NCBI GenBank assembly: GCA_041662985.1
Contig: JBAZRJ010000005.1
Coordinates: 1-61,566 of the forward strand
Source: Clostridia bacterium
GTDB taxonomy: Bacteria > Bacillota > Clostridia > Acetivibrionales > JBAZRJ01
DNA: 61,566 nt
Reading direction: 5' to 3'
The position numbers were made by a program, and so were the translations under genes. Below the pieces are notes generated by a model that did not search any database, had not been told where the DNA came from, and saw only the letters and a program-made list of their open reading frames with translations. Of the stretch, positions 1 to 61,566 are shown in pieces; the first letter of the stretch is position 1; each line of letters begins with the position of its first letter.

Positions 1-728
1 CCGTCAATATCAATTACTTGTGAAGTAACATAATCGGAATCCGATGATGACAAAAATCCTACAACATTTGCAACATCTTCAGGTGTCCCGAACCTTCCAA
101 GTGCTATATTGTTTAAATAGGCGTTCTTGACTTCCTCCGGTAAAACATCCGTCATATGGCTTTTAATAAGTCCCGGGGCAACTGCATTACAGGTAATCCC
201 TCTTGATGCAAGTTCTTTTGCTGTTGTTTTCGTAAGTCCAATAAGTCCTGCCTTTGATGCCGAATAATTCGCCTGTCCTGCATTACCGTACCTTCCGGCA
301 ACAGAAGCTATGTTTACTATTTTACCCGATCTCTGCTTCAGCATAACCTTTGCAATCGCCTTTGTGCATAAGAATGCGCCTTTAAGATTTATTTTTAAAA
401 CTAAATCCCAGTCTTCTTCTGACATCATCAGCATCGGTTTGTCCCGTGTTATTCCGGCATTGTTAATTAAGATGTCAATTTTTCCAAAAGCTTTAATAGC
501 ATCACCGACCATTTTTTTGACATCATCGGAATTGCTGACATCGCCCTTTGTTACTATTACATTGAATCCTAAGGCTTTAAATTCTTTTGCAGTTTCGTCG
601 ACAGAATCTGACGATACAATATCATTTAATACAATATTTGCACCCATTTGAGCTAATTTTAAAGAAATCGATTTGCCCAAACCTCTTCCTGATCCTGTAA
701 CAATAGCAGTTTTGCCTTTTAATTGCAC
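1..728 (-). CDS. fabG: 3-oxoacyl-[ACP] reductase FabG (last few codons cut by window edge)
   Basis: Absent from the ORF track because it is truncated. The reverse-strand reading from GTG at 728 (SD GGAGGTG, complement of 737-743) gives VQLKGKTAIVTGSGRGLGKSISLKLAQMGANIVLND... and ends ...VTSQVIDIDG at the edge. It has the SDR TGxxxGxG motif and lies directly downstream of fabD. Confidence 0.9.
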   Translation of the reverse strand, partial: MQLKGKTAIVTGSGRGLGKSISLKLAQMGANIVLNDIVSSDSVDETAKEFKALGFNVIVTKGDVSNSDDVKKMVGDAIKAFGKIDILINNAGITRDKPMLMMSEEDWDLVLKINLKGAFLCTKAIAKVMLKQRSGKIVNIASVAGRYGNAGQANYSASKAGLIGLTKTTAKELASRGITCNAVAPGLIKSHMTDVLPEEVKNAYLNNIALGRFGTPEDVANVVGFLSSSDSDYVTSQVIDID

Positions 729-789
729 TTGATTTACACCTCCCATTCAACTTACTGATTACATTTATTTAATATTTCAATTTTATTGC

Positions 790-1722
790 TCAAACAAAGT
801 GATTAAGCGTATTGTTCAACGATTCAATATCCGATACATTCAGCGTAATTGCGGTGTTGTCTATCTTTTTAATGAATCCCGATAAAACTTTTCCGGGTCC
901 GATTTCAATAAAAGTATCAATCCCATCCGATATCATATTTCTGATTGACTTTTCCCATAATACCGAACTGCTTACTTGTCTTACCAATAAATCTTTTACT
1001 AAATTTTCATCATTTATATATTCTGCCGTAACATTTGTAACAACAGGAATATTCAATTCGCCTAAATCTACGTCTTCAAGTTCTTTTTTTAATAATTCAC
1101 CTGCCGGTTTCAGCATACTGCAATGAAATGGAGCGCTTACAGGGAGCAGTATTGAGCGTTTTGCTCCTTTTTCCCTGCATAATTCCATTGCTTTTTCCAA
1201 TGCTTTTAGTTCGCCGGCAATTACTATTTGTCCCGGACAGTTTAAATTGGCAAGTTCAACGACTCCAATTTTTGAAGCCTCGTTACAGCTGTCAGTAACG
1301 GAACACAGATCCTGACCAATTATTGCCGCCATACCTCCAATGCCAATCGGTACTGCTTCCTGCATATATTTCCCTCTTTTTCTTACAAGCTTGACTGCAG
1401 CATAAAAACTCATCGTTCCCGACAGAACATGTGCGGAATATTCTCCAAGGCTCAGACCGGCAACTGCATCAGGCGTCAGACCGCTTTCAATCAAAGGCTG
1501 CAAACAGGCAATACTTGTTGTAAGTATCGTTGGCTGAGTGTTTTCTGTTATCATTAATTGCTCATCAGTACCCGAAAATATCATTTTTTTAACATCAAAA
1601 CCTAAAGCATCTGAAGCCTCGTCAAAAATACTGTCAGAAGTTTTAAACTGATTTGCTATTTCCTTGCCCATACCAACATACTGAGCACCTTGCCCCGCAA
1701 AAACAAACGCCAACTTGCCCAT
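790..1722 (-). CDS. fabD: malonyl-CoA:ACP transacylase
   Basis: 310 aa, FVFAGQGAQYVGMG N-terminus and GLSLGEYSA active-site serine motif; fab operon context. Confidence 0.95.
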   Translation of the reverse strand: MGKLAFVFAGQGAQYVGMGKEIANQFKTSDSIFDEASDALGFDVKKMIFSGTDEQLMITENTQPTILTTSIACLQPLIESGLTPDAVAGLSLGEYSAHVLSGTMSFYAAVKLVRKRGKYMQEAVPIGIGGMAAIIGQDLCSVTDSCNEASKIGVVELANLNCPGQIVIAGELKALEKAMELCREKGAKRSILLPVSAPFHCSMLKPAGELLKKELEDVDLGELNIPVVTNVTAEYINDENLVKDLLVRQVSSSVLWEKSIRNMISDGIDTFIEIGPGKVLSGFIKKIDNTAITLNVSDIESLNNTLNHFV

Positions 1723-1748
1723 AAACTACCTCCTAACGTCTTTACATC

Positions 1749-2753
1749 CTAACCATTCATACTCCACTTCACGATTGTCGCCGCCCAAGTTAATCCGCCG
1801 CCAAATCCAACCAAAACTATATTGTCTCCCTTTTTGATTTTACAGGCTTTTACGATTTCATCCAGAGCCACCGGAATGGATGCTGACGAAATATTACCGT
1901 ATCTTTGCACGCAAGTATATACTTTTTCCTTTGAGATTTGTAATCTCTTTATCGCACCTTCAATTATTCTTTTATTCGCCTGATGAGGAATGATCAATTT
2001 TATATCTTCAAGCTTCAGTTTAGCTTTTTCCATCACTCTCATTGTTGCTTCAGGCATTATCGTTACAGCAAATTTGAATACTTCTTTACCATTCATCCAC
2101 AGAACCCTTTTATTCTCGTGGGCTCTTTTTTGTAAATCATCTTCTGTTATTGCACAACAGGGAACCGTTATTAGTTTGCAGGATGATCCGTCAGCCCCAA
2201 TTTCGGAAGAAAGCATTCCATATCCGTCTTCTACAGGTCCCATCATAAACGCACCTGCCCCATCTCCAAACAGTACGCAGGTATTCCTGTCTTCCCAGTC
2301 TACAACCTTTGTGAGTCCTTCGCATGCGACAACCAAAATATACTTGTAATATCCATTTTTAATAAATTGTTCTGCCACAGTCATTCCATATACAATTCCG
2401 GAACATGCAGCATTTAAATCAAATGCCGCGGCTTTTACAGCTCCTATTGCCCCCTGAACCATACATGCAGTCGCGGGCGTCAGGTAATCAGGAGTGTCAG
2501 TTGTTACAATAATCAAATCTATTTCAGAAGCATCAATCCCACTGCTTCTTAATGCATTTTTCGCAGCTTTTATCGCCAGAGTTGATGCCGGTTCTTCTTT
2601 TTCCAAAATTCTTCTTTCAGAAATTCCGGTCCTTTTTAGAATCCACTCATCGGATGTATCCACCATTTTTTCTAAATCTTTATTTGTAAGCGTTTTTTCA
2701 GGTACACTGCTTCCAATTCCGATTATGCCTGCAGATTTAACTTTTTTGTTCAA
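1749..2753 (-). CDS. fabH: 3-oxoacyl-ACP synthase III
   Basis: KAS III hallmarks (AACSG active-site Cys, HQAN, GFGGGLTW). The start is moved to TTG at 2753, 9 nt after GGAGG. The longer ORF-track start would overlap plsX by about 50 nt. Confidence 0.9.
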   Translation of the reverse strand: MNKKVKSAGIIGIGSSVPEKTLTNKDLEKMVDTSDEWILKRTGISERRILEKEEPASTLAIKAAKNALRSSGIDASEIDLIIVTTDTPDYLTPATACMVQGAIGAVKAAAFDLNAACSGIVYGMTVAEQFIKNGYYKYILVVACEGLTKVVDWEDRNTCVLFGDGAGAFMMGPVEDGYGMLSSEIGADGSSCKLITVPCCAITEDDLQKRAHENKRVLWMNGKEVFKFAVTIMPEATMRVMEKAKLKLEDIKLIIPHQANKRIIEGAIKRLQISKEKVYTCVQRYGNISSASIPVALDEIVKACKIKKGDNIVLVGFGGGLTWAATIVKWSMNG

Positions 2754-3756
2754 TATTTTCACCCTCCATACTAAAAATTTGTTCTTCAATTTGTTCCAGA
2801 ACAGAAGATTTAGCGAAATTTGCAGCGTTTATTACCGCAAATTTAATTGTTTTAGCTTTAGAACTGCCATGACTCTTTATTACTTTTCCTTTGACTCCGA
2901 GTAGCGGAACACCGCCATACTCCTCATAATTAACCAGCTTCGCAAACTTTTTCAATTTTTTCTTAACAATTAATGCTGCAAACTTCGGTAAAATGCCGCC
3001 TCCAAAAATATCTTTAATCGAATCTACCAGAAACTTGCCCAAGCCTTCATAAAGTTTTAAAAGAGCATTTCCCACAAACCCATCACATACAAAAACATCA
3101 ACATCACCCTCAGTAATCTGCCTTGCTTCTACATTTCCAACAAAATTGATATTTGCCTTTTTCATAAGTGCATAGGAGTCGCGTACAAGTTCCGTCCCCT
3201 TATTTTCTTCAGTTCCATTGCTGATTATACCAACTTTCGGTTGATTTATACCAAAAAGTTCTTTCATGTATATTGAACCCATTACCCCAAACTGAAGAAA
3301 GTTAATCGGCCTGCAAACTGTGTTTGCTCCGCCATCTATCAAAAGCGCCATGCCTTTTTTTGACGGAGCTAACGGGGCCAACGCCGGCCTGTCAACATTT
3401 GCAATCCGGCCGAGAATAAACAGACCGCCTGCCATTAGTGCACCACTGTTGCCGGCAGAAAGAAAAACATCTCCTTTTTTTTCTTTAAGCATGTTAAAGC
3501 CGACAACCATTGAAGAATCCTTTTTATATCGGATTGCCTTCACAGGTGCATCATCAATTGAAATGACTTCTGTTGTATGTTTTATTGTTAGTCTGTCGCT
3601 CTTGAATTGTTCCCTCATTAGAATTTCATCTATTTTAGACCGGTCACCTATTAAAATGACACTGAAACCGTCCATTTCTTTAATCGCACCAATACATCCC
3701 TTTACTATTTCTTCCGGGGCGTTATCTCCACCCATAGCATCTAAAAGAACTCTCAA
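2737..3756 (-). CDS. plsX: phosphate:acyl-ACP acyltransferase
   Basis: 339 aa, MRVLLDAMGGDNAP N-terminus typical of PlsX; sits between fapR and fabH. Confidence 0.95.
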   Translation of the reverse strand: MRVLLDAMGGDNAPEEIVKGCIGAIKEMDGFSVILIGDRSKIDEILMREQFKSDRLTIKHTTEVISIDDAPVKAIRYKKDSSMVVGFNMLKEKKGDVFLSAGNSGALMAGGLFILGRIANVDRPALAPLAPSKKGMALLIDGGANTVCRPINFLQFGVMGSIYMKELFGINQPKVGIISNGTEENKGTELVRDSYALMKKANINFVGNVEARQITEGDVDVFVCDGFVGNALLKLYEGLGKFLVDSIKDIFGGGILPKFAALIVKKKLKKFAKLVNYEEYGGVPLLGVKGKVIKSHGSSKAKTIKFAVINAANFAKSSVLEQIEEQIFSMEGENIEQKS

Positions 3757-3791
3757 GTATTTTCACTCCCATAAACTTCAGTAATTTTATC

Positions 3792-4358
3792 TCACTCTTC
3801 TTCAAGTGACACGAGTATAAATTTGCCCTTAAAAACCTCTTTATTCTTATTCGAAATCCTTACCCAAACAATAAAATTATTTTCTCTTATCTTTCTTACT
3901 TCCGCTTTTGCAATCAACTTGCTTTCGGCGTAAACCGGTATCTTGTATTTAATATTTGCTACTCCCACCAATGCCACATGTGCATCAATAACAGCAATTG
4001 CAAGTGATTCGGCAAACGAATAAATAAATTGTCCGCGAATTATCTTTGTTCTTTCAAATGTCATACTTTCATCGGTTTCAAGCATTGAAATACCGCTGAC
4101 ATTCAGTGAAATATCTATAAGCTCACCGACAATTTCTTCACTGACCAATGACTTAACTTTTCTGTAATTCTCTTCTGCAACACTCTTTATTCTTTCCCTT
4201 ACTTCCGGTATCCCCAGCTCAAGTCTGTCTAATCTTATTGTCGGAACACTAACATGAAAAACGTCGGCCAGTTCCTCATCGGTTAGAAATGGATCAGTCT
4301 TAACCTTTTCGGAAAGCACACTATGACGTTCCCTCTTCATAAGGGAAGACCTGCTCAT
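3792..4358 (-). CDS. fapR: fatty-acid/phospholipid biosynthesis repressor FapR (DeoR-type HTH plus hot-dog thioesterase-like domain)
   Basis: Sequence ...[35 protein letters not shown]... and first position in the fapR-plsX-fabHDG operon. The start is placed at ATG 4358 ([10 protein letters not shown]...), preceded by GAGGTG. The ORF-track TTG at 4385 has no SD. Confidence 0.85.
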
Positions 4359-4398
4359 TTCATACACCTCGCTATTGTTTAGCAACGAATAGTAATAA

Positions 4399-4415
4399 TT
4401 ATTACCTGCTACTAA
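4399..4415 (-). promoter_or_regulatory. candidate FapR operator overlapping the fapR promoter/+1 region
   Basis: TTATTACCTGCTACTAA is an imperfect AT-rich inverted repeat (TTAkTA-N5-TACTAA). It lies about 12 nt downstream of a minus-strand TTGCAT-17-TATAAT promoter (around 4422-4450). As I recall it, the B. subtilis FapR box is of the type TTAGTACC-N-ATACTAA. Confidence 0.45.
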
Positions 4416-4480
4416 TTACTGCTCTTAAAAATTATATTATATATTTTTAACATATGCAACATTTTAATATTTATTGTTGG

Positions 4481-4642
4481 TTACCCTTTTCTTCCGGCCT
4501 TATTTTGCAATAATAAAAACGACACAGCTATTACTGCATATATGATAAGGCTTTCTTTCAATGCATATTGAATCAGCAGTAAATTGACAATCAGCAGAAC
4601 GAAACCTATCAGTAAAACTATTGCGCCAATTCTTTTCAACAT
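4481..4642 (-). CDS. small two-TM membrane protein (53 aa from internal ATG)
   Basis: MLKRIGAIVLLIGFVLLIVNLLLIQYALKESLIIYAVIAVSFLLLQNKAGRKG. Its ATG overlaps the rarA stop as TAATG, which suggests translational coupling. No family recognised. Confidence 0.5.
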   Translation of the reverse strand: MLKRIGAIVLLIGFVLLIVNLLLIQYALKESLIIYAVIAVSFLLLQNKAGRKG

Positions 4643-5931
4643 TATTTCTCTCTCCGTTTCTTTATCCACTCATTTATTTTTTGTTCATATCCGTTGACCG
4701 AAGGCTTATAGTAAATTTTATCTTTGATTTTATCAGGCAAATATTGCTGTTCAACTATATTTCCCGGATAGTTATGTGCATATTTGTATCCTTTGCCGTA
4801 CCCTAAATCCGTCATCTCTTTGCTCTTGGAATTCCGCAGATGCATCGGGACTTCACCGGTGTTTATCGTAGACACATCTTCCAGCGCATTTTCAATTGCG
4901 ATATAACATGAATTTGACTTCGGGCTGGTTGCCACCATAATTGCGGCATGCGCCAACACTAATCTTGCCTCCGGCATGCCTATCATTCTCACAGCTTCAG
5001 ATGCCGCAACGGCTACTGATAAAGCATTCGGATTAGCCATTCCGACGTCTTCGGAAGCAGATATTATTATTCGTCTTGCCAGAAATTCGGGATCCTCGCC
5101 CGCATAAATTGCCCGTGCAAGATAAAAAACTGTGGCATCCGGATCGCTGCCCCTCATGGATTTTATAAACGCGCTGACATTGTCGTAGTGGCTTTCACCC
5201 GATTTATCAAATGTTATTGATTTTTTTTGTACGCATTCTTCAATTAGATGAACATCTATTTTTATCTTGCCGTTTTTTTTAATATCGGATGTCATCACTG
5301 CCAGTTCAAGAGCATTCAGAGCTATTCTTGCATCACCGTTGCTAACCGATGCAATATACGAAAGAGCATCGTCGTCAATTTTAATGTCATAGTTACCAAG
5401 ACCACGTTCTTTATCTGCCAGTGCGCTCTTTACAATACTTATAATGTCAATATCCGACAGAGGTTTTAGCATAAAAACAGATGATCTTGAAATAAGCGAT
5501 TTATTGACCTCAAAGAATGGATTTTCTGTTGTGGCGCCAATCAAAATAATTGTGCCTTCCTCAACTGAAGGCAATAAGGCATCTTGCTGCGATTTGTTAA
5601 ATCTGTGGATTTCGTCAACAAAAAGAACTGTTCTGTTGTTTTTATTTAGAATCGGATTTTTTGTATCAGCCACGATTCTTTTGATATCTGCAACTCCGGC
5701 CGTGACTGCATTTAATTTCTCGAAATTTGATGTTGTTGTATTTGCAATGATTCTTGCCAAAGACGTTTTTCCCGTACCCGGGGGGCCATATAAAATAATA
5801 GAAGATATCCTGTCGGCATTAATCATCCTGTTAAGCAATTTGCCGTTGCCAACGATATCTTCTTGTCCTGCAAATTCTTCAATTGTCCGCGGGCACATTC
5901 TGTATGCCAGCGGTTCTTTTTTCTCAGTCAT
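4642..5931 (-). CDS. rarA: replication-associated recombination protein A (AAA+ ATPase MgsA/RarA)
   Basis: 429 aa, Walker A GPPGTGKTSLA, FVDEIHRFNK, C-terminal MgsA domain. Confidence 0.93.
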   Translation of the reverse strand: MTEKKEPLAYRMCPRTIEEFAGQEDIVGNGKLLNRMINADRISSIILYGPPGTGKTSLARIIANTTTSNFEKLNAVTAGVADIKRIVADTKNPILNKNNRTVLFVDEIHRFNKSQQDALLPSVEEGTIILIGATTENPFFEVNKSLISRSSVFMLKPLSDIDIISIVKSALADKERGLGNYDIKIDDDALSYIASVSNGDARIALNALELAVMTSDIKKNGKIKIDVHLIEECVQKKSITFDKSGESHYDNVSAFIKSMRGSDPDATVFYLARAIYAGEDPEFLARRIIISASEDVGMANPNALSVAVAASEAVRMIGMPEARLVLAHAAIMVATSPKSNSCYIAIENALEDVSTINTGEVPMHLRNSKSKEMTDLGYGKGYKYAHNYPGNIVEQQYLPDKIKDKIYYKPSVNGYEQKINEWIKKRREK

Positions 5932-5944
5932 ATTTTTACCATTT

Positions 5945-7183
5945 TCATTCGTATAATGGATATTTTTTCACAAGTTCGCTGACTCTTTTTATTATCGCTT
6001 TCCTTGAGTTCTCGAGATCGGTCAACGTTAATGTAATCAGATTTGCGATTTCCCTCATGTCGTCTTCTTTCATTCCTCTTGCAGTAACTGCGGGAGTGCC
6101 GATTCTTATCCCGGATGTAATTGTAGGTTTTTCTTTATCAAAAGGAATCCCGTTTTTATTCACAGTAATCCCAACTTCATCAAGCAACAATTGCGCACTT
6201 TTACCGGTGATTCCCTTATTGCTCAAATCAATCAGCAAAAGGTGATTGTCAGTGCCGCCTGATACAAGATTAAATCCGTTTTCAATAAATTTTTCAGCCA
6301 TTGCTTTTGCATTTAATACAATTTGTCTTTGATATTCTTTAAATTCTTCAGTTAAAACTTCCTTGAAGCTTACTGCTTTTGATGCAATAACATGCATCAA
6401 AGGTCCGCCCTGAATACCCGGAAATACTGCGCTGTCGATCCTTTTTGCAAGATCTTCCGTACAAAGAATCATTCCGCCTCTCGGTCCTCTTAGGGTCTTA
6501 TGGGTGGTTGTAGTCACAACATGGGCATATGGTACCGGGCTTGGGTGAACTCCTGCAGCAACGAGTCCTGCGATATGAGCTATATCAACCATTAAATATG
6601 CTCCGACCTCATCTGCAATCTCTCTGAAAGCTTTAAAATCGAGCGTTCTCGGATATGCACTTGCTCCGGCAATGATTAATTTTGGTTTGCTCTCTATTGC
6701 AATTCTTCTTACTTCCTCCATATCAATTCTGAAGTCTTTTTCACTTACTCCATATGATATTACATTAAAATACATTCCCGAAAAATTCTTTTTCATGCCA
6801 TGACTTAAATGACCGCCATGCGACAAGCTCATTCCCAAAACAGTATCGCCATATTCCAACAGACCGAGGAAGACAGCCATATTTGCCTGAGCTCCCGAAT
6901 GCGGCTGGACATTAACATGTTCTGCTCCGAAAATCTTTTTTGCTCTTTCTATTGCAAGGTTTTCGATTGTGTCAACATGCTCGCAGCCACCGTAATATCG
7001 TCTTTCCGGGTAACCTTCCGCATATTTGTTTGTCAATGGAGTGCCCATCGCTTCAAGCACTGCCTCACTCGCAAAATTTTCAGAGGCAATCAGTTCAATG
7101 TTATTTCTCTGCCTCTCGATTTCCTTTTTAATTGCTTTCGCAACCTCAGGATCCGCCTTTTCAACTTTATCTAAATTAATCAT
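5945..7183 (-). CDS. glyA: serine hydroxymethyltransferase
   Basis: SHMT motifs ([14 protein letters not shown]). Start set to ATG 7183 ([14 protein letters not shown]), which is preceded by GAGGAGG. Confidence 0.96.
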
Positions 7184-7231
7184 ATTTTTCCTCCTCAATC
7201 ATTGTCAATAATTATATCAAAAACTACAATA

Positions 7232-8419
7232 TTAATGCAATGCTTCCCGCTTAATTGTTAGTTTTTCTGCGCTTTCAACAGCAATGTCAATTTTTCCCGA
7301 TAAATCCGCCAATGCTTCGCATTCGATTATCGCACTCAACAGAGGTTTTGTTTTTGGATGTTTGGATACGAAAACCGTACAACAGTCCTCATATGGCAAA
7401 ATTGAAGTTTCAAATGTTTTGATTTTCTTTGCTATATCGACAATCTCATTTTTATCCATACCTATCAGCGGTCTGAATACGGGCATGTTGACTGCATCGT
7501 CGGTTGCAACGAGACTTTGAATCGTCTGACTTGCGACCTGTCCCATACTTTCGCCTGTTATCAATGCCTGTACTCCGTTTGAATTTGCTATTCTTTCGGC
7601 AATTTGCATCATTGCGCGTCTCATTATAACAGTCATTTGGTCATGCGGGCATTTATCGTTTATTTCCAGTTGAATCTCGGTAAAAGGAACGATATAAAGG
7701 TCAATTTCACCACAATAAGAAGCCAGAATTTTAGTTAAATCAATTACTTTTTGTTTTGCTCTTTCACTTGTATAAGGATAACTGTAAAAATGAACCGCAG
7801 AAATTTCAACCCCACGCTTTGCCATCATCCACCCCGCCACAGGACTGTCAATCCCTCCCGAAATCAACAAAACTGCTTTACCGTTTGTTCCCTGAGGCAT
7901 TCCGCCAAATGCCTGAATTTTCTCCGAATAAATATAAGTATTCTCTCTTATTTCTACGTATAATATAAAATCAGGTTTAATAACATCCACTGTCAGATTG
8001 GGAAAGTTATCCAGAATTACTCCCCCAAGTTCTGCCGAAACCTCTGGAGATTTCATGGGGAAACTCTTTTGTCCTCGTTTTGTTTCAACCTTAAAACTCT
8101 TGTATTCTCGTGATTTTAGGATTTTCTGCACCATCTCGATACTGCATTTTTTAATTGTTTCAAAATCAGTTTCCATTTTCTTTACATGACTTACCGAAAC
8201 AATTCCAAAAACCCTTCTCAGTCTTTCAATGGCTGAAATATAGTCATAATTTTCATCATCAGGTTCAACAAAAATCCTTGCCTGTGATTTAACAACATTT
8301 ATTTTTCCAAGACCCAATAATGACTTCTTAATATTTTTGATCAATATATCTTCAAACAATGGTCTGTTCAGACCTTTTAAGACTATTTCACCGTATCTGA
8401 CAAGTATAACGTTCTTCAT
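7232..8419 (-). CDS. thiI: tRNA 4-thiouridine(8) synthase ThiI
   Basis: 395 aa with THUMP plus PP-loop (LISGGIDSPVA). Confidence 0.93.
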   Translation of the reverse strand: MKNVILVRYGEIVLKGLNRPLFEDILIKNIKKSLLGLGKINVVKSQARIFVEPDDENYDYISAIERLRRVFGIVSVSHVKKMETDFETIKKCSIEMVQKILKSREYKSFKVETKRGQKSFPMKSPEVSAELGGVILDNFPNLTVDVIKPDFILYVEIRENTYIYSEKIQAFGGMPQGTNGKAVLLISGGIDSPVAGWMMAKRGVEISAVHFYSYPYTSERAKQKVIDLTKILASYCGEIDLYIVPFTEIQLEINDKCPHDQMTVIMRRAMMQIAERIANSNGVQALITGESMGQVASQTIQSLVATDDAVNMPVFRPLIGMDKNEIVDIAKKIKTFETSILPYEDCCTVFVSKHPKTKPLLSAIIECEALADLSGKIDIAVESAEKLTIKREALH

Positions 8420-9585
8420 CTTACGTCTCCTCTGTAGTTTTTCATTTTTATCTGAGGTATTATTTCTTTTAATGCTTCAATAGTTTTAATTATATCTGAT
8501 TCAGTATTTCCCGACGAAAAGCTGAATCTGATTGCTCCTTCAGTTTGTTCCTTTCGAAGCCCTATTGCTTTTAAAACATGGCTTTGAAGACTTTTTCTTG
8601 AGGAACACGCAGAACCCGTTGATACATAAATATTCTTTTTATTGAGATGGTTCAGCAAAACTTCAGCCTTAACGCCTAAGAATGAAACATTTAAAATATA
8701 CGGAGATCCATTTTCATTTGAATTTATTTTTATATCATCAAAGTTTTTCTTCAAGTTTTCGACAAACATTTTTTTCATTTTTGACATAGAATTATAATTT
8801 TCGTCAATTCCTGAGTTTATAATTTCGGATGCCATCCCAAAACCTGCTATTCCGGGGACATTTTCACTCCCCGGTCTGATGTTTCTTTCCTGCCCCCCGC
8901 CAAAAACCAAAGGTTTGATTTTTATTTTTTCATCTATGAAAATCGCTCCGCAACCTTTCGGTCCATGAATTTTATGCGAGCTGACAGATAACATCTGGAT
9001 TCCAAGTCTTTTAGGACTGATACGGATTTTGCCGTAGGCTTGTACCGCATCCAGATGTATACACAGTTTTTTATTAATTGAATCTCTTAATTTTGTTATT
9101 TCCCCTATCGACTGGATTGTCCCGATTTCATTGTTAATATATATAATGCTTAATAAAACGGTGTCGCTTCTAATCATCTTCTTCAATGTTTCAAGTTTTA
9201 TAACTCCATTTTCATCTACATCAAGGTATTCTACATCATAGCCGCTTTTTTTTAAGTCTTCAAATACATTCAAAACGGATGGGTGCTCTATTTTTGATGT
9301 TAAAATATGCTTTCCTTGTCTTTTATTTGCGGAAAGATACCCGCGTATTGCGAGATTATTTGATTCGGTTCCTCCTGATGTGAAATAAATTTCGTTCGTA
9401 CTGCATTTTAATGTTTTTGCAATTGTTTTTCTTGCTTCTTTTATTATATTTTCTGCTTCAATGCCCATACTATGCATCGAAGACGGATTTCCGAAACTGT
9501 CGTTCATCGTCTTACATATATAATCCGAAACCTCTTTGAATGGTTTTGTGTCAGAACAGTTGTCAAGATAGATTGTTTTCTTCAT
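8416..9585 (-). CDS. class V aminotransferase / cysteine desulfurase (NifS/NifZ-like, ThiI partner)
   Basis: 389 aa, SSHKIHGPKG PLP-lysine motif and C-terminal GSACSS active-site Cys. ATGA overlap with thiI. Confidence 0.88.
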   Translation of the reverse strand: MKKTIYLDNCSDTKPFKEVSDYICKTMNDSFGNPSSMHSMGIEAENIIKEARKTIAKTLKCSTNEIYFTSGGTESNNLAIRGYLSANKRQGKHILTSKIEHPSVLNVFEDLKKSGYDVEYLDVDENGVIKLETLKKMIRSDTVLLSIIYINNEIGTIQSIGEITKLRDSINKKLCIHLDAVQAYGKIRISPKRLGIQMLSVSSHKIHGPKGCGAIFIDEKIKIKPLVFGGGQERNIRPGSENVPGIAGFGMASEIINSGIDENYNSMSKMKKMFVENLKKNFDDIKINSNENGSPYILNVSFLGVKAEVLLNHLNKKNIYVSTGSACSSRKSLQSHVLKAIGLRKEQTEGAIRFSFSSGNTESDIIKTIEALKEIIPQIKMKNYRGDVR

Positions 9586-9717
9586 TTTTTGTGCTTCCTT
9601 TCCGCGAAACTCGCACGATTATTTTAACATAAATAATAATATTTAACCATGAAACTTAGCGGATTTCGTGATAAACTGTTATCGAGAATTATCTACAATC
9701 GAAAGTGAGTACGCCAA

Positions 9718-11547
9718 ATGATTTCAGATGATTTAAACGAGTATTCGGATAGTAAATCAAAAAAATTTTCATTAACAAGAATTGAACACACCCTCAACGG
9801 CAAACTTATACCGATAATACTAATTTCTATTGTTGCTCTTCTTGCATATAGCAATACTTTTAACGCACCCTTTGAACTTGATGACTTTGGGTCAATCAGC
9901 AACAATTATTCCATACAGACTCCATTTGATTTCGTCGCAATGTGGCATTTTTACTCAAGCCGGATAGTTGCTTACTTCACTTTTTCCATTAATTATTTCT
10001 TCGGTCAAAATTCCGAGGTTGGATATCATGTAGTAAACCTAATTATTCATATTTTGAGCGGGTTTTTATTCTTTTTAATATTCAGAATCATTCTCGGATT
10101 TGAATATTTTAAAAACAAATCGCTGCAAAAGTATAAAAACATTATTTGTCTTTTGTCTGCCGTTATTTTTATTGTTCATCCAATTAATACAAGTGCCGTG
10201 ACATATATTGTTCAAAGGATAGCATCTCTTGCCGCAATGTTTATTTTATTGTCAATATATTTTTATCTGAAATATCGCACCACCAACAAATTAATTTACT
10301 TTTTTTTATCTTTTCTTTCTACGATCATTGCCATGTTTACAAAGGAAAATTCAATTACGATTCCTATATTAATAATAACCGTAGAAATTCTTTTCCTTTT
10401 AAAAGAATTTCGTTTGAAACCGTTAAAAAGAATTGCAATTTTATTTATATTATCACTGACGATATTTATCGTACCTGTTACAAATCTTTATCTTGACGGC
10501 TATAACCAAAGCGACCCCAATACAACTTTTAAGGCAAGCACTTCGATGGACAGATTTCATTACCTGACTACCGAGATTAATGTCGTTTCAAGATATGTCG
10601 AGCAGATGTTGATTCCCGATAGACAGAATTTTGACTATGCTGACTCGTTTCCCAAATCAAAGACTATTTTCGAAAACAATACATATATTTCGCTGATAGT
10701 CATATTTCTTACTCTTTTGATGGCAATATTGTGTATTCGAAGAAACAAACTTATTTCTTTGGGAATATTCTGGTTTTATATCGGTCTCTCGGTCGAATCC
10801 ACTTTAATATCCATAAAAGATGTGTATTTTGAGCACAGATTGTATTTTTCTTCGGTTGGATTCGTTATATTCCTGGTCGGCATTATTTTTGCTGCATTTA
10901 GAATATTCCGCAGGCATTTTTCTTTTGAAAAACCCCTTTTGTTTTTCCTGGTGTTCTGCATTTTCACAATACCTCTTTACTCTGGTCTGACTTTAAAAAG
11001 AAATTATTTATTCAGCAGCGACATTCTTCTTTGGAGCGATGTTGTCAGTAAAAGTCCGTCAAGCGACAGAGCACATACATCGTTGGGTACCGGATATTTG
11101 AACAGTTACAACAACGCAGGGGTCAACCAAAACAAGTATCTGAGACATGCAGAAAAACAGTTTAATAAAGCGATTTCAATAAATCCCGAAAACAGCGTCG
11201 CTTCATCAAATTTATCAAAGGTCTATCTCCTCCAAAAAAGATACAGGGAATGTATCAATCAGGCTACATATACTCTTGCCTTGGTGGAAACAACATACGC
11301 TTATCACAATCTGGGATCTGCATATGAGAATACCGGTAAAAACAAACTGGCATTGGAAGCATATCTTAATGGGTACAGAATCGATAACAGAAAATTATTT
11401 ATACTCGAAGATGTAGGTAATTTATATTTCAAATTAGGCAATTATAAGATGGCAAGATTTTATTATAATAAATATTATAAATACAAAAAGTATGAGGACA
11501 GTTCTGTTATTGATCAAAAGATGGCCTATATTAAAAAGCATCTGTAA
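9718..11547 (+). CDS. polytopic membrane protein with C-terminal TPR repeats (TMTC/PMT-like GT-C candidate)
   Basis: 609 aa. The N-terminal ~430 aa carry many hydrophobic helices. The C-terminal ~150 aa carry TPR-like repeats (AEKQFNKAISINPEN, AYHNLGSAYENTGKNKLALEAY, GNLYFKLGNYKMARFYY). One of only two plus-strand genes. Confidence 0.7.
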   Translation: MISDDLNEYSDSKSKKFSLTRIEHTLNGKLIPIILISIVALLAYSNTFNAPFELDDFGSISNNYSIQTPFDFVAMWHFYSSRIVAYFTFSINYFFGQNSEVGYHVVNLIIHILSGFLFFLIFRIILGFEYFKNKSLQKYKNIICLLSAVIFIVHPINTSAVTYIVQRIASLAAMFILLSIYFYLKYRTTNKLIYFFLSFLSTIIAMFTKENSITIPILIITVEILFLLKEFRLKPLKRIAILFILSLTIFIVPVTNLYLDGYNQSDPNTTFKASTSMDRFHYLTTEINVVSRYVEQMLIPDRQNFDYADSFPKSKTIFENNTYISLIVIFLTLLMAILCIRRNKLISLGIFWFYIGLSVESTLISIKDVYFEHRLYFSSVGFVIFLVGIIFAAFRIFRRHFSFEKPLLFFLVFCIFTIPLYSGLTLKRNYLFSSDILLWSDVVSKSPSSDRAHTSLGTGYLNSYNNAGVNQNKYLRHAEKQFNKAISINPENSVASSNLSKVYLLQKRYRECINQATYTLALVETTYAYHNLGSAYENTGKNKLALEAYLNGYRIDNRKLFILEDVGNLYFKLGNYKMARFYYNKYYKYKKYEDSSVIDQKMAYIKKHL

Positions 11548-11549
11548 TA

Positions 11550-11837
11550 TCAATCTCTTACCGGTATTTTTATCTCCATACCCTCATAGATAGTCGCATC
11601 TGTAAGATTGTTTTTAATTTGAAGGTTGTAGACATTTTCTCTTACATCACCCTGCTTTATATATTTTTGTGCAATGCTCCAGAGTGTATCACCGGCTCGT
11701 ACTGTGATCTTTTCATATTTTGGTGTTTTATATCCGTATGCTGTAGTCGACGAAACCAGAGAAACAAATATAACCGCCAAAATAAGTATTATCGCTGAAA
11801 ATCTTTTTTTGTTCTTTAATACATATTTCTTCTTCAT
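11550..11837 (-). CDS. yneA: YneA-like SOS-induced cell-division inhibitor (N-terminal TM helix plus LysM)
   Basis: MKKKYVLKNKKRFSAIILILAVIFVSLVSS followed by the LysM core ITVRAGDTLWSIAQKY...YEGMEIKIPV. Divergent from lexA and behind an operator-covered promoter. Start at ATG 11837, after GGAGGGGAG. Confidence 0.75.
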   Translation of the reverse strand: MKKKYVLKNKKRFSAIILILAVIFVSLVSSTTAYGYKTPKYEKITVRAGDTLWSIAQKYIKQGDVRENVYNLQIKNNLTDATIYEGMEIKIPVRD

Positions 11838-11855
11838 ATTACTCCCCTCCATGCA

Positions 11856-11867
11856 GAACGTATGTTC
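11856..11867. promoter_or_regulatory. LexA (Cheo) box 1, GAACGTATGTTC
   Basis: Perfect GAAC-N4-GTTC palindrome between the yneA-like -10 element and its start codon. Confidence 0.85.
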
Positions 11868-11875
11868 TTATTGTT

Positions 11876-11904
11876 AGTATAATCGAACATACGTTCTTTG
11901 TCAA
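11876..11904 (-). promoter_or_regulatory. sigma-A promoter of the yneA-like gene (TTGACA-17-TATACT)
   Basis: The minus strand reads TTGACAaagaacgtatgttcgatTATACT. LexA box 2 fills the spacer. Confidence 0.7.
11885..11896. promoter_or_regulatory. LexA (Cheo) box 2, GAACATACGTTC
   Basis: Perfect GAAC-N4-GTTC palindrome inside the yneA-like promoter spacer. Confidence 0.85.
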
Positions 11905-11922
11905 TGCTTTTTTTAAAAAAAC

Positions 11923-11934
11923 GAACATAAGTTT
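11923..11934. promoter_or_regulatory. LexA box 3 (GAACATAAGTTT, one half degenerate)
   Basis: CGAACATAAGTTTG abuts the -35 of the lexA promoter, which fits autoregulation. Confidence 0.6.
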
Positions 11935-11960
11935 GCTTTTTTGAAATCTTATGTTATAAT
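11933..11960 (+). promoter_or_regulatory. lexA promoter (TTGCTT-16-TGtTATAAT, extended -10)
   Basis: Read directly from the sequence; 33 nt upstream of the lexA ATG. Confidence 0.55.
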
Positions 11961-11993
11961 GTTGTTAAATTACAAAAGATTGGAGTGTTTTTT

Positions 11994-12632
11994 ATGCAGA
12001 AAAAACCAAATGAAAACCAGCAGAAAATTCTCGATTTTGTAAACAAACAAGTTTCAGAAAACGGCTATCCTCCTTCCGTGAGAGAAATATGCGGAGCCGT
12101 CGGTTTCAAATCAACTTCAACGGTACACGCCTATCTGGAGAAGCTTCAAAAATCGGGCCACATTCACAAGGACGCAACCAAGCCGAGAGCAATCAAGGTT
12201 ATGAATAATATAAAATCTAAAATTAATTCAAGCGATGACATATATCCTCAAAGAGAACTTGTTCATGTTCCCATAATCGGCAGGGTAACAGCAGGACAGC
12301 CGATTTTGGCAGTCGAAAACGTTGAAGACACTTTCCCTGTCCCAATGGATTATGTTCAAAATTCCGTTACGTTTATGCTTAGGATAAAAGGCGACAGTAT
12401 GGTTGACGCAGGGATATTTGATAACGATCTGGTATTGGTAAAACAGCAGTCCATAGCAAATAATGGAGATATCGTAGTTGCTCTGCTTGATGACGAAGCT
12501 ACAGTTAAAACTTTTTACAGGGAAGAAGGTCACATAAGACTTCAGCCGCAAAATCAGTTTTTGGAGCCGATAATTGTGCATGATAATATATCAATTTTGG
12601 GCAAAGTCACGGGTGTATTCAGAAAACTATAA
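11994..12632 (+). CDS. lexA: LexA repressor
   Basis: Winged-helix N-terminus ([27 protein letters not shown]). Ala-Gly cleavage site (VTAGQP) and Ser/Lys dyad (GDSM ... TVK). Start at ATG 11994, after GGAG. Confidence 0.96.
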
Positions 12633-12685
12633 GATTATCATTCTACTTGCTGATTTGTCCGATTTTCAATTTATTTGATTATCAT

Positions 12686-13612
12686 TTATCCAATTATCAT
12701 TTTTTCAATTTGTACCGCTATATCGGACGGGTTTGTGTTTTCATCCACATCAATCCAAACAGTATCTTCAATCTTTCTAAACCATGTCATTTGTCTTTTG
12801 GCATAATTCCTTGTTCCTTTTTTGATTGCCTCTATCGCTTCATTAATCGATATTTCACCATTCAAATTTGAAAGTATCTCTTTGTAACCTATCCCCTGCA
12901 TCGATAAATGGTTTCTATTCAAACCCATATTTCTTAATTTTGCAACTTCTTCAATCAGCCCTGAATCAACCATTTTATTGACTCTTTTTTCAATTCTCTC
13001 GTATAGAAGCTTTCTGTCTATGTTCAGTCCTATTACCACAAATTTATATTTTGGAGGTATTCTCCTGGAGTTTTTTTGCTGTTCACTGATGGTTTTATGA
13101 GAGAGTTCATAAACTTCCAGCGCGCGAACAACTCTTTTTACATTGTTCTCATGTATTTTTTCGGCAGCTGCAAAATCAACAATTTTTAATTTATCATGAA
13201 TATACCTATTTCCCTTTTCTTTTGCTTCTTTCATGAGTTTTTCCCTGAATTTTATGTCGCGGATTGTTTCGGAAAACTCTATATTGTAAATTACCGAATT
13301 GATGTACAGGCCCGTTCCTCCGCATAAAATTGGGGTCTTGCCTTTTTCCGCAATATCATCGATATATTCCAATGCAAGTTTTTTGTATTGAGCGACAGAA
13401 AATACATCGAACGGTTCGATTTCATCAATCAAATAATGTTGCACACCCTGCATTTCATCCTTTGTGGGTTTTGCTGTGCCGATATCCATATGCTTGTATA
13501 CTTGCATCGAATCAGCCGAGATAATTTCGCCGTTTATTTTTTTTGCAAGTTCAATTGATATGTTTGTTTTCCCGGATGCTGTTGGTCCGATAATTACAAC
13601 AACGTATTTCAC
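12686..13612 (-). CDS. miaA: tRNA dimethylallyltransferase
   Basis: P-loop GPTASGKT, IPP transferase family. The GTG at 13612 has a GGAGG SD; the ORF-track ATG at 13624 lies inside that SD. Confidence 0.92.
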   Translation of the reverse strand: MKYVVVIIGPTASGKTNISIELAKKINGEIISADSMQVYKHMDIGTAKPTKDEMQGVQHYLIDEIEPFDVFSVAQYKKLALEYIDDIAEKGKTPILCGGTGLYINSVIYNIEFSETIRDIKFREKLMKEAKEKGNRYIHDKLKIVDFAAAEKIHENNVKRVVRALEVYELSHKTISEQQKNSRRIPPKYKFVVIGLNIDRKLLYERIEKRVNKMVDSGLIEEVAKLRNMGLNRNHLSMQGIGYKEILSNLNGEISINEAIEAIKKGTRNYAKRQMTWFRKIEDTVWIDVDENTNPSDIAVQIEKMIIG

Positions 13613-13695
13613 AATAACCTCCATAATCCTTCTTTACATCAATAAGACTTTTTTAAATAATTCGGAGCAGAAATCTTTTCTGACTGTGCATTGTG

Positions 13696-15678
13696 TCAAA
13701 TAATTCTTTTAAACATTTTTTCAGCCTCATATTTTGAAATCGAAATAATAGTAGGTCTGCCGTGAGGGCAAGTATAAGGGTTTTCAATCCCGGACAATCC
13801 CACGAGAATATTCTTTATCTCGCGCTCATCAAGATGTTTATTTGCCTTTACAGCGGCTTTGCAGGCTATGGTATATAAGAGATCATCCGTCTTTTTTTCA
13901 CTGTCCATGTTATCGATGCTTTGTGCCCTGTCCAACACAGATAAAAAGACGTCTCTTTCGTTTATTCCTATTCCGTCGTACGGCACTCCCCTGAGAATAA
14001 TTGAATTGCTGCCGAAGTCTTCAAAAACAAATCCTATACTCTTAAAAAAATCATCTTTATTTTGTACAAATCTGACTTCCTTCCCCGTAAGTTCAATAAC
14101 CACGGGCGTTAAAAGGGATTGGGAAAGTGTGTCGCCTTTTAAATATTTCTTCTTTAATGCTTCGTACATAATTCTTTCATGTGCAGCATGCTGGTCAATC
14201 AGTATAAGGTTTTGCCCGCATTCAAGAATAATATAGGTCGAGAAAACCTGTCCGATTATTCTTGCGTTCAATAGACTTTTTGCATCAATTTCTTTCTCCT
14301 TATTTCCCTGTAACTTAAGACCTTCTTCTTTCTCTTTATCTTCCTGTGCCCAAAGCTCTTCGTGCTTCTTTTCTTGCGGTATCGCGCCGTTTTCTGTTTG
14401 AATTACATTTTTATTTTGTTTATAACTATTATCTAAGACATCCGCTTCAGAAACAATCGTTTTCATCCTCACGAAATCATCGTTTCCGGGTTTATCGGCT
14501 GTTTCTCCTGATTTTCCTATTTCTTCTGTTGATTTGCTTATTTCTCTTCTTGCTTCATCGATTTCTTGTGAATTAGTATCGTGTTTTATGGCTTCCTGGC
14601 TATAGCGATTGTCATTTTTATTTTCATTTTTATTTTCATTGTTAAATTTAAACGCATCGTTTTTGTCAAGCAATATCTCTTTAATCAGAGTGTTTTCCTT
14701 TAATGTATTTTCGACAGCATGAAACACGCTTCTGAATACTGCCTGTTCGTCAGAAAATTTAACCTCGATTTTGGAAGGATGAACGTTAACATCGACAAAT
14801 ACCGGGTTTGTCTCAATATTCAATACAATAAATGCGTATTTGTTTTTCATTAAAAGAGTCTTGTATGCCAGATCAATTGCCGAGGAAATGATTTTGCTTT
14901 TAAAATATCTGCCGTTTATTAAAAGTGTTTGATAGTTTCTGTTTGCACGCGAAGAGTCAGGTTTCCCTGCAAATCCCGTAATCTTTACCTTTTCGTCAGA
15001 ATAATTAATCTCAAGCAGATTTTTCGCTGTATCTTTTCCGTAGATGCTGAAAATTGTGCTTAAAAGATCATTGTTTCCGGGTGTATGCATTAATACTTTG
15101 TTATTGCTAATATATTTAATTGAAATATTCGGATGGGAAAGCGCTATCCTTCCCAGAATATCTGAAATATAGCCTTCTTCGGTTGTATCTTTTTTCAAAA
15201 ATTTAAATCTTGCGGGTGTATTAAAAAACAATTCATTGACGTTGATTGATGTTCCGACAGGATGCCCCGCCTGACCTATATCTTCAATAACACCGCCCCG
15301 GATTTTAACAAATCTCCCGACCTGATTATCCTTAACCCTTGATCTCAGTTCAACGTAAGAAACAGCTGCGATGCTTGCCAGTGCTTCTCCCCTGAATCCC
15401 ATTGTTTTTATGGATTCCAGATCGTCGGCATTTCTTATTTTGCTTGTCGCATGCCTCTCAAATGAAATTTCTACATCATCCTCATCAATCCCAAAACCGT
15501 CATCAATAACCTTAATTAACTTGATTCCGCCGCTTTTGATTTCAACAGTAATATTTTTTGCATTTGCATCGATTGAATTCTCCACAAGTTCTTTTACAAG
15601 CGAAGATGGCCGGTCTATCACTTCTCCTGCAGCGATTTTATTCGATGTGTTTTCATCAAGAATGATAATTTTACCCAT
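13696..15678 (-). CDS. mutL: DNA mismatch repair protein MutL
   Basis: GHKL ATPase N-terminus (IAAGEVIDRPSSLVKELVENSIDA), low-complexity linker, and a C-terminal dimerisation/endonuclease region (DQHAAHERI). Start at ATG 15678, after AAGGAAG. Confidence 0.95.
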   Translation of the reverse strand: MGKIIILDENTSNKIAAGEVIDRPSSLVKELVENSIDANAKNITVEIKSGGIKLIKVIDDGFGIDEDDVEISFERHATSKIRNADDLESIKTMGFRGEALASIAAVSYVELRSRVKDNQVGRFVKIRGGVIEDIGQAGHPVGTSINVNELFFNTPARFKFLKKDTTEEGYISDILGRIALSHPNISIKYISNNKVLMHTPGNNDLLSTIFSIYGKDTAKNLLEINYSDEKVKITGFAGKPDSSRANRNYQTLLINGRYFKSKIISSAIDLAYKTLLMKNKYAFIVLNIETNPVFVDVNVHPSKIEVKFSDEQAVFRSVFHAVENTLKENTLIKEILLDKNDAFKFNNENKNENKNDNRYSQEAIKHDTNSQEIDEARREISKSTEEIGKSGETADKPGNDDFVRMKTIVSEADVLDNSYKQNKNVIQTENGAIPQEKKHEELWAQEDKEKEEGLKLQGNKEKEIDAKSLLNARIIGQVFSTYIILECGQNLILIDQHAAHERIMYEALKKKYLKGDTLSQSLLTPVVIELTGKEVRFVQNKDDFFKSIGFVFEDFGSNSIILRGVPYDGIGINERDVFLSVLDRAQSIDNMDSEKKTDDLLYTIACKAAVKANKHLDEREIKNILVGLSGIENPYTCPHGRPTIISISKYEAEKMFKRII

Positions 15679-15682
15679 TTTT

Positions 15683-18301
15683 TCACTTCCTTGCTTTCTT
15701 CTGAAGTTCGTACAATTCATTCAATGCGTCAAGAGGAGTTAATTTTGAAATGTCTATTTCTTTTAAGTCATCAATTATATCATCTGCCGCTTTTGTCTTA
15801 CTGTTAAACGAAGATATATCAAGCTGCCCGTCGATTGGTGCGCTCCCGCGTCTGACCCGAATTTCTTTTTTGCTTATATCTGAATCCTCAAGTTCAATCA
15901 GTATGTCTTTAGCCCTGTCGATAACAGGCTGTGGTATTCCTGCAAGCCTTGCCACCTGTATTCCATAGCTTGCGTCTGCACCGCCTCTGATTATTTTTCT
16001 TAAAAAGATTATATCCTCACCCTTTTCCTCAACAAGAATACAATAATTTTTTACTCCGGTTAGTCTCCCCTCAAGTTCGGTTAATTCATGATAATGTGTT
16101 GCAAACAATGTTCTGCAGCCGATTTTTTCTTTATCGCTGATGAACTCAATAACTGCCCATGCTATGCTTAATCCGTCAAAAGTACTCGTTCCTCTGCCGA
16201 TTTCATCCAAAATCAAAAGGCTTTTTGGTGTCGCATTGCTTATTATATTTGCAACCTCGTTCATTTCGACCATAAATGTACTCTGTCCGGAAGCGAGATC
16301 ATCAGTTGCACCGACTCTTGTAAATATTTTGTCGACAATTCCTATTGTCGCTGTCTTTGCAGGAACAAAACTTCCTATCTGAGCCATCAGTACTATAATC
16401 GCTACCTGTCTCATATATGTCGATTTCCCGGCCATATTGGGGCCTGTAATTATTGCAAGTCTGTTTTCTTCCATGTCAAGTTTAGTGCTGTTTGGCACAA
16501 ATGACCCTGAACCCAAAGTTTTCTCAACAACGGGATGTCTTCCTTCTTCGATAATAATCTCGTCCTCGCCGGTAATTTGCGGCAAGCAGTAATTTTCTCT
16601 GTCAGCTACCTCCGCCAATGAGCAGACAACGTCAATTTCAGAAATACATTTTGCTGATTTTTTTATTCTGTTCACTTGTGTCGAAATTTCATTTCTGATT
16701 TCTGCAAACAGTTCATATTCAAGAGCAGTCAGTTTTTCTTCGGCTCCAAGTATCGTGCTCTCAAGTTCTTTCAGTTCTTCGGTAATAAATCTTTCACAGT
16801 TCGCGAGTGTTTGTTTCCTTATATATGAATCAGGAACCATTTCATAATTTGATTTTGTGACCTCGATATAGTATCCAAAAACGCGGTTAAATCCGACTTT
16901 AAGATTTTTGATTCCCGTCTTTTTTCTCTCCCTGCTTTCAACATCCAAAATCCATTTTTTGCCGTCATTGGTTGCATTTCTGAATTTATCCACGTCTTTA
17001 TTAAAGCCCGCTTTTATAATTCCGCCATCCTTCAAAGACATCGGAGGATCATCATTAATCGATGAATCTATCAGTGCATGTACATCTTCAAGGACATCCA
17101 AATTATTAAAGTTTGCCTTATTCATATTGCTTTCGCTTTTTTCCATAATCATTTTAATATACGGCAGCTGACCCAAAGAATTTTTTAGCGCAATTAAATC
17201 TCTGCCGTTTACAATGCCTAAAACCACCTTACCAATAAGCCTCTCAATATCGTAAACTCTCTTTAACTGGTCTCTCAGCTCTGCACGTACCATAAACTTT
17301 TCTTTGAACTCGCCTACCGCTTCATTTCTAAATTTTATATCATCAATATTGATAAGCGGCTGCTCAATCCACTTTCTTATCTCTCTTCCGCCCATTGATG
17401 TCATTGTTTTGTCTAAAACCCAGATCAAAGTGCCTCTTCGGGACCTGTCCCGCATTGATTCCGTAAGTTCGAGATTTCTTCTCGCGGTGATATCAATACC
17501 CATATATTCTTCAATCCGATAAATATTTATTGTTTGAATATGGTCGAGATTGACCTTTTGGGTTTGTTCAAGATATTCGATTAAAGCGCCTGAGGCGTTC
17601 ATTGACAGGTCGTAATCTTTAAAGACTGCAATGTCTTCTCCAAACTTATCTTTAAGACTTTTTGAAGCATTCATGCTTTCGAAGTATTTATCGTCAAAAT
17701 TCGAAATGTAAATTTCAAATCTATTATTTATTGATTTAACGAGTATGTCGTCTGACTGCACTTCTCCGTTGACAACAATTTCGGACGGTGAAAATTTTGC
17801 GATTTCATCTAACAGTTTTGCATGAGTATTTCCCCATGAAATCTGCGTCGACAGAAATTCACCTGTTGAAACGTCGACTGTCGCTATCCCGAAGTAAAAT
17901 TTGGATTTGTATATTGACATCAGATAATTGTTTCTTTTTTCATCAAGCATCGAAGATTCTGTAACCGTACCGGGCGTCACTATTTTAACCACATCTCTTT
18001 TAACCAGTCCTTTTGCCAATGCTGGATTTTCAACCTGCTCGCAAATAGCAACCTTAAATCCCTTGTTTATAAGACGCGCAACATAATTATCCGCTGCATG
18101 AAAAGGAACACCGCACATCGGTGCCCTTTTATCAAGACCGCAATCTTTTCCCGTCAAGGTTATTTCAAGCTCTTTTGATGCCAATTCAGCATCATCATAG
18201 AACATTTCGTAAAAATCTCCGAGCCTGAAAAACAGGATACAATCCTTGTATTGTTCTTTGATATCAAGATATTGCTGCATCATCGGTGTAACCTGTGCCA
18301 T
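15683..18301 (-). CDS. mutS: DNA mismatch repair protein MutS
   Basis: TPMMQQYLDIK N-terminus, Walker A GPNMAGKST, DEIGRGTSTFDG. Start at ATG 18301. Confidence 0.96.
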   Translation of the reverse strand: MAQVTPMMQQYLDIKEQYKDCILFFRLGDFYEMFYDDAELASKELEITLTGKDCGLDKRAPMCGVPFHAADNYVARLINKGFKVAICEQVENPALAKGLVKRDVVKIVTPGTVTESSMLDEKRNNYLMSIYKSKFYFGIATVDVSTGEFLSTQISWGNTHAKLLDEIAKFSPSEIVVNGEVQSDDILVKSINNRFEIYISNFDDKYFESMNASKSLKDKFGEDIAVFKDYDLSMNASGALIEYLEQTQKVNLDHIQTINIYRIEEYMGIDITARRNLELTESMRDRSRRGTLIWVLDKTMTSMGGREIRKWIEQPLINIDDIKFRNEAVGEFKEKFMVRAELRDQLKRVYDIERLIGKVVLGIVNGRDLIALKNSLGQLPYIKMIMEKSESNMNKANFNNLDVLEDVHALIDSSINDDPPMSLKDGGIIKAGFNKDVDKFRNATNDGKKWILDVESRERKKTGIKNLKVGFNRVFGYYIEVTKSNYEMVPDSYIRKQTLANCERFITEELKELESTILGAEEKLTALEYELFAEIRNEISTQVNRIKKSAKCISEIDVVCSLAEVADRENYCLPQITGEDEIIIEEGRHPVVEKTLGSGSFVPNSTKLDMEENRLAIITGPNMAGKSTYMRQVAIIVLMAQIGSFVPAKTATIGIVDKIFTRVGATDDLASGQSTFMVEMNEVANIISNATPKSLLILDEIGRGTSTFDGLSIAWAVIEFISDKEKIGCRTLFATHYHELTELEGRLTGVKNYCILVEEKGEDIIFLRKIIRGGADASYGIQVARLAGIPQPVIDRAKDILIELEDSDISKKEIRVRRGSAPIDGQLDISSFNSKTKAADDIIDDLKEIDISKLTPLDALNELYELQKKARK

Positions 18302-18330
18302 AATATACCCCACGTTTATATAATGTTACA

Positions 18331-18717
18331 TTAATGCTTGCATCCTCCGCCGCATGTATTGCAATCATCTGACGAGCATGTCTCTTCTCCGGTTATTGCG
18401 TGTACAATCACATTATTAATCGTTTTCATCAAAGCGTCAAATTTCATTTTCGAATCAAAAAATTCGTGTGTTACATCGTAATCATTGAGCTCCTGCTGTT
18501 TCTTCATGAGCTTGTCTTTCAAAGCTTCAATTTCTGTCTTATCTTCGTTTTTCTTCACTGCATTTACTACTTCTATTTGAAATTTCTTGTATTCATTTAA
18601 AAGATTAATTGACTTTTCATCCATTTGAACAGTCTCCTCTGCAAGCGACAAACGGTTCATTTCAGGTGAATCTGCGATTAAATCTCCCAATTCTTTTGCT
18701 TTTGACATAATGTCCAT
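18331..18717 (-). CDS. YlbF/YmcA-family (UPF0342-like) protein with Cys-rich C-terminal tail
   Basis: 128-aa helical protein (AKELGDLIADSPEMNRL...LNEYKKFQ...) ending CSSDDCNTCGGGCKH. Good SD (AAGGAG). Confidence 0.65.
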   Translation of the reverse strand: MDIMSKAKELGDLIADSPEMNRLSLAEETVQMDEKSINLLNEYKKFQIEVVNAVKKNEDKTEIEALKDKLMKKQQELNDYDVTHEFFDSKMKFDALMKTINNVIVHAITGEETCSSDDCNTCGGGCKH

Positions 18718-18776
18718 ATTTTTCTCCTTCTTTTAAAATAATCTTAATTTATTATCTGATTTTACCATAAATTTTT

Positions 18777-20198
18777 TTATAAATCATTATTCTGAACAAT
18801 TCTTCCTTCCAGGGACCAAGTCTGTATTTTCTCTATTTTCACCTTAACTATTTCGCCGACTAAACTTTCATCGCCTTTAAAATTCATAATTTTGTTTGTA
18901 TCCGTTCTTCCTGTGAGCATATCCGGATTGTTTTTGCTGAATCCTTCAGCTAAAACATCCAATTCACATCCCAAAAGGCTATTGTTTAATTCACGGCTTA
19001 TTTTATTTTGAACCTTAACCAATTCCTGAAACCTTTCTTTGGCTACACTTTCGGGCACTTGATTACTTAATTCGGCAGCGGGAGTGCCTGATCTCTTTGA
19101 ATATAAAAAAGTATACGCAGAATCAAATCTTGCTTCTCTTATGAGTTCGATGGTCTCATTAAAATCATCTTCCGTTTCTCCCGGAAAACCAACAATTATA
19201 TCTGTTGTTATTGAAATATCGGCTATTTCAAGTCTTATTTTTTTTATAAGATCGACATAATTTTCCTTTGAATATTTTCTGTTCATTTCTTTTAGAATTC
19301 TTGTGCTTCCCGACTGGATCGGTAAATGAATATGCTTTGAAACTTTTTTCAAATCCCTTATCGCATATATAAGCTCTTCAGAAAGATCCTTTGGATGTGA
19401 TGTCATAAACCTTATTCTATATAGACCGTCAACTTCATCGAGTTTTTTTAATAATTGGGCAAAATTTGAATCTGTTCCGAATTCTTTGCCATATGAATTG
19501 ACGTTTTGCCCCAGTAAAGTTACTTCTTTTACGTTATCCCGTGCTAACATCTTAACTTCATTAACTATGTCGTCGATTTTTCTGCTGCGTTCTCTGCCCC
19601 TTACATAAGGTACGATGCAGTACGAGCAGAAATTGTCGCATCCATACATTATTGTAACCCAAGCTTTTGTTTTGTCTTTTCTCTCGATCGGTACATTTTC
19701 AAATATAGAATCCGCAGGTGTTGAAATATCGTAAACCGGTTCTTTTGAAATAATTGAATTGTAAAGCATTTCGGGGAATTTGAAAAGATTATGTGTTCCA
19801 AAAACTATATCGACGTGCTTATATTTCTTTTTGATATTTTCGACCACTTCTTTTTGCTGCATCATACAGCCGGAAACAACAATAATCATCTCCGGTTTTT
19901 GGGATTTTAATTTTTTCAGCGCGCCTAAATGCCCATAGACTTTTAATTCTGCATTTTCACGGACGCAACATGTGTTAAACAGTACCAGGTCGCACTCATC
20001 GCTTTCTGAAACCTCCGCAAATCCGCACTCCAAGAGGATTCCGGCAAGCTTTTCGGAATCATTTTCATTCATCTGACAGCCAAATGTATTTATTTTATAT
20101 TTATATTTTTTATTGCCGGTCAGCAATTTTATTTTTTTTATAAAATCCTTTTGCTTCTCCATTTCGGAATCGGAAATCTTATTATTATTTATAATCAA
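18777..20198 (-). CDS. miaB: tRNA-2-methylthio-N6-dimethylallyladenosine synthase
   Basis: UPF0004 N-domain (TFGCQMNENDSE), radical SAM CDNFCSYC, and a TRAM C-terminus. Confidence 0.94.
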   Translation of the reverse strand: MIINNNKISDSEMEKQKDFIKKIKLLTGNKKYKYKINTFGCQMNENDSEKLAGILLECGFAEVSESDECDLVLFNTCCVRENAELKVYGHLGALKKLKSQKPEMIIVVSGCMMQQKEVVENIKKKYKHVDIVFGTHNLFKFPEMLYNSIISKEPVYDISTPADSIFENVPIERKDKTKAWVTIMYGCDNFCSYCIVPYVRGRERSRKIDDIVNEVKMLARDNVKEVTLLGQNVNSYGKEFGTDSNFAQLLKKLDEVDGLYRIRFMTSHPKDLSEELIYAIRDLKKVSKHIHLPIQSGSTRILKEMNRKYSKENYVDLIKKIRLEIADISITTDIIVGFPGETEDDFNETIELIREARFDSAYTFLYSKRSGTPAAELSNQVPESVAKERFQELVKVQNKISRELNNSLLGCELDVLAEGFSKNNPDMLTGRTDTNKIMNFKGDESLVGEIVKVKIEKIQTWSLEGRIVQNNDL

Positions 20199-20216
20199 AA
20201 TATCACGTCTTCCTTT

Positions 20217-21083
20217 TTACTTTTTTAAATTATATATATCGTTTTTCATGCAAAGTTCCGCTCTCGCTCTTGTTTTATCATCAGCTCCGAGAGATTCCTC
20301 AATAAATTCCGGATTGCTTATTAAAAATTTTCTCATTGATTCATACGGATTTTTTATGAATTCTTGGACCATTTCATTTTGTTCATAGTTTATCAATCCC
20401 TTTGAAAATGCTCCATCAAACAAACTATTATCTATACTGACCATCGTGAATGCCTTAACATTTGCTTTTTCAAAAACCTTTTCCCCACCCTGCTTTCTGT
20501 CAACAACCGAAAGGCTCCATTTAATCGATGACCCCAGGTTTTGTATCGCAGGTATCCAGGCTCTTTCGTAGCTTGAAGCTTCCGTAACCAAATCAACAAT
20601 ATGCAGAATATTTTTATCCTTCAATTCGGTTATTTCTATCGCCTTTTTATCTTCCGTCAACACAGTTTTCAAATCCTTGAAAATCGTTATGTGCGGCTTG
20701 TTCAAAAGATGTGCCGTGATAATTGAAAAGAACCAGTCTCTTCTCTCTCCTCCTGAAATATAGTCAATATTATCAAGACCGATTTTTTTATCGATAAAAG
20801 TACACATTTCATCGATTACACTCTTGTAAGTCTTGTCTTTCATGTAATTTTTAATTTCTACATCCAGCAGAATTAAAGGGCATGTCAATATTTTCGCCTT
20901 TTCTTCGTCTATTATTTTTAACATTTTAACAGCCTTTTCTTCATTTCCATATAAAAAGTGCGTATTTATGTAATATGGGCCAATCGTACCCGAGGTGTAC
21001 CAGAATGGCTTATCTTTGGCGCACACTCTGATTGCATTGGTTTCAAAAAGCCATACGGTAAGCTCGTCAGATAATTTGCTCAT
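20217..21083 (-). CDS. divergent orotate phosphoribosyltransferase-like protein (type I PRT fold, atypical PRPP loop, ~55-aa insertion)
   Basis: PFWYTSGTIGPYYINTHFLYG aligns with PyrE PFTWASGILSPIYCDNR. ILHIVDLVTEASS sits where PyrE has VVIEDLISTGGS. Last gene of the pyr operon. Confidence 0.6.
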   Translation of the reverse strand: MSKLSDELTVWLFETNAIRVCAKDKPFWYTSGTIGPYYINTHFLYGNEEKAVKMLKIIDEEKAKILTCPLILLDVEIKNYMKDKTYKSVIDEMCTFIDKKIGLDNIDYISGGERRDWFFSIITAHLLNKPHITIFKDLKTVLTEDKKAIEITELKDKNILHIVDLVTEASSYERAWIPAIQNLGSSIKWSLSVVDRKQGGEKVFEKANVKAFTMVSIDNSLFDGAFSKGLINYEQNEMVQEFIKNPYESMRKFLISNPEFIEESLGADDKTRARAELCMKNDIYNLKK

Positions 21084-21086
21084 TAT

Positions 21087-21770
21087 TTATTCGTTCTCCT
21101 TCAAATTTTTAGATTCCAATATTCTTTCCTGCTTATTCTGCCACCATTCCTGGCTTTCAATAGTTTTAAGATTGTCTGTAAGGTGCTTAGTGTCGCCTTC
21201 CAAAATTATTTCAAAGTCATTGTCTTTATACTCGACAATTGTTATTGATGTGTTGTCATACCATGGGATTTCATCCGACCTCGAAAGATTTTTAAAATAA
21301 AAGTAACTCATAAGCACCCGTATTGCAGTGCCGTGAGTAACCACGCAAATATTTTTGCCTTGATTGTCTGAAATTATTTGCATCAGTTCAGTTACAAGTC
21401 TTTTCAAAAATTCCTGCATTGACTCGCCGTTAGGCATTTTATGAACCAGAGGCTTGTCTTCCCAGTTTTTATAATCTTCAGGCCAAAATTTCGGGAGATC
21501 TTCCCATGGAACACCCTCCCAGTCTCCGCCGTTTATCTCTTTTAAATTTTCTTTTTTAATAATTGATAAATTCGTAATTTTAGAAATGTATTCAGCTGTC
21601 TGAATGGCTCTTGTCAGCGTACTCGAATAAAGTGCATCTATCTTGTAATTTGCTATATTTTTTGCCAGAAGTCCAGCTTGTTTGTGTCCGACATCAGTTA
21701 TATGACCATCGGTCCACCCGTGAAACAATCTTTTTATATTTCCTTCAGCTTCTGCATGGCGAACCAGCAA
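21087..21770 (-). CDS. histidine phosphatase superfamily protein (phosphoglycerate-mutase-like)
   Basis: LVRHAEAEGN (RHG motif) and VTHGTAIR second catalytic His. The start codon is uncertain: TTG at 21770, with only 4 sense codons upstream to a stop. Confidence 0.8.
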   Translation of the reverse strand: MLVRHAEAEGNIKRLFHGWTDGHITDVGHKQAGLLAKNIANYKIDALYSSTLTRAIQTAEYISKITNLSIIKKENLKEINGGDWEGVPWEDLPKFWPEDYKNWEDKPLVHKMPNGESMQEFLKRLVTELMQIISDNQGKNICVVTHGTAIRVLMSYFYFKNLSRSDEIPWYDNTSITIVEYKDNDFEIILEGDTKHLTDNLKTIESQEWWQNKQERILESKNLKENE

Positions 21771-21810
21771 TAATCTTGTCTTCGTTTTTATTACCCCCTA
21801 TAGAATTCAG

Positions 21811-22725
21811 CTATTGTTCTGTTTTTAAAAGACCTACTATTTCACCAATGCTGCTAAAGTGATTTGACTCCAGATATTTTTCTATCCCCTCAATAACTTC
21901 AATAGTTGCTCTCGGATTAGACATATTAGCAGTCCCAACCATTATTGCAGACGCTCCGGCAAGGAAAAATTCAATGGCATCGTCCCACTTGCTGATTCCT
22001 CCCATACCGATTACCGGAATTTTTACCGACTGTGAAACCTCATAAACCATTCTTACTGCAACCGGTTTAACTGCAGGACCTGAAAGTCCTCCGACGATAT
22101 TCGCAAGTATCGGCCGTCTTTCATCAATGTCTATCGACATGCCGACAAGAGTATTTATAAGTGACACAGCGTCTGCGCCGTTTGCCTCAGCCGAAAGTGC
22201 AATTTCTGAAATATCTGTTACGTTCGGAGACAGTTTAACAATTAAAGGCTTTTTACATAATTTCCGGACTTCTTTTGTCAAAAAACCTGTGCCTTCTTTA
22301 TTTGTTCCGAAAGCAAGACAGCCCTCTCTTACATTCGGACATGAAATATTAAGTTCAATGGCGTCTACGTCCTGCTCGCTTAACATTTCAACAACTTCGC
22401 AATATTCCTCAATTGTGCTTCCCGCAACATTTGCAATTATTGAGGTATTAAATTTTTTCAAGAACGGTATTTCATCCTCAATAAATGCTTTAACCCCCGG
22501 ATTTTGGAGCCCCACGCTATTTAATATTCCCGACGGTGTCTCTGCAATCCTCGGCGGTTTGTTCCCCTGTCTCGGATTGAGAGTGAGACCTTTTGTAGCA
22601 ATCCCTCCAAGTCTATTCAAATCAATAAACTCTGAATATTCACGTCCGAATCCAAATGTTCCCGACGCTGCAATAACAGGGTTTTTAAGATCTATTCCTG
22701 CTATATTAACCTTCAAGTCAACCAT
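21811..22725 (-). CDS. pyrD: dihydroorotate dehydrogenase B, catalytic subunit
   Basis: Class 1B PyrD sequence (NPVIAASGTFGFG..., NISCPNV). Start at ATG 22725, after GAGGGGA. Confidence 0.94.
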   Translation of the reverse strand: MVDLKVNIAGIDLKNPVIAASGTFGFGREYSEFIDLNRLGGIATKGLTLNPRQGNKPPRIAETPSGILNSVGLQNPGVKAFIEDEIPFLKKFNTSIIANVAGSTIEEYCEVVEMLSEQDVDAIELNISCPNVREGCLAFGTNKEGTGFLTKEVRKLCKKPLIVKLSPNVTDISEIALSAEANGADAVSLINTLVGMSIDIDERRPILANIVGGLSGPAVKPVAVRMVYEVSQSVKIPVIGMGGISKWDDAIEFFLAGASAIMVGTANMSNPRATIEVIEGIEKYLESNHFSSIGEIVGLLKTEQ

Positions 22726-22745
22726 TTTCACATTCCCCTCATAAA

Positions 22746-23549
22746 TCAATCTTCAAAAACTATCTTGTCAGCCCAAAACACAGGACCGTCCTTGCATACA
22801 TGCTTATATTCATGTGCCTTGTCGTTTGACTTAATATTGCATACACAGACAAGACATGCCCCGATTCCGCAACCCATTCTTTGCTCGAGCGATACCTGAC
22901 ATTTTATATTGTTATTGGCTGCAATCAAAGCAACTTTACGGATCATAGGAAGCGGACCGCACGTATATATTATATCATAATCGCTCTCCCCGATTTCTTT
23001 TATAAGTAATTCCGTAACAAGTCCTTTGTGTCCGTAACTCCCGTCATCAGTAGCAATAAAGAGATTCCCCGAAGCACTTTTAAATTCATTTTCCAATACC
23101 ACAAGGTCTTTGTTTCTAAAACCTAAAAACGTATCTATTTTTATGTTCTTGTTCAATTCGTTAAAATCATTTATCAAAAAAAGCAATGGGAAAATTCCTA
23201 TTCCTCCGCCAACCACTGCGATATTTTTATAGCTTTCGGATATTTCAAATGAATTACCCAAACACGCCATAATATCAATTTTATCTCTCGCGTTCATTTT
23301 CGATATGTTTTCAGTCCCGATTCCCTTCACCTGAATCACAAAATCAAACGTTCCTTTTTCCCTGTCAACGTTCATAATGCTGATCGGACGTCTTAGGAGA
23401 GGTACATATGAGTCATCGTTGCATTTTATATTCACAAACTGTCCCGGTTTAGCATTCTTCGACACATAATCCGAAAATACGGAAAATTTGAATATCCCTT
23501 TCGCAATTTCTTCAACTGATTTAATTTCTTCCAACAACATCTTCGGCAT
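22746..23549 (-). CDS. pyrK: dihydroorotate dehydrogenase B, electron-transfer (FAD/2Fe-2S) subunit
   Basis: RRPISI FAD motif and C-terminal CGIGACLVCVC cluster. Start at ATG 23549, after GGAGG. Confidence 0.92.
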   Translation of the reverse strand: MPKMLLEEIKSVEEIAKGIFKFSVFSDYVSKNAKPGQFVNIKCNDDSYVPLLRRPISIMNVDREKGTFDFVIQVKGIGTENISKMNARDKIDIMACLGNSFEISESYKNIAVVGGGIGIFPLLFLINDFNELNKNIKIDTFLGFRNKDLVVLENEFKSASGNLFIATDDGSYGHKGLVTELLIKEIGESDYDIIYTCGPLPMIRKVALIAANNNIKCQVSLEQRMGCGIGACLVCVCNIKSNDKAHEYKHVCKDGPVFWADKIVFED

Positions 23550-23574
23550 AATTTCCTCCAAAATTTTTTTCTGC

Positions 23575-26500
23575 TTATTTAAAGACATCCAGATTGACTA
23601 TATCAAGATCTTTCACTTTTTTCCCAAGCTTCAGGCACGAAATAATTGCTCTTACCGTGTCTAGCGAAGTCATACAAGGAATTTGAATCTCAACAGATTT
23701 TCTGCGTATTTTAAACCCATCAGTCTCAGGTTTTCTGCCTCTTGTAGGGGTATTGACAACAAGACTTATTTTTCCGGATTGAATAAGATCAAGGATGTTT
23801 GGTGAACCCTCATCAATTTTTTTAACCGCATTTGTTGCAATTCCGTGGGAATTAAGCAATTTTGCTGTTTTCCCTGTTGCATAAAGCTCAAACCCAAGTT
23901 TTTCGAAGTCTTCAGCCAACGGTAACAATTCAAGTTTATCATGATCTCTGACCGTCATCAGAATACCTCCTCCGTATTCCGGAAGCTTTATTCCTGATGC
24001 TGTAATACCTTTATACAAAGCATCCGCAAATGTTTTTGCAATTCCCAAAACCTCGCCGGTTGATTTCATCTCAGGTCCCAGCGTTGTATCGACATCGTGC
24101 AGTTTTTCAAACGAAAAGACCGGTACTTTGACTGAAACATATTCGGATTCTTTAAACAATCCTGTTCCAAATGTGAAATCGCTTAACTTTTTACCCATCA
24201 TAATCTTTGTTGCGATATCAACCATCGGTATTCCTGTAACCTTGCTGATATAAGGGATTGTACGGCTTGATCGAGGATTGACCTCTATTACGTAAATAAT
24301 TTCATTGCATAAGACATATTGCACATTAACGAGTCCGACAACATGTAATGCTTTTGCAAGTTTTCTTGTATAATCAACAATAGTATCCTTGACACTCTGC
24401 GATAAGGTTTGTGTCGGATAAACAGAGATGCTGTCGCCGGAATGAACTCCCGCACGTTCTATGTGCTCCATTATTCCTGGAATAAGTATTTCATCTCCGT
24501 CACAAATCGCATCAACCTCAATTTCTTTACCCATCATATATTTATCCACCAATATAGGATGTTCCTGCTTTACGCGGTTTATAATTTCCATAAACTCGAT
24601 TATATCGTTATCGCTGTATGCTATTTCCATGCCCTGTCCGCCAAGTACATATGACGGTCTTACAAGAACCGGATATTCAAGGTCGTTTGCCACTTTAATT
24701 GCTTCATCTTTTGTATATACGGTTGTTCCTTTAGGTCTTGGGATGTTTACGTCTTCCAAAATTTTATCGAATTTCTTGCGGTCCTCGGCTGCGTCAACAT
24801 ATTTCGCTTCAGTCCCGAATATTTTAATATTGTTATCATTCAGACATTTTGTGAGTTTTATTGCAGTCTGGCCTCCGAATTGAACTATCGCACCCTTTGG
24901 TTTTTCCGCTTCAATAATGCTTAAAACATCCTCTTCGGTTAACGGCTCAAAATACAGCCTGTCTGCTGTATCAAAGTCTGTGCTTACGGTTTCGGGATTA
25001 TTATTGGCAATTATTGTTTCGTAGCCTTCCTCTTTGAGCGCCCATACCGAATGGACTGAACAATAATCAAATTCGATACCCTGTCCGATTCTTATCGGTC
25101 CCGAACCGATTACGATAACCTTTTCATTATCCGTCATTTTAACTTCACTTTTATCATCAAAAGTTGAATAGTAATACGGTGTAACCGCCTCAAACTCAGC
25201 GGCGCAGGTGTCAACCATTTTATATGAAATGTTGATACCGTAAGATTTTCTTTTTTCAGTTACTTTCTTTTTTTCAAGACCTGAAAAATGCGCTATTGTG
25301 CCATCTGTAAACCCAAGTTTCTTTGCTTTACTGATAACTTCTGAATTAATGTTATCGATTGTAATAGTCTTAAGCTCTTCCTCCATCATCACAAGATTGT
25401 TTAATTTATTAATAAAGAATTCATCAATCGTTGTTATTTCGCATATTTTAGCAATGCTAACATTCCTTCTCAGTGCCTCCGCTACCACAAAAACTCTGGA
25501 ATCATTTATATCGGTCAGCATTCTGAATATTTCCTCATCGGAAAGTTTTTTTAATAATTCCTGCTCAAGTGTGAATATATTTAATTCAAGAGAACGTATT
25601 GCTTTCATTAATGCGGCTTCAAAAGAACAGCTGATTGCCATAACCTCGCCTGTAGCCTTCATTTGCGTTCCCAGCGTTCTCTCAGCGTTTACAAATTTAT
25701 CGAACGGCCATTTGGGGATTTTAACCACAACATAATCAAGTGTCGGTTCAAAGCAGGCAAATGTTTTTCCTGTTACCGCATTCATAATCTCATCAAGACC
25801 GTATCCGATGGCAATTTTTGTTGCAACCTTTGCTATCGGGTAGCCTGTAGCTTTTGATGCAAGTGCCGATGAACGGCTGACCCTTGGATTAACTTCTATC
25901 ACGGCATATTCAAAGCTTATTGGATTTAGTGCAAACTGGACATTACAGCCGCCTTCTATTCCAAGTTTCGAAATTATTTTTAGCGATGCTGTTCTTAACA
26001 TCTGATATTCTTTGTCTGATAAAGTCTGGGAAGGCGCAACAACGATACTGTCTCCGGTGTGGACTCCGACAGGGTCGATGTTCTCCATATTACAGACAGT
26101 AATGACATTGCCTTTGCAGTCGCGCATAACTTCATACTCGATTTCCTTCCAGCCCGAAATACACTTTTCAATCAAAACTTGATTTACGCGGCTCAGTCTC
26201 AAACCGTTTGAACCGATTTCATAGAGCTCTTTTTTGTTATTGACTATTCCTCCGCCTGTCCCGCCTAACGTATAAGCAGGCCTGACAATTACCGGATAGT
26301 CAATTTCTTCGGCAAATGCTGCCGCATCCTCAATGTTATTTACTACTTTACTTGCAATACAAGGTTCATCAATGCTCAGCATTGTGTCTTTAAACGCCTG
26401 TCTGTCTTCAGCCATCTTTATCGCGGAAACCGCTGTACCCAGTAGCCTTACATTATGTTCATCAAGGAAACCGGACTCTGCAATTTCCATCGCAAGATTC

Positions 26501-26787
26501 AAACCGGTCTGACCTCCAAGTGTAGGCAGGATGCTGTCGGGTTTTTCATCAATAATTATCTTTTTTAATATCTCAATATGCAATGGTTCAATGTATACCT
26601 TGTCTGCGATTGCCGTATCAGTCATTATTGTTGCAGGGTTGCTGTTTATAAGCACAACCTCGATATTATCATCCTTAAGCGCCTGGCACGCCTGAGTGCC
26701 TGCATAATCGAATTCCGCCGCCTGTCCTATTATTATTGGCCCCGATCCTATAACGAGTACTTTTTTAACGTCTTTTCTTCTAGGCAT
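23575..26787 (-). CDS. carB: carbamoyl-phosphate synthase large subunit
   Basis: 1070 aa with duplicated ATP-grasp halves and an MGS-like C-terminus. Confidence 0.97.
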   Translation of the reverse strand: MPRRKDVKKVLVIGSGPIIIGQAAEFDYAGTQACQALKDDNIEVVLINSNPATIMTDTAIADKVYIEPLHIEILKKIIIDEKPDSILPTLGGQTGLNLAMEIAESGFLDEHNVRLLGTAVSAIKMAEDRQAFKDTMLSIDEPCIASKVVNNIEDAAAFAEEIDYPVIVRPAYTLGGTGGGIVNNKKELYEIGSNGLRLSRVNQVLIEKCISGWKEIEYEVMRDCKGNVITVCNMENIDPVGVHTGDSIVVAPSQTLSDKEYQMLRTASLKIISKLGIEGGCNVQFALNPISFEYAVIEVNPRVSRSSALASKATGYPIAKVATKIAIGYGLDEIMNAVTGKTFACFEPTLDYVVVKIPKWPFDKFVNAERTLGTQMKATGEVMAISCSFEAALMKAIRSLELNIFTLEQELLKKLSDEEIFRMLTDINDSRVFVVAEALRRNVSIAKICEITTIDEFFINKLNNLVMMEEELKTITIDNINSEVISKAKKLGFTDGTIAHFSGLEKKKVTEKRKSYGINISYKMVDTCAAEFEAVTPYYYSTFDDKSEVKMTDNEKVIVIGSGPIRIGQGIEFDYCSVHSVWALKEEGYETIIANNNPETVSTDFDTADRLYFEPLTEEDVLSIIEAEKPKGAIVQFGGQTAIKLTKCLNDNNIKIFGTEAKYVDAAEDRKKFDKILEDVNIPRPKGTTVYTKDEAIKVANDLEYPVLVRPSYVLGGQGMEIAYSDNDIIEFMEIINRVKQEHPILVDKYMMGKEIEVDAICDGDEILIPGIMEHIERAGVHSGDSISVYPTQTLSQSVKDTIVDYTRKLAKALHVVGLVNVQYVLCNEIIYVIEVNPRSSRTIPYISKVTGIPMVDIATKIMMGKKLSDFTFGTGLFKESEYVSVKVPVFSFEKLHDVDTTLGPEMKSTGEVLGIAKTFADALYKGITASGIKLPEYGGGILMTVRDHDKLELLPLAEDFEKLGFELYATGKTAKLLNSHGIATNAVKKIDEGSPNILDLIQSGKISLVVNTPTRGRKPETDGFKIRRKSVEIQIPCMTSLDTVRAIISCLKLGKKVKDLDIVNLDVFK

Positions 26788-27883
26788 TCTGTAAGTCCCC
26801 CAATTGTTGTTTATTTTTAAAATTGTTCATCGTTTCAATAAATTCGTCAAACAAATATGCAGTATCTGCCGGACCCGGTGATGCTTCGGGATGAAATTGA
26901 ACCGTAAACATTGGAATATTTTTATATCTGACTCCTTCGACGGTGTTATCATTCATATTTAAATGACTGGCTTCCATTTTCTTCTCGTCAAGTGATGACA
27001 AAACTATTGCATATCCATGGTTTTGAGAAGTTATATAGGTTCTGTCCTTTTTCAGGTCTTTGACAGGATGATTGCACCCCCTGTGTCCGTATTTCAATTT
27101 CTTTGTGTCGGCACCGTTTGCAAGCGCAGCCAATTGGTGTCCGAGACAGATTCCGAAGATAGGAACCTTCCCTTGAAGTTCTCTGATTGTACGTATTGCA
27201 AAATCACAGTCTTTTGGGTCTCCCGGTCCGTTTGAAAGCATTACTCCGTCAGGATTTATTGCGAGTATTTCATTTGCCGAGGCGTATCCCGGAAATACAT
27301 ACACATCACAGTCCCTCTTCAAGAGGCTTCTTGTGATATTTCTTTTCAAACCATAGTCAAGAAGAGCAACCTTCAGGCCTTTGCCCTCAAAGTGCTGTAC
27401 TTCTTTAGTTGTGACTTTCATAACAGGATTCTTGATCTCATAGGATTTAATATCATCTATCTTATCCTTTAATTCAAAGTCGCTGTTCGTTGATATGATG
27501 CCCTTCATCGTTCCAAAGTCGCGTAATCTCTTGGTTAATTCCCGTGTATCAATTCCTTCGATGCCGATAATCATATTTTGTTTCAAATAATCGTTCAATG
27601 TTCCGTTTGACCTGAAATTGCTTGGCGTTTCGCACATTTCGCGAACAATAAAACCCTTTATCTGTGGTTTTGATGATTCAAAATCGTCTATATTTACACC
27701 ATAATTCCCGATAAGAGGATATGTCATCGTTACGATTTGACCACAATAGGATGGATCTGTTAAAACCTCCTGATAGCCAGTCATTCCGGTGTTAAAAACT
27801 ATTTCACCAATTACTTCGCCCTCTGCTCCAAAACTGTTTCCCTTAAATACTGTTCCATCTTCGAGTGCCAAAAATGCTTTCAC
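26780..27883 (-). CDS. carA: carbamoyl-phosphate synthase small (glutaminase) subunit
   Basis: GICLGHQ catalytic Cys and a triad His in the C-terminus. Confidence 0.96.
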   Translation of the reverse strand: MKAFLALEDGTVFKGNSFGAEGEVIGEIVFNTGMTGYQEVLTDPSYCGQIVTMTYPLIGNYGVNIDDFESSKPQIKGFIVREMCETPSNFRSNGTLNDYLKQNMIIGIEGIDTRELTKRLRDFGTMKGIISTNSDFELKDKIDDIKSYEIKNPVMKVTTKEVQHFEGKGLKVALLDYGLKRNITRSLLKRDCDVYVFPGYASANEILAINPDGVMLSNGPGDPKDCDFAIRTIRELQGKVPIFGICLGHQLAALANGADTKKLKYGHRGCNHPVKDLKKDRTYITSQNHGYAIVLSSLDEKKMEASHLNMNDNTVEGVRYKNIPMFTVQFHPEASPGPADTAYLFDEFIETMNNFKNKQQLGDLQNA

Positions 27884-27889
27884 TCACAG

Positions 27890-28840
27890 TCACCCCTTAA
27901 ATTGTTTTTTTACAGCAATGTTTATTTCGTCCCGCATTCTTATTGTTTCTGCTCTTGCAGCTTCAGCAAATTGATTTTCTGTATATTTGTCTTTCCAAAT
28001 ATCCGCCTTATAGGCACACATTATACTTCGCGAAGCATTAATTATTGCTCCGAGTCCATCCTCATTAAATGAATTGGCAGCATCCTCAGCTGTTCCTCCC
28101 TGTGCGCCATATCCCGGGACGAGTATATATGCATGCTTCATGACACTTCTTAATTCTTTTGCCTGATTTGGGTATGTTGCGCCAACCACAGCCCCAATAC
28201 TGCTGTACCCATTTTTACCGATTAGTGAGGCTCCCCACTCTTCAACGTGATTCGCAACAATTTCATAAATTGTTTTACCGTCTTTTGTGACAAGATCCTG
28301 AATTTGCCCCGAAGATTTATTTGAGGTTTTTACGAGAATAAATATCCCCTTACGATATTTATTGCAGTCTTCAATGAATGGTTTTATGCCGTCAATACCG
28401 AGGTAAGGATTAACCGTTACAGCATCGGCATCCAAAACACTCCTAAGAGTAGTACCTTCAATCGATATCTTCCCGATAAAAGCCGAAGAATAAGCCTGTG
28501 CAGTAGTTCCGATATCATTTCTCTTTGCATCCGCTATTACCAATAGTCCCTTTTTCTTTGCATAATTTGCTGTTTTATAAAACGCTTTAACACCATCGGC
28601 GCCATACATCTCATAATATGCAGATTGCAGTTTTACAGCCGGCACAACATCGTATATGGAATCGATCAATCCCTTGTTAAAATCATATATGGCCTGTGCT
28701 GCGCATTTGAGATCAGTACCGCAATAATTAAACGCTTTTTTCAATATTTGTGATGGAATATACTCAATCCTGGGGTCCAATCCCGCTACAACACAGGAGT
28801 TTTTGGCTTTAATGCTCTCAATTAAACGGTCTGCAAACAT
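27890..28840 (-). CDS. pyrF: orotidine 5'-phosphate decarboxylase, long (type 2) form
   Basis: 316 aa; VAGLDPR ... DAKRNDIGTT motifs characteristic of the long PyrF subfamily. Confidence 0.88.
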   Translation of the reverse strand: MFADRLIESIKAKNSCVVAGLDPRIEYIPSQILKKAFNYCGTDLKCAAQAIYDFNKGLIDSIYDVVPAVKLQSAYYEMYGADGVKAFYKTANYAKKKGLLVIADAKRNDIGTTAQAYSSAFIGKISIEGTTLRSVLDADAVTVNPYLGIDGIKPFIEDCNKYRKGIFILVKTSNKSSGQIQDLVTKDGKTIYEIVANHVEEWGASLIGKNGYSSIGAVVGATYPNQAKELRSVMKHAYILVPGYGAQGGTAEDAANSFNEDGLGAIINASRSIMCAYKADIWKDKYTENQFAEAARAETIRMRDEINIAVKKQFKG

Positions 28841-28917
28841 TTATTCTCCTTCTCTTTAAGCCATATTTAAAACACTTGCACTTTAACCTTATTTTAAGAC
28901 ACTTGCATTCTTTCAGA

Positions 28918-28989
28918 TACATCAGTTTTTTTGCTTTATGGTAAATTACATCAGTATTTTTGCTTAACGGTAAATTACATCAGTATTTT
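28918..28989. repeat. 29-bp tandem repeat, 2 full copies plus a partial third that is the pyrC 3' end
   Basis: TACATCAGTtTTTTTGCTTtAtGGTAAAT at 28918, TACATCAGTaTTTTTGCTTaAcGGTAAAT at 28947, and TACATCAGTATTTT at 28976. The third copy contains the pyrC stop codon. Confidence 0.85.
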
Positions 28990-30261
28990 CTCCCTTACAA
29001 CAATATTTCCGCCGACTATGGTTGCATCGACGGTTCCTGTCAGTTTAAATTTATCGAACGGTGAATTTTTGCCCTTTGATGCGAATTTCTCTACGTCAAC
29101 AACCCTTTTCTCGTCAAGGTCGACTATAATAACATCGGCATCTTTTCCGATATCAAGCGTTCCTTTGTTTATCCCGAGGATTTTCGAAGGATTTACACAC
29201 ATTTTTTCGGTAATCTGCTGTATCGTAAGGTGTTTCGGTTTAAGAAGATATGTGACTGCCAGCGAAAAAGCCGTTTCAAATCCAACCATTCCATTTGCGG
29301 CATTATTAAATTCAACATTTTTTTCATCAGCGTGGTGCGGTGCATGGTCTGTGGCAATTGCATCTATTGTTCCGTCCTTTAAACCCTTTATGATTGCCTC
29401 AACGTCGCTTTTTGTTCTGAGCGGAGGATTTACCTTAGCCAATGTATTGAACCCCTCGCACGCGTCTTCAGTGAGCGTGAAATAGTGAGGACAGGTCTCG
29501 CAGGTTACGTTTACACCTCTCTTTTTGGCATTTCTGATAAGTTCAACAGAGAGTTTTGTACTCACATGAGCAATATGAACTCTCGTTTTTGTATATTCTG
29601 CAAGTATCAGTTCTCTCGCAACCATCATTTCTTCTGCGGCTGCAGGGATTCCTTTAAGTCCAAGCACAGTAGACTGATAGCCTTCATTCATCACACCTTC
29701 GTCTGCAAGGTCCATATCTTCACAGTGTGATATTACAGTCATATCAAACATCGAAGCGTACACAAGAGCCTTTTTCATAAGAGACGCACCGGGTACAGGT
29801 TTCCCGTCATCAGATATTGCAATAGCTCCCGCAAATTTCAAATCTCCGATTTCTGAAAGTTCTTCTCCCTTCTGTCCCTTCGAAATAGCTCCAATCGGAT
29901 AAACATTTACGACTCCGTCGTTTTTGGATTTGTTTATCACATATTTCACTATCGCTTCATTATCAATAATCGGGTTTGTGTTCGGCATGCATGCAATAGA
30001 AGTAAATCCGCCCAATGCCGCGCTTTTGGTTCCGCTTTCAATGTCTTCCTTGTATTCAAATCCCGGATCCCTTAAGTGGCAATGCATATCAACCAGTCCG
30101 GGAAGAACATATTTGCCTTTCGCATCAATAACTTCAACGTTTTTCACGTCTATTTTTTCACATACGTCGCTAATTATTCCGTCTTTGATCATTACATCGC
30201 AGATTTTATCCAAACCTGACGCAACGTCGATTACATGACCGTTCTTAATCAATATTCTCAT
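28975..30261 (-). CDS. pyrC: dihydroorotase
   Basis: 428 aa; [10 protein letters not shown] metal-binding motif, amidohydrolase fold. Confidence 0.95.
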
Positions 30262-31183
30262 TGTTGTCCCTCCTTGTTAAAAGGTATAGAAGAGCCATCC
30301 TTATTGCCACTCCGTTTGTGACCTGTTCATTAATCAATGACTTATTTCCGTCTATCACTTCCGTTGAAATCTCAATCCCTCTGTTCACAGGGCCGGGATG
30401 CAGAACAATCGCATCAGCTTTCGCAAGCAATAATCTTTTTTCGTCAAGTCCGAATAGCTTCGAATATTCTCTGATTGACGGGAACAGCCCCTTCTTTTGC
30501 CTCTCTAATTGGATTCTCAAACCCATTACAACATCGGCGTCTATTAAAGCCTCCTGAACAGAGTTGAAAACCTTTACACCCATGTTTTCTAAGTATGGTG
30601 GCATAAGAGTTGAAGGTCCTGCAACGCAGACTTCGGCGCCAAGTTTTAGCATTCCCCAAATATTGCTTCTTGCAACTCTGCTGTGGAATATATCTCCTAT
30701 AATCGCAATCTTCAAACCCTTCATACTTCCTTTTTTCTCAACTATTGTGAAGATATCCAGAAGCGCCTGGGTTGGATGCTCATTCATTCCGTCGCCTGCA
30801 TTTATTACAGATGCACTGACATTCTCGGCCAAAAGTTTCGGCGCTCCCGACATTGGGTGCCTGAGAATAATAATATCTGAGCCCATCATGTCAATTGTTT
30901 TTCCGGTATCGATAAGCGTCTCACCTTTTGCTATGCTGCTTCCGTTGGCTGAAATGTTGGCTGCGTTTGCGCTCAGATATTTTGCGGCAAGTTCAAAGGA
31001 TAATCTTGTTCTTGTGCTGTTTTCATAGAATAATGTTATAACCGACTTCCCCTGAAGATGAGGAGCCTTCTTGTTTTTTGTCATTAATATATATTTCATC
31101 GTCTTCGCAGTTTCAAGTATATACTCGATCTCTTCCGCCGAAAGATCTCTTAACCCGAGTAAATCCTTAGATTTGAGGAACAT
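30245..31183 (-). CDS. pyrB: aspartate carbamoyltransferase catalytic subunit
   Basis: STRTR carbamoyl-phosphate motif and HPxQ. Confidence 0.96.
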
Positions 31184-31230
31184 TTTTATCCCACCTTTAA
31201 TTTATTTAACCTGTTTTCATGTTTATCCGC

Positions 31231-31258
31231 AAAAAAATAGTAAGGACTAATCCCTACT
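31231..31258 (-). terminator. intrinsic terminator/attenuator 3 nt after the pyrR stop
   Basis: The minus strand reads AGTAGGGA-TTAG-TCCTTACT followed by ATTTTTTTG. Confidence 0.65.
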
Positions 31259-31260
31259 AA

Positions 31261-31815
31261 TCAATTCAATATTATTTTTTCAATGTCACTTATTGTCACA
31301 ATGTTTATTCCGTCTATATCGTCAACTTTAACATTGATTATTTCGGTTTTTGACGTCGGAACATTTTTGCCGACATAATCCGCTCTAATCGGCAGTTCTC
31401 TGTGACCGCGGTCTATCAGTATGGCCAGTTGTATCATTTTCGGTCTTTCTATATCAAGTATTGCGTCAATTGCTGCTCTTGCAGTTCTTCCCGTGAACAT
31501 AACGTCATCAACAAGTATAACTTTTTTCCCTGTCATTCTGAAACCAATCTCCGTTCCATTAATAATAGGATGTTCAGCCAGCATACTCAAATCGTCTCTG
31601 TACAATGTAATGTCTAAAAATCCAACCGGCACTGCCTTGCCCTCAACCTCTTCAATCTTTTTGGCAAGCATCTTTGCGAGAGGCACTCCGCGTCGTTGAA
31701 TTCCTATCAGAACAACTTCATTGACTCCCTTATTTTTCTCAATTATCTCGTGTGAAATTCTTGTTATGGCTCTTACCATTGAGTTTTCGTCCATTATTTC
31801 TGCCTTGTCAATCAT
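31261..31815 (-). CDS. pyrR: bifunctional pyr mRNA-binding attenuation protein / uracil phosphoribosyltransferase
   Basis: 184 aa; [21 protein letters not shown] motif; first gene of the pyr operon. Confidence 0.95.
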
Positions 31816-31880
31816 TGTTCACACCTCCAAAACCTGCTGCCATCGGTCTTCTTTTAACATATCCTTATTTACTGTAAATA

Positions 31881-31913
31881 TCAAAAAAACTTCTCGCCGT
31901 AAGGCAAGAAGTT
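31881..31913 (-). terminator. pyr leader attenuator terminator
   Basis: The minus strand reads AACTTCTTGCC-TTAC-GGCGAGAAGTT followed by TTTTTTGA. It lies about 45 nt downstream of the PyrR box. Confidence 0.8.
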
Positions 31914-31955
31914 AATATTATTTGAAATAATATAAAGACATTTTATTAACTGCTA

Positions 31956-31975
31956 CCTTTAGGCCTCTCTGGACT
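31956..31975 (-). promoter_or_regulatory. PyrR-binding loop (anti-antiterminator) in the pyr leader
   Basis: The minus strand reads AGTCCAGAGAGGCCTAAAGG. This matches the conserved ARUCCAGAGAGGYU PyrR recognition motif and is closed by the stem CCTTTA/TAAAGG. Confidence 0.85.
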
Positions 31976-32006
31976 TTATTAAAGGTTTTCTTATTCAATT
32001 TGTATG

Positions 32007-32035
32007 ATTATATCACAATTAATTTTTATTGTCTA
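32007..32035 (-). promoter_or_regulatory. pyr operon promoter (TAGACA-17-TGaTATAAT)
   Basis: Read on the minus strand just upstream of the leader. Confidence 0.6.
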
Positions 32036-32074
32036 TAAAAATGGAAATATTTTTATGGAATTTTTGTTGTTCTA

Positions 32075-32989
32075 TCATTTAATTGCCCTTAGATATTCCA
32101 ACAATTTTTCGAAATATTCCGGCAAAGGTGAATCAAATTCAACATATTCACCCGTGGTCGGGTGCTTAAATCCCAAAAGCTTTGCATGAAGCGCCTGACC
32201 TCTGAATTCAAGATCTTTTCTCTTCTTGCCGTAGACTTCATCACCGATAACAGGATGATTTATATATGCCATATGAACTCTAATCTGATGAGTTCTCCCC
32301 GTTTCCAATGTAACCTCAATGAAAGTTGAATCGCGAAATCTTTCAATGACTCTGAAATGCGTCGTTGCGTTTCTTCCGTGATTAACATTGACAGACATTT
32401 TTTTTCTGTCAACAGTGTGCCTTCCGATTGGCGCTTCTATCCTTCCGGTCTCTTCGCTTATAATCCCGTCAACAACAGCCATATAAACTCTTTCAATATC
32501 ATGTGTTTTGAAAATTTCAGATAGTTTTTCGTGCGCCTTATTGTTTTTCGCAATGACAAGAACTCCTGATGTATCCTTATCAATTCTGTGGACTATTCCG
32601 GGGCGGATAATGCCGTTAATATCGGAAAGAGATCCTTTATTGTGGTACATTAACGCATTTACGAGTGTTCCCGTGTAATTGCCCGCTGCGGGATGAACGA
32701 CCATTCCCTTTGCTTTATTTACAACAATTATATCGTCATCTTCGTACATAACGCTGATATCTATGTTTTCAGGCTCAATATCAAGAATTTTTGCATCGGG
32801 AATCCGCACAACAATTTTTTCGCCGGCTTTTAGCTTATAATTAACTTTAACCGGCTTATCCGAAACACTTACAAGCTGTTCGTCAATAAGCTTCTTTATA
32901 TATGTCCTCGAATAATTCTGAAGCTTTCCGGTCAGAAATAAATCGATTCTTTTGTTTTCCTCATCTGAGATGATTTCAATTATTTGCAT
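32075..32989 (-). CDS. rluD: 23S rRNA pseudouridine synthase, RluD/RluA family
   Basis: S4 domain N-terminus, HRIDKDTSG catalytic Asp motif. Start is ambiguous: ATG 32989 or GTG 32998. Confidence 0.9.
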   Translation of the reverse strand: MQIIEIISDEENKRIDLFLTGKLQNYSRTYIKKLIDEQLVSVSDKPVKVNYKLKAGEKIVVRIPDAKILDIEPENIDISVMYEDDDIIVVNKAKGMVVHPAAGNYTGTLVNALMYHNKGSLSDINGIIRPGIVHRIDKDTSGVLVIAKNNKAHEKLSEIFKTHDIERVYMAVVDGIISEETGRIEAPIGRHTVDRKKMSVNVNHGRNATTHFRVIERFRDSTFIEVTLETGRTHQIRVHMAYINHPVIGDEVYGKKRKDLEFRGQALHAKLLGFKHPTTGEYVEFDSPLPEYFEKLLEYLRAIK

Positions 32990-33056
32990 CCCGACCACTT
33001 TCTTTTAATTATTTTTTTGTTTAATTTATTTTTCGCAATTCCTTAACTAAAATTCT

Positions 33057-33518
33057 CTACCCTGATGCTTTATCTTTTTCTTTGTATATGAATATCAAAT
33101 AAAACGCAAGCAACGCGGTTCCAACTACAATAAAAGTATCAGCCGGATTGAATATAAAAAAGTGGCGTCCCATTATCTGAAAATCGAGAAAGTCGACGAC
33201 ATTTCCCCTGAAAATCCTGTCAATCAAGTTTCCAAGTGCACCGCCCAAAATAAACGAAAGTGAAAGACTCATAAAATTTGATTTGCTTTTGATTAAAAAA
33301 CGTACCACAAAAACAGAAATAACAATCATTACAGGTATTAACACATAGTTCATGTTTTGAAAAATACTAAAAGCAACTCCTGTATTTTCAACGTAAGTAA
33401 GCTGAAAAAAATCCTTTATTATAACTAGGGAGGAACCGCCCTGAATATTCGCTACAACAAAGTACTTTAAAAGCTGATCCACTGAGGTGATTCCAAGAAT
33501 TATGATAATCCAAACCAT
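33057..33518 (-). CDS. lspA: lipoprotein signal peptidase II
   Basis: 153 aa, 4 TM helices, GNLIDR and VVDF motifs. Confidence 0.92.
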   Translation of the reverse strand: MVWIIIILGITSVDQLLKYFVVANIQGGSSLVIIKDFFQLTYVENTGVAFSIFQNMNYVLIPVMIVISVFVVRFLIKSKSNFMSLSLSFILGGALGNLIDRIFRGNVVDFLDFQIMGRHFFIFNPADTFIVVGTALLAFYLIFIYKEKDKASG

Positions 33519-33544
33519 TATTCATCTCTCCTTTTTTAAAGCCT

Positions 33545-35215
33545 TCAGAATGTACTCACATTAAGATACCAATTCGGCAAATCATTGAATCTGTTCCAGG
33601 TACAAGGACTTAAAATGCCGCTTACTCTTCTGCTGTATAAAACAGCATCATTATAGAAGTAAAGTCCTATATACGGCACTTCCTGATTAATTATATTAAA
33701 CATATCGGAATATAATGTTTTCTTCTTTGAGCTATCATTTTCTAAATTAATTTTATTAAGCAATTCATCAACCGCAGCATTGCTGTAACCTGAAACATTT
33801 AGTCCCGTAGCAATATCCTTAGTCGAGTATGCAAAAGAAACATCGGGAATCGATGAAATCTCCCAGCCCAAAATCGCCATATCGTAATTTTTGTTTCTGA
33901 TTAAACTGTTTTCGCTATCCCAGTCAACGCTTTTTACTGTCACATTTATTCCGACAGTCTTTAGCTGAGCTGCAATTTTATTTGCAACATTAAGCCTGAT
34001 TTTATTACCGCTGTTTACAAGAAGTTCAAAATTAAGAGTTGTATATGAACCGTTTATGTATTTGTGCAACACACCGCTTCCATTGTCTGACCAGCCTGCA
34101 TTTGCGAGTATGCTCTTTGCTTTGGAAGCATTGTTTGAAGTCATAACAAAATTTGAGCCTGCCAGCCATGAATTACTCACAATCGGATAATCCGCCTGTA
34201 TCGCTTTGCCCGAAAGTACAGAGCCGATAATTTTAGATTTATTGATAGCATAAGATATTGCCTGTCTGACATTCGGATCACTCAAGGCTCTGTTTGTAAC
34301 ATTCAATGAAACAAATTCGAAGTTTTTATTTTGATATTTATTGACAGTCAAATCATATCTCCCAAAGTATTTTCCGCACTCGTCTGTATAAATAAACGCA
34401 ACATCAATATCTTTTGCCTGAATTGCCTTAATCGCATTTATCCCGTTTTTATAGAGCTTGACATCAAGTTCCTTGATAAACGGAACACTCAAACCATTGA
34501 CCGAAGAAACGTTCGATTTCCACCAGCCGGTGTTTTCTTCCAAAATAATTTCGCTTTTTTCGTAATAGGCTTTAAAACTGTATGGCCCCGTTCCAACAGG
34601 ATTTTTATTAGCGGTTGATGACATTGTATAAAAATCGCCGTCTGAATAAGCTTTCTTTGAAATTATCGGGAAAGTCATTAGCTCGGGAGTAAAAGAATAA
34701 GGGGTTTTTAAAACAATCTTAATAGTATATCTGTCCGTCGCAGCTATAGTCGCTATATTTTCAACATTCATTTTATATACGGTATCTACACCGCTGTTCA
34801 TAATTGTGGATATTGTATATTCAACATCCTCAGAAGTCAGATTCGTATCATCCTGGAATTTAACGTTTTTTCTTATATTAAAAGTCCAGATTAAACCATC
34901 AGAAGAAACTTTCCAGCTTTCAGCCAATGCCCCCATAGGTTTTTGTTCATAATCCAAAAACACCAAACCTTCAAATACATTTTTTAAAATATCCTGAACA
35001 TATTTATTTTTTGTAATTATTGGATTTAAAGTATCCGGATATGTCGAAAACAATCTAATAACTCCGCCTTTAAGAGGTGTTTCATTATTGACAATGTTCG
35101 TTGTGCTGCTGCTGTTTTGAACATTACCGGTAGTTTCTTTACTGAATAATGTACACGAACTGACGGCAATCGAAATTGATATTATCAGAAGAAGAAAAGA
35201 AAATCTTTTTTTCAA
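33545..35215 (-). CDS. ABC-type peptide/nickel (family 5) solute-binding lipoprotein, orphan
   Basis: Lipobox AVSSC after MKKRFSFLLLIISISI. The TTG start at 35215 follows AAGGGTGGA. The upstream ORF-track start sits in a TATAAT-like element. No permease or ATPase genes are adjacent. Confidence 0.8.
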   Translation of the reverse strand: MKKRFSFLLLIISISIAVSSCTLFSKETTGNVQNSSSTTNIVNNETPLKGGVIRLFSTYPDTLNPIITKNKYVQDILKNVFEGLVFLDYEQKPMGALAESWKVSSDGLIWTFNIRKNVKFQDDTNLTSEDVEYTISTIMNSGVDTVYKMNVENIATIAATDRYTIKIVLKTPYSFTPELMTFPIISKKAYSDGDFYTMSSTANKNPVGTGPYSFKAYYEKSEIILEENTGWWKSNVSSVNGLSVPFIKELDVKLYKNGINAIKAIQAKDIDVAFIYTDECGKYFGRYDLTVNKYQNKNFEFVSLNVTNRALSDPNVRQAISYAINKSKIIGSVLSGKAIQADYPIVSNSWLAGSNFVMTSNNASKAKSILANAGWSDNGSGVLHKYINGSYTTLNFELLVNSGNKIRLNVANKIAAQLKTVGINVTVKSVDWDSENSLIRNKNYDMAILGWEISSIPDVSFAYSTKDIATGLNVSGYSNAAVDELLNKINLENDSSKKKTLYSDMFNIINQEVPYIGLYFYNDAVLYSRRVSGILSPCTWNRFNDLPNWYLNVSTF

Positions 35216-35308
35216 TCTTAATCCACCCTTTTGCAAGATTTGATTATACTCCAAAACACTTGTATATCAAGGATAATGATATCATATTATTTGTATATTC
35301 TCAATTTG

Positions 35309-35375
35309 ATAAAAAAATAACTTCATTTTTAGATTCATAAATTTTAATAGTGAAATCTAAAATAAAGTTATTTTT
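35309..35375 (-). terminator. long AT-rich interrupted hairpin plus T-tract after spoVS
   Basis: AAATAACTT (35315-35323) pairs with AAGTTATTT (35365-35373). Inner arms are TTAGATT/AATCTAA. A run of T follows on the minus strand. Confidence 0.4.
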
Positions 35376-35393
35376 CTATACTGCTTAAAATTC

Positions 35394-35657
35394 TTATTGT
35401 CTCATTTCAACAACAATTCTAATGGCGGTTCTTTCCTCGCCATCAATTTCGACATCTGCAAAAGCCGGAATACAAATAAGGTCAATACCTGATGGTGCAA
35501 CAAATCCTCTTGCAATCGCGACACCTTTAATTGCCTGATTTAGTGCGCCGGCCCCTATTGCCTGCATTTCTGCCGTTCCATGTTCTCGTACAACACCTGC
35601 TATGGCACCTGCAATTGAGTTTGGATTGGATTTTGATGAAATTCTTAGTATGTCCAC
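35394..35657 (-). CDS. spoVS: stage V sporulation protein S
   Basis: 87 aa; ISSKSNPNSIAGAIAGVVREHG...QAIGAGALNQAIKGVAIARGF is close to identical in pattern to SpoVS. GTG start after GGAGG. Confidence 0.95.
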   Translation of the reverse strand: MDILRISSKSNPNSIAGAIAGVVREHGTAEMQAIGAGALNQAIKGVAIARGFVAPSGIDLICIPAFADVEIDGEERTAIRIVVEMRQ

Positions 35658-35791
35658 TTTGTAACCTCCTAAAATATTCTAAATGATAGTATTCCACAAA
35701 AATAATAAATACCCTTTTTAATTTACTTATTTTCATAATTTTACTATCATCTCTATATTTTGTAAAGGTTTATTATCAATTATATTTATTT

Positions 35792-36571
35792 TTATTTAAT
35801 TATTTGATTGAATCTTTCGATTTTTATTGTCTTTCCGTTTTTTTCATCGATTTCCAGAATTACAGAATTGAATTGAATTCTTCCTTTTGCTAATTCGTGC
35901 CTGATAGGCATGTGTGTCAAAAATCTATTTAAAATAATATCCTTATCAACGCCGATTATTCCATCATGAGGGCCTGTCATTCCAACATCTGTTATAAATG
36001 CAGTTCCAAACGGCAATATTCTTTCATCCGAGGTTTGAACATGTGTATGCGTACCCAGTACGCAGCTGACCTTACCGTCCAAATGCCATGCAACAGCACA
36101 TTTTTCGGACGATGCTTCTGCGTGCATATCAACTATTATAACCTTTGTGGATTTTTTAAGCTCTTTGATCTCCTTCTCCGCCGATTTGAAAGGCGAATCA
36201 ATGCCTTCCATGAATATTCGGCCCATTATATTCAATATTCCTATTGAAGCCGAACCATTTGAAATTATTGTCGAACCCTTTCCGGGTAATTCTTCCGGAT
36301 AATTCGCAGGTCTGACTATTTTATTGTCTTCGTCGATAAAAGTTAAGACTTCTGACTTTGACCAAACATGGTTTCCCATAGTAAGCGCGTCTATTCCCGA
36401 AGAATATAATTCCTGTGCGACTACATAGGTTATACCTTTGCCTCCCGCGGCATTTTCTCCGTTTGCAATGCAAAAGTCAATGGAATTTTCTTTTTTAATT
36501 TCCGGTAAAATCTGTTTAATGATTTTTCTGCCCGGACTGCCGACCACATCACCTATAAAAAGTACTTTCAA
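35792..36571 (-). CDS. ymdB: YmdB-family metallophosphoesterase (2',3'-cyclic-nucleotide phosphodiesterase)
   Basis: MKVLFIGDVVGSPGR ... GNHVW ... conserved placement downstream of rny. Confidence 0.9.
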   Translation of the reverse strand: MKVLFIGDVVGSPGRKIIKQILPEIKKENSIDFCIANGENAAGGKGITYVVAQELYSSGIDALTMGNHVWSKSEVLTFIDEDNKIVRPANYPEELPGKGSTIISNGSASIGILNIMGRIFMEGIDSPFKSAEKEIKELKKSTKVIIVDMHAEASSEKCAVAWHLDGKVSCVLGTHTHVQTSDERILPFGTAFITDVGMTGPHDGIIGVDKDIILNRFLTHMPIRHELAKGRIQFNSVILEIDEKNGKTIKIERFNQIIK

Positions 36572-36650
36572 AAAACCCGCACCACCTTTTTTACAAAATA
36601 ATAAAAAGCGTTTTTACACGCTTTTTATTATATCATAATTACTTTAAATG

Positions 36651-38231
36651 CTATTTTGCATAATCAATCGCTCTGGTTTCCCTGATAACATTAACCTTAA
36701 TCTGTCCGGGATAATCAAGCTCATCTTCAATCTTTTTCACTATCTCTCTTGCTTTTAGAGTTATCTCATCATCCGATATAGCTTCAGGTTTGACAATTAT
36801 TCGAATTTCACGTCCTGCCTGTATTGCATAGCTCTTTTCAACACCTTCAAACGAATTTGCTATCTCTTCAAGCTTCTCAATGCGCTTGATGTACGATTCC
36901 AGTGTTTCGCGTCTTGCACCGGGCCTTGCGGCAGATATTGAATCTGCTGCCTGCACAAGAACTGCAATCAATGATGTCGGTTCAACGTCTCCGTGATGCG
37001 AAAGAATTGCGTTAATAATAACATCATTTTCTTTATACTTCTTGGCAACGTCTCCGCCGATTGTAACATGCGATCCTTCAACTTCATGGTCAATGGCTTT
37101 TCCGATATCGTGCAGAAGTCCGGCTCTCTTGGCCAAAATAACATCTGCTCCCAATTCGGCCGCCATTATTCCGGCCAAATGCGATACTTCAATTGAATGA
37201 TTTAATACATTTTGTCCATAACTTGTTCTGAACTTTAACTTACCTATCAACTTGATTATTTCCGGATGCAATGAGTGAACTCCGGTTTCAAATGAAGCTC
37301 TGTCACCCTCCTGACGGATAGTAACGTCAACCTCTTTCTTAGCCTTCTCAACCATTTCTTCAATCCTTGCAGGATGTATTCTGCCATCCAAAATCAGTTT
37401 CTCGAGTGTAATTCTTGCTATTTCTCTTCTGATTGGATCAAATCCTGACAGGATAACCGCTTCAGGTGTATCATCGATTATTAAATCAATGCCTGTGAGA
37501 GTCTCAAGCGTTCTGATATTTCTGCCCTCACGTCCGATAATTCGGCCCTTCATCTCGTCATTAGGAAGTGGAACAACCGAAACTGTTGCTTCTGCGACAT
37601 GATCTGCGGCACATTTCTGAATTGCTGTGGCAACTATATCTCTTGCCTTTCCGTCAGCTTCTTCCTTTGCCTTGGATTCGATATCCTTAATTAAAACAGC
37701 GGCTTCGTGCTTGACTTCGTTTTCAATGTTCTTTAACAGGTACGCTTTCGCATCATCTATGGATAACCCTGAAATTCTTTCAAGTTCGTCCATCTGCTTT
37801 TTGTATAGCTCATCAATTTTGTCCTGTACCAGTTGAATATCTTTTCCTTTCTTTGCTATCAGTTCTTCCTTTTGTTCCAGTGCTTCAACTTTTTTATCAA
37901 GAGTTTCTTCTTTTTGGACAAGTCTGTTTTCCTGTCTCTGAATTTCTACTCTTCTCTCTTTTATTTCTCTGTCTAAATCAATTCTGCTTCTGTGTATTTC
38001 CTCCTTGGCTTCAAGGAGTGCTTCACGTTTTTTGCTCTCTGCAACCTTTTGCGCCTCACTTAACATTCGCTTGGATTCTTGCTCAGCACTTCCTATCTCT
38101 GCCTCTGCAATTTTTTTTCTATGTTCAATACCCTTGCGGAAAAATATAAATGAAGCAATTACTGCAATCACAAGACATAATACATATCCTATGATTATTA
38201 AAACAATATTAATAGTATTAATAGCACACAC
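36651..38231 (-). CDS. rny: ribonuclease Y
   Basis: N-terminal TM helix, coiled coil, KH ([11 protein letters not shown]) and HD (LLHDIGKA) domains. The annotated GTG abuts the SD GAGGAGG, so the real start may be a few codons in. Confidence 0.94.
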
Positions 38232-38362
38232 CTCCTCAATATTCAGTTTTCAATGCTCATTTTTCATAAATATCATTTTTTAAGACAAAGCAAACTGCTT
38301 CTAATTTAATAATTAATTAGATTTCTAACTAATTTTAAACTTTTTTGATTTTTCTGTCAAGA

Positions 38363-39220
38363 TTATATAATACTCTCATTTTGCAAGATTGCAGCCAAAA
38401 CAGTATTTTTCATCAGGATTGCTCTTGTCATTGGTCCGACTCCACCCGGAACTGGTGTAATAAAAGAAGCGACCTTTGACACGGATTCAAATTCGACATC
38501 CCCGACTAATCTGTCGTCAAGTCTGTTCATTCCAACATCTATTACAATTGCGCCTTCTTTAATATAATTCTCATTAATAAACTCAGCTTTTCCAATTGCA
38601 GCAACAACTATATCTCCGCGTTTGCATACCTCCTTTAGATTTTTTGTTTTCGAATGACATACGGTTACAGTTCCATTTAGTGCCAAAAGCATCATAGCAG
38701 TTGGTTTTCCGACAATATTGCTTCTCCCGACTACGACACATTCCTTACCGGAAATATCAATTCCTGTCGTACGAATCAGTTCAATGATTCCGGCAGGTGT
38801 GCAAGGCAAAAACAGCGGTCTTCCTGTTGAAAGTCTGCCAACGTTCATCGGATGAAAACAATCGGCATCCTTACCCGGATTGATTGAACAAATAACTTTA
38901 TCTTCTTTTATATGCTTCGGAAGCGGAAGCTGAACTAATATCCCGTTCACCTTCGAATCAACATTCAACCGTTCTATTAATTCAATTAAGTCCTTCTCTG
39001 ACGTATCTTCTGGCAGAGAATACTCAAATGATTCAATTCCAATTTCTTCGCAATCGCATTTTTTTCGTTTGACATAAATTTTTGATGCAGGGTCTTCACC
39101 GACAATAATGACTGCAAGACCCGGAATTATTGACCTCTGCTTTAATTGCATTACTTTTTTTGCCAAATCGTGTTTTATTTCTTTCGCTAATTTTTTTCCG
39201 TCAATTATTTTTGCGGACAT
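38363..39220 (-). CDS. folD: bifunctional 5,10-methylene-THF dehydrogenase/cyclohydrolase
   Basis: 285 aa; VQLPLP, GRSNIVGKP, PVPGGVGPMT. Confidence 0.95.
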   Translation of the reverse strand: MSAKIIDGKKLAKEIKHDLAKKVMQLKQRSIIPGLAVIIVGEDPASKIYVKRKKCDCEEIGIESFEYSLPEDTSEKDLIELIERLNVDSKVNGILVQLPLPKHIKEDKVICSINPGKDADCFHPMNVGRLSTGRPLFLPCTPAGIIELIRTTGIDISGKECVVVGRSNIVGKPTAMMLLALNGTVTVCHSKTKNLKEVCKRGDIVVAAIGKAEFINENYIKEGAIVIDVGMNRLDDRLVGDVEFESVSKVASFITPVPGGVGPMTRAILMKNTVLAAILQNESII

Positions 39221-39277
39221 GATATTTTTAATCCTTCCTGCTCGTTTTGTTCGGTCTTAATATTCTAAACATTCGAC

Positions 39278-41611
39278 TCATTCGTCAGTTTCATCTGATT
39301 CAACTGATTCAGCTGATTCGTCTGTATAATCATCATTTCTCATTTGCATTTCCTGAAGCTGCAATTTTGTAATCAATACCTGTCTCGGTTTGCTGCCTTC
39401 AAATATGCCTACAATCTTTCTTTCTTCCATTTGGTCGACAATCCTGGCAGCTCTTGCATAACCGATTTTAAACTTTCTTTGAAGAAGCGATGCCGAAGCC
39501 TGACCTGCGTCTACGACTATTTCAATGGCCCTTGGCAGTAATTCATCGGCTTCGTTTAAATTCCTTTTATCTATCTTTTTTTCATTGTTGATTTCTTCGA
39601 TAATTTTTTCATTATAATTTGTCTCACCTTGCCTTTTAATAAATTCAACGACCTTTTCGACTTCCTTCTCTGTTACATAAGAACCCTGAATCCTCACAGG
39701 TTTTGGCTCTCCGACAGGATAGAAAAGCATGTCCCCTCTTCCCAAAAGCTTTTCCGCACCCCCCATATCAAGAATCGTTCTCGAGTCAATCTGAGATGAC
39801 ACAGCAAAAGAAATTCTTGATGGAATATTAGCCTTTATTATTCCGGTTATTACATCAACCGAAGGTCTCTGAGTGGCAATAACAAGATGCATTCCGGCCG
39901 CTCTTGCCATCTGTGCAAGTCTGCAGACAGCATCCTCCACATCGTTTGGGGCAACCATCATTAAATCGGCAAGCTCATCAATAATAATTACTATTTGCGG
40001 CAATGTTTCGCAATCTTCGGACTTTCTCATAATTGCATTGTATCCCTTGATGTCTCTGACGCCTTTTTCGGCAAATAATTTATATCTGTTGACCATTTCA
40101 ATTACCGCCCAGTTCAAAGCACCTGCCGCCTTTTTAGGGTCTGTAACGACAGGAATCAGCAAATGCGGTATTCCGTTGTATGCGCCAAGCTCAACAACCT
40201 TGGTATCAATCATTAAAACTTTGACATCTTTTGGGGCTGATTTATACAAAATGCTTATAATCATGCTATTAATACACACACTTTTTCCCGAACCTGTTGC
40301 ACCGGCAATTAAAAGATGCGGCATTTTCGAAATATCCGCAATAATCGACTCGCCTGAGATATCCTTGCCAACTGCAAATGCAAGTTTTGATGTAAACTTT
40401 TCATAATTCTCTGACTCAATTACATCTCTTAAAGGTACGGAAGTCACTATAGAGTTTGGAACCTCGATTCCTATAGCTGCTTTTCCCGGTATCGGCGCTT
40501 CTATTCTAACACCCGATGATGCAAGATTTAGAGATATATCATCTGCAAGGTTTACAATTCTGCTGACCTTGACTCCCTTGCTTGGCTGCAGTTCAAACCT
40601 TGTGACTGTTGGCCCGCGGCTTATATTTATTACCTTTGCTTCCACCCCAAAACTGCTTAGCGTCTCTTCCAACTTTTTAGCGCTTTCAAATGCTGTGCTT
40701 TTCGCAATCTTAACATTTTTACCTGATTCCAGATTGCTGTTTAGCAATGTAATCGGCGGGAACTCATATTCAATATCATTATCGGAATTATGAACCGAGA
40801 CGGTTTCCTGTTCTTCGCTTTTAACCCTGCGTTCATCTTCCTTTTCCAAAAAACCGATCTGCTCATTATTGCTAATTGTTTTCATAAACTTATCGTCAAT
40901 TTCCGATAATTCTTTTTCTGCATTTTCTAAATTCATTTCAATTATATTGGTCTTTGGTTTAAATTCAATCGGGTCATCGTTATCGATTTTCATTCTCGGT
41001 GCGGCATCTTCATCTCTTAATGCCTGATACTTCGTCGAAATCGTATCCTTGAAAGTCTTTGCTGTTTTTGCGATTGAAAATTTCGTAAGCAATATCATGT
41101 CAATTATTGCGAGCACCGTCAATATAATTATCGTTCCCAGTGATTTCAAAGTTATAAGCAGCGGTATGCTTATCAATCCGCCGATTAAACCGCCGCCTTG
41201 CATTTCAATACCGCTTGAGACAAAGTATTGAATATACTGCCATTTTGAATAATTAACCAAAGAACTCGGCTTATAAAATGCCGCGTTAAACAGTGCCGAG
41301 AGCAGCAATAAAAGAATCCCCACATATATCATTCTTTGTTTAAATGCTTTTGAATTTTTGTTGAATATCATGAAGATGGCATAAATCATTATGAGGGGAG
41401 GGATTGCAAAAGAAGGTGTACCAAAGGTACCAAAGAAAATATTCCGGAGGATTTTGCCGAATATTCCTATAGAGCCCTGAAAATAAAATCCCAGGGTCAT
41501 AAGGACACCAAGCAAAAGGACTAACAGACCAATAACCTCGTTATTGAATCTTGAACCGCCTTTTTTATCATTCGAACCTTTTTTCTTTTGTGTCTTTTTG
41601 CGACTCAACAA
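39278..41611 (-). CDS. ftsK: DNA translocase FtsK/SpoIIIE
   Basis: N-terminal TM domain, Walker A GATGSGKS, C-terminal gamma winged helix (ASASLLQRKFKIGYARAARIVD). Confidence 0.95.
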   Translation of the reverse strand: MLSRKKTQKKKGSNDKKGGSRFNNEVIGLLVLLLGVLMTLGFYFQGSIGIFGKILRNIFFGTFGTPSFAIPPLIMIYAIFMIFNKNSKAFKQRMIYVGILLLLLSALFNAAFYKPSSLVNYSKWQYIQYFVSSGIEMQGGGLIGGLISIPLLITLKSLGTIIILTVLAIIDMILLTKFSIAKTAKTFKDTISTKYQALRDEDAAPRMKIDNDDPIEFKPKTNIIEMNLENAEKELSEIDDKFMKTISNNEQIGFLEKEDERRVKSEEQETVSVHNSDNDIEYEFPPITLLNSNLESGKNVKIAKSTAFESAKKLEETLSSFGVEAKVINISRGPTVTRFELQPSKGVKVSRIVNLADDISLNLASSGVRIEAPIPGKAAIGIEVPNSIVTSVPLRDVIESENYEKFTSKLAFAVGKDISGESIIADISKMPHLLIAGATGSGKSVCINSMIISILYKSAPKDVKVLMIDTKVVELGAYNGIPHLLIPVVTDPKKAAGALNWAVIEMVNRYKLFAEKGVRDIKGYNAIMRKSEDCETLPQIVIIIDELADLMMVAPNDVEDAVCRLAQMARAAGMHLVIATQRPSVDVITGIIKANIPSRISFAVSSQIDSRTILDMGGAEKLLGRGDMLFYPVGEPKPVRIQGSYVTEKEVEKVVEFIKRQGETNYNEKIIEEINNEKKIDKRNLNEADELLPRAIEIVVDAGQASASLLQRKFKIGYARAARIVDQMEERKIVGIFEGSKPRQVLITKLQLQEMQMRNDDYTDESAESVESDETDE

Positions 41612-41702
41612 AAAGCCCCCTGACAGTTTATTTACTAAAAGTAATATATCATATTTTATATTTTTTTTCCATAGTTTTCGACCACGAAATTTCCATATAA
41701 AT

Positions 41703-41728
41703 GCAAAAATCGCCCTGTTCGGACGATT
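41703..41728 (-). terminator. terminator downstream of rnpB
   Basis: The minus strand reads AATCGTCC-GAACA-GGGCGATT followed by TTTGC. Confidence 0.6.
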
Positions 41729-41744
41729 TCTACATTTTAAATAT

Positions 41745-42090
41745 GACTAGGTCTGTAAGCCGGGTTCTGTATCTGACGGTCATCTATCTAGGCGACGCAT
41801 CTCTGTATCGCTCAAGCCACCTAATGGGACTGGCGGGCCGCCTGCATCCCTGTGCGGTGTTGCTCCGGATGGGGTTTTCAAAGCCGGACAGTTACCTGGC
41901 CGCTGGTGAGCTCTTACCTCGCCTTTCCACCCTTACACGCCTATGTTTCCATAGATATGCGGTAATTTTCTATGCACTTTCCTTAAAGTTGCCTTCACCG
42001 GGAGTTACCCGGCACCCTTGCCCTATGGAGCCCGGACTTTCCTCATGTAAGGCCTTTCGGCACTTTACACGCGACCATCTGACCTACTCA
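41745..42090 (-). ncRNA. rnpB: RNase P RNA, bacterial type A
   Basis: The reverse strand contains GAGGAAAGTCCGGGCTCCATAGGGCAAGGGTGCCGGGTAAC, GGTAAGAGCTCACCAG, CCGGAGCAA and the 3' ACAGAACCCGGCTTACAGACC. A GC-rich island with no credible ORF. Confidence 0.95.
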
Positions 42091-42127
42091 CATTGAAATG
42101 TAATTATAGTCTCAAAACACCTGAATG

Positions 42128-42913
42128 TCAATAGAACCTGAAAGGGTCGTTTTCACTTGCACTGCTAATTATATCAATGTTTGGGAACTTGCTCTTCAAA
42201 TATGTAAACAGCAGTTCTTTAACAATTACCTCTGTCCCGAAATGCCCTGCATCAATCGCACAAAAACCGTTGTTTGCTATTTCCTGTGCATCATGATATT
42301 TAATGTCTCCTGTCACCAAAATTTCCGCTTCGCCTTTGATTCCTTCGCAAAGCCTTGCATCATAACCTCCGCAGAATACGGCAACATTGGTAATTTGATC
42401 CTGAACATCACCGATGATTCTTAAATTCTTCACTCCAAGATTTTCTTTGACAATCACCGTAAATTTATCGATGTCCTTTGCTGCGCTTAGTCTGCCGATT
42501 TTTACATATTTATTTTCATCCGATGAATTAACAGAGTTGTGTATGTCAAGCAATTCAAGCTTTTCAGCCAAATATCTGTTTAATCCGTTTTCGCAAATAT
42601 CAAGATTTGTATGCGAACAAAAAACACTTGTTTCATTTCTGATTAAACTGTAGAGCATTTTACCTTCAGGCGTCTCATTGTTTATGCTCTTTATTGTGTT
42701 AAATATTATCGGATGGTGCGAAACGATCATGTCTGCATCAAGCCTTAAAGCTTCTTTCGCAACCTGAGGCGTAACATCCAGACACAGCAAAAGTTTTTCG
42801 ACGATTCTGTCACCGCTTCCAAGCAGAAGTCCGACATTGTCCCAATCTTCCGCCAAATTCTCAGGTGCCAAAATCCTAAGTGATGACATCACATCACGGC
42901 ATTTTATACTCAT
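42128..42913 (-). CDS. Nif3-like dinuclear metal centre protein (YqfO family)
   Basis: AEDWDNVGLLLG ... SHHP ... CAIDAGHFGTE. Start at ATG 42913, after GGGAGG. Confidence 0.88.
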   Translation of the reverse strand: MSIKCRDVMSSLRILAPENLAEDWDNVGLLLGSGDRIVEKLLLCLDVTPQVAKEALRLDADMIVSHHPIIFNTIKSINNETPEGKMLYSLIRNETSVFCSHTNLDICENGLNRYLAEKLELLDIHNSVNSSDENKYVKIGRLSAAKDIDKFTVIVKENLGVKNLRIIGDVQDQITNVAVFCGGYDARLCEGIKGEAEILVTGDIKYHDAQEIANNGFCAIDAGHFGTEVIVKELLFTYLKSKFPNIDIISSASENDPFRFY

Positions 42914-43021
42914 AATACACCTCCCATGTGCCTCAAACACTTTTTTAAAATTAATTAAAATTTAGTCTATTCGTTTTTTATTTATTTAATCGATTAATTT
43001 TTTATTCCAGGGGATCCATCT

Positions 43022-43843
43022 TTATTCTATCATATTTTCAATACGTTTTAAGTCATCTCTTAACTCAATATATTCGTCTCTTGACTCATTCCTTTTCGTC
43101 TCATTGACGCTATCTGAATCGTTTTTCATCACATTGCCGTTGCTTGAAGAGTTTTTCATTTCTTTGATTGCTTTATCGAGCTGTCTGATCTTGTTTTTGA
43201 GCATTTTACCTAATAGAGGATCCTTCTTTTCGATAAGTTTTTTGCCAATAAATAGATATGCTGCTTCTGAAATGCTGTTGCCGGTACTGTTTCTGTTTCC
43301 ACTTTTATTATTGTTTTTATTATTTTCGTTATTCTTTTTTTCTTTATGTTTTTTTATATCCGCCTGAGAGAAGTGTTTTGCGCAAATAACATTATATATC
43401 TTCTCTCCCTCGGCACACAGTTCCTCATCATAAATTTCGAAGTCGTTTTCGGTCAGCCATTTCCTGACCTCGTCGAGTCTGTTCATAGGCTGTAGAATCA
43501 ATGACTTTGCGCTTTTTGCCATTGCCTTGCCTTCAGTTAGTATCTTAGAAATTAGAATGCCGCCCATCCCGGCGATAATGATTACATCCGCTTTGTTTTC
43601 AGATATCGTCTCAAGACCATCTCCCATAAGGGTTTCAATCTTGTCTTCAAACCCTGCGTTTTTTATATTTAATTTTGCAGCTTTTAACGGTCCCTTTCGC
43701 ACATCTGAAGCTATGACACTTTTGCAAACGCCGTTTTCAACGAGAAAAATCGGTATGTACGCATGATCTGTACCAATGTCTGCTACTATATTTGCTTTTT
43801 GTACTTTGCTTGCTATTAACGCAAGTCTGCCCTTTAATTCCAT
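43022..43843 (-). CDS. trmK: tRNA (adenine22-N1)-methyltransferase TrmK with long Asn/Lys-rich and coiled-coil C-terminus
   Basis: RLALIASKV...ADIGTDHAYIPIFL...IAGMGG, and the usual pairing with the nif3 gene. Confidence 0.85.
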   Translation of the reverse strand: MELKGRLALIASKVQKANIVADIGTDHAYIPIFLVENGVCKSVIASDVRKGPLKAAKLNIKNAGFEDKIETLMGDGLETISENKADVIIIAGMGGILISKILTEGKAMAKSAKSLILQPMNRLDEVRKWLTENDFEIYDEELCAEGEKIYNVICAKHFSQADIKKHKEKKNNENNKNNNKSGNRNSTGNSISEAAYLFIGKKLIEKKDPLLGKMLKNKIRQLDKAIKEMKNSSSNGNVMKNDSDSVNETKRNESRDEYIELRDDLKRIENMIE

Positions 43844-43856
43844 TTTATCTCCTGAT

Positions 43857-45287
43857 TTAAGTTTTCTTTGTTTTTCTTTTTAAATTAATTTTTTCAAATA
43901 GTATAAAGGATGCTGCGGACATAATGAAAATCGCCGGCATAATGTTATACCGATATCTCGTTTTTATTTCGATCAATAAATATACGGCATAATTTATTGA
44001 AATCATAACAATAAAGAAGAATGCTTTTTCTTTCAATTTTGACTTATTTAAAATAATCAAAATGCATGAAAAAATAAACGCAATAAATATAAAAATGTAA
44101 ATGGATTTATCAAAATACATCATCAAACCTGTTGCTTTTCTTTCATTGGTTTTGAAATCCATAACATGATTTTTGTAATTTGAATCGTTTTTAAACACGG
44201 TAGAAAATGAGCTTTCGTTGCAAGCCCACATTTTAGATGTTTTCTTATAAACAAAATCAATTACGCCATTACCTTTTTTAAAAGAATTTTCTATTATCTT
44301 GAGAGCCTCTTTTCTCCTAAGGTTCTGATCTTTTATATCCAATATGTACGTATCTTTTTTATTATATTGCCCGAATGTTGTATTATCCAATCCCCCAATA
44401 AATTTCCATTCCGGAAATTTATTTGATATACCGTTTTTATTAATCCCTGCTATCTTTATTGCAAAACCGACTGATGCCAATATCAGGAAATATGTTACCA
44501 AAACTATTCCCGCTTTTTTTAGAATATCAATCCTGTCTTTAGCTGTAGCACATTTCAGAATCAAAATCAGAGACACGAATAAAATAGTCGCAATGACGAT
44601 AATGCCCTCCGGTCGCATTAAATTTCCTAAACTTAACAGTACACCCGAAATAACCAATGTCCTGATATCGTTTTTTCGCAGCATCATATAAATTCCCAGA
44701 TAAATCAAAAAAGTCGAAATGTGTTGGTTGGTTAAAACAGACGCTAATAAAATAGGGGCAGGATAAATTGCATATAAGAATGCAGCAACTGCGGCGGCGC
44801 GCTCCGAAACTATCTTTCGAGCAAATAAGTAAATAAGAAAGATTATTCCTGTCATGAAGCACACATTCAAAAATTTTAATATAAAAACAGAACCGAATAA
44901 TTTTAAAATTAATCCTTGATATAAAACAAATGGTGTTTGATACGCCCAGTTTTGAAAATACGATATATCAAAACAAGAAAAATTTCCGACAGCAACTTTT
45001 TTTGCTGCATCAAACATTATAGCAAAATCACTGTTTATATGTGTTTGAACGACTAAAATAAATACAAATCGCAGAATAAAGCCAAATGATAAAATTGATA
45101 TGATTAATATTTTGGGTGAAATTTTAACTTTGTATATCAGCAAACAAAATGCACAAACAGCGATTATAATTAATATGTAGATACTGGGATTATTCAGAAG
45201 CGCAAAATTTTGACAAACAGTTATTGCAAAAATGAGCACTGCGAAGGCAATAATAATTTTTTGAACTCTGTCTATTGCATTTGACAT
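43857..45287 (-). CDS. polytopic membrane protein, ArnT/PMT-like GT-C glycosyltransferase candidate
   Basis: About 476 aa with at least 10 hydrophobic helices and a short soluble loop. Start at ATG 45287, after GAAGG. The family call rests on architecture only. Confidence 0.5.
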   Translation of the reverse strand: MSNAIDRVQKIIIAFAVLIFAITVCQNFALLNNPSIYILIIIAVCAFCLLIYKVKISPKILIISILSFGFILRFVFILVVQTHINSDFAIMFDAAKKVAVGNFSCFDISYFQNWAYQTPFVLYQGLILKLFGSVFILKFLNVCFMTGIIFLIYLFARKIVSERAAAVAAFLYAIYPAPILLASVLTNQHISTFLIYLGIYMMLRKNDIRTLVISGVLLSLGNLMRPEGIIVIATILFVSLILILKCATAKDRIDILKKAGIVLVTYFLILASVGFAIKIAGINKNGISNKFPEWKFIGGLDNTTFGQYNKKDTYILDIKDQNLRRKEALKIIENSFKKGNGVIDFVYKKTSKMWACNESSFSTVFKNDSNYKNHVMDFKTNERKATGLMMYFDKSIYIFIFIAFIFSCILIILNKSKLKEKAFFFIVMISINYAVYLLIEIKTRYRYNIMPAIFIMSAASFILFEKINLKRKTKKT

Positions 45288-45458
45288 ATTTTTTACCTTC
45301 CCCAAATATTTAATGAATATTTATAACGAATATGCACACAAATGATGACTTTTTTAGTTATCATATGCACTCTAACATAATATATCACAAAATGTAATAT
45401 CTTCTCAATACTGTACTCTTTTTGAGTTTTACAACAGTATACGGACATAATGTTCAGC

Positions 45459-45486
45459 AAAAAAGCCACCTCTCGGTGGCTTTTTT
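45459..45486. terminator. bidirectional intrinsic terminator
   Basis: AAAAAA-GCCACC-TCTC-GGTGGC-TTTTTT, immediately 3' of the tRNA pair. Confidence 0.85.
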
Positions 45487-45490
45487 GTGT

Positions 45491-45567
45491 TGGTGGGCCT
45501 TCAGGGACTCGAACCCCGGACCAACCGGTTATGAGCCGGTTGCTCTAACCAACTGAGCTAAAGGCCC
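45491..45567 (-). tRNA. tRNA with CAT anticodon, most likely tRNA-Ile2 (lysidine) rather than elongator Met
   Basis: The reverse strand reads GGGCCTTTAGCTCAGTTGGTTAGAGCAACCGGCTCATAACCGGTTGGTCCGGGGTTCGAGTCCCTGAAGGCCCACCA. It folds as a cloverleaf with an encoded CCA. C4-G69/C5-G68 and the TTGGTC variable loop resemble ileX-type tRNAs. Confidence 0.9.
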
Positions 45568-45572
45568 CCATT

Positions 45573-45648
45573 TGGCTCCTCAAGTAGGACTCGAACCTAC
45601 GACCCTGCGGTTAACAGCCGCATGCTCTACCAACTGAGCTATTGAGGA
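45573..45648 (-). tRNA. tRNA-Asn (GTT)
   Basis: The reverse strand reads TCCTCAATAGCTCAGTTGGTAGAGCATGCGGCTGTTAACCGCAGGGTCGTAGGTTCGAGTCCTACTTGAGGAGCCA. Confidence 0.95.
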
Positions 45649-45681
45649 ATATAAAATTTGCTTTTTTACAGCACAAAAACA

Positions 45682-45710
45682 ATTATACTTAATCATTACA
45701 ATCAGGTCAA
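45682..45710 (-). promoter_or_regulatory. promoter for the tRNA pair (TTGACC-17-TATAAT)
   Basis: The minus strand reads TTGACCtgattgtaatgattaagTATAAT, about 30 nt upstream of tRNA-Asn. Confidence 0.6.
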
Positions 45711-45765
45711 TATTTTTTTAATATCTTCCTGATTGTAATTGATCTAAATTATTTTTTCAAGTCAA

Positions 45766-47181
45766 TTAATCCAAGTAATCTTTTAATTTTTTACTCCTGC
45801 TTGGGTGACGAAGCTTTCTCAAAGCTTTTGCTTCTATTTGACGGATTCTCTCACGAGTTACGGAAAATTCTTTTCCCACCTCTTCAAGCGTCCTTGCTCT
45901 GCCATCATCAAGGCCGAATCTTAATCTTAAAACCTTTTCTTCCCGGGCTGTCAAGGTATCAAGAACATCAATCAACTGCTCTTTCAAGAGGGTAAATGCT
46001 GCGGCTTCAGAAGGTGCCGGTGCATCGTCATCGGGTATAAAATCACCCAGATGACTGTCTTCCTCTTCTCCTATAGGGGTCTCAAGCGATACAGGTTCCT
46101 GCGAAATTTTCATTATTTCTCTGACTTTTTCAACTGTCATGCTCATCTCTTTTGCGATCTCTTCTGGAACCGGTTCTCTGCCGAGTTCCTGCAAAAGCTG
46201 TCTTGAAACTCTAATCAATTTATTTATGGTTTCAACCATATGAACGGGGATTCTGATTGTCCTTGCCTGGTCAGCAATAGCACGCGTGATAGCCTGTCTG
46301 ATCCACCATGTCGCATATGTGCTGAACTTATATCCTTTTTTGTAATCGAATTTTTCAACCGCTTTAATTAGACCAAGATTCCCCTCCTGGATTAAATCAA
46401 GGAAAAGCATTCCGCGTCCCACATACCTCTTTGCAATACTGACAACAAGTCTTAGATTAGCTTCTGCCAATTTTCTCTTGGCATCTATATCACCTAATTC
46501 CATTTTTTTCGATAGACTTATTTCTTCTTCCGCAGAAAGAAGTGATACCTTACCGATTTCCTTCAGGTACATTCTCACCGGGTCATCTATACTTATGCCG
46601 TCTGGAAGAGAAATATCCAACTCCAATTCTTCTTCTTCGACATCTGATTGCATTTTCTGAATTTCAGCATCTATGTCTTCGACAACGGTTATTCCATTGC
46701 TTTCCAATATGTCATAAATTTTTTCAATTTCTTCGGTGTCAATTTCAATATCCTCAAAGGCGTCATCAATTTCTTTATAAGTCATCAAGCCCTGACTTTT
46801 AGCCTTTTCAACCAATTCTTTTATTATCTGCTTTTTGTTTTCTGTTTTCTCTTTATTTTCTCTGTTTTTCTTATCCTCTTTTATTTCTTTTGCTTTTGCT
46901 GCCTTTGTTACTTTTGTTGCTTTTTCCTTTACATCCTTTGCTTCTTTTTCATCAAAAACAACTGTTGTTCCTTCATCCTTTTCTTTTTTTACTCCTTTTA
47001 CTGCTTTTACTTCTTTTACTGCTTTCACTTCTTTTACTGCTTTCACTTCTTTTGATTTTTTCTCTGCTTTTACAGGCTTTTCAACTTTAACGGGTTCTTC
47101 AGCTTTTACTGCTTTGATTTCCTTTTTAATTTTAATTTCCTTTTCAGCTTTAATTTCTTTTTCTTCTTTTTTGTTCTTCAT
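45766..47181 (-). CDS. rpoD: primary sigma factor RpoD/SigA with ~110-aa Lys/Glu/Val-rich N-terminal extension
   Basis: Regions 1.2-4.2 are intact ([66 protein letters not shown]). Downstream of dnaG. Confidence 0.96.
46991..47054. repeat. 18-bp in-frame tandem repeat (3 copies plus a partial) inside the rpoD 5' region
   Basis: CTGCTTT(T/C)ACTTCTTTT(A/G) at 47001, 47019 and 47037, encoding (KEVKAV)n. Confidence 0.85.
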
Positions 47182-47198
47182 ACTATTCTCCTCCTTTC

Positions 47199-48992
47199 TT
47201 ATATATTTTTTCTTTTTATAATCAGAGAATTTAGTTCCTCTGTCAATTTTTCCACTTCACTGTTCTTAAGTTCGACGCCACTGCTTAAGATAAGCAATAT
47301 TTCATTTTTTCTTTTGTCCATTATATATACCACCATTCCTTTTATTATATCCATTGCGGCTTTGTAATTACTCTCGCAATTGCATTCTTCCTGTATTATT
47401 TTAGCATATTCCCCTGCTTCTTTATCATCCAAAAGTCCCAGTAACTCAGCAGAAACTATTCCTCTGTCGCTGTCAATTCTGTCAAACACAATTTCCGCTA
47501 TTTTACGATCATTCTCGTCAATAAAATCTTCAATCTTAATGCGATCCTTGATCTTTTTATAGATGCTGTTATCAATGCAAATTAATGAGATGAGCATACG
47601 TTCATTATGAATTATTTCTTTTGCCTGCGAATTTTCCTTGCCTGTCGCTTCAGATGCAATCGTTTCTGCTTTCTCTGTCATTGCTGTTTTAAAATTCGTC
47701 TTCGGCCTTAATCTCTTATATATTTCTGAATAAATCGCATCCTCAGTTATGCTGTATTGTTTTGCTAATGTTTTTATGTACATCTCACGTTCCATGCTGT
47801 TATCTATTTTTGAAAGCATCTCGGCAACTTTATTCAGGAACTTTATTTTCCCGTCGGTAGTCTCAGTGTCTGTCTTGCTTTTCAGTATTTTGACCTTATA
47901 TTCAAGCAGTGATATGGAATTGTTAACAAGGTTTATAAATTCATCGGGACCATTTTTACGGACAAAATCGTCAGGATCCTTTCCTTCAGGTATAACAAGC
48001 ACTTTCACATTACAACCTATTTGATTCAATAAGTCCAATCCCCGCATTGTAGCTGTTTGACCTGCCGTATCCGCATCATATGAGATGATAACTTCTTCCG
48101 CATACTTTTTCAGCAGTCGCCCCTGGCTTTCCGTAAGCGCTGTCCCCAATGATGCCACGACATTTCTTACACCGCTTTTATTCAGTGAAATCACATCCAT
48201 ATAACCTTCAACTATAACAATTCGTGTATCTCCTGAATTTTTTGCTAAATTCAACGCATATAAGTTTTTTCCTTTGTTGTATACCGGAGTTTCTGGAGAA
48301 TTCATATACTTTGGCAATGATTCATCTGTCACGCGTCCGCCAAAAGCAATTACATTGCCTCTTACATCAAATATCGGGAATATTATACGGCCTCTGAATC
48401 TGTCGTAAAAACCGCCATTTTTATTTTTCAATACTAATCCGGACTTTTCAATTATTTCACTTTTAAAACCTTTTTCGACAAGAAATTTATATAATTGGTC
48501 CCATTCTGTTCCCGAAAAACCGATTCCGAATCTTTTTATCGTTCCTTCGTCCAAACCTCTTCCCGTCAGATAATTCCTAATGCTGCTGTTTTTGTCTGAT
48601 GTTAGATTTGAATAATAGAAACGCGCTGCTTCAGTATTAATTTTTAATAATTCCTGTCTCAGCTTTGCCTTCTCTCTTCCTTCTTTGTCATCCGATTCCG
48701 GTAAATCGATCTTTGCACGGTCTGCAAGAAGTTTTACTGCTTCAATAAAGTCCAGATTTTCAGTCAACATAATGAATTGGATTACATTTCCGCCCTTCCC
48801 GCAACCGAAACAATTGAATATTTGCTTAGTCTCAGACACACAAAAAGACGGTGTTTTTTCCTTGTGAAACGGACATAATCCGAAATTATTCGAACCTTTT
48901 TTGTCAAGCTTGATGTATTCGGAAACGACATCGACGATATCGTTTCTCATTCTGATTTCCTCTATTAATTCATCGGGATAATAATTGTACAT
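47199..48992 (-). CDS. dnaG: DNA primase
   Basis: Zinc ribbon [13 protein letters not shown]...CFGCGKGGN, and TOPRIM ([17 protein letters not shown]). Confidence 0.96.
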
Positions 48993-49102
48993 TTACCTTC
49001 CTTTAACTGCCATTTTTAAGCCCTATAAAGATTTCAGACCCACGCTTTTCTTTTATTAATTGTTCGACAAAATAACTTATATTCCTTCTTTTTTCAATAA
49101 AT

Positions 49103-49133
49103 AAAACTCATCTCTTCGTCGGAGATGAGTTTT
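49103..49133. terminator. bidirectional intrinsic terminator
   Basis: AAAACTCATCTC-TTCGTCG-GAGATGAGTTTT, flanked by A and T runs. Confidence 0.8.
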
Positions 49134-49173
49134 ATTTTATTTGCTATCTTCTGAATCCTGTTTTTATGAAACA

Positions 49174-49482
49174 CTATACCCCAATCAAATCATCGACAAC
49201 ATACCTTATACCAGTAGGAGTAACCGTATTTTCAGCAAACTTATGCAATAGTTCCACTGCTTTTTCTTTGTCACATGTGAGGTCATGGATTATTTCTTTT
49301 TCCACACACTCGTTTCCAAATCTTTTTACTATTTCCACTCCGTATGTCCTTTTCTCTTGAATGTCATCCTCCTCGATTATTCTGTCAATTAAATAATATT
49401 CCAGAACAATCGGTTCGTTTAATTTTAATCTTGTTTCATCTTCGGTTAAAAACATAACTTTTTCCGGGCACCTGTCATGCAT
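49174..49482 (-). CDS. hypothetical acidic 102-aa protein
   Basis: ATG 8 nt after AAGGAGG. No family recognised, no TM helix and no signal peptide. Confidence 0.6.
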   Translation of the reverse strand: MHDRCPEKVMFLTEDETRLKLNEPIVLEYYLIDRIIEEDDIQEKRTYGVEIVKRFGNECVEKEIIHDLTCDKEKAVELLHKFAENTVTPTGIRYVVDDLIGV

Positions 49483-49491
49483 CCATCAAAC

Positions 49492-49514
49492 CTCCTTGAA
49501 ACTTTTTCAAGGAG
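49492..49514 (-). promoter_or_regulatory. perfect 10-bp hairpin whose 3' arm contains the SD of the 102-aa ORF
   Basis: The mRNA sense strand reads CUCCUUGAAA-AAG-UUUCAAGGAG, then GUUUGAUGGAUG. Confidence 0.5.
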
Positions 49515-49783
49515 ATTATATATTATTTTTTTGAAAATTTATATTATAAACTTTCGACTTTATTTTTGTGATCAGCATATACTTCGATAGGATTCAGCAA
49601 ATTAATATAAAACCATTGTCGTATATAGTCAAACTCCCTTATATTTGGTAAAAAACTTATTGATTTTCAACAATATTTTTAATTTATTTATCGGAATGCT
49701 TGTCAAAAACTTAAATCCGAGTCCAATATAACGTGTACTTTAATCTCTTTTCTTTGATGTTGTGCACCTGCTCATCCAAATCT

Positions 49784-50173
49784 TCACTCCGAGTCTTTAT
49801 GTCCGTGCTCCTCAAAACTTTTAATCTTAACCACCTTATTGTTTTCGTCAACAAAAACAACTTTTGGTTTTGAAGTCTTCGCTTCTTTTTCATCGAACAG
49901 CCCAAAGGCCATAATAATGATCGTATCACCCTCATACACCTGTCTTGCGGCTGCTCCGTTGATACAAATCATTCCGCTTCCGCGTTCACCCTTAATGACA
50001 TAGGTTTCAAATCTGCTTCCGTTGTTATTGTCAACAATCTGAACCTTTTCATTATCATGAATACCTGCTGCGTCCATCAAATCCTCGTCAATCGTCACGC
50101 TTCCCACATAATCAAGATTTGCTTCAGACACTGTCGCTCTGTGAATTTTCGATTTCATTAAAGTAATAAACAT
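49784..50173 (-). CDS. panD: aspartate 1-decarboxylase proenzyme
   Basis: [24 protein letters not shown], including the self-cleavage G-S site. Confidence 0.95.
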
Positions 50174-50175
50174 TT

Positions 50176-51021
50176 TTAAACCTCCGCAATAACATTATCA
50201 ATTAGTCTTGTTTTTCCGAATTTAACCGCAAGTGCAATCAGTACGTTTTTATTTATTGTTTCCACCTCGTCAAGTGTCTCGGCATCAACAATTTCTATAT
50301 ATTCAATCTCGGCATGTTTTGCCGTCCTTATTCTGTCTCTGATTCCCTTAATCACTTTTTCCTTTGATTTTTCGCCTTTTTCTATCAACTCTTTGGAATC
50401 AAATAAAGATTCTGATAAAACAACCGCTTCTGCTCTTTCTTCTTCGTTCAGAAAAATATTTCTTGAACTTTTGGCAAGTCCGTCTTTTTCCCTCACAATA
50501 GGGCATGATATCACATTTAGATTCATATTTAAATCCCGAACCATTTTTTTCAACACAATAAACTGCTGTGCATCCTTCTGTCCAAAATATGCATTGTCCG
50601 GCCGGACTACATTAAACAGCTTATTTACAACAGTCACAACTCCTTTAAAATGAGTCGGACGGCAAACGCCGCACATAATTCCGGTCATATCCTCAACATT
50701 CACATATGTTTTATATCCCTCCGGGTACATTTCTTCGACAGACGGCGCGAAAATGACATCAACTCCGTTTTCCCACGCTGCTAAGGCGTCCTTGTCCAAA
50801 TCTCTCGGATATTTCGCATAGTCTTCATTCACACCAAACTGCGTCGGATTCACAAATATACTCATCACCGTAAAATTATTTTGCTTTACAGATTCCCTCA
50901 CAAGCGAAATATGACCTTCGTGCAGAAATCCCATGGTCGGCACGAAACCAATAATCTTCCCTAGCTTTTTCTGTCCGGCGATAATGTTCTTCATTTCACA
51001 TATTTTTTCAACAATTTGCAT
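50176..51021 (-). CDS. panC: pantoate--beta-alanine ligase
   Basis: [20 protein letters not shown]-type motif. Confidence 0.95.
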
Positions 51022-51033
51022 AACATTTCATCC

Positions 51034-51876
51034 TCAAATTTCTTTCTCAAGTCTTTCAATTACGCCGTCTTCAATACTAAATGAATTTTTCTCTGTTGGG
51101 AACACCTTATTTGCAACTTCATTTATATAATCTTTTACGGCTTTTTCAATATCATCTCCGATATTTGCATATCTTTTTGAATGCTTTGGTGAAAAATCTC
51201 TGAACAAGCCTGTCACATCGGGAGATACAAGCACCTGGCCGTCACAGTCCGGTCCCGATCCTATTCCTATTGTCGGTATGCTCAGCTTTTTCGAAATTAA
51301 GCCGGCAAGCTTATACGGCACACATTCAAGTGTTATCGAAAACACTCCTGCCTTCTCAAGTATCAATGCATCTTCGAATATTTTTTTTGCAGTTTCAAAA
51401 GATTTTCCCTGTGCTTTATGCCCGCCAAAAAGATTGACCGATTGAGGCGTATAGCCCAAATGGCCCATTACAGGTATCCCGGCTGCAATTATGGCTTGTA
51501 CGTCTTCCAAAACTTCTCGTCCGCCCTCCAGCTTAACCGCCTTGCAACCTCCTTCGCTTAATAGCCTTCCCGCATTTCTGACGGCGTCATATTTCCCCGT
51601 GTGATAGGATAAAAAAGGCATATCTCCAATAACCATAGCTCTCTTGGTTCCTCTGACAACAATCTTAATATGGTGGAGCATGTCCTCCATCGTAACTCTC
51701 AATGTATCCTCGTATCCCATAACAACCATTCCAAGAGAATCACCCACCAAAATTGAATCTATTCCTGATTCATCCATAATCTTTGCAGTTGGGTAATCGT
51801 AGGCTGTGAGAATTGATATCTTTCTGCCTGTAAGTTTAGAACTTTTAAAATCTGCAACTGTAAATTTATTTTCCAT
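51034..51876 (-). CDS. panB: 3-methyl-2-oxobutanoate hydroxymethyltransferase
   Basis: [11 protein letters not shown]...VGDSLGMV...KLEGG. Start at ATG 51876, after AGAGGAAG. Confidence 0.94.
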
Positions 51877-51924
51877 TGAATCGCTTCCTCTCAAAGCATA
51901 TTTTAAAATATCTTCAAATTTTCT

Positions 51925-51957
51925 TAAAAAACAAAACCACCCCGAAACGGAGTGGTT
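51925..51957 (-). terminator. terminator after secF
   Basis: The minus strand reads AACCACTCCG-TTTC-GGGGTGGTT followed by TTGTTTTTT. Confidence 0.7.
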
Positions 51958-52084
51958 ATATTTTAATAATCAACTTTTTTACTCAATCCGTCTCCGGCCA
52001 AAAGGCTCAAAGCAGTTAAAAATATTCTTTTTTTAATCAATATGTACAGCTCATTTATGATGCTGTCAGCCTCATTTTTTAACT

Positions 52085-53077
52085 CTATCCTCTTGTTGCT
52101 TTTCTTGCTGCTAGTCTCTGCTTCTCCTGTGACTCTTTCCACAGAATCCACAACGGGCTTGCAATAAATATTGATGAATAACAACCGCTGGAAACACCTA
52201 TGATCAGCGGAAGTGTAAACTCCTGAATCGATCTGATACCGTAAATTCTTGCAAAAACATAAACCGTCGTTACACAAATCAAAACCGTTACAACAGTACT
52301 AATAGATCTGTTCAGGGTTTCTACTATACTTCTGTTTACAAGTTCGCCAATCGGCATTTTACGCAACTGGCTGCTGTTTTCTCTTATTCTGTCATAGATT
52401 ATAATGGTATCATTCATCGAATACCCTATAACCGTCAATATGGCGGCTATCAAGGCCTCATTTACGACAATGTTGAAGAATAGATAAACAGACAGCATTA
52501 ATAATATATCATGTATCAACGCCAATATTGCCATTACCCCTGCGGACAATCCCGACATAATCTTAAACCTATACCATATGTAAAGAATGATTAAAATTGA
52601 TGCAAAAAATATCGCAAGCAACCCATTATTGAGAAGTTCTTTTCCTATGAAAGGCTCATAGCTGTTCTGGCTGAATATCGCATTGCTGCTGTTTAATTCA
52701 AATGCTTTAATGATAGCATTTTCAACATTCTGTCTTTCAGTTTGTGAAAGAGCGTCTTGACTGGCTATCCCTAAACTCATTAATACAACTTTTAATTTTC
52801 CGTTTTTAGGATCCGGAATAATTTCCTTCTGAATTGTAACATTTTTCTTAGTTATATCAACTACTATCTTTTCAGCCTTTGCTGTATCAAGCTTATACTC
52901 ATTGGCTGTTTTTTCGTCTACGCCTTTATCAGTCATTTGCATTTCAATTATCGTTCCGCCCTTGAATTGTATGTCAAGGTTAAATCCTCCGCGGATGAAA
53001 AACGTTACAGCTCCTGCTAAAATAATTATTGCCGACAAGGCAAAGAAGTAATATTTCTTCCCCATTAAATCAATCAT
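52085..53077 (-). CDS. secF: protein translocase subunit SecF
   Basis: 330 aa, 6-TM SecD/F fold, ATGA overlap with secD. Confidence 0.93.
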   Translation of the reverse strand: MIDLMGKKYYFFALSAIIILAGAVTFFIRGGFNLDIQFKGGTIIEMQMTDKGVDEKTANEYKLDTAKAEKIVVDITKKNVTIQKEIIPDPKNGKLKVVLMSLGIASQDALSQTERQNVENAIIKAFELNSSNAIFSQNSYEPFIGKELLNNGLLAIFFASILIILYIWYRFKIMSGLSAGVMAILALIHDILLMLSVYLFFNIVVNEALIAAILTVIGYSMNDTIIIYDRIRENSSQLRKMPIGELVNRSIVETLNRSISTVVTVLICVTTVYVFARIYGIRSIQEFTLPLIIGVSSGCYSSIFIASPLWILWKESQEKQRLAARKATRG

Positions 53078-54405
53078 GCCTTCGCCTCCTTTGTGTCATT
53101 TTCTTTATCCTTTGGTGTGCTTATCCCGTACAGCCAATGATGCTTGGCTATGTTTACATTAACAACTGATTTCAGCATTATCCTCGAAACCACAACTGCT
53201 GTCAGGAAGCTTAGTGCAACACCAAGACCAAGTGTAAGGGCAAAGGATTTTATTGGACCTGTGCCAAACCCATATAATACGACTGCTGAAATAAGTGTTG
53301 TCATATTCGCATCAAGAACTGCCGTAAATGCTTTTTTGAAACCCACATCTACTGCTGCTCTGAGAGTCTTGCCATTTCTTAATTCCTCTTTTATTCTGGC
53401 AAAAATTATGATGTTTGCGTCAACACCCATACCTATCGTAAGAATTATACCCGCAATACCCGGAAGGGTCACCGTAATTCCCGTCATTGAAATAAACAGC
53501 AACTGAAGTACTGTATGTGCTAATAAGGCTATGTTTGCAAGCATACCCGGAAGTCTGTACATTATAAGCATGAAGATCCACACAAGAACAAGCGCGAACA
53601 ATGCTGCCGTTACACTTACATTCAAAGAGCTTTCTCCCAATGTAGGGCTTATTGTGCTTATTTGTTTTGTTTCCAGTTTAAAAGGCAATGAACCGGATTT
53701 AATTGTAGCCGCAAGATCACCTGCTGTTGCTGCTGTATAATTCCCGGTTATGGAAGCAACACCATCAGTTATGTGAGCCTCAACCGTCGGAGCAGCTTCC
53801 ATATGATCGTCCATGAATATAGCGATAGGTTTATTCATAAGCCTTGATGTAGCATCAGCAAACGCTTTTGTTCCTGACGGTTTCAAAGTCAATGCCACAC
53901 CAATCTTGCCCGAATCAGGTTCCGTCTGAACCTTTGCATCCTGGACATCTTTACCGTAAAGAATTATTTTCCCTGTAGGAAGATAATCACCGTTTGCATC
54001 TTTCTTATTTTCATCGACTTCCTGAAAAGTTAAAAGTGCAGTTTTTACTGCATTAGTAAGTGTTTTCACAGGGTCTTTGGTTTTATCTCCATATGGTATT
54101 TGCACTACTAAATATCCATTGGTTGTATTTACTGCCACGACTCTGTCATATATTTGCTGGTAATCGAGTCTTTTTTCGATAATTATTTTTGCATTTTCAA
54201 GATCTGCCCTTGAAGCGGTTACTCCGGTTTTTGTCACCGCATATAGACGCGCATCGACACCACCCTTAATATCAATACCTAATTTAATGTTGTTAACACT
54301 TCCGTATATCTTGTCCCCGCCAAAAGTTCCGGAAAGACATATCCAAGTTAATACTGCAATTGATATAATAACCAGGACGAATTTAAGCCCATTGTTACCC
54401 TTCAT
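53074..54405 (-). CDS. secD: protein translocase subunit SecD
   Basis: 443 aa; LGIDIKGG periplasmic-type domain followed by a 5-TM C-terminus. Confidence 0.93.
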   Translation of the reverse strand: MKGNNGLKFVLVIISIAVLTWICLSGTFGGDKIYGSVNNIKLGIDIKGGVDARLYAVTKTGVTASRADLENAKIIIEKRLDYQQIYDRVVAVNTTNGYLVVQIPYGDKTKDPVKTLTNAVKTALLTFQEVDENKKDANGDYLPTGKIILYGKDVQDAKVQTEPDSGKIGVALTLKPSGTKAFADATSRLMNKPIAIFMDDHMEAAPTVEAHITDGVASITGNYTAATAGDLAATIKSGSLPFKLETKQISTISPTLGESSLNVSVTAALFALVLVWIFMLIMYRLPGMLANIALLAHTVLQLLFISMTGITVTLPGIAGIILTIGMGVDANIIIFARIKEELRNGKTLRAAVDVGFKKAFTAVLDANMTTLISAVVLYGFGTGPIKSFALTLGLGVALSFLTAVVVSRIMLKSVVNVNIAKHHWLYGISTPKDKENDTKEAKA

Positions 54406-54482
54406 CTGAAAAAATCCCCCTTCTTTTATCTGTCTTACGATATTATATAACTATAGAATTTGTGCGTCAATACATAGAAATA

Positions 54483-54986
54483 CTACAAATTATAGTTTTT
54501 TACCAATTCCAGGTACTCCGATATTCCCATTTTTATATTTTTTATATCGTCTTCCGTTAATTCTCTTTTAATTTTTGCAGGTGCTCCCATGACAAGAACT
54601 CCGTCCCCAATCACGCTATACGGCGGTATTACAGAGCCGGCAGCGACAATCGAGTTCCTGCCTATCTGAGCTCCGTCCAATATAATTGCCCCCATTCCAA
54701 TTAAAGTTCCGTCGCCGATTGAACAGCTGTGAAGAATCGCTCCATGACCGACAGTTACATTTTTCCCGACAACTGTCGAAATATCCGGAACACAGTGAAG
54801 TATGCAGCCATCTTGTATGTTGGAGTTTTCTCCAACAATTATGGCACCCATATCGCCTCTCAAAACCGCGTTAAACCAAATACTCACATTTTTTTCGAGT
54901 TTCACATCCCCGATAATTTGGGCTCCATCGGCTACAAAACAACTATTGTCAATTTGCGGTTTAACCTTGTTGTAATCAGCAATCAT
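54483..54986 (-). CDS. gamma-carbonic-anhydrase-family left-handed beta-helix protein (YrdA/PaaY-like)
   Basis: 167 aa of hexapeptide repeats with His residues at the gamma-CA positions (ILHC...GHGAILH). It starts 3 nt after the scfB stop. Confidence 0.85.
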   Translation of the reverse strand: MIADYNKVKPQIDNSCFVADGAQIIGDVKLEKNVSIWFNAVLRGDMGAIIVGENSNIQDGCILHCVPDISTVVGKNVTVGHGAILHSCSIGDGTLIGMGAIILDGAQIGRNSIVAAGSVIPPYSVIGDGVLVMGAPAKIKRELTEDDIKNIKMGISEYLELVKNYNL

Positions 54987-54989
54987 TTT

Positions 54990-56375
54990 CTAATCCTCCT
55001 TATACTCCTGAGTTTTAATCCAGAGAGCACATTCTGCTCGTTTCTTTTCTATTTCACAACCAATTTTATACGGTTTCATTAAATCTTTGTTGAATTGATA
55101 AGCATTTGCGGAACAACCTCCGCTGCAATAGAATTTTGCCCAGCATTTGCTGCATTCTTCCTTAGTGTAAACATTCGGCTTTATAAATAAGTCCTGTATC
55201 TCTTTATTAAGATAGTTTTCACCCTTTTTACCATTTTTCTGCAAAATTTCATTTACATTTCCCATTTTAAAATCTTCATCGCCGACAAATTGGTGACACG
55301 GATAAATATCGCCTTCAGGCGTAATTGACAGATATTCGCTTCCCGAACCGCATCCTCTTATGCGTTTTGCTGCGCATGGTCCCTGCTCCAAATCAATCAT
55401 GAAATGGAAAAAATTAAACCATTTTTTTCCCTTTCGCCTCTTAACATATTCTACCGCCAGTTTTTCATATTCATCATAAAGCTTCTGCAGGTCTTCTTCT
55501 CTAATGTCATAGCCTGTTCCCTTCGCGCAAACAACAGGTTCGACGGAGATTTGCCTGAATCCCAGGTTCGCAAGGTGTAGCACATCGTCGGAAAAGTCCA
55601 GGTTTTCTCGCGTAAAAGTTCCTCTGACGTAATATTTATCTTGCTTCCGTATTTCCGCCATTCTTTTTATTTTAGGAAGAATGTTTTTATATGTGCCGGT
55701 TCCGTCAATGTGAACTCTCATTTTGTCGTTTACCGATTCTCTTCCGTCAATGCTGAGAACAACATTTACCATGTTTTCATTTATATATTTCATGTTCTCT
55801 TCATTTAGAAGCACAGCGTTCGTCGTTATTGTAAATCTGAAATTTTTATTGTTTGCTTTTTCATTTTTTCGGGCATACTCGATAATTTCCTTTACTGTTT
55901 CAAAGTTAAGAAGCGGTTCTCCCCCGAAGAAATCAACTTCAAGATTCTTTCTATCCCCTGATAATTTAATCAGTAAATCAATTGATTTTTTGCCGATTTC
56001 AGGACTCATTAAAAGCCTTTCTCCGCCGAATCCGCCCTTTGAAGCAAAACAGTAGCTGCACCTTAGATTGCAGTCATGTGCAATATTGAGGCAAAGCGCT
56101 TTAACATTCATCTTTGGTTCCCAGTCCTTTAAATACGGAAGGAAATCATCGTCCGAAAACAACAACCCGGTCTTTTCAAGTTCAGCAATTTCCGAAATTG
56201 CTTCTTCAATTTGTTCTTTATCGTATTTTTTAGAAAGTCTGTCATAAAGTTCTTCTTCAGACGCTCTTTTATAATACTTTACAACATCATATGATATATC
56301 ATCAAACTCATGTACAGCGCCGCTGTTTACGTCCAAAACAATGTTCGTTCCATTCAGTTTAAAACTGTGTATCAT
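54990..56375 (-). CDS. scfB: SCIFF radical SAM/SPASM peptide maturase
   Basis: 461 aa; CNLRCSYC radical SAM triad and a C-terminal SPASM Cys set (CAAKRIRGCGSG...YPCHQ...CSKCWAKFYCSGGC). About 110 nt downstream of the SCIFF precursor. Confidence 0.9.
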   Translation of the reverse strand: MIHSFKLNGTNIVLDVNSGAVHEFDDISYDVVKYYKRASEEELYDRLSKKYDKEQIEEAISEIAELEKTGLLFSDDDFLPYLKDWEPKMNVKALCLNIAHDCNLRCSYCFASKGGFGGERLLMSPEIGKKSIDLLIKLSGDRKNLEVDFFGGEPLLNFETVKEIIEYARKNEKANNKNFRFTITTNAVLLNEENMKYINENMVNVVLSIDGRESVNDKMRVHIDGTGTYKNILPKIKRMAEIRKQDKYYVRGTFTRENLDFSDDVLHLANLGFRQISVEPVVCAKGTGYDIREEDLQKLYDEYEKLAVEYVKRRKGKKWFNFFHFMIDLEQGPCAAKRIRGCGSGSEYLSITPEGDIYPCHQFVGDEDFKMGNVNEILQKNGKKGENYLNKEIQDLFIKPNVYTKEECSKCWAKFYCSGGCSANAYQFNKDLMKPYKIGCEIEKKRAECALWIKTQEYKED

Positions 56376-56403
56376 TAAATTTTCCCCTTATTTTCATTTG
56401 GAA

Positions 56404-56448
56404 TAAAAAAAGTGAAAAGTGAAATATTGCTCCACCCTTCACTTAAAT
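56404..56448 (-). terminator. weak hairpin plus T7 run between the SCIFF precursor and the maturase (possible partial terminator)
   Basis: The minus strand reads AAGTGAA...TTCACTT(TTCACT)TTTTTTT. The stem is AT-rich and the 3' arm is duplicated. Confidence 0.3.
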
Positions 56449-56487
56449 CTTATTTGACCTTGATATTACTGACTCAAATCCAAATCC

Positions 56488-56628
56488 CTATCTTTTTTCA
56501 CAGTTTTGGTTTGCAACAGTGCAAGAAGTTTTGCATGCTGATTGGCACGATGTCTGGCATTCGCCGCAACCCGCTTTTTTTAAATTGTCCTTCAAACTTT
56601 TTTTTGTGATGGTTTTAATATGTTTCAT
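56488..56628 (-). CDS. scfA: six-cysteine RiPP precursor SCIFF (ranthipeptide class), 46 aa
   Basis: Missed by the ORF track because it is under 60 aa. GGAGGATTTTTAG-ATG, translation MKHIKTITKKSLKDNLKKAGCGECQTSCQSACKTSCTVANQNCEKR. The GCGECQTSCQSACKTSCTV core is the SCIFF signature. Confidence 0.92.
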   Translation of the reverse strand: MKHIKTITKKSLKDNLKKAGCGECQTSCQSACKTSCTVANQNCEKR

Positions 56629-56678
56629 CTAAAAATCCTCCCGGATTTATTTTATATTACTTAAGTTATACATCTTGC

Positions 56679-57041
56679 TTACTTCTTAACTTCCTTTATT
56701 TCGTTTATTTCATTTTCATTCTGAATGTCCATAATCGCCCATCTTTTAACCATTATCTTTGTTCCGTCGATACCTGATTCGATAGTTAAATCATCTTCCT
56801 TGATATTTACGACTTTGCCTACGATTCCGCCCTTTGTTGTAACAACTGTTCCGTCTTTAATAGTGTTTAACATTTCATCTCTTTTTTTAACGTTCTTTTT
56901 TTGTGAGCGTGTCATAAGAATAAAGTAAACAACTATACCAATAATTGCCACATAAAAAATCAAACTCGATCCGGCTCCCGGATCCTGTGAAGCTGCTTGT
57001 GTTGCCGGTGGCGTAGTTGCCAATAATGCTGATAATAACAT
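56679..57041 (-). CDS. yajC: preprotein translocase subunit YajC
   Basis: One TM helix followed by KGGIVGKVVNIKEDDLTIE, a typical YajC C-terminus. Downstream of tgt. Confidence 0.88.
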   Translation of the reverse strand: MLLSALLATTPPATQAASQDPGAGSSLIFYVAIIGIVVYFILMTRSQKKNVKKRDEMLNTIKDGTVVTTKGGIVGKVVNIKEDDLTIESGIDGTKIMVKRWAIMDIQNENEINEIKEVKK

Positions 57042-57095
57042 AATAGTCCTCCCAAATATCTTTCAACTTATTTTATTAACGTTTATTTTAACGCT

Positions 57096-58322
<1,227 letters not shown>

Positions 58323-58354
58323 TTATAATTTGTAATTAACTATATTTGTCTATT

Positions 58355-59428
58355 TCATTCAATAAACATCGAATCCCCGAAACTAAAAAATCTGTACCTC
58401 TCATCAATTGCCTTTTTATAGGCATTCAGAACATTTTCTCTGCCTGCGAATGCGCTTACGAGCATTATTAAAGTCGATTCGGGCAAATGAAAATTTGTAA
58501 TCAACGCATCAATCGCTTTGAACTTATATCCCGGATAAATAAAAATATCCGTATTCCCCTCAAACGGTTTAACAGTGCCGTTTTCGTCAGCCACAGATTC
58601 AAGAACCCTGCAGCTCGTCGTACCCACGGCTATTATTCTTCCCGAATTCTTTCTCGTTGAATTTATCAAATCACAGGTTTCCTTCGAAATCGTAAAATAC
58701 TCGGAATGCATTTTATGCCCGGCCACATCGTCAACCTTCACAGGTCTGAATGTACCAAGTCCCACATGCAATGTCAAATATGCGATATTGACACCTTTGT
58801 TTTTTATCTGCCGCAATAACTCGTTTGTGAAATGCAAACCCGCCGTAGGAGCTGCTGCGGACCCTTTATATTTTGAGTAAACGGTTTGATAGCGTTCCTT
58901 GTCGTTTAGTTTTTTCGTAATATACGGCGGAAGCGGCATGGTTCCGATTCGATCCAGGATTTCTTCAAATATTCCTTCGTATTTAAATTGAACCAATCTG
59001 ATTCCATCGTCCAAAATCTCCAATATTTCGGCTTTCAGCACTTCATTCCCTGAATTTGGAGAACCGTCCTCTAAATCTAAGTTTGGAGAATCGTCCCCGA
59101 AAACAAAAATCGAACCCGGTTTTGCTCTTCTCCCGGGCTTCAAAATAACTTCCCATTTGTCAGCATCGCGCTTTTTCAAAAGCACAAATTCAATTTTCCC
59201 GCCCGTGTCCCCACGTTTGCCGATCAGTCTTGCAGGAATAACCCTTGTATCGTTTAAAACAAGGCAATCTTCCCTCTTCAAACAACTTAATAAATCTAAA
59301 AAATGCTTATGTTCAACATTTCCCGAATCTCTTTTCAACACAAGCATACGAGACATCTGCCTGTTTGGAATCGGCTCCTGTGCGATTAATTCCTTTGGTA
59401 AATCATAATAAAAATCACTTACTTTCAT
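58355..59428 (-). CDS. queA: S-adenosylmethionine:tRNA ribosyltransferase-isomerase
   Basis: [19 protein letters not shown] ... [11 protein letters not shown]. Confidence 0.95.
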
Positions 59429-59446
59429 CTATCTGCACCTTTTTGA

Positions 59447-61099
59447 TTATTGAATTTCGGTACCCGGAAAATAATGTTTTAGAATCTGAGTACACGTATA
59501 CCCGTGCCTTGCAAATCCCATAGCACCTTCCTGGCTCATTCCGACTCCGTGTCCCCAGCCTCTTCCGGTAAAAATATATGCGCCCGGTGTCAGAGAAACA
59601 CTTTTCTTCGTGTTGGCACCGTTAATTAATGTAACAACATTGTTTACACCTGTCAATATCTGAGTTCCTTTTGAGGTCACAACTGTCATACCTTTGAAAT
59701 CCCTGTTTTCAACTTTTCCGCCATTGGCCCTGAAATAAGTTTTATCCGGCGATGAAATAGTATACCACTGGCTTTTTAAACCAAAGAATGTTCTGCATCT
59801 TTCAATCGTAAAGGTTTTACTGCCTTTAGTCCCTTTTACGACGACTTCTGTCACTCTGCCTGAAGGAGCTTTTTTTGTTGCGGTTACGGCAGTCACATCG
59901 CCTATATTATATCCCCAGTCGCTTAGTCTCCCCTTTATATAAGCAGGCGTTCTTTCCTGAACCCATTCGGTACCGGGAGCTTCGTAAGGATCGTCTACAC
60001 TTATCAAATAAGGACATGAATTGCCCCATACATTCCTCACATCTTCGGTTTTCCCACCGCTCGAATTGTAATAATTTATTTCCGCAGCGCTGCCCTTGTA
60101 CGTTATAATTTTCCCGATTGTTTCGTCAACAGCCCTATTTGTTGACGCTTCTTCATTGTCATATCCCAAATACATCTGGCAGTCAACTGTCGAACAAAGA
60201 TCAAAACCCAGTGAGCTATGCTTTTTCAGGCAATTATATGTATATGTTCCTGCACATATCGCCTGAGCTTTCAACGCCTCAAGCTTTGAATTTGAAAGCA
60301 TTTCAGACGGGACAACTCCATACAGATATAATTGAGGCTTAATTACATTGACCAATGTCATATCGCTGTTTGTAAGCCTTTTTACCTCGAGATTTCCTCT
60401 GAAATGCTGATTGTTCAATTTGAACATCAACGGTGAATTCGCAGTGTTTGGATGAATTTGAAAAGCGCCTGAAGATTTGTCATACATAAATAGTGTATTA
60501 CCGCTTAACGCAATTACAATCCTGGTCGGGTCCGAATTTACAATCGTACATAATAAAGACGGCACCTTTGGAGCAATAACAGAATTCATGTTATATAGAG
60601 TATCATTTTGATTAAGATAATTGCCCGTCCATACCCGCCATCCATCGTTATATACTGGATATGCGGCGATTCCTTTCTCCTTCAAAACAGGAACCTGCGC
60701 TCTGGCGTTTGTATAGCTTGTATATTTATCCCCTATCTGTACATGATACGGCCCCATCTTTGTCCCCGAAGGAATTTTACCTGATGGACTGTATTCAGTA
60801 AATGTCGAATCATTCAAAACAAAAAAACCGTCTTTTCTTATTGTAACCTTATTGCTGTATTTGTATTTGTATAAAACTCCGAATTTGGAGCTGGCATAAT
60901 AACCTAAATCAAGCCCTTTGGGAGCGCTGATATCAAAGCACGATGTCTGGGAATGCCCTTCAGGCGGCGCGCCTTTGTAATAAAGACCGATTCTTACCGT
61001 GCTCGGTAATGTAACTGCTGCGTGAGTAATAGTTGCTGTCAGAAAAACAACAAATAATGAAAAGAAAAAAGAAGATATAAGCTTAAAATTAATTTTCAT
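59447..61099 (-). CDS. SpoIID/LytB-domain protein with signal peptide and long N-terminal extension
   Basis: 550 aa. The signal-like N-terminus is MKINFKLISSFFFSLFVVFLTATITHA. The C-terminal part carries the SpoIID signatures (LKAQAICAGTY..., GRGWGHGVGMSQEGAMGFA). Confidence 0.85.
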   Translation of the reverse strand: MKINFKLISSFFFSLFVVFLTATITHAAVTLPSTVRIGLYYKGAPPEGHSQTSCFDISAPKGLDLGYYASSKFGVLYKYKYSNKVTIRKDGFFVLNDSTFTEYSPSGKIPSGTKMGPYHVQIGDKYTSYTNARAQVPVLKEKGIAAYPVYNDGWRVWTGNYLNQNDTLYNMNSVIAPKVPSLLCTIVNSDPTRIVIALSGNTLFMYDKSSGAFQIHPNTANSPLMFKLNNQHFRGNLEVKRLTNSDMTLVNVIKPQLYLYGVVPSEMLSNSKLEALKAQAICAGTYTYNCLKKHSSLGFDLCSTVDCQMYLGYDNEEASTNRAVDETIGKIITYKGSAAEINYYNSSGGKTEDVRNVWGNSCPYLISVDDPYEAPGTEWVQERTPAYIKGRLSDWGYNIGDVTAVTATKKAPSGRVTEVVVKGTKGSKTFTIERCRTFFGLKSQWYTISSPDKTYFRANGGKVENRDFKGMTVVTSKGTQILTGVNNVVTLINGANTKKSVSLTPGAYIFTGRGWGHGVGMSQEGAMGFARHGYTCTQILKHYFPGTEIQ

Positions 61100-61179
61100 T
61101 TAATCACCTGATTTATCATTTGTTATTAAAAAGTATACCATTTCATAATACTTCGTGCAACACAGCAAAATTATAGGGT

Positions 61180-61380
61180 AAACGGTTACAGGACGGTTCT
61201 CGGGGACGGTTCTTAATTGTAATATAAAAAATGTGGCAGAGGTTGAAGTTGAAGACGAGTATGTTTTCAAAATAATTTTAAGAGAAAACATCCCGAGTCG
61301 GCAATTTCACACCTCGTGACACATTGATTAAATACTTATTATAAGAACCGTCCCTAAGTGGCGTACCCAAGAACTTTCCC
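61180..61380. repeat. inverted arrays of a GGACGGTTCT motif flanking a ~125-bp hairpin-containing core
   Basis: Two direct copies of GGACGGTTCT at 61191 and 61204, 13-bp period, plus a degenerate AAACGGTTAC at 61180. A perfect inverted copy, TAAGAACCGTCCC, lies at 61342-61354, with a degenerate AAGAACTTTCCC at 61369. Confidence 0.8.
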
Positions 61381-61394
61381 TGAAATTGAAGCGT

Positions 61395-61424
61395 TTGACA
61401 GTGTGTCCACTTTAGTGGTATCAT
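61395..61424 (+). promoter_or_regulatory. promoter of the L-box leader (TTGACA-18-TGgTATCAT)
   Basis: Consensus -35 element and extended -10 element, about 25 nt upstream of the riboswitch. Confidence 0.65.
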
Positions 61425-61446
61425 ATATTAAATTAATAATGAGTTT

Positions 61447-61566
61447 GGTAGAGGTGCGTTTTTTATCAGTATATCTGACTAGAACATGGGAGTTCGATTA
61501 AGCAGATAGAAAGGGAAAAACGCCGAAGGGTATATTATCCCGTTAAATATCCCCTGGTTATTCGGC
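61447..61566 (+). ncRNA. lysine riboswitch (L-box), 3' part cut by window edge
   Basis: GGTAGAGGTGCG...CAGTA...GAAAGGGAAAAACGCCGAAGGG...CCCCTGG parallels the B. subtilis lysC leader (AGAGGUGCG...GAGUA...GAAAGGGGAGCGUCGCCGAAG...CUGG). Confidence 0.8.

Follow-up and report, generated by a model that had tools for sequence, protein, structure and literature searches.

A SCIFF ranthipeptide precursor and maturase pair, scfA-scfB, with a recurrent terminator-like hairpin in its spacer, between yajC and secDF in a Clostridia bacterium

The SCIFF family of peptides was reportedly first defined by Haft and Basu in 2011, and the system is already known: descriptions go back to that year, a crystal structure exists and NCBI models name it automatically. 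One of the closest described counterparts of the locus studied here is CteA/CteB (thermocellin) from Clostridium (Acetivibrio) thermocellum, represented by PDB entries 5WGG and 5WHY. The CteA leader binds the RRE of CteB as a beta-strand, and the open iron of auxiliary cluster I can take a substrate cysteine as a ligand (PMC6231123, PMC8326336). Another, Tte1186a/Tte1186 from Caldanaerobacter subterraneus, belongs to the same family and was the first SCIFF to be characterised in vitro. According to PMC8326336 and PMC8172795, Tte1186 and CteB each form one thioether in vitro, Cys32-Thr37 (Bruender 2016, Grove 2017), whereas co-expression in E. coli placed the Cys32 sulfur on the gamma-carbon of Thr34 (Hudson et al. 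2019), after which study the SCIFFs were moved from the sactipeptides to the ranthipeptides. The literature is divided over whether Thr37 or Thr34 is the acceptor, and does not agree on how many cross-links the natural product carries (PMC8326336).

The only members with reported phenotypes (PMC8102284, PMC8326336) are those of C. beijerinckii and C. ljungdahlii, which consist of the same precursor and radical SAM pair and come from a different clostridial order from the organism studied here. Disruption of SCIFF in these two species affected quorum sensing and the transcriptome, and in C. beijerinckii altered the expression of sporulation genes and agr, from which a role in quorum sensing was proposed (Chen et al. 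2020). In a 2026 preprint, ranthipeptide clusters again rank with the best-conserved BGCs across clostridial orders, and no species has more than one. Further comparisons are offered by PapA/PapB (freyrasin) and QhpD, whose homologous radical SAM/SPASM enzymes form thioethers to non-alpha (beta or gamma) carbons; the substrate motif of PapA consists of Cys-X3-Asp repeats and the substrate of QhpD is a protein subunit, both unlike the precursor described below. The sactipeptide synthases AlbA and SkfB are, like the maturase described below, radical SAM thioether-forming RiPP enzymes with an N-terminal RRE, but they make S-C(alpha) links, and SkfB has a Twitch domain in place of SPASM.

Within the window, by which we mean the whole 61,566-nucleotide stretch of Clostridia bacterium DNA that was analysed, we identified a precursor gene, scfA, and a maturase gene, scfB, on the minus strand. 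We consider it very probable that they form the two-gene SCIFF ranthipeptide system that is standard in Clostridia, with a proposed mechanism and a proposed leaky terminator. All of the defining features of the ScfA and ScfB families that can be tested in sequence were found in this pair, which is, as read from the DNA, a textbook, ordinary and already known SCIFF system; the initial annotation had likewise presented the family as described and the system as not new, and both the curated models and the crystal structure already exist.

The scfA gene (56488..56628, minus strand) is an open reading frame of 46 codons, found in the sequence and in the ORF list, that starts with ATG at 56628 and stops with TAG at 56488-56490. 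Its product, MKHIKTITKKSLKDNLKKAGCGECQTSCQSACKTSCTVANQNCEKR, has 46 aa, below the usual 60-aa threshold for listing ORFs, and SCIFF peptides are small enough to be overlooked easily, as the family's author remarks (PMC5300114). The frame, its start and its translation had been proposed in the initial annotation, and the peptide quoted there agrees letter for letter with ours, as do the positions of its six cysteines (21, 24, 28, 32, 36 and 43). A strong Shine-Dalgarno sequence had also been claimed, and a ribosome-binding site, GGGAGG, indeed lies at 56637..56642 (minus strand), 8 nt before the ATG, although the upper boundary of 56640 then given clips this site by 2 nt.

Running the profile search that had been suggested placed the peptide in the SCIFF family, as had been supposed. 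TIGR03973 matched ScfA with 84.9 bits against a cutoff of 50 (E = 2.6e-24), covering model positions 1-43 of 43, and the Pfam SCIFF model PF13165 matched with 86.5 bits against a cutoff of 27 (E = 1.1e-24). The size of the peptide and its six-cysteine core fit the family description of about 45 residues and a conserved core CGECQTSCQSACKTSC...C. By analogy with CteA, the leader would span approximately residues 1-18 and the core approximately residues 19-46. The ScfA leader, MKHIKTITKKSLKDNLKKAGC, aligns with CteA residues 1-21, MKHIKILNGSTLKDSLKKGGC, of PDB 5WGG chain B; the two peptides share the leader pattern MKHIK..LKD.LKK.GC and the core residues Cys32, Thr34 and Thr37, and differ at six leader residues within positions 1-21 of the co-crystallised peptide. 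A six-frame translation of the whole window revealed no second peptide ORF with the cysteine spacing of scfA, and no other SCIFF-like or Cys-rich precursor was found in the window, the sole other Cys-cluster pattern being a stray plus-strand frame at 47643-47687.

The second gene, scfB (54990..56375, minus strand), encodes a 461-aa radical SAM/SPASM SCIFF maturase and is preceded by a ribosome-binding site, AAGGGGA, at 56383..56389 (minus strand), 8 nt before its ATG. It matched TIGR03974, the model for the 'thioether cross-link-forming SCIFF peptide maturase', with 672.7 bits against a cutoff of 425. ScfB is 66% identical to CteB over the full length (BLASTP), and a search of solved structures recovered CteB (5WGG/5WHY) with E = 1e-210 over residues 1-457, in keeping with the earlier assignment of the enzyme to the CteB type of SCIFF maturase. 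The curated HMMs, together with the crystal structure of an enzyme 66% identical to ScfB, settle the identity of ScfA and ScfB.

The two enzymes share an RRE, radical SAM and SPASM architecture. Pfam domains Radical_SAM, Fer4_12 and SPASM were identified in ScfB, and the CxxxCxxC motif and SPASM region ascribed to it earlier were both recovered: the radical SAM motif CX3CX(aromatic)C is present as C102-N-L-R-C106-S-Y-C109 (PF04055, 61.5 bits), and PF13186 (SPASM) matched with 28.1 bits against a cutoff of 21.5. Cys334, 342, 360, 408, 411, 417, 421, 440 and 449 each align with a cysteine of CteB, all of whose aligned cluster cysteines are kept, and the SPASM domain thus retains the cysteines predicted to bind two auxiliary [4Fe-4S] clusters. 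Over residues 1-90 ScfB shows a gap-free alignment with the part of CteB that contains the RRE, its N-terminus; the Pfam PqqD match there is weak by itself, at 18.5 bits where the gathering score is 23.4. We noted a single 10-residue insertion in ScfB (ILQKNGKKGE, approximately residues 377-386), absent from CteB, which falls within the SPASM region, after the Cys360 group and before the Cys408 group.

We investigated the conservation of the pair across 80 related loci with ScfB homologues of 55-68% identity, obtained by a scan of species-representative genomes. These closest loci all come from genomes or MAGs of Clostridia or Bacillota; among those with a genus name, Acetivibrio, Pseudobacteroides and Herbivorax are the nearest. 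In 77 of the 80, scfB is immediately preceded by an scfA homologue in the same orientation. The ScfA core GCGECQTSCQSACKTSCTVANQxC was common to 76 related loci apart from one Val-to-Ile change, so that the core across these loci and the window reads GCGECQTSCQSACKTSCT[V/I]ANQxC, with x at residue 42. The sequences were gathered by a regular expression for the core, which introduces a small bias, as 76 of the 77 copies detected by tblastn were caught.

All 77 scfA nucleotide sequences (76 loci and the window) were distinct. Across core codons 20-43 the mean minor-allele fraction was 0.45 at the third codon position and 0.02 at the first and second, and core codon differences relative to the window comprised 924 synonymous and 76 non-synonymous changes. 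The core is therefore kept while third positions vary freely, indicating that the minus-strand frame of scfA is, on this codon pattern, under strong purifying (coding) selection.

These data bear directly on whether scfA is a gene at all. Short ORFs are common by chance, and two plus-strand ORFs (56412-56609 and 56519-56632) overlap scfA, so that the 46-codon frame could in principle be fortuitous, or the true feature a plus-strand ORF or a non-coding RNA; profile E-values of about 1e-24 for the minus-strand peptide, and variation dominated by third positions of the minus-strand frame across 77 sequences, make such a reading scarcely conceivable. The plus-strand ORFs (65 aa and 37 aa) were rejected as genes, having no Pfam match at E <= 1. 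An Rfam search of 56250-57150 likewise gave no match at E <= 1, and none at gathering thresholds in or near scfA. That the radical SAM enzyme might instead be an orphan paralogue, or a maturase of the PapB, QhpD or CcpM type with a different substrate, is suggested by the homology of these families, all of which match ScfB: 585.9 bits for NF040492, the 'not_ScfB' exception model for orphan paralogues, 281.9 bits for the PapB model and 267.2 bits for the QhpD-type model. Against this, each of these scores lies under its cutoff (855, 340 and 453, respectively), and TIGR03974 is the only radical SAM maturase model to exceed its curated cutoff, the others falling far below theirs. The cognate ScfA is moreover encoded 112 nt upstream on the same strand, inside the 500 bp that the family's author takes as the limit for calling a radical SAM gene near scfA a ScfB, a rule that held in 234 of 234 cases (PMC5300114), and the window is devoid of other Cys-rich precursor-like ORFs. 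We accordingly regard a different maturase identity as very improbable, and retain the assignment of the enzyme as ScfB.

By analogy with CteB/CteA and Tte1186/Tte1186a, we infer the following mechanism for ScfB. The Lys-rich ScfA leader (MKHIKTITKKSLKDNLKK) would bind to the N-terminal RRE domain in the form of a beta-strand, and the [4Fe-4S] cluster of the CX3CXYC motif would, with SAM, generate a 5'-deoxyadenosyl radical that abstracts a hydrogen from a core threonine. Aided by the two SPASM auxiliary clusters, the enzyme would then bond the Cys32 sulfur to a core threonine, Thr37 or Thr34, giving a non-alpha thioether with a loss of 2 Da per link. The residues of the Cys32/Thr37 pair used by CteB, to which the initial annotation drew attention, are present in ScfA, as they are in Tte1186a, with which we compare it through the literature; the link itself rests on in vitro work, and in E. 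coli co-expression it was Cys32-Thr34 that was obtained. ScfA holds both Thr34 and Thr37 as well as the donor Cys32, and because all three residues are present either acceptor outcome is possible for this peptide.

The spacer between scfA and scfB contains a hairpin followed by a T-run that resembles an intrinsic terminator (56403..56444, minus strand), identified by a terminator scan, by folding and by comparison with relatives. The scan matched 56444..56410, with a 15-pair stem and a 5-nt loop followed by the T-run. Folding of the 115-nt spacer region gave -23.5 kcal/mol (z = -2.36) and the terminator-like hairpin as the centroid structure; the hairpin by itself gave -15.9 kcal/mol. Defining a spacer hairpin as one with dG <= -10 kcal/mol that abuts at least 4 T, we found a sense-strand hairpin and T-run in 53 of 72 related scfA-scfB spacers and none by that definition in the remaining 19. 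The corresponding count was 8.1 +/- 1.7 in dinucleotide-shuffled controls, never above 13, and 21 for the antisense strand. Nine close relatives have a similar hairpin, in which 4 of 16 pairs show compensatory changes; this covariation is supportive only, as these relatives were picked because they fold alike.

The T-run ends only about 34 nt short of the scfB ATG, and a search of the spacer for sigma-70-like promoters matching at 9 or more of 12 positions yielded none. Since this distance leaves no room for a promoter and none was found, scfB would be transcribed by read-through, with the hairpin and T-run acting as a leaky terminator and the precursor mRNA being more abundant than that of the maturase. 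We infer a role as attenuator for the hairpin from its position and recurrence alone. A hairpin between the precursor and maturase genes, with read-through, is a familiar layout in other RiPP operons.

Upstream of scfA, all on the minus strand, lie genes for a 550-aa protein (59447-61099), queA (58355-59428) and tgt (57096-58313), the latter two identified by profile matches, and yajC (56679..57041; TIGR00739, 59.2 bits against a cutoff of 44.2, and PF02699). Only 50 nt (56629-56678) separate the yajC stop from the scfA ATG, and the sequence directly before scfA showed no sigma-70-like promoter at the threshold of 9 of 12 matches; scfA may be co-transcribed with yajC. The 550-aa protein has a SpoIID/LytB domain (225.3 bits) and scored 146.8 against a cutoff of 234.75 for the SpoIID equivalog, so that SpoIID/LytB-domain protein is a better name for it than SpoIID. 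As listed, the tgt ORF has a TTG start and exceeds the family model by 28 residues, its match to the model beginning at residue 29; the true start is probably an internal ATG at residue 24 (approximately 58244), which gives a better fit to homologues.

Downstream, and again on the minus strand, scfB is followed after 3 nt by a 167-aa hexapeptide-repeat gene resembling gamma-carbonic anhydrase, PaaY and CaiE (54483..54986), which matched Pfam Hexapep and, with 192.6 bits and thus under the cutoff of 250, NF050158. Of 76 related loci, 15 have a homologue of this gene in the corresponding place after scfB; the gene may share a transcript with scfB and is a candidate member of the system. Next come secD (53074-54405; TIGR01129, 323.7 bits) and secF (52085-53077; TIGR00966, 254.5 bits). 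In the gap before secD we identified a promoter-like site, TTGACG-17-TATAAT (54470..54442, minus strand), sigma-70-like with 11 of 12 matches, and because of this strong site the scfA-scfB unit, with or without the gamma-carbonic-anhydrase-like gene, probably ends before secD, with secDF transcribed separately.

The order queA-tgt-yajC-secDF is an ancient housekeeping arrangement, and the embedding of scfAB within it is typical: secD lies downstream of scfB in 56 of the 70 related loci with enough downstream sequence, and yajC lies upstream in at least 18 of 71, as counted by a single-query tblastn with a short protein. In 27 of 80 relatives, scfA is preceded on its own strand by a gene for a membrane protein of the TIGR04086 family, in most cases as an immediate neighbour; in one related locus, L005, it lies at 3168-3608 between yajC and scfA (97.8 bits). 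No homologue of this protein was found in the 61.5-kb window by tblastn or by a custom HMM built from homologues in the related loci, with every ORF of 50 aa or more searched. The cassette also contains neither a protease nor an exporter, as had been noted at the outset, its neighbours being queA, tgt and yajC upstream and the gamma-carbonic-anhydrase-like gene, secD and secF downstream.

These surroundings raise the question of what the peptide does. The initial annotation called its role unknown, which is partly dated given the quorum-sensing effects reported by Chen et al. 2020 (cited in PMC8102284 and PMC8326336). Those phenotypes speak against a product that acts inside the cell, for instance in binding metal or Fe-S clusters, in redox chemistry or in connection with Sec, rather than as a secreted quorum-sensing signal. 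Such an intracellular product would be in line with the missing leader protease and exporter, with a core that hardly varies among diverse Clostridia, a pattern atypical of signals or bacteriocins, and with the persistent position of the pair between yajC and secDF; the wide spread of SCIFFs, which argues against an antimicrobial role (PMC8326336), points the same way. The synteny may, on the other side, reflect a mere inherited insertion site in an ancient gene order, and the TIGR04086 membrane protein that accompanies scfA in 27 of the 80 relatives could serve export. Taking both sides together, we judge intracellular action unlikely, if still worth keeping in view. A more specific form of this idea holds that SCIFF is a housekeeping, cell-associated peptide, with its dosage set by the leaky terminator and its function tied to the Sec accessory genes yajC and secDF, which have kept flanking it across clostridial orders, and not a dedicated secreted signal. 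It draws on the near-invariant core, the missing protease and exporter, and the loss of the TIGR04086 protein here, and we hold it to be distinctly improbable.

The standard two-gene reading of scfA-scfB has consequences for annotation: scfA is a real, conserved 46-aa gene under ORF-length thresholds, and should be annotated. The locus is a clean example of a minimal SCIFF cassette, in which yajC abuts scfA and the TIGR04086 membrane protein is missing, and the recurring scfA-scfB hairpin constitutes a testable regulatory detail. Its practical value is small, and the recurrent terminator-like hairpin and the minimal cassette lacking a TIGR04086 neighbour are the only points that are mildly new.

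We additionally identified several RNA features elsewhere in the window. An Rfam 'pan motif' lies directly downstream of secF (51984-52069, minus strand; 53.6 bits against a gathering score of 36.2), and a lysine riboswitch aptamer (61441-61566, plus strand; 67.7 bits) is cut by the 3' end of the window. A PyrR binding site at 31880-31989 (minus strand) scored 55.9 against a gathering score of 54, and is thus barely above it. Finally, the minus strand carries a bacterial RNase P class A RNA (41740-42090; 261 bits) and adjacent genes for tRNA-Met(CAT) and tRNA-Asn(GTT) (45491-45648).
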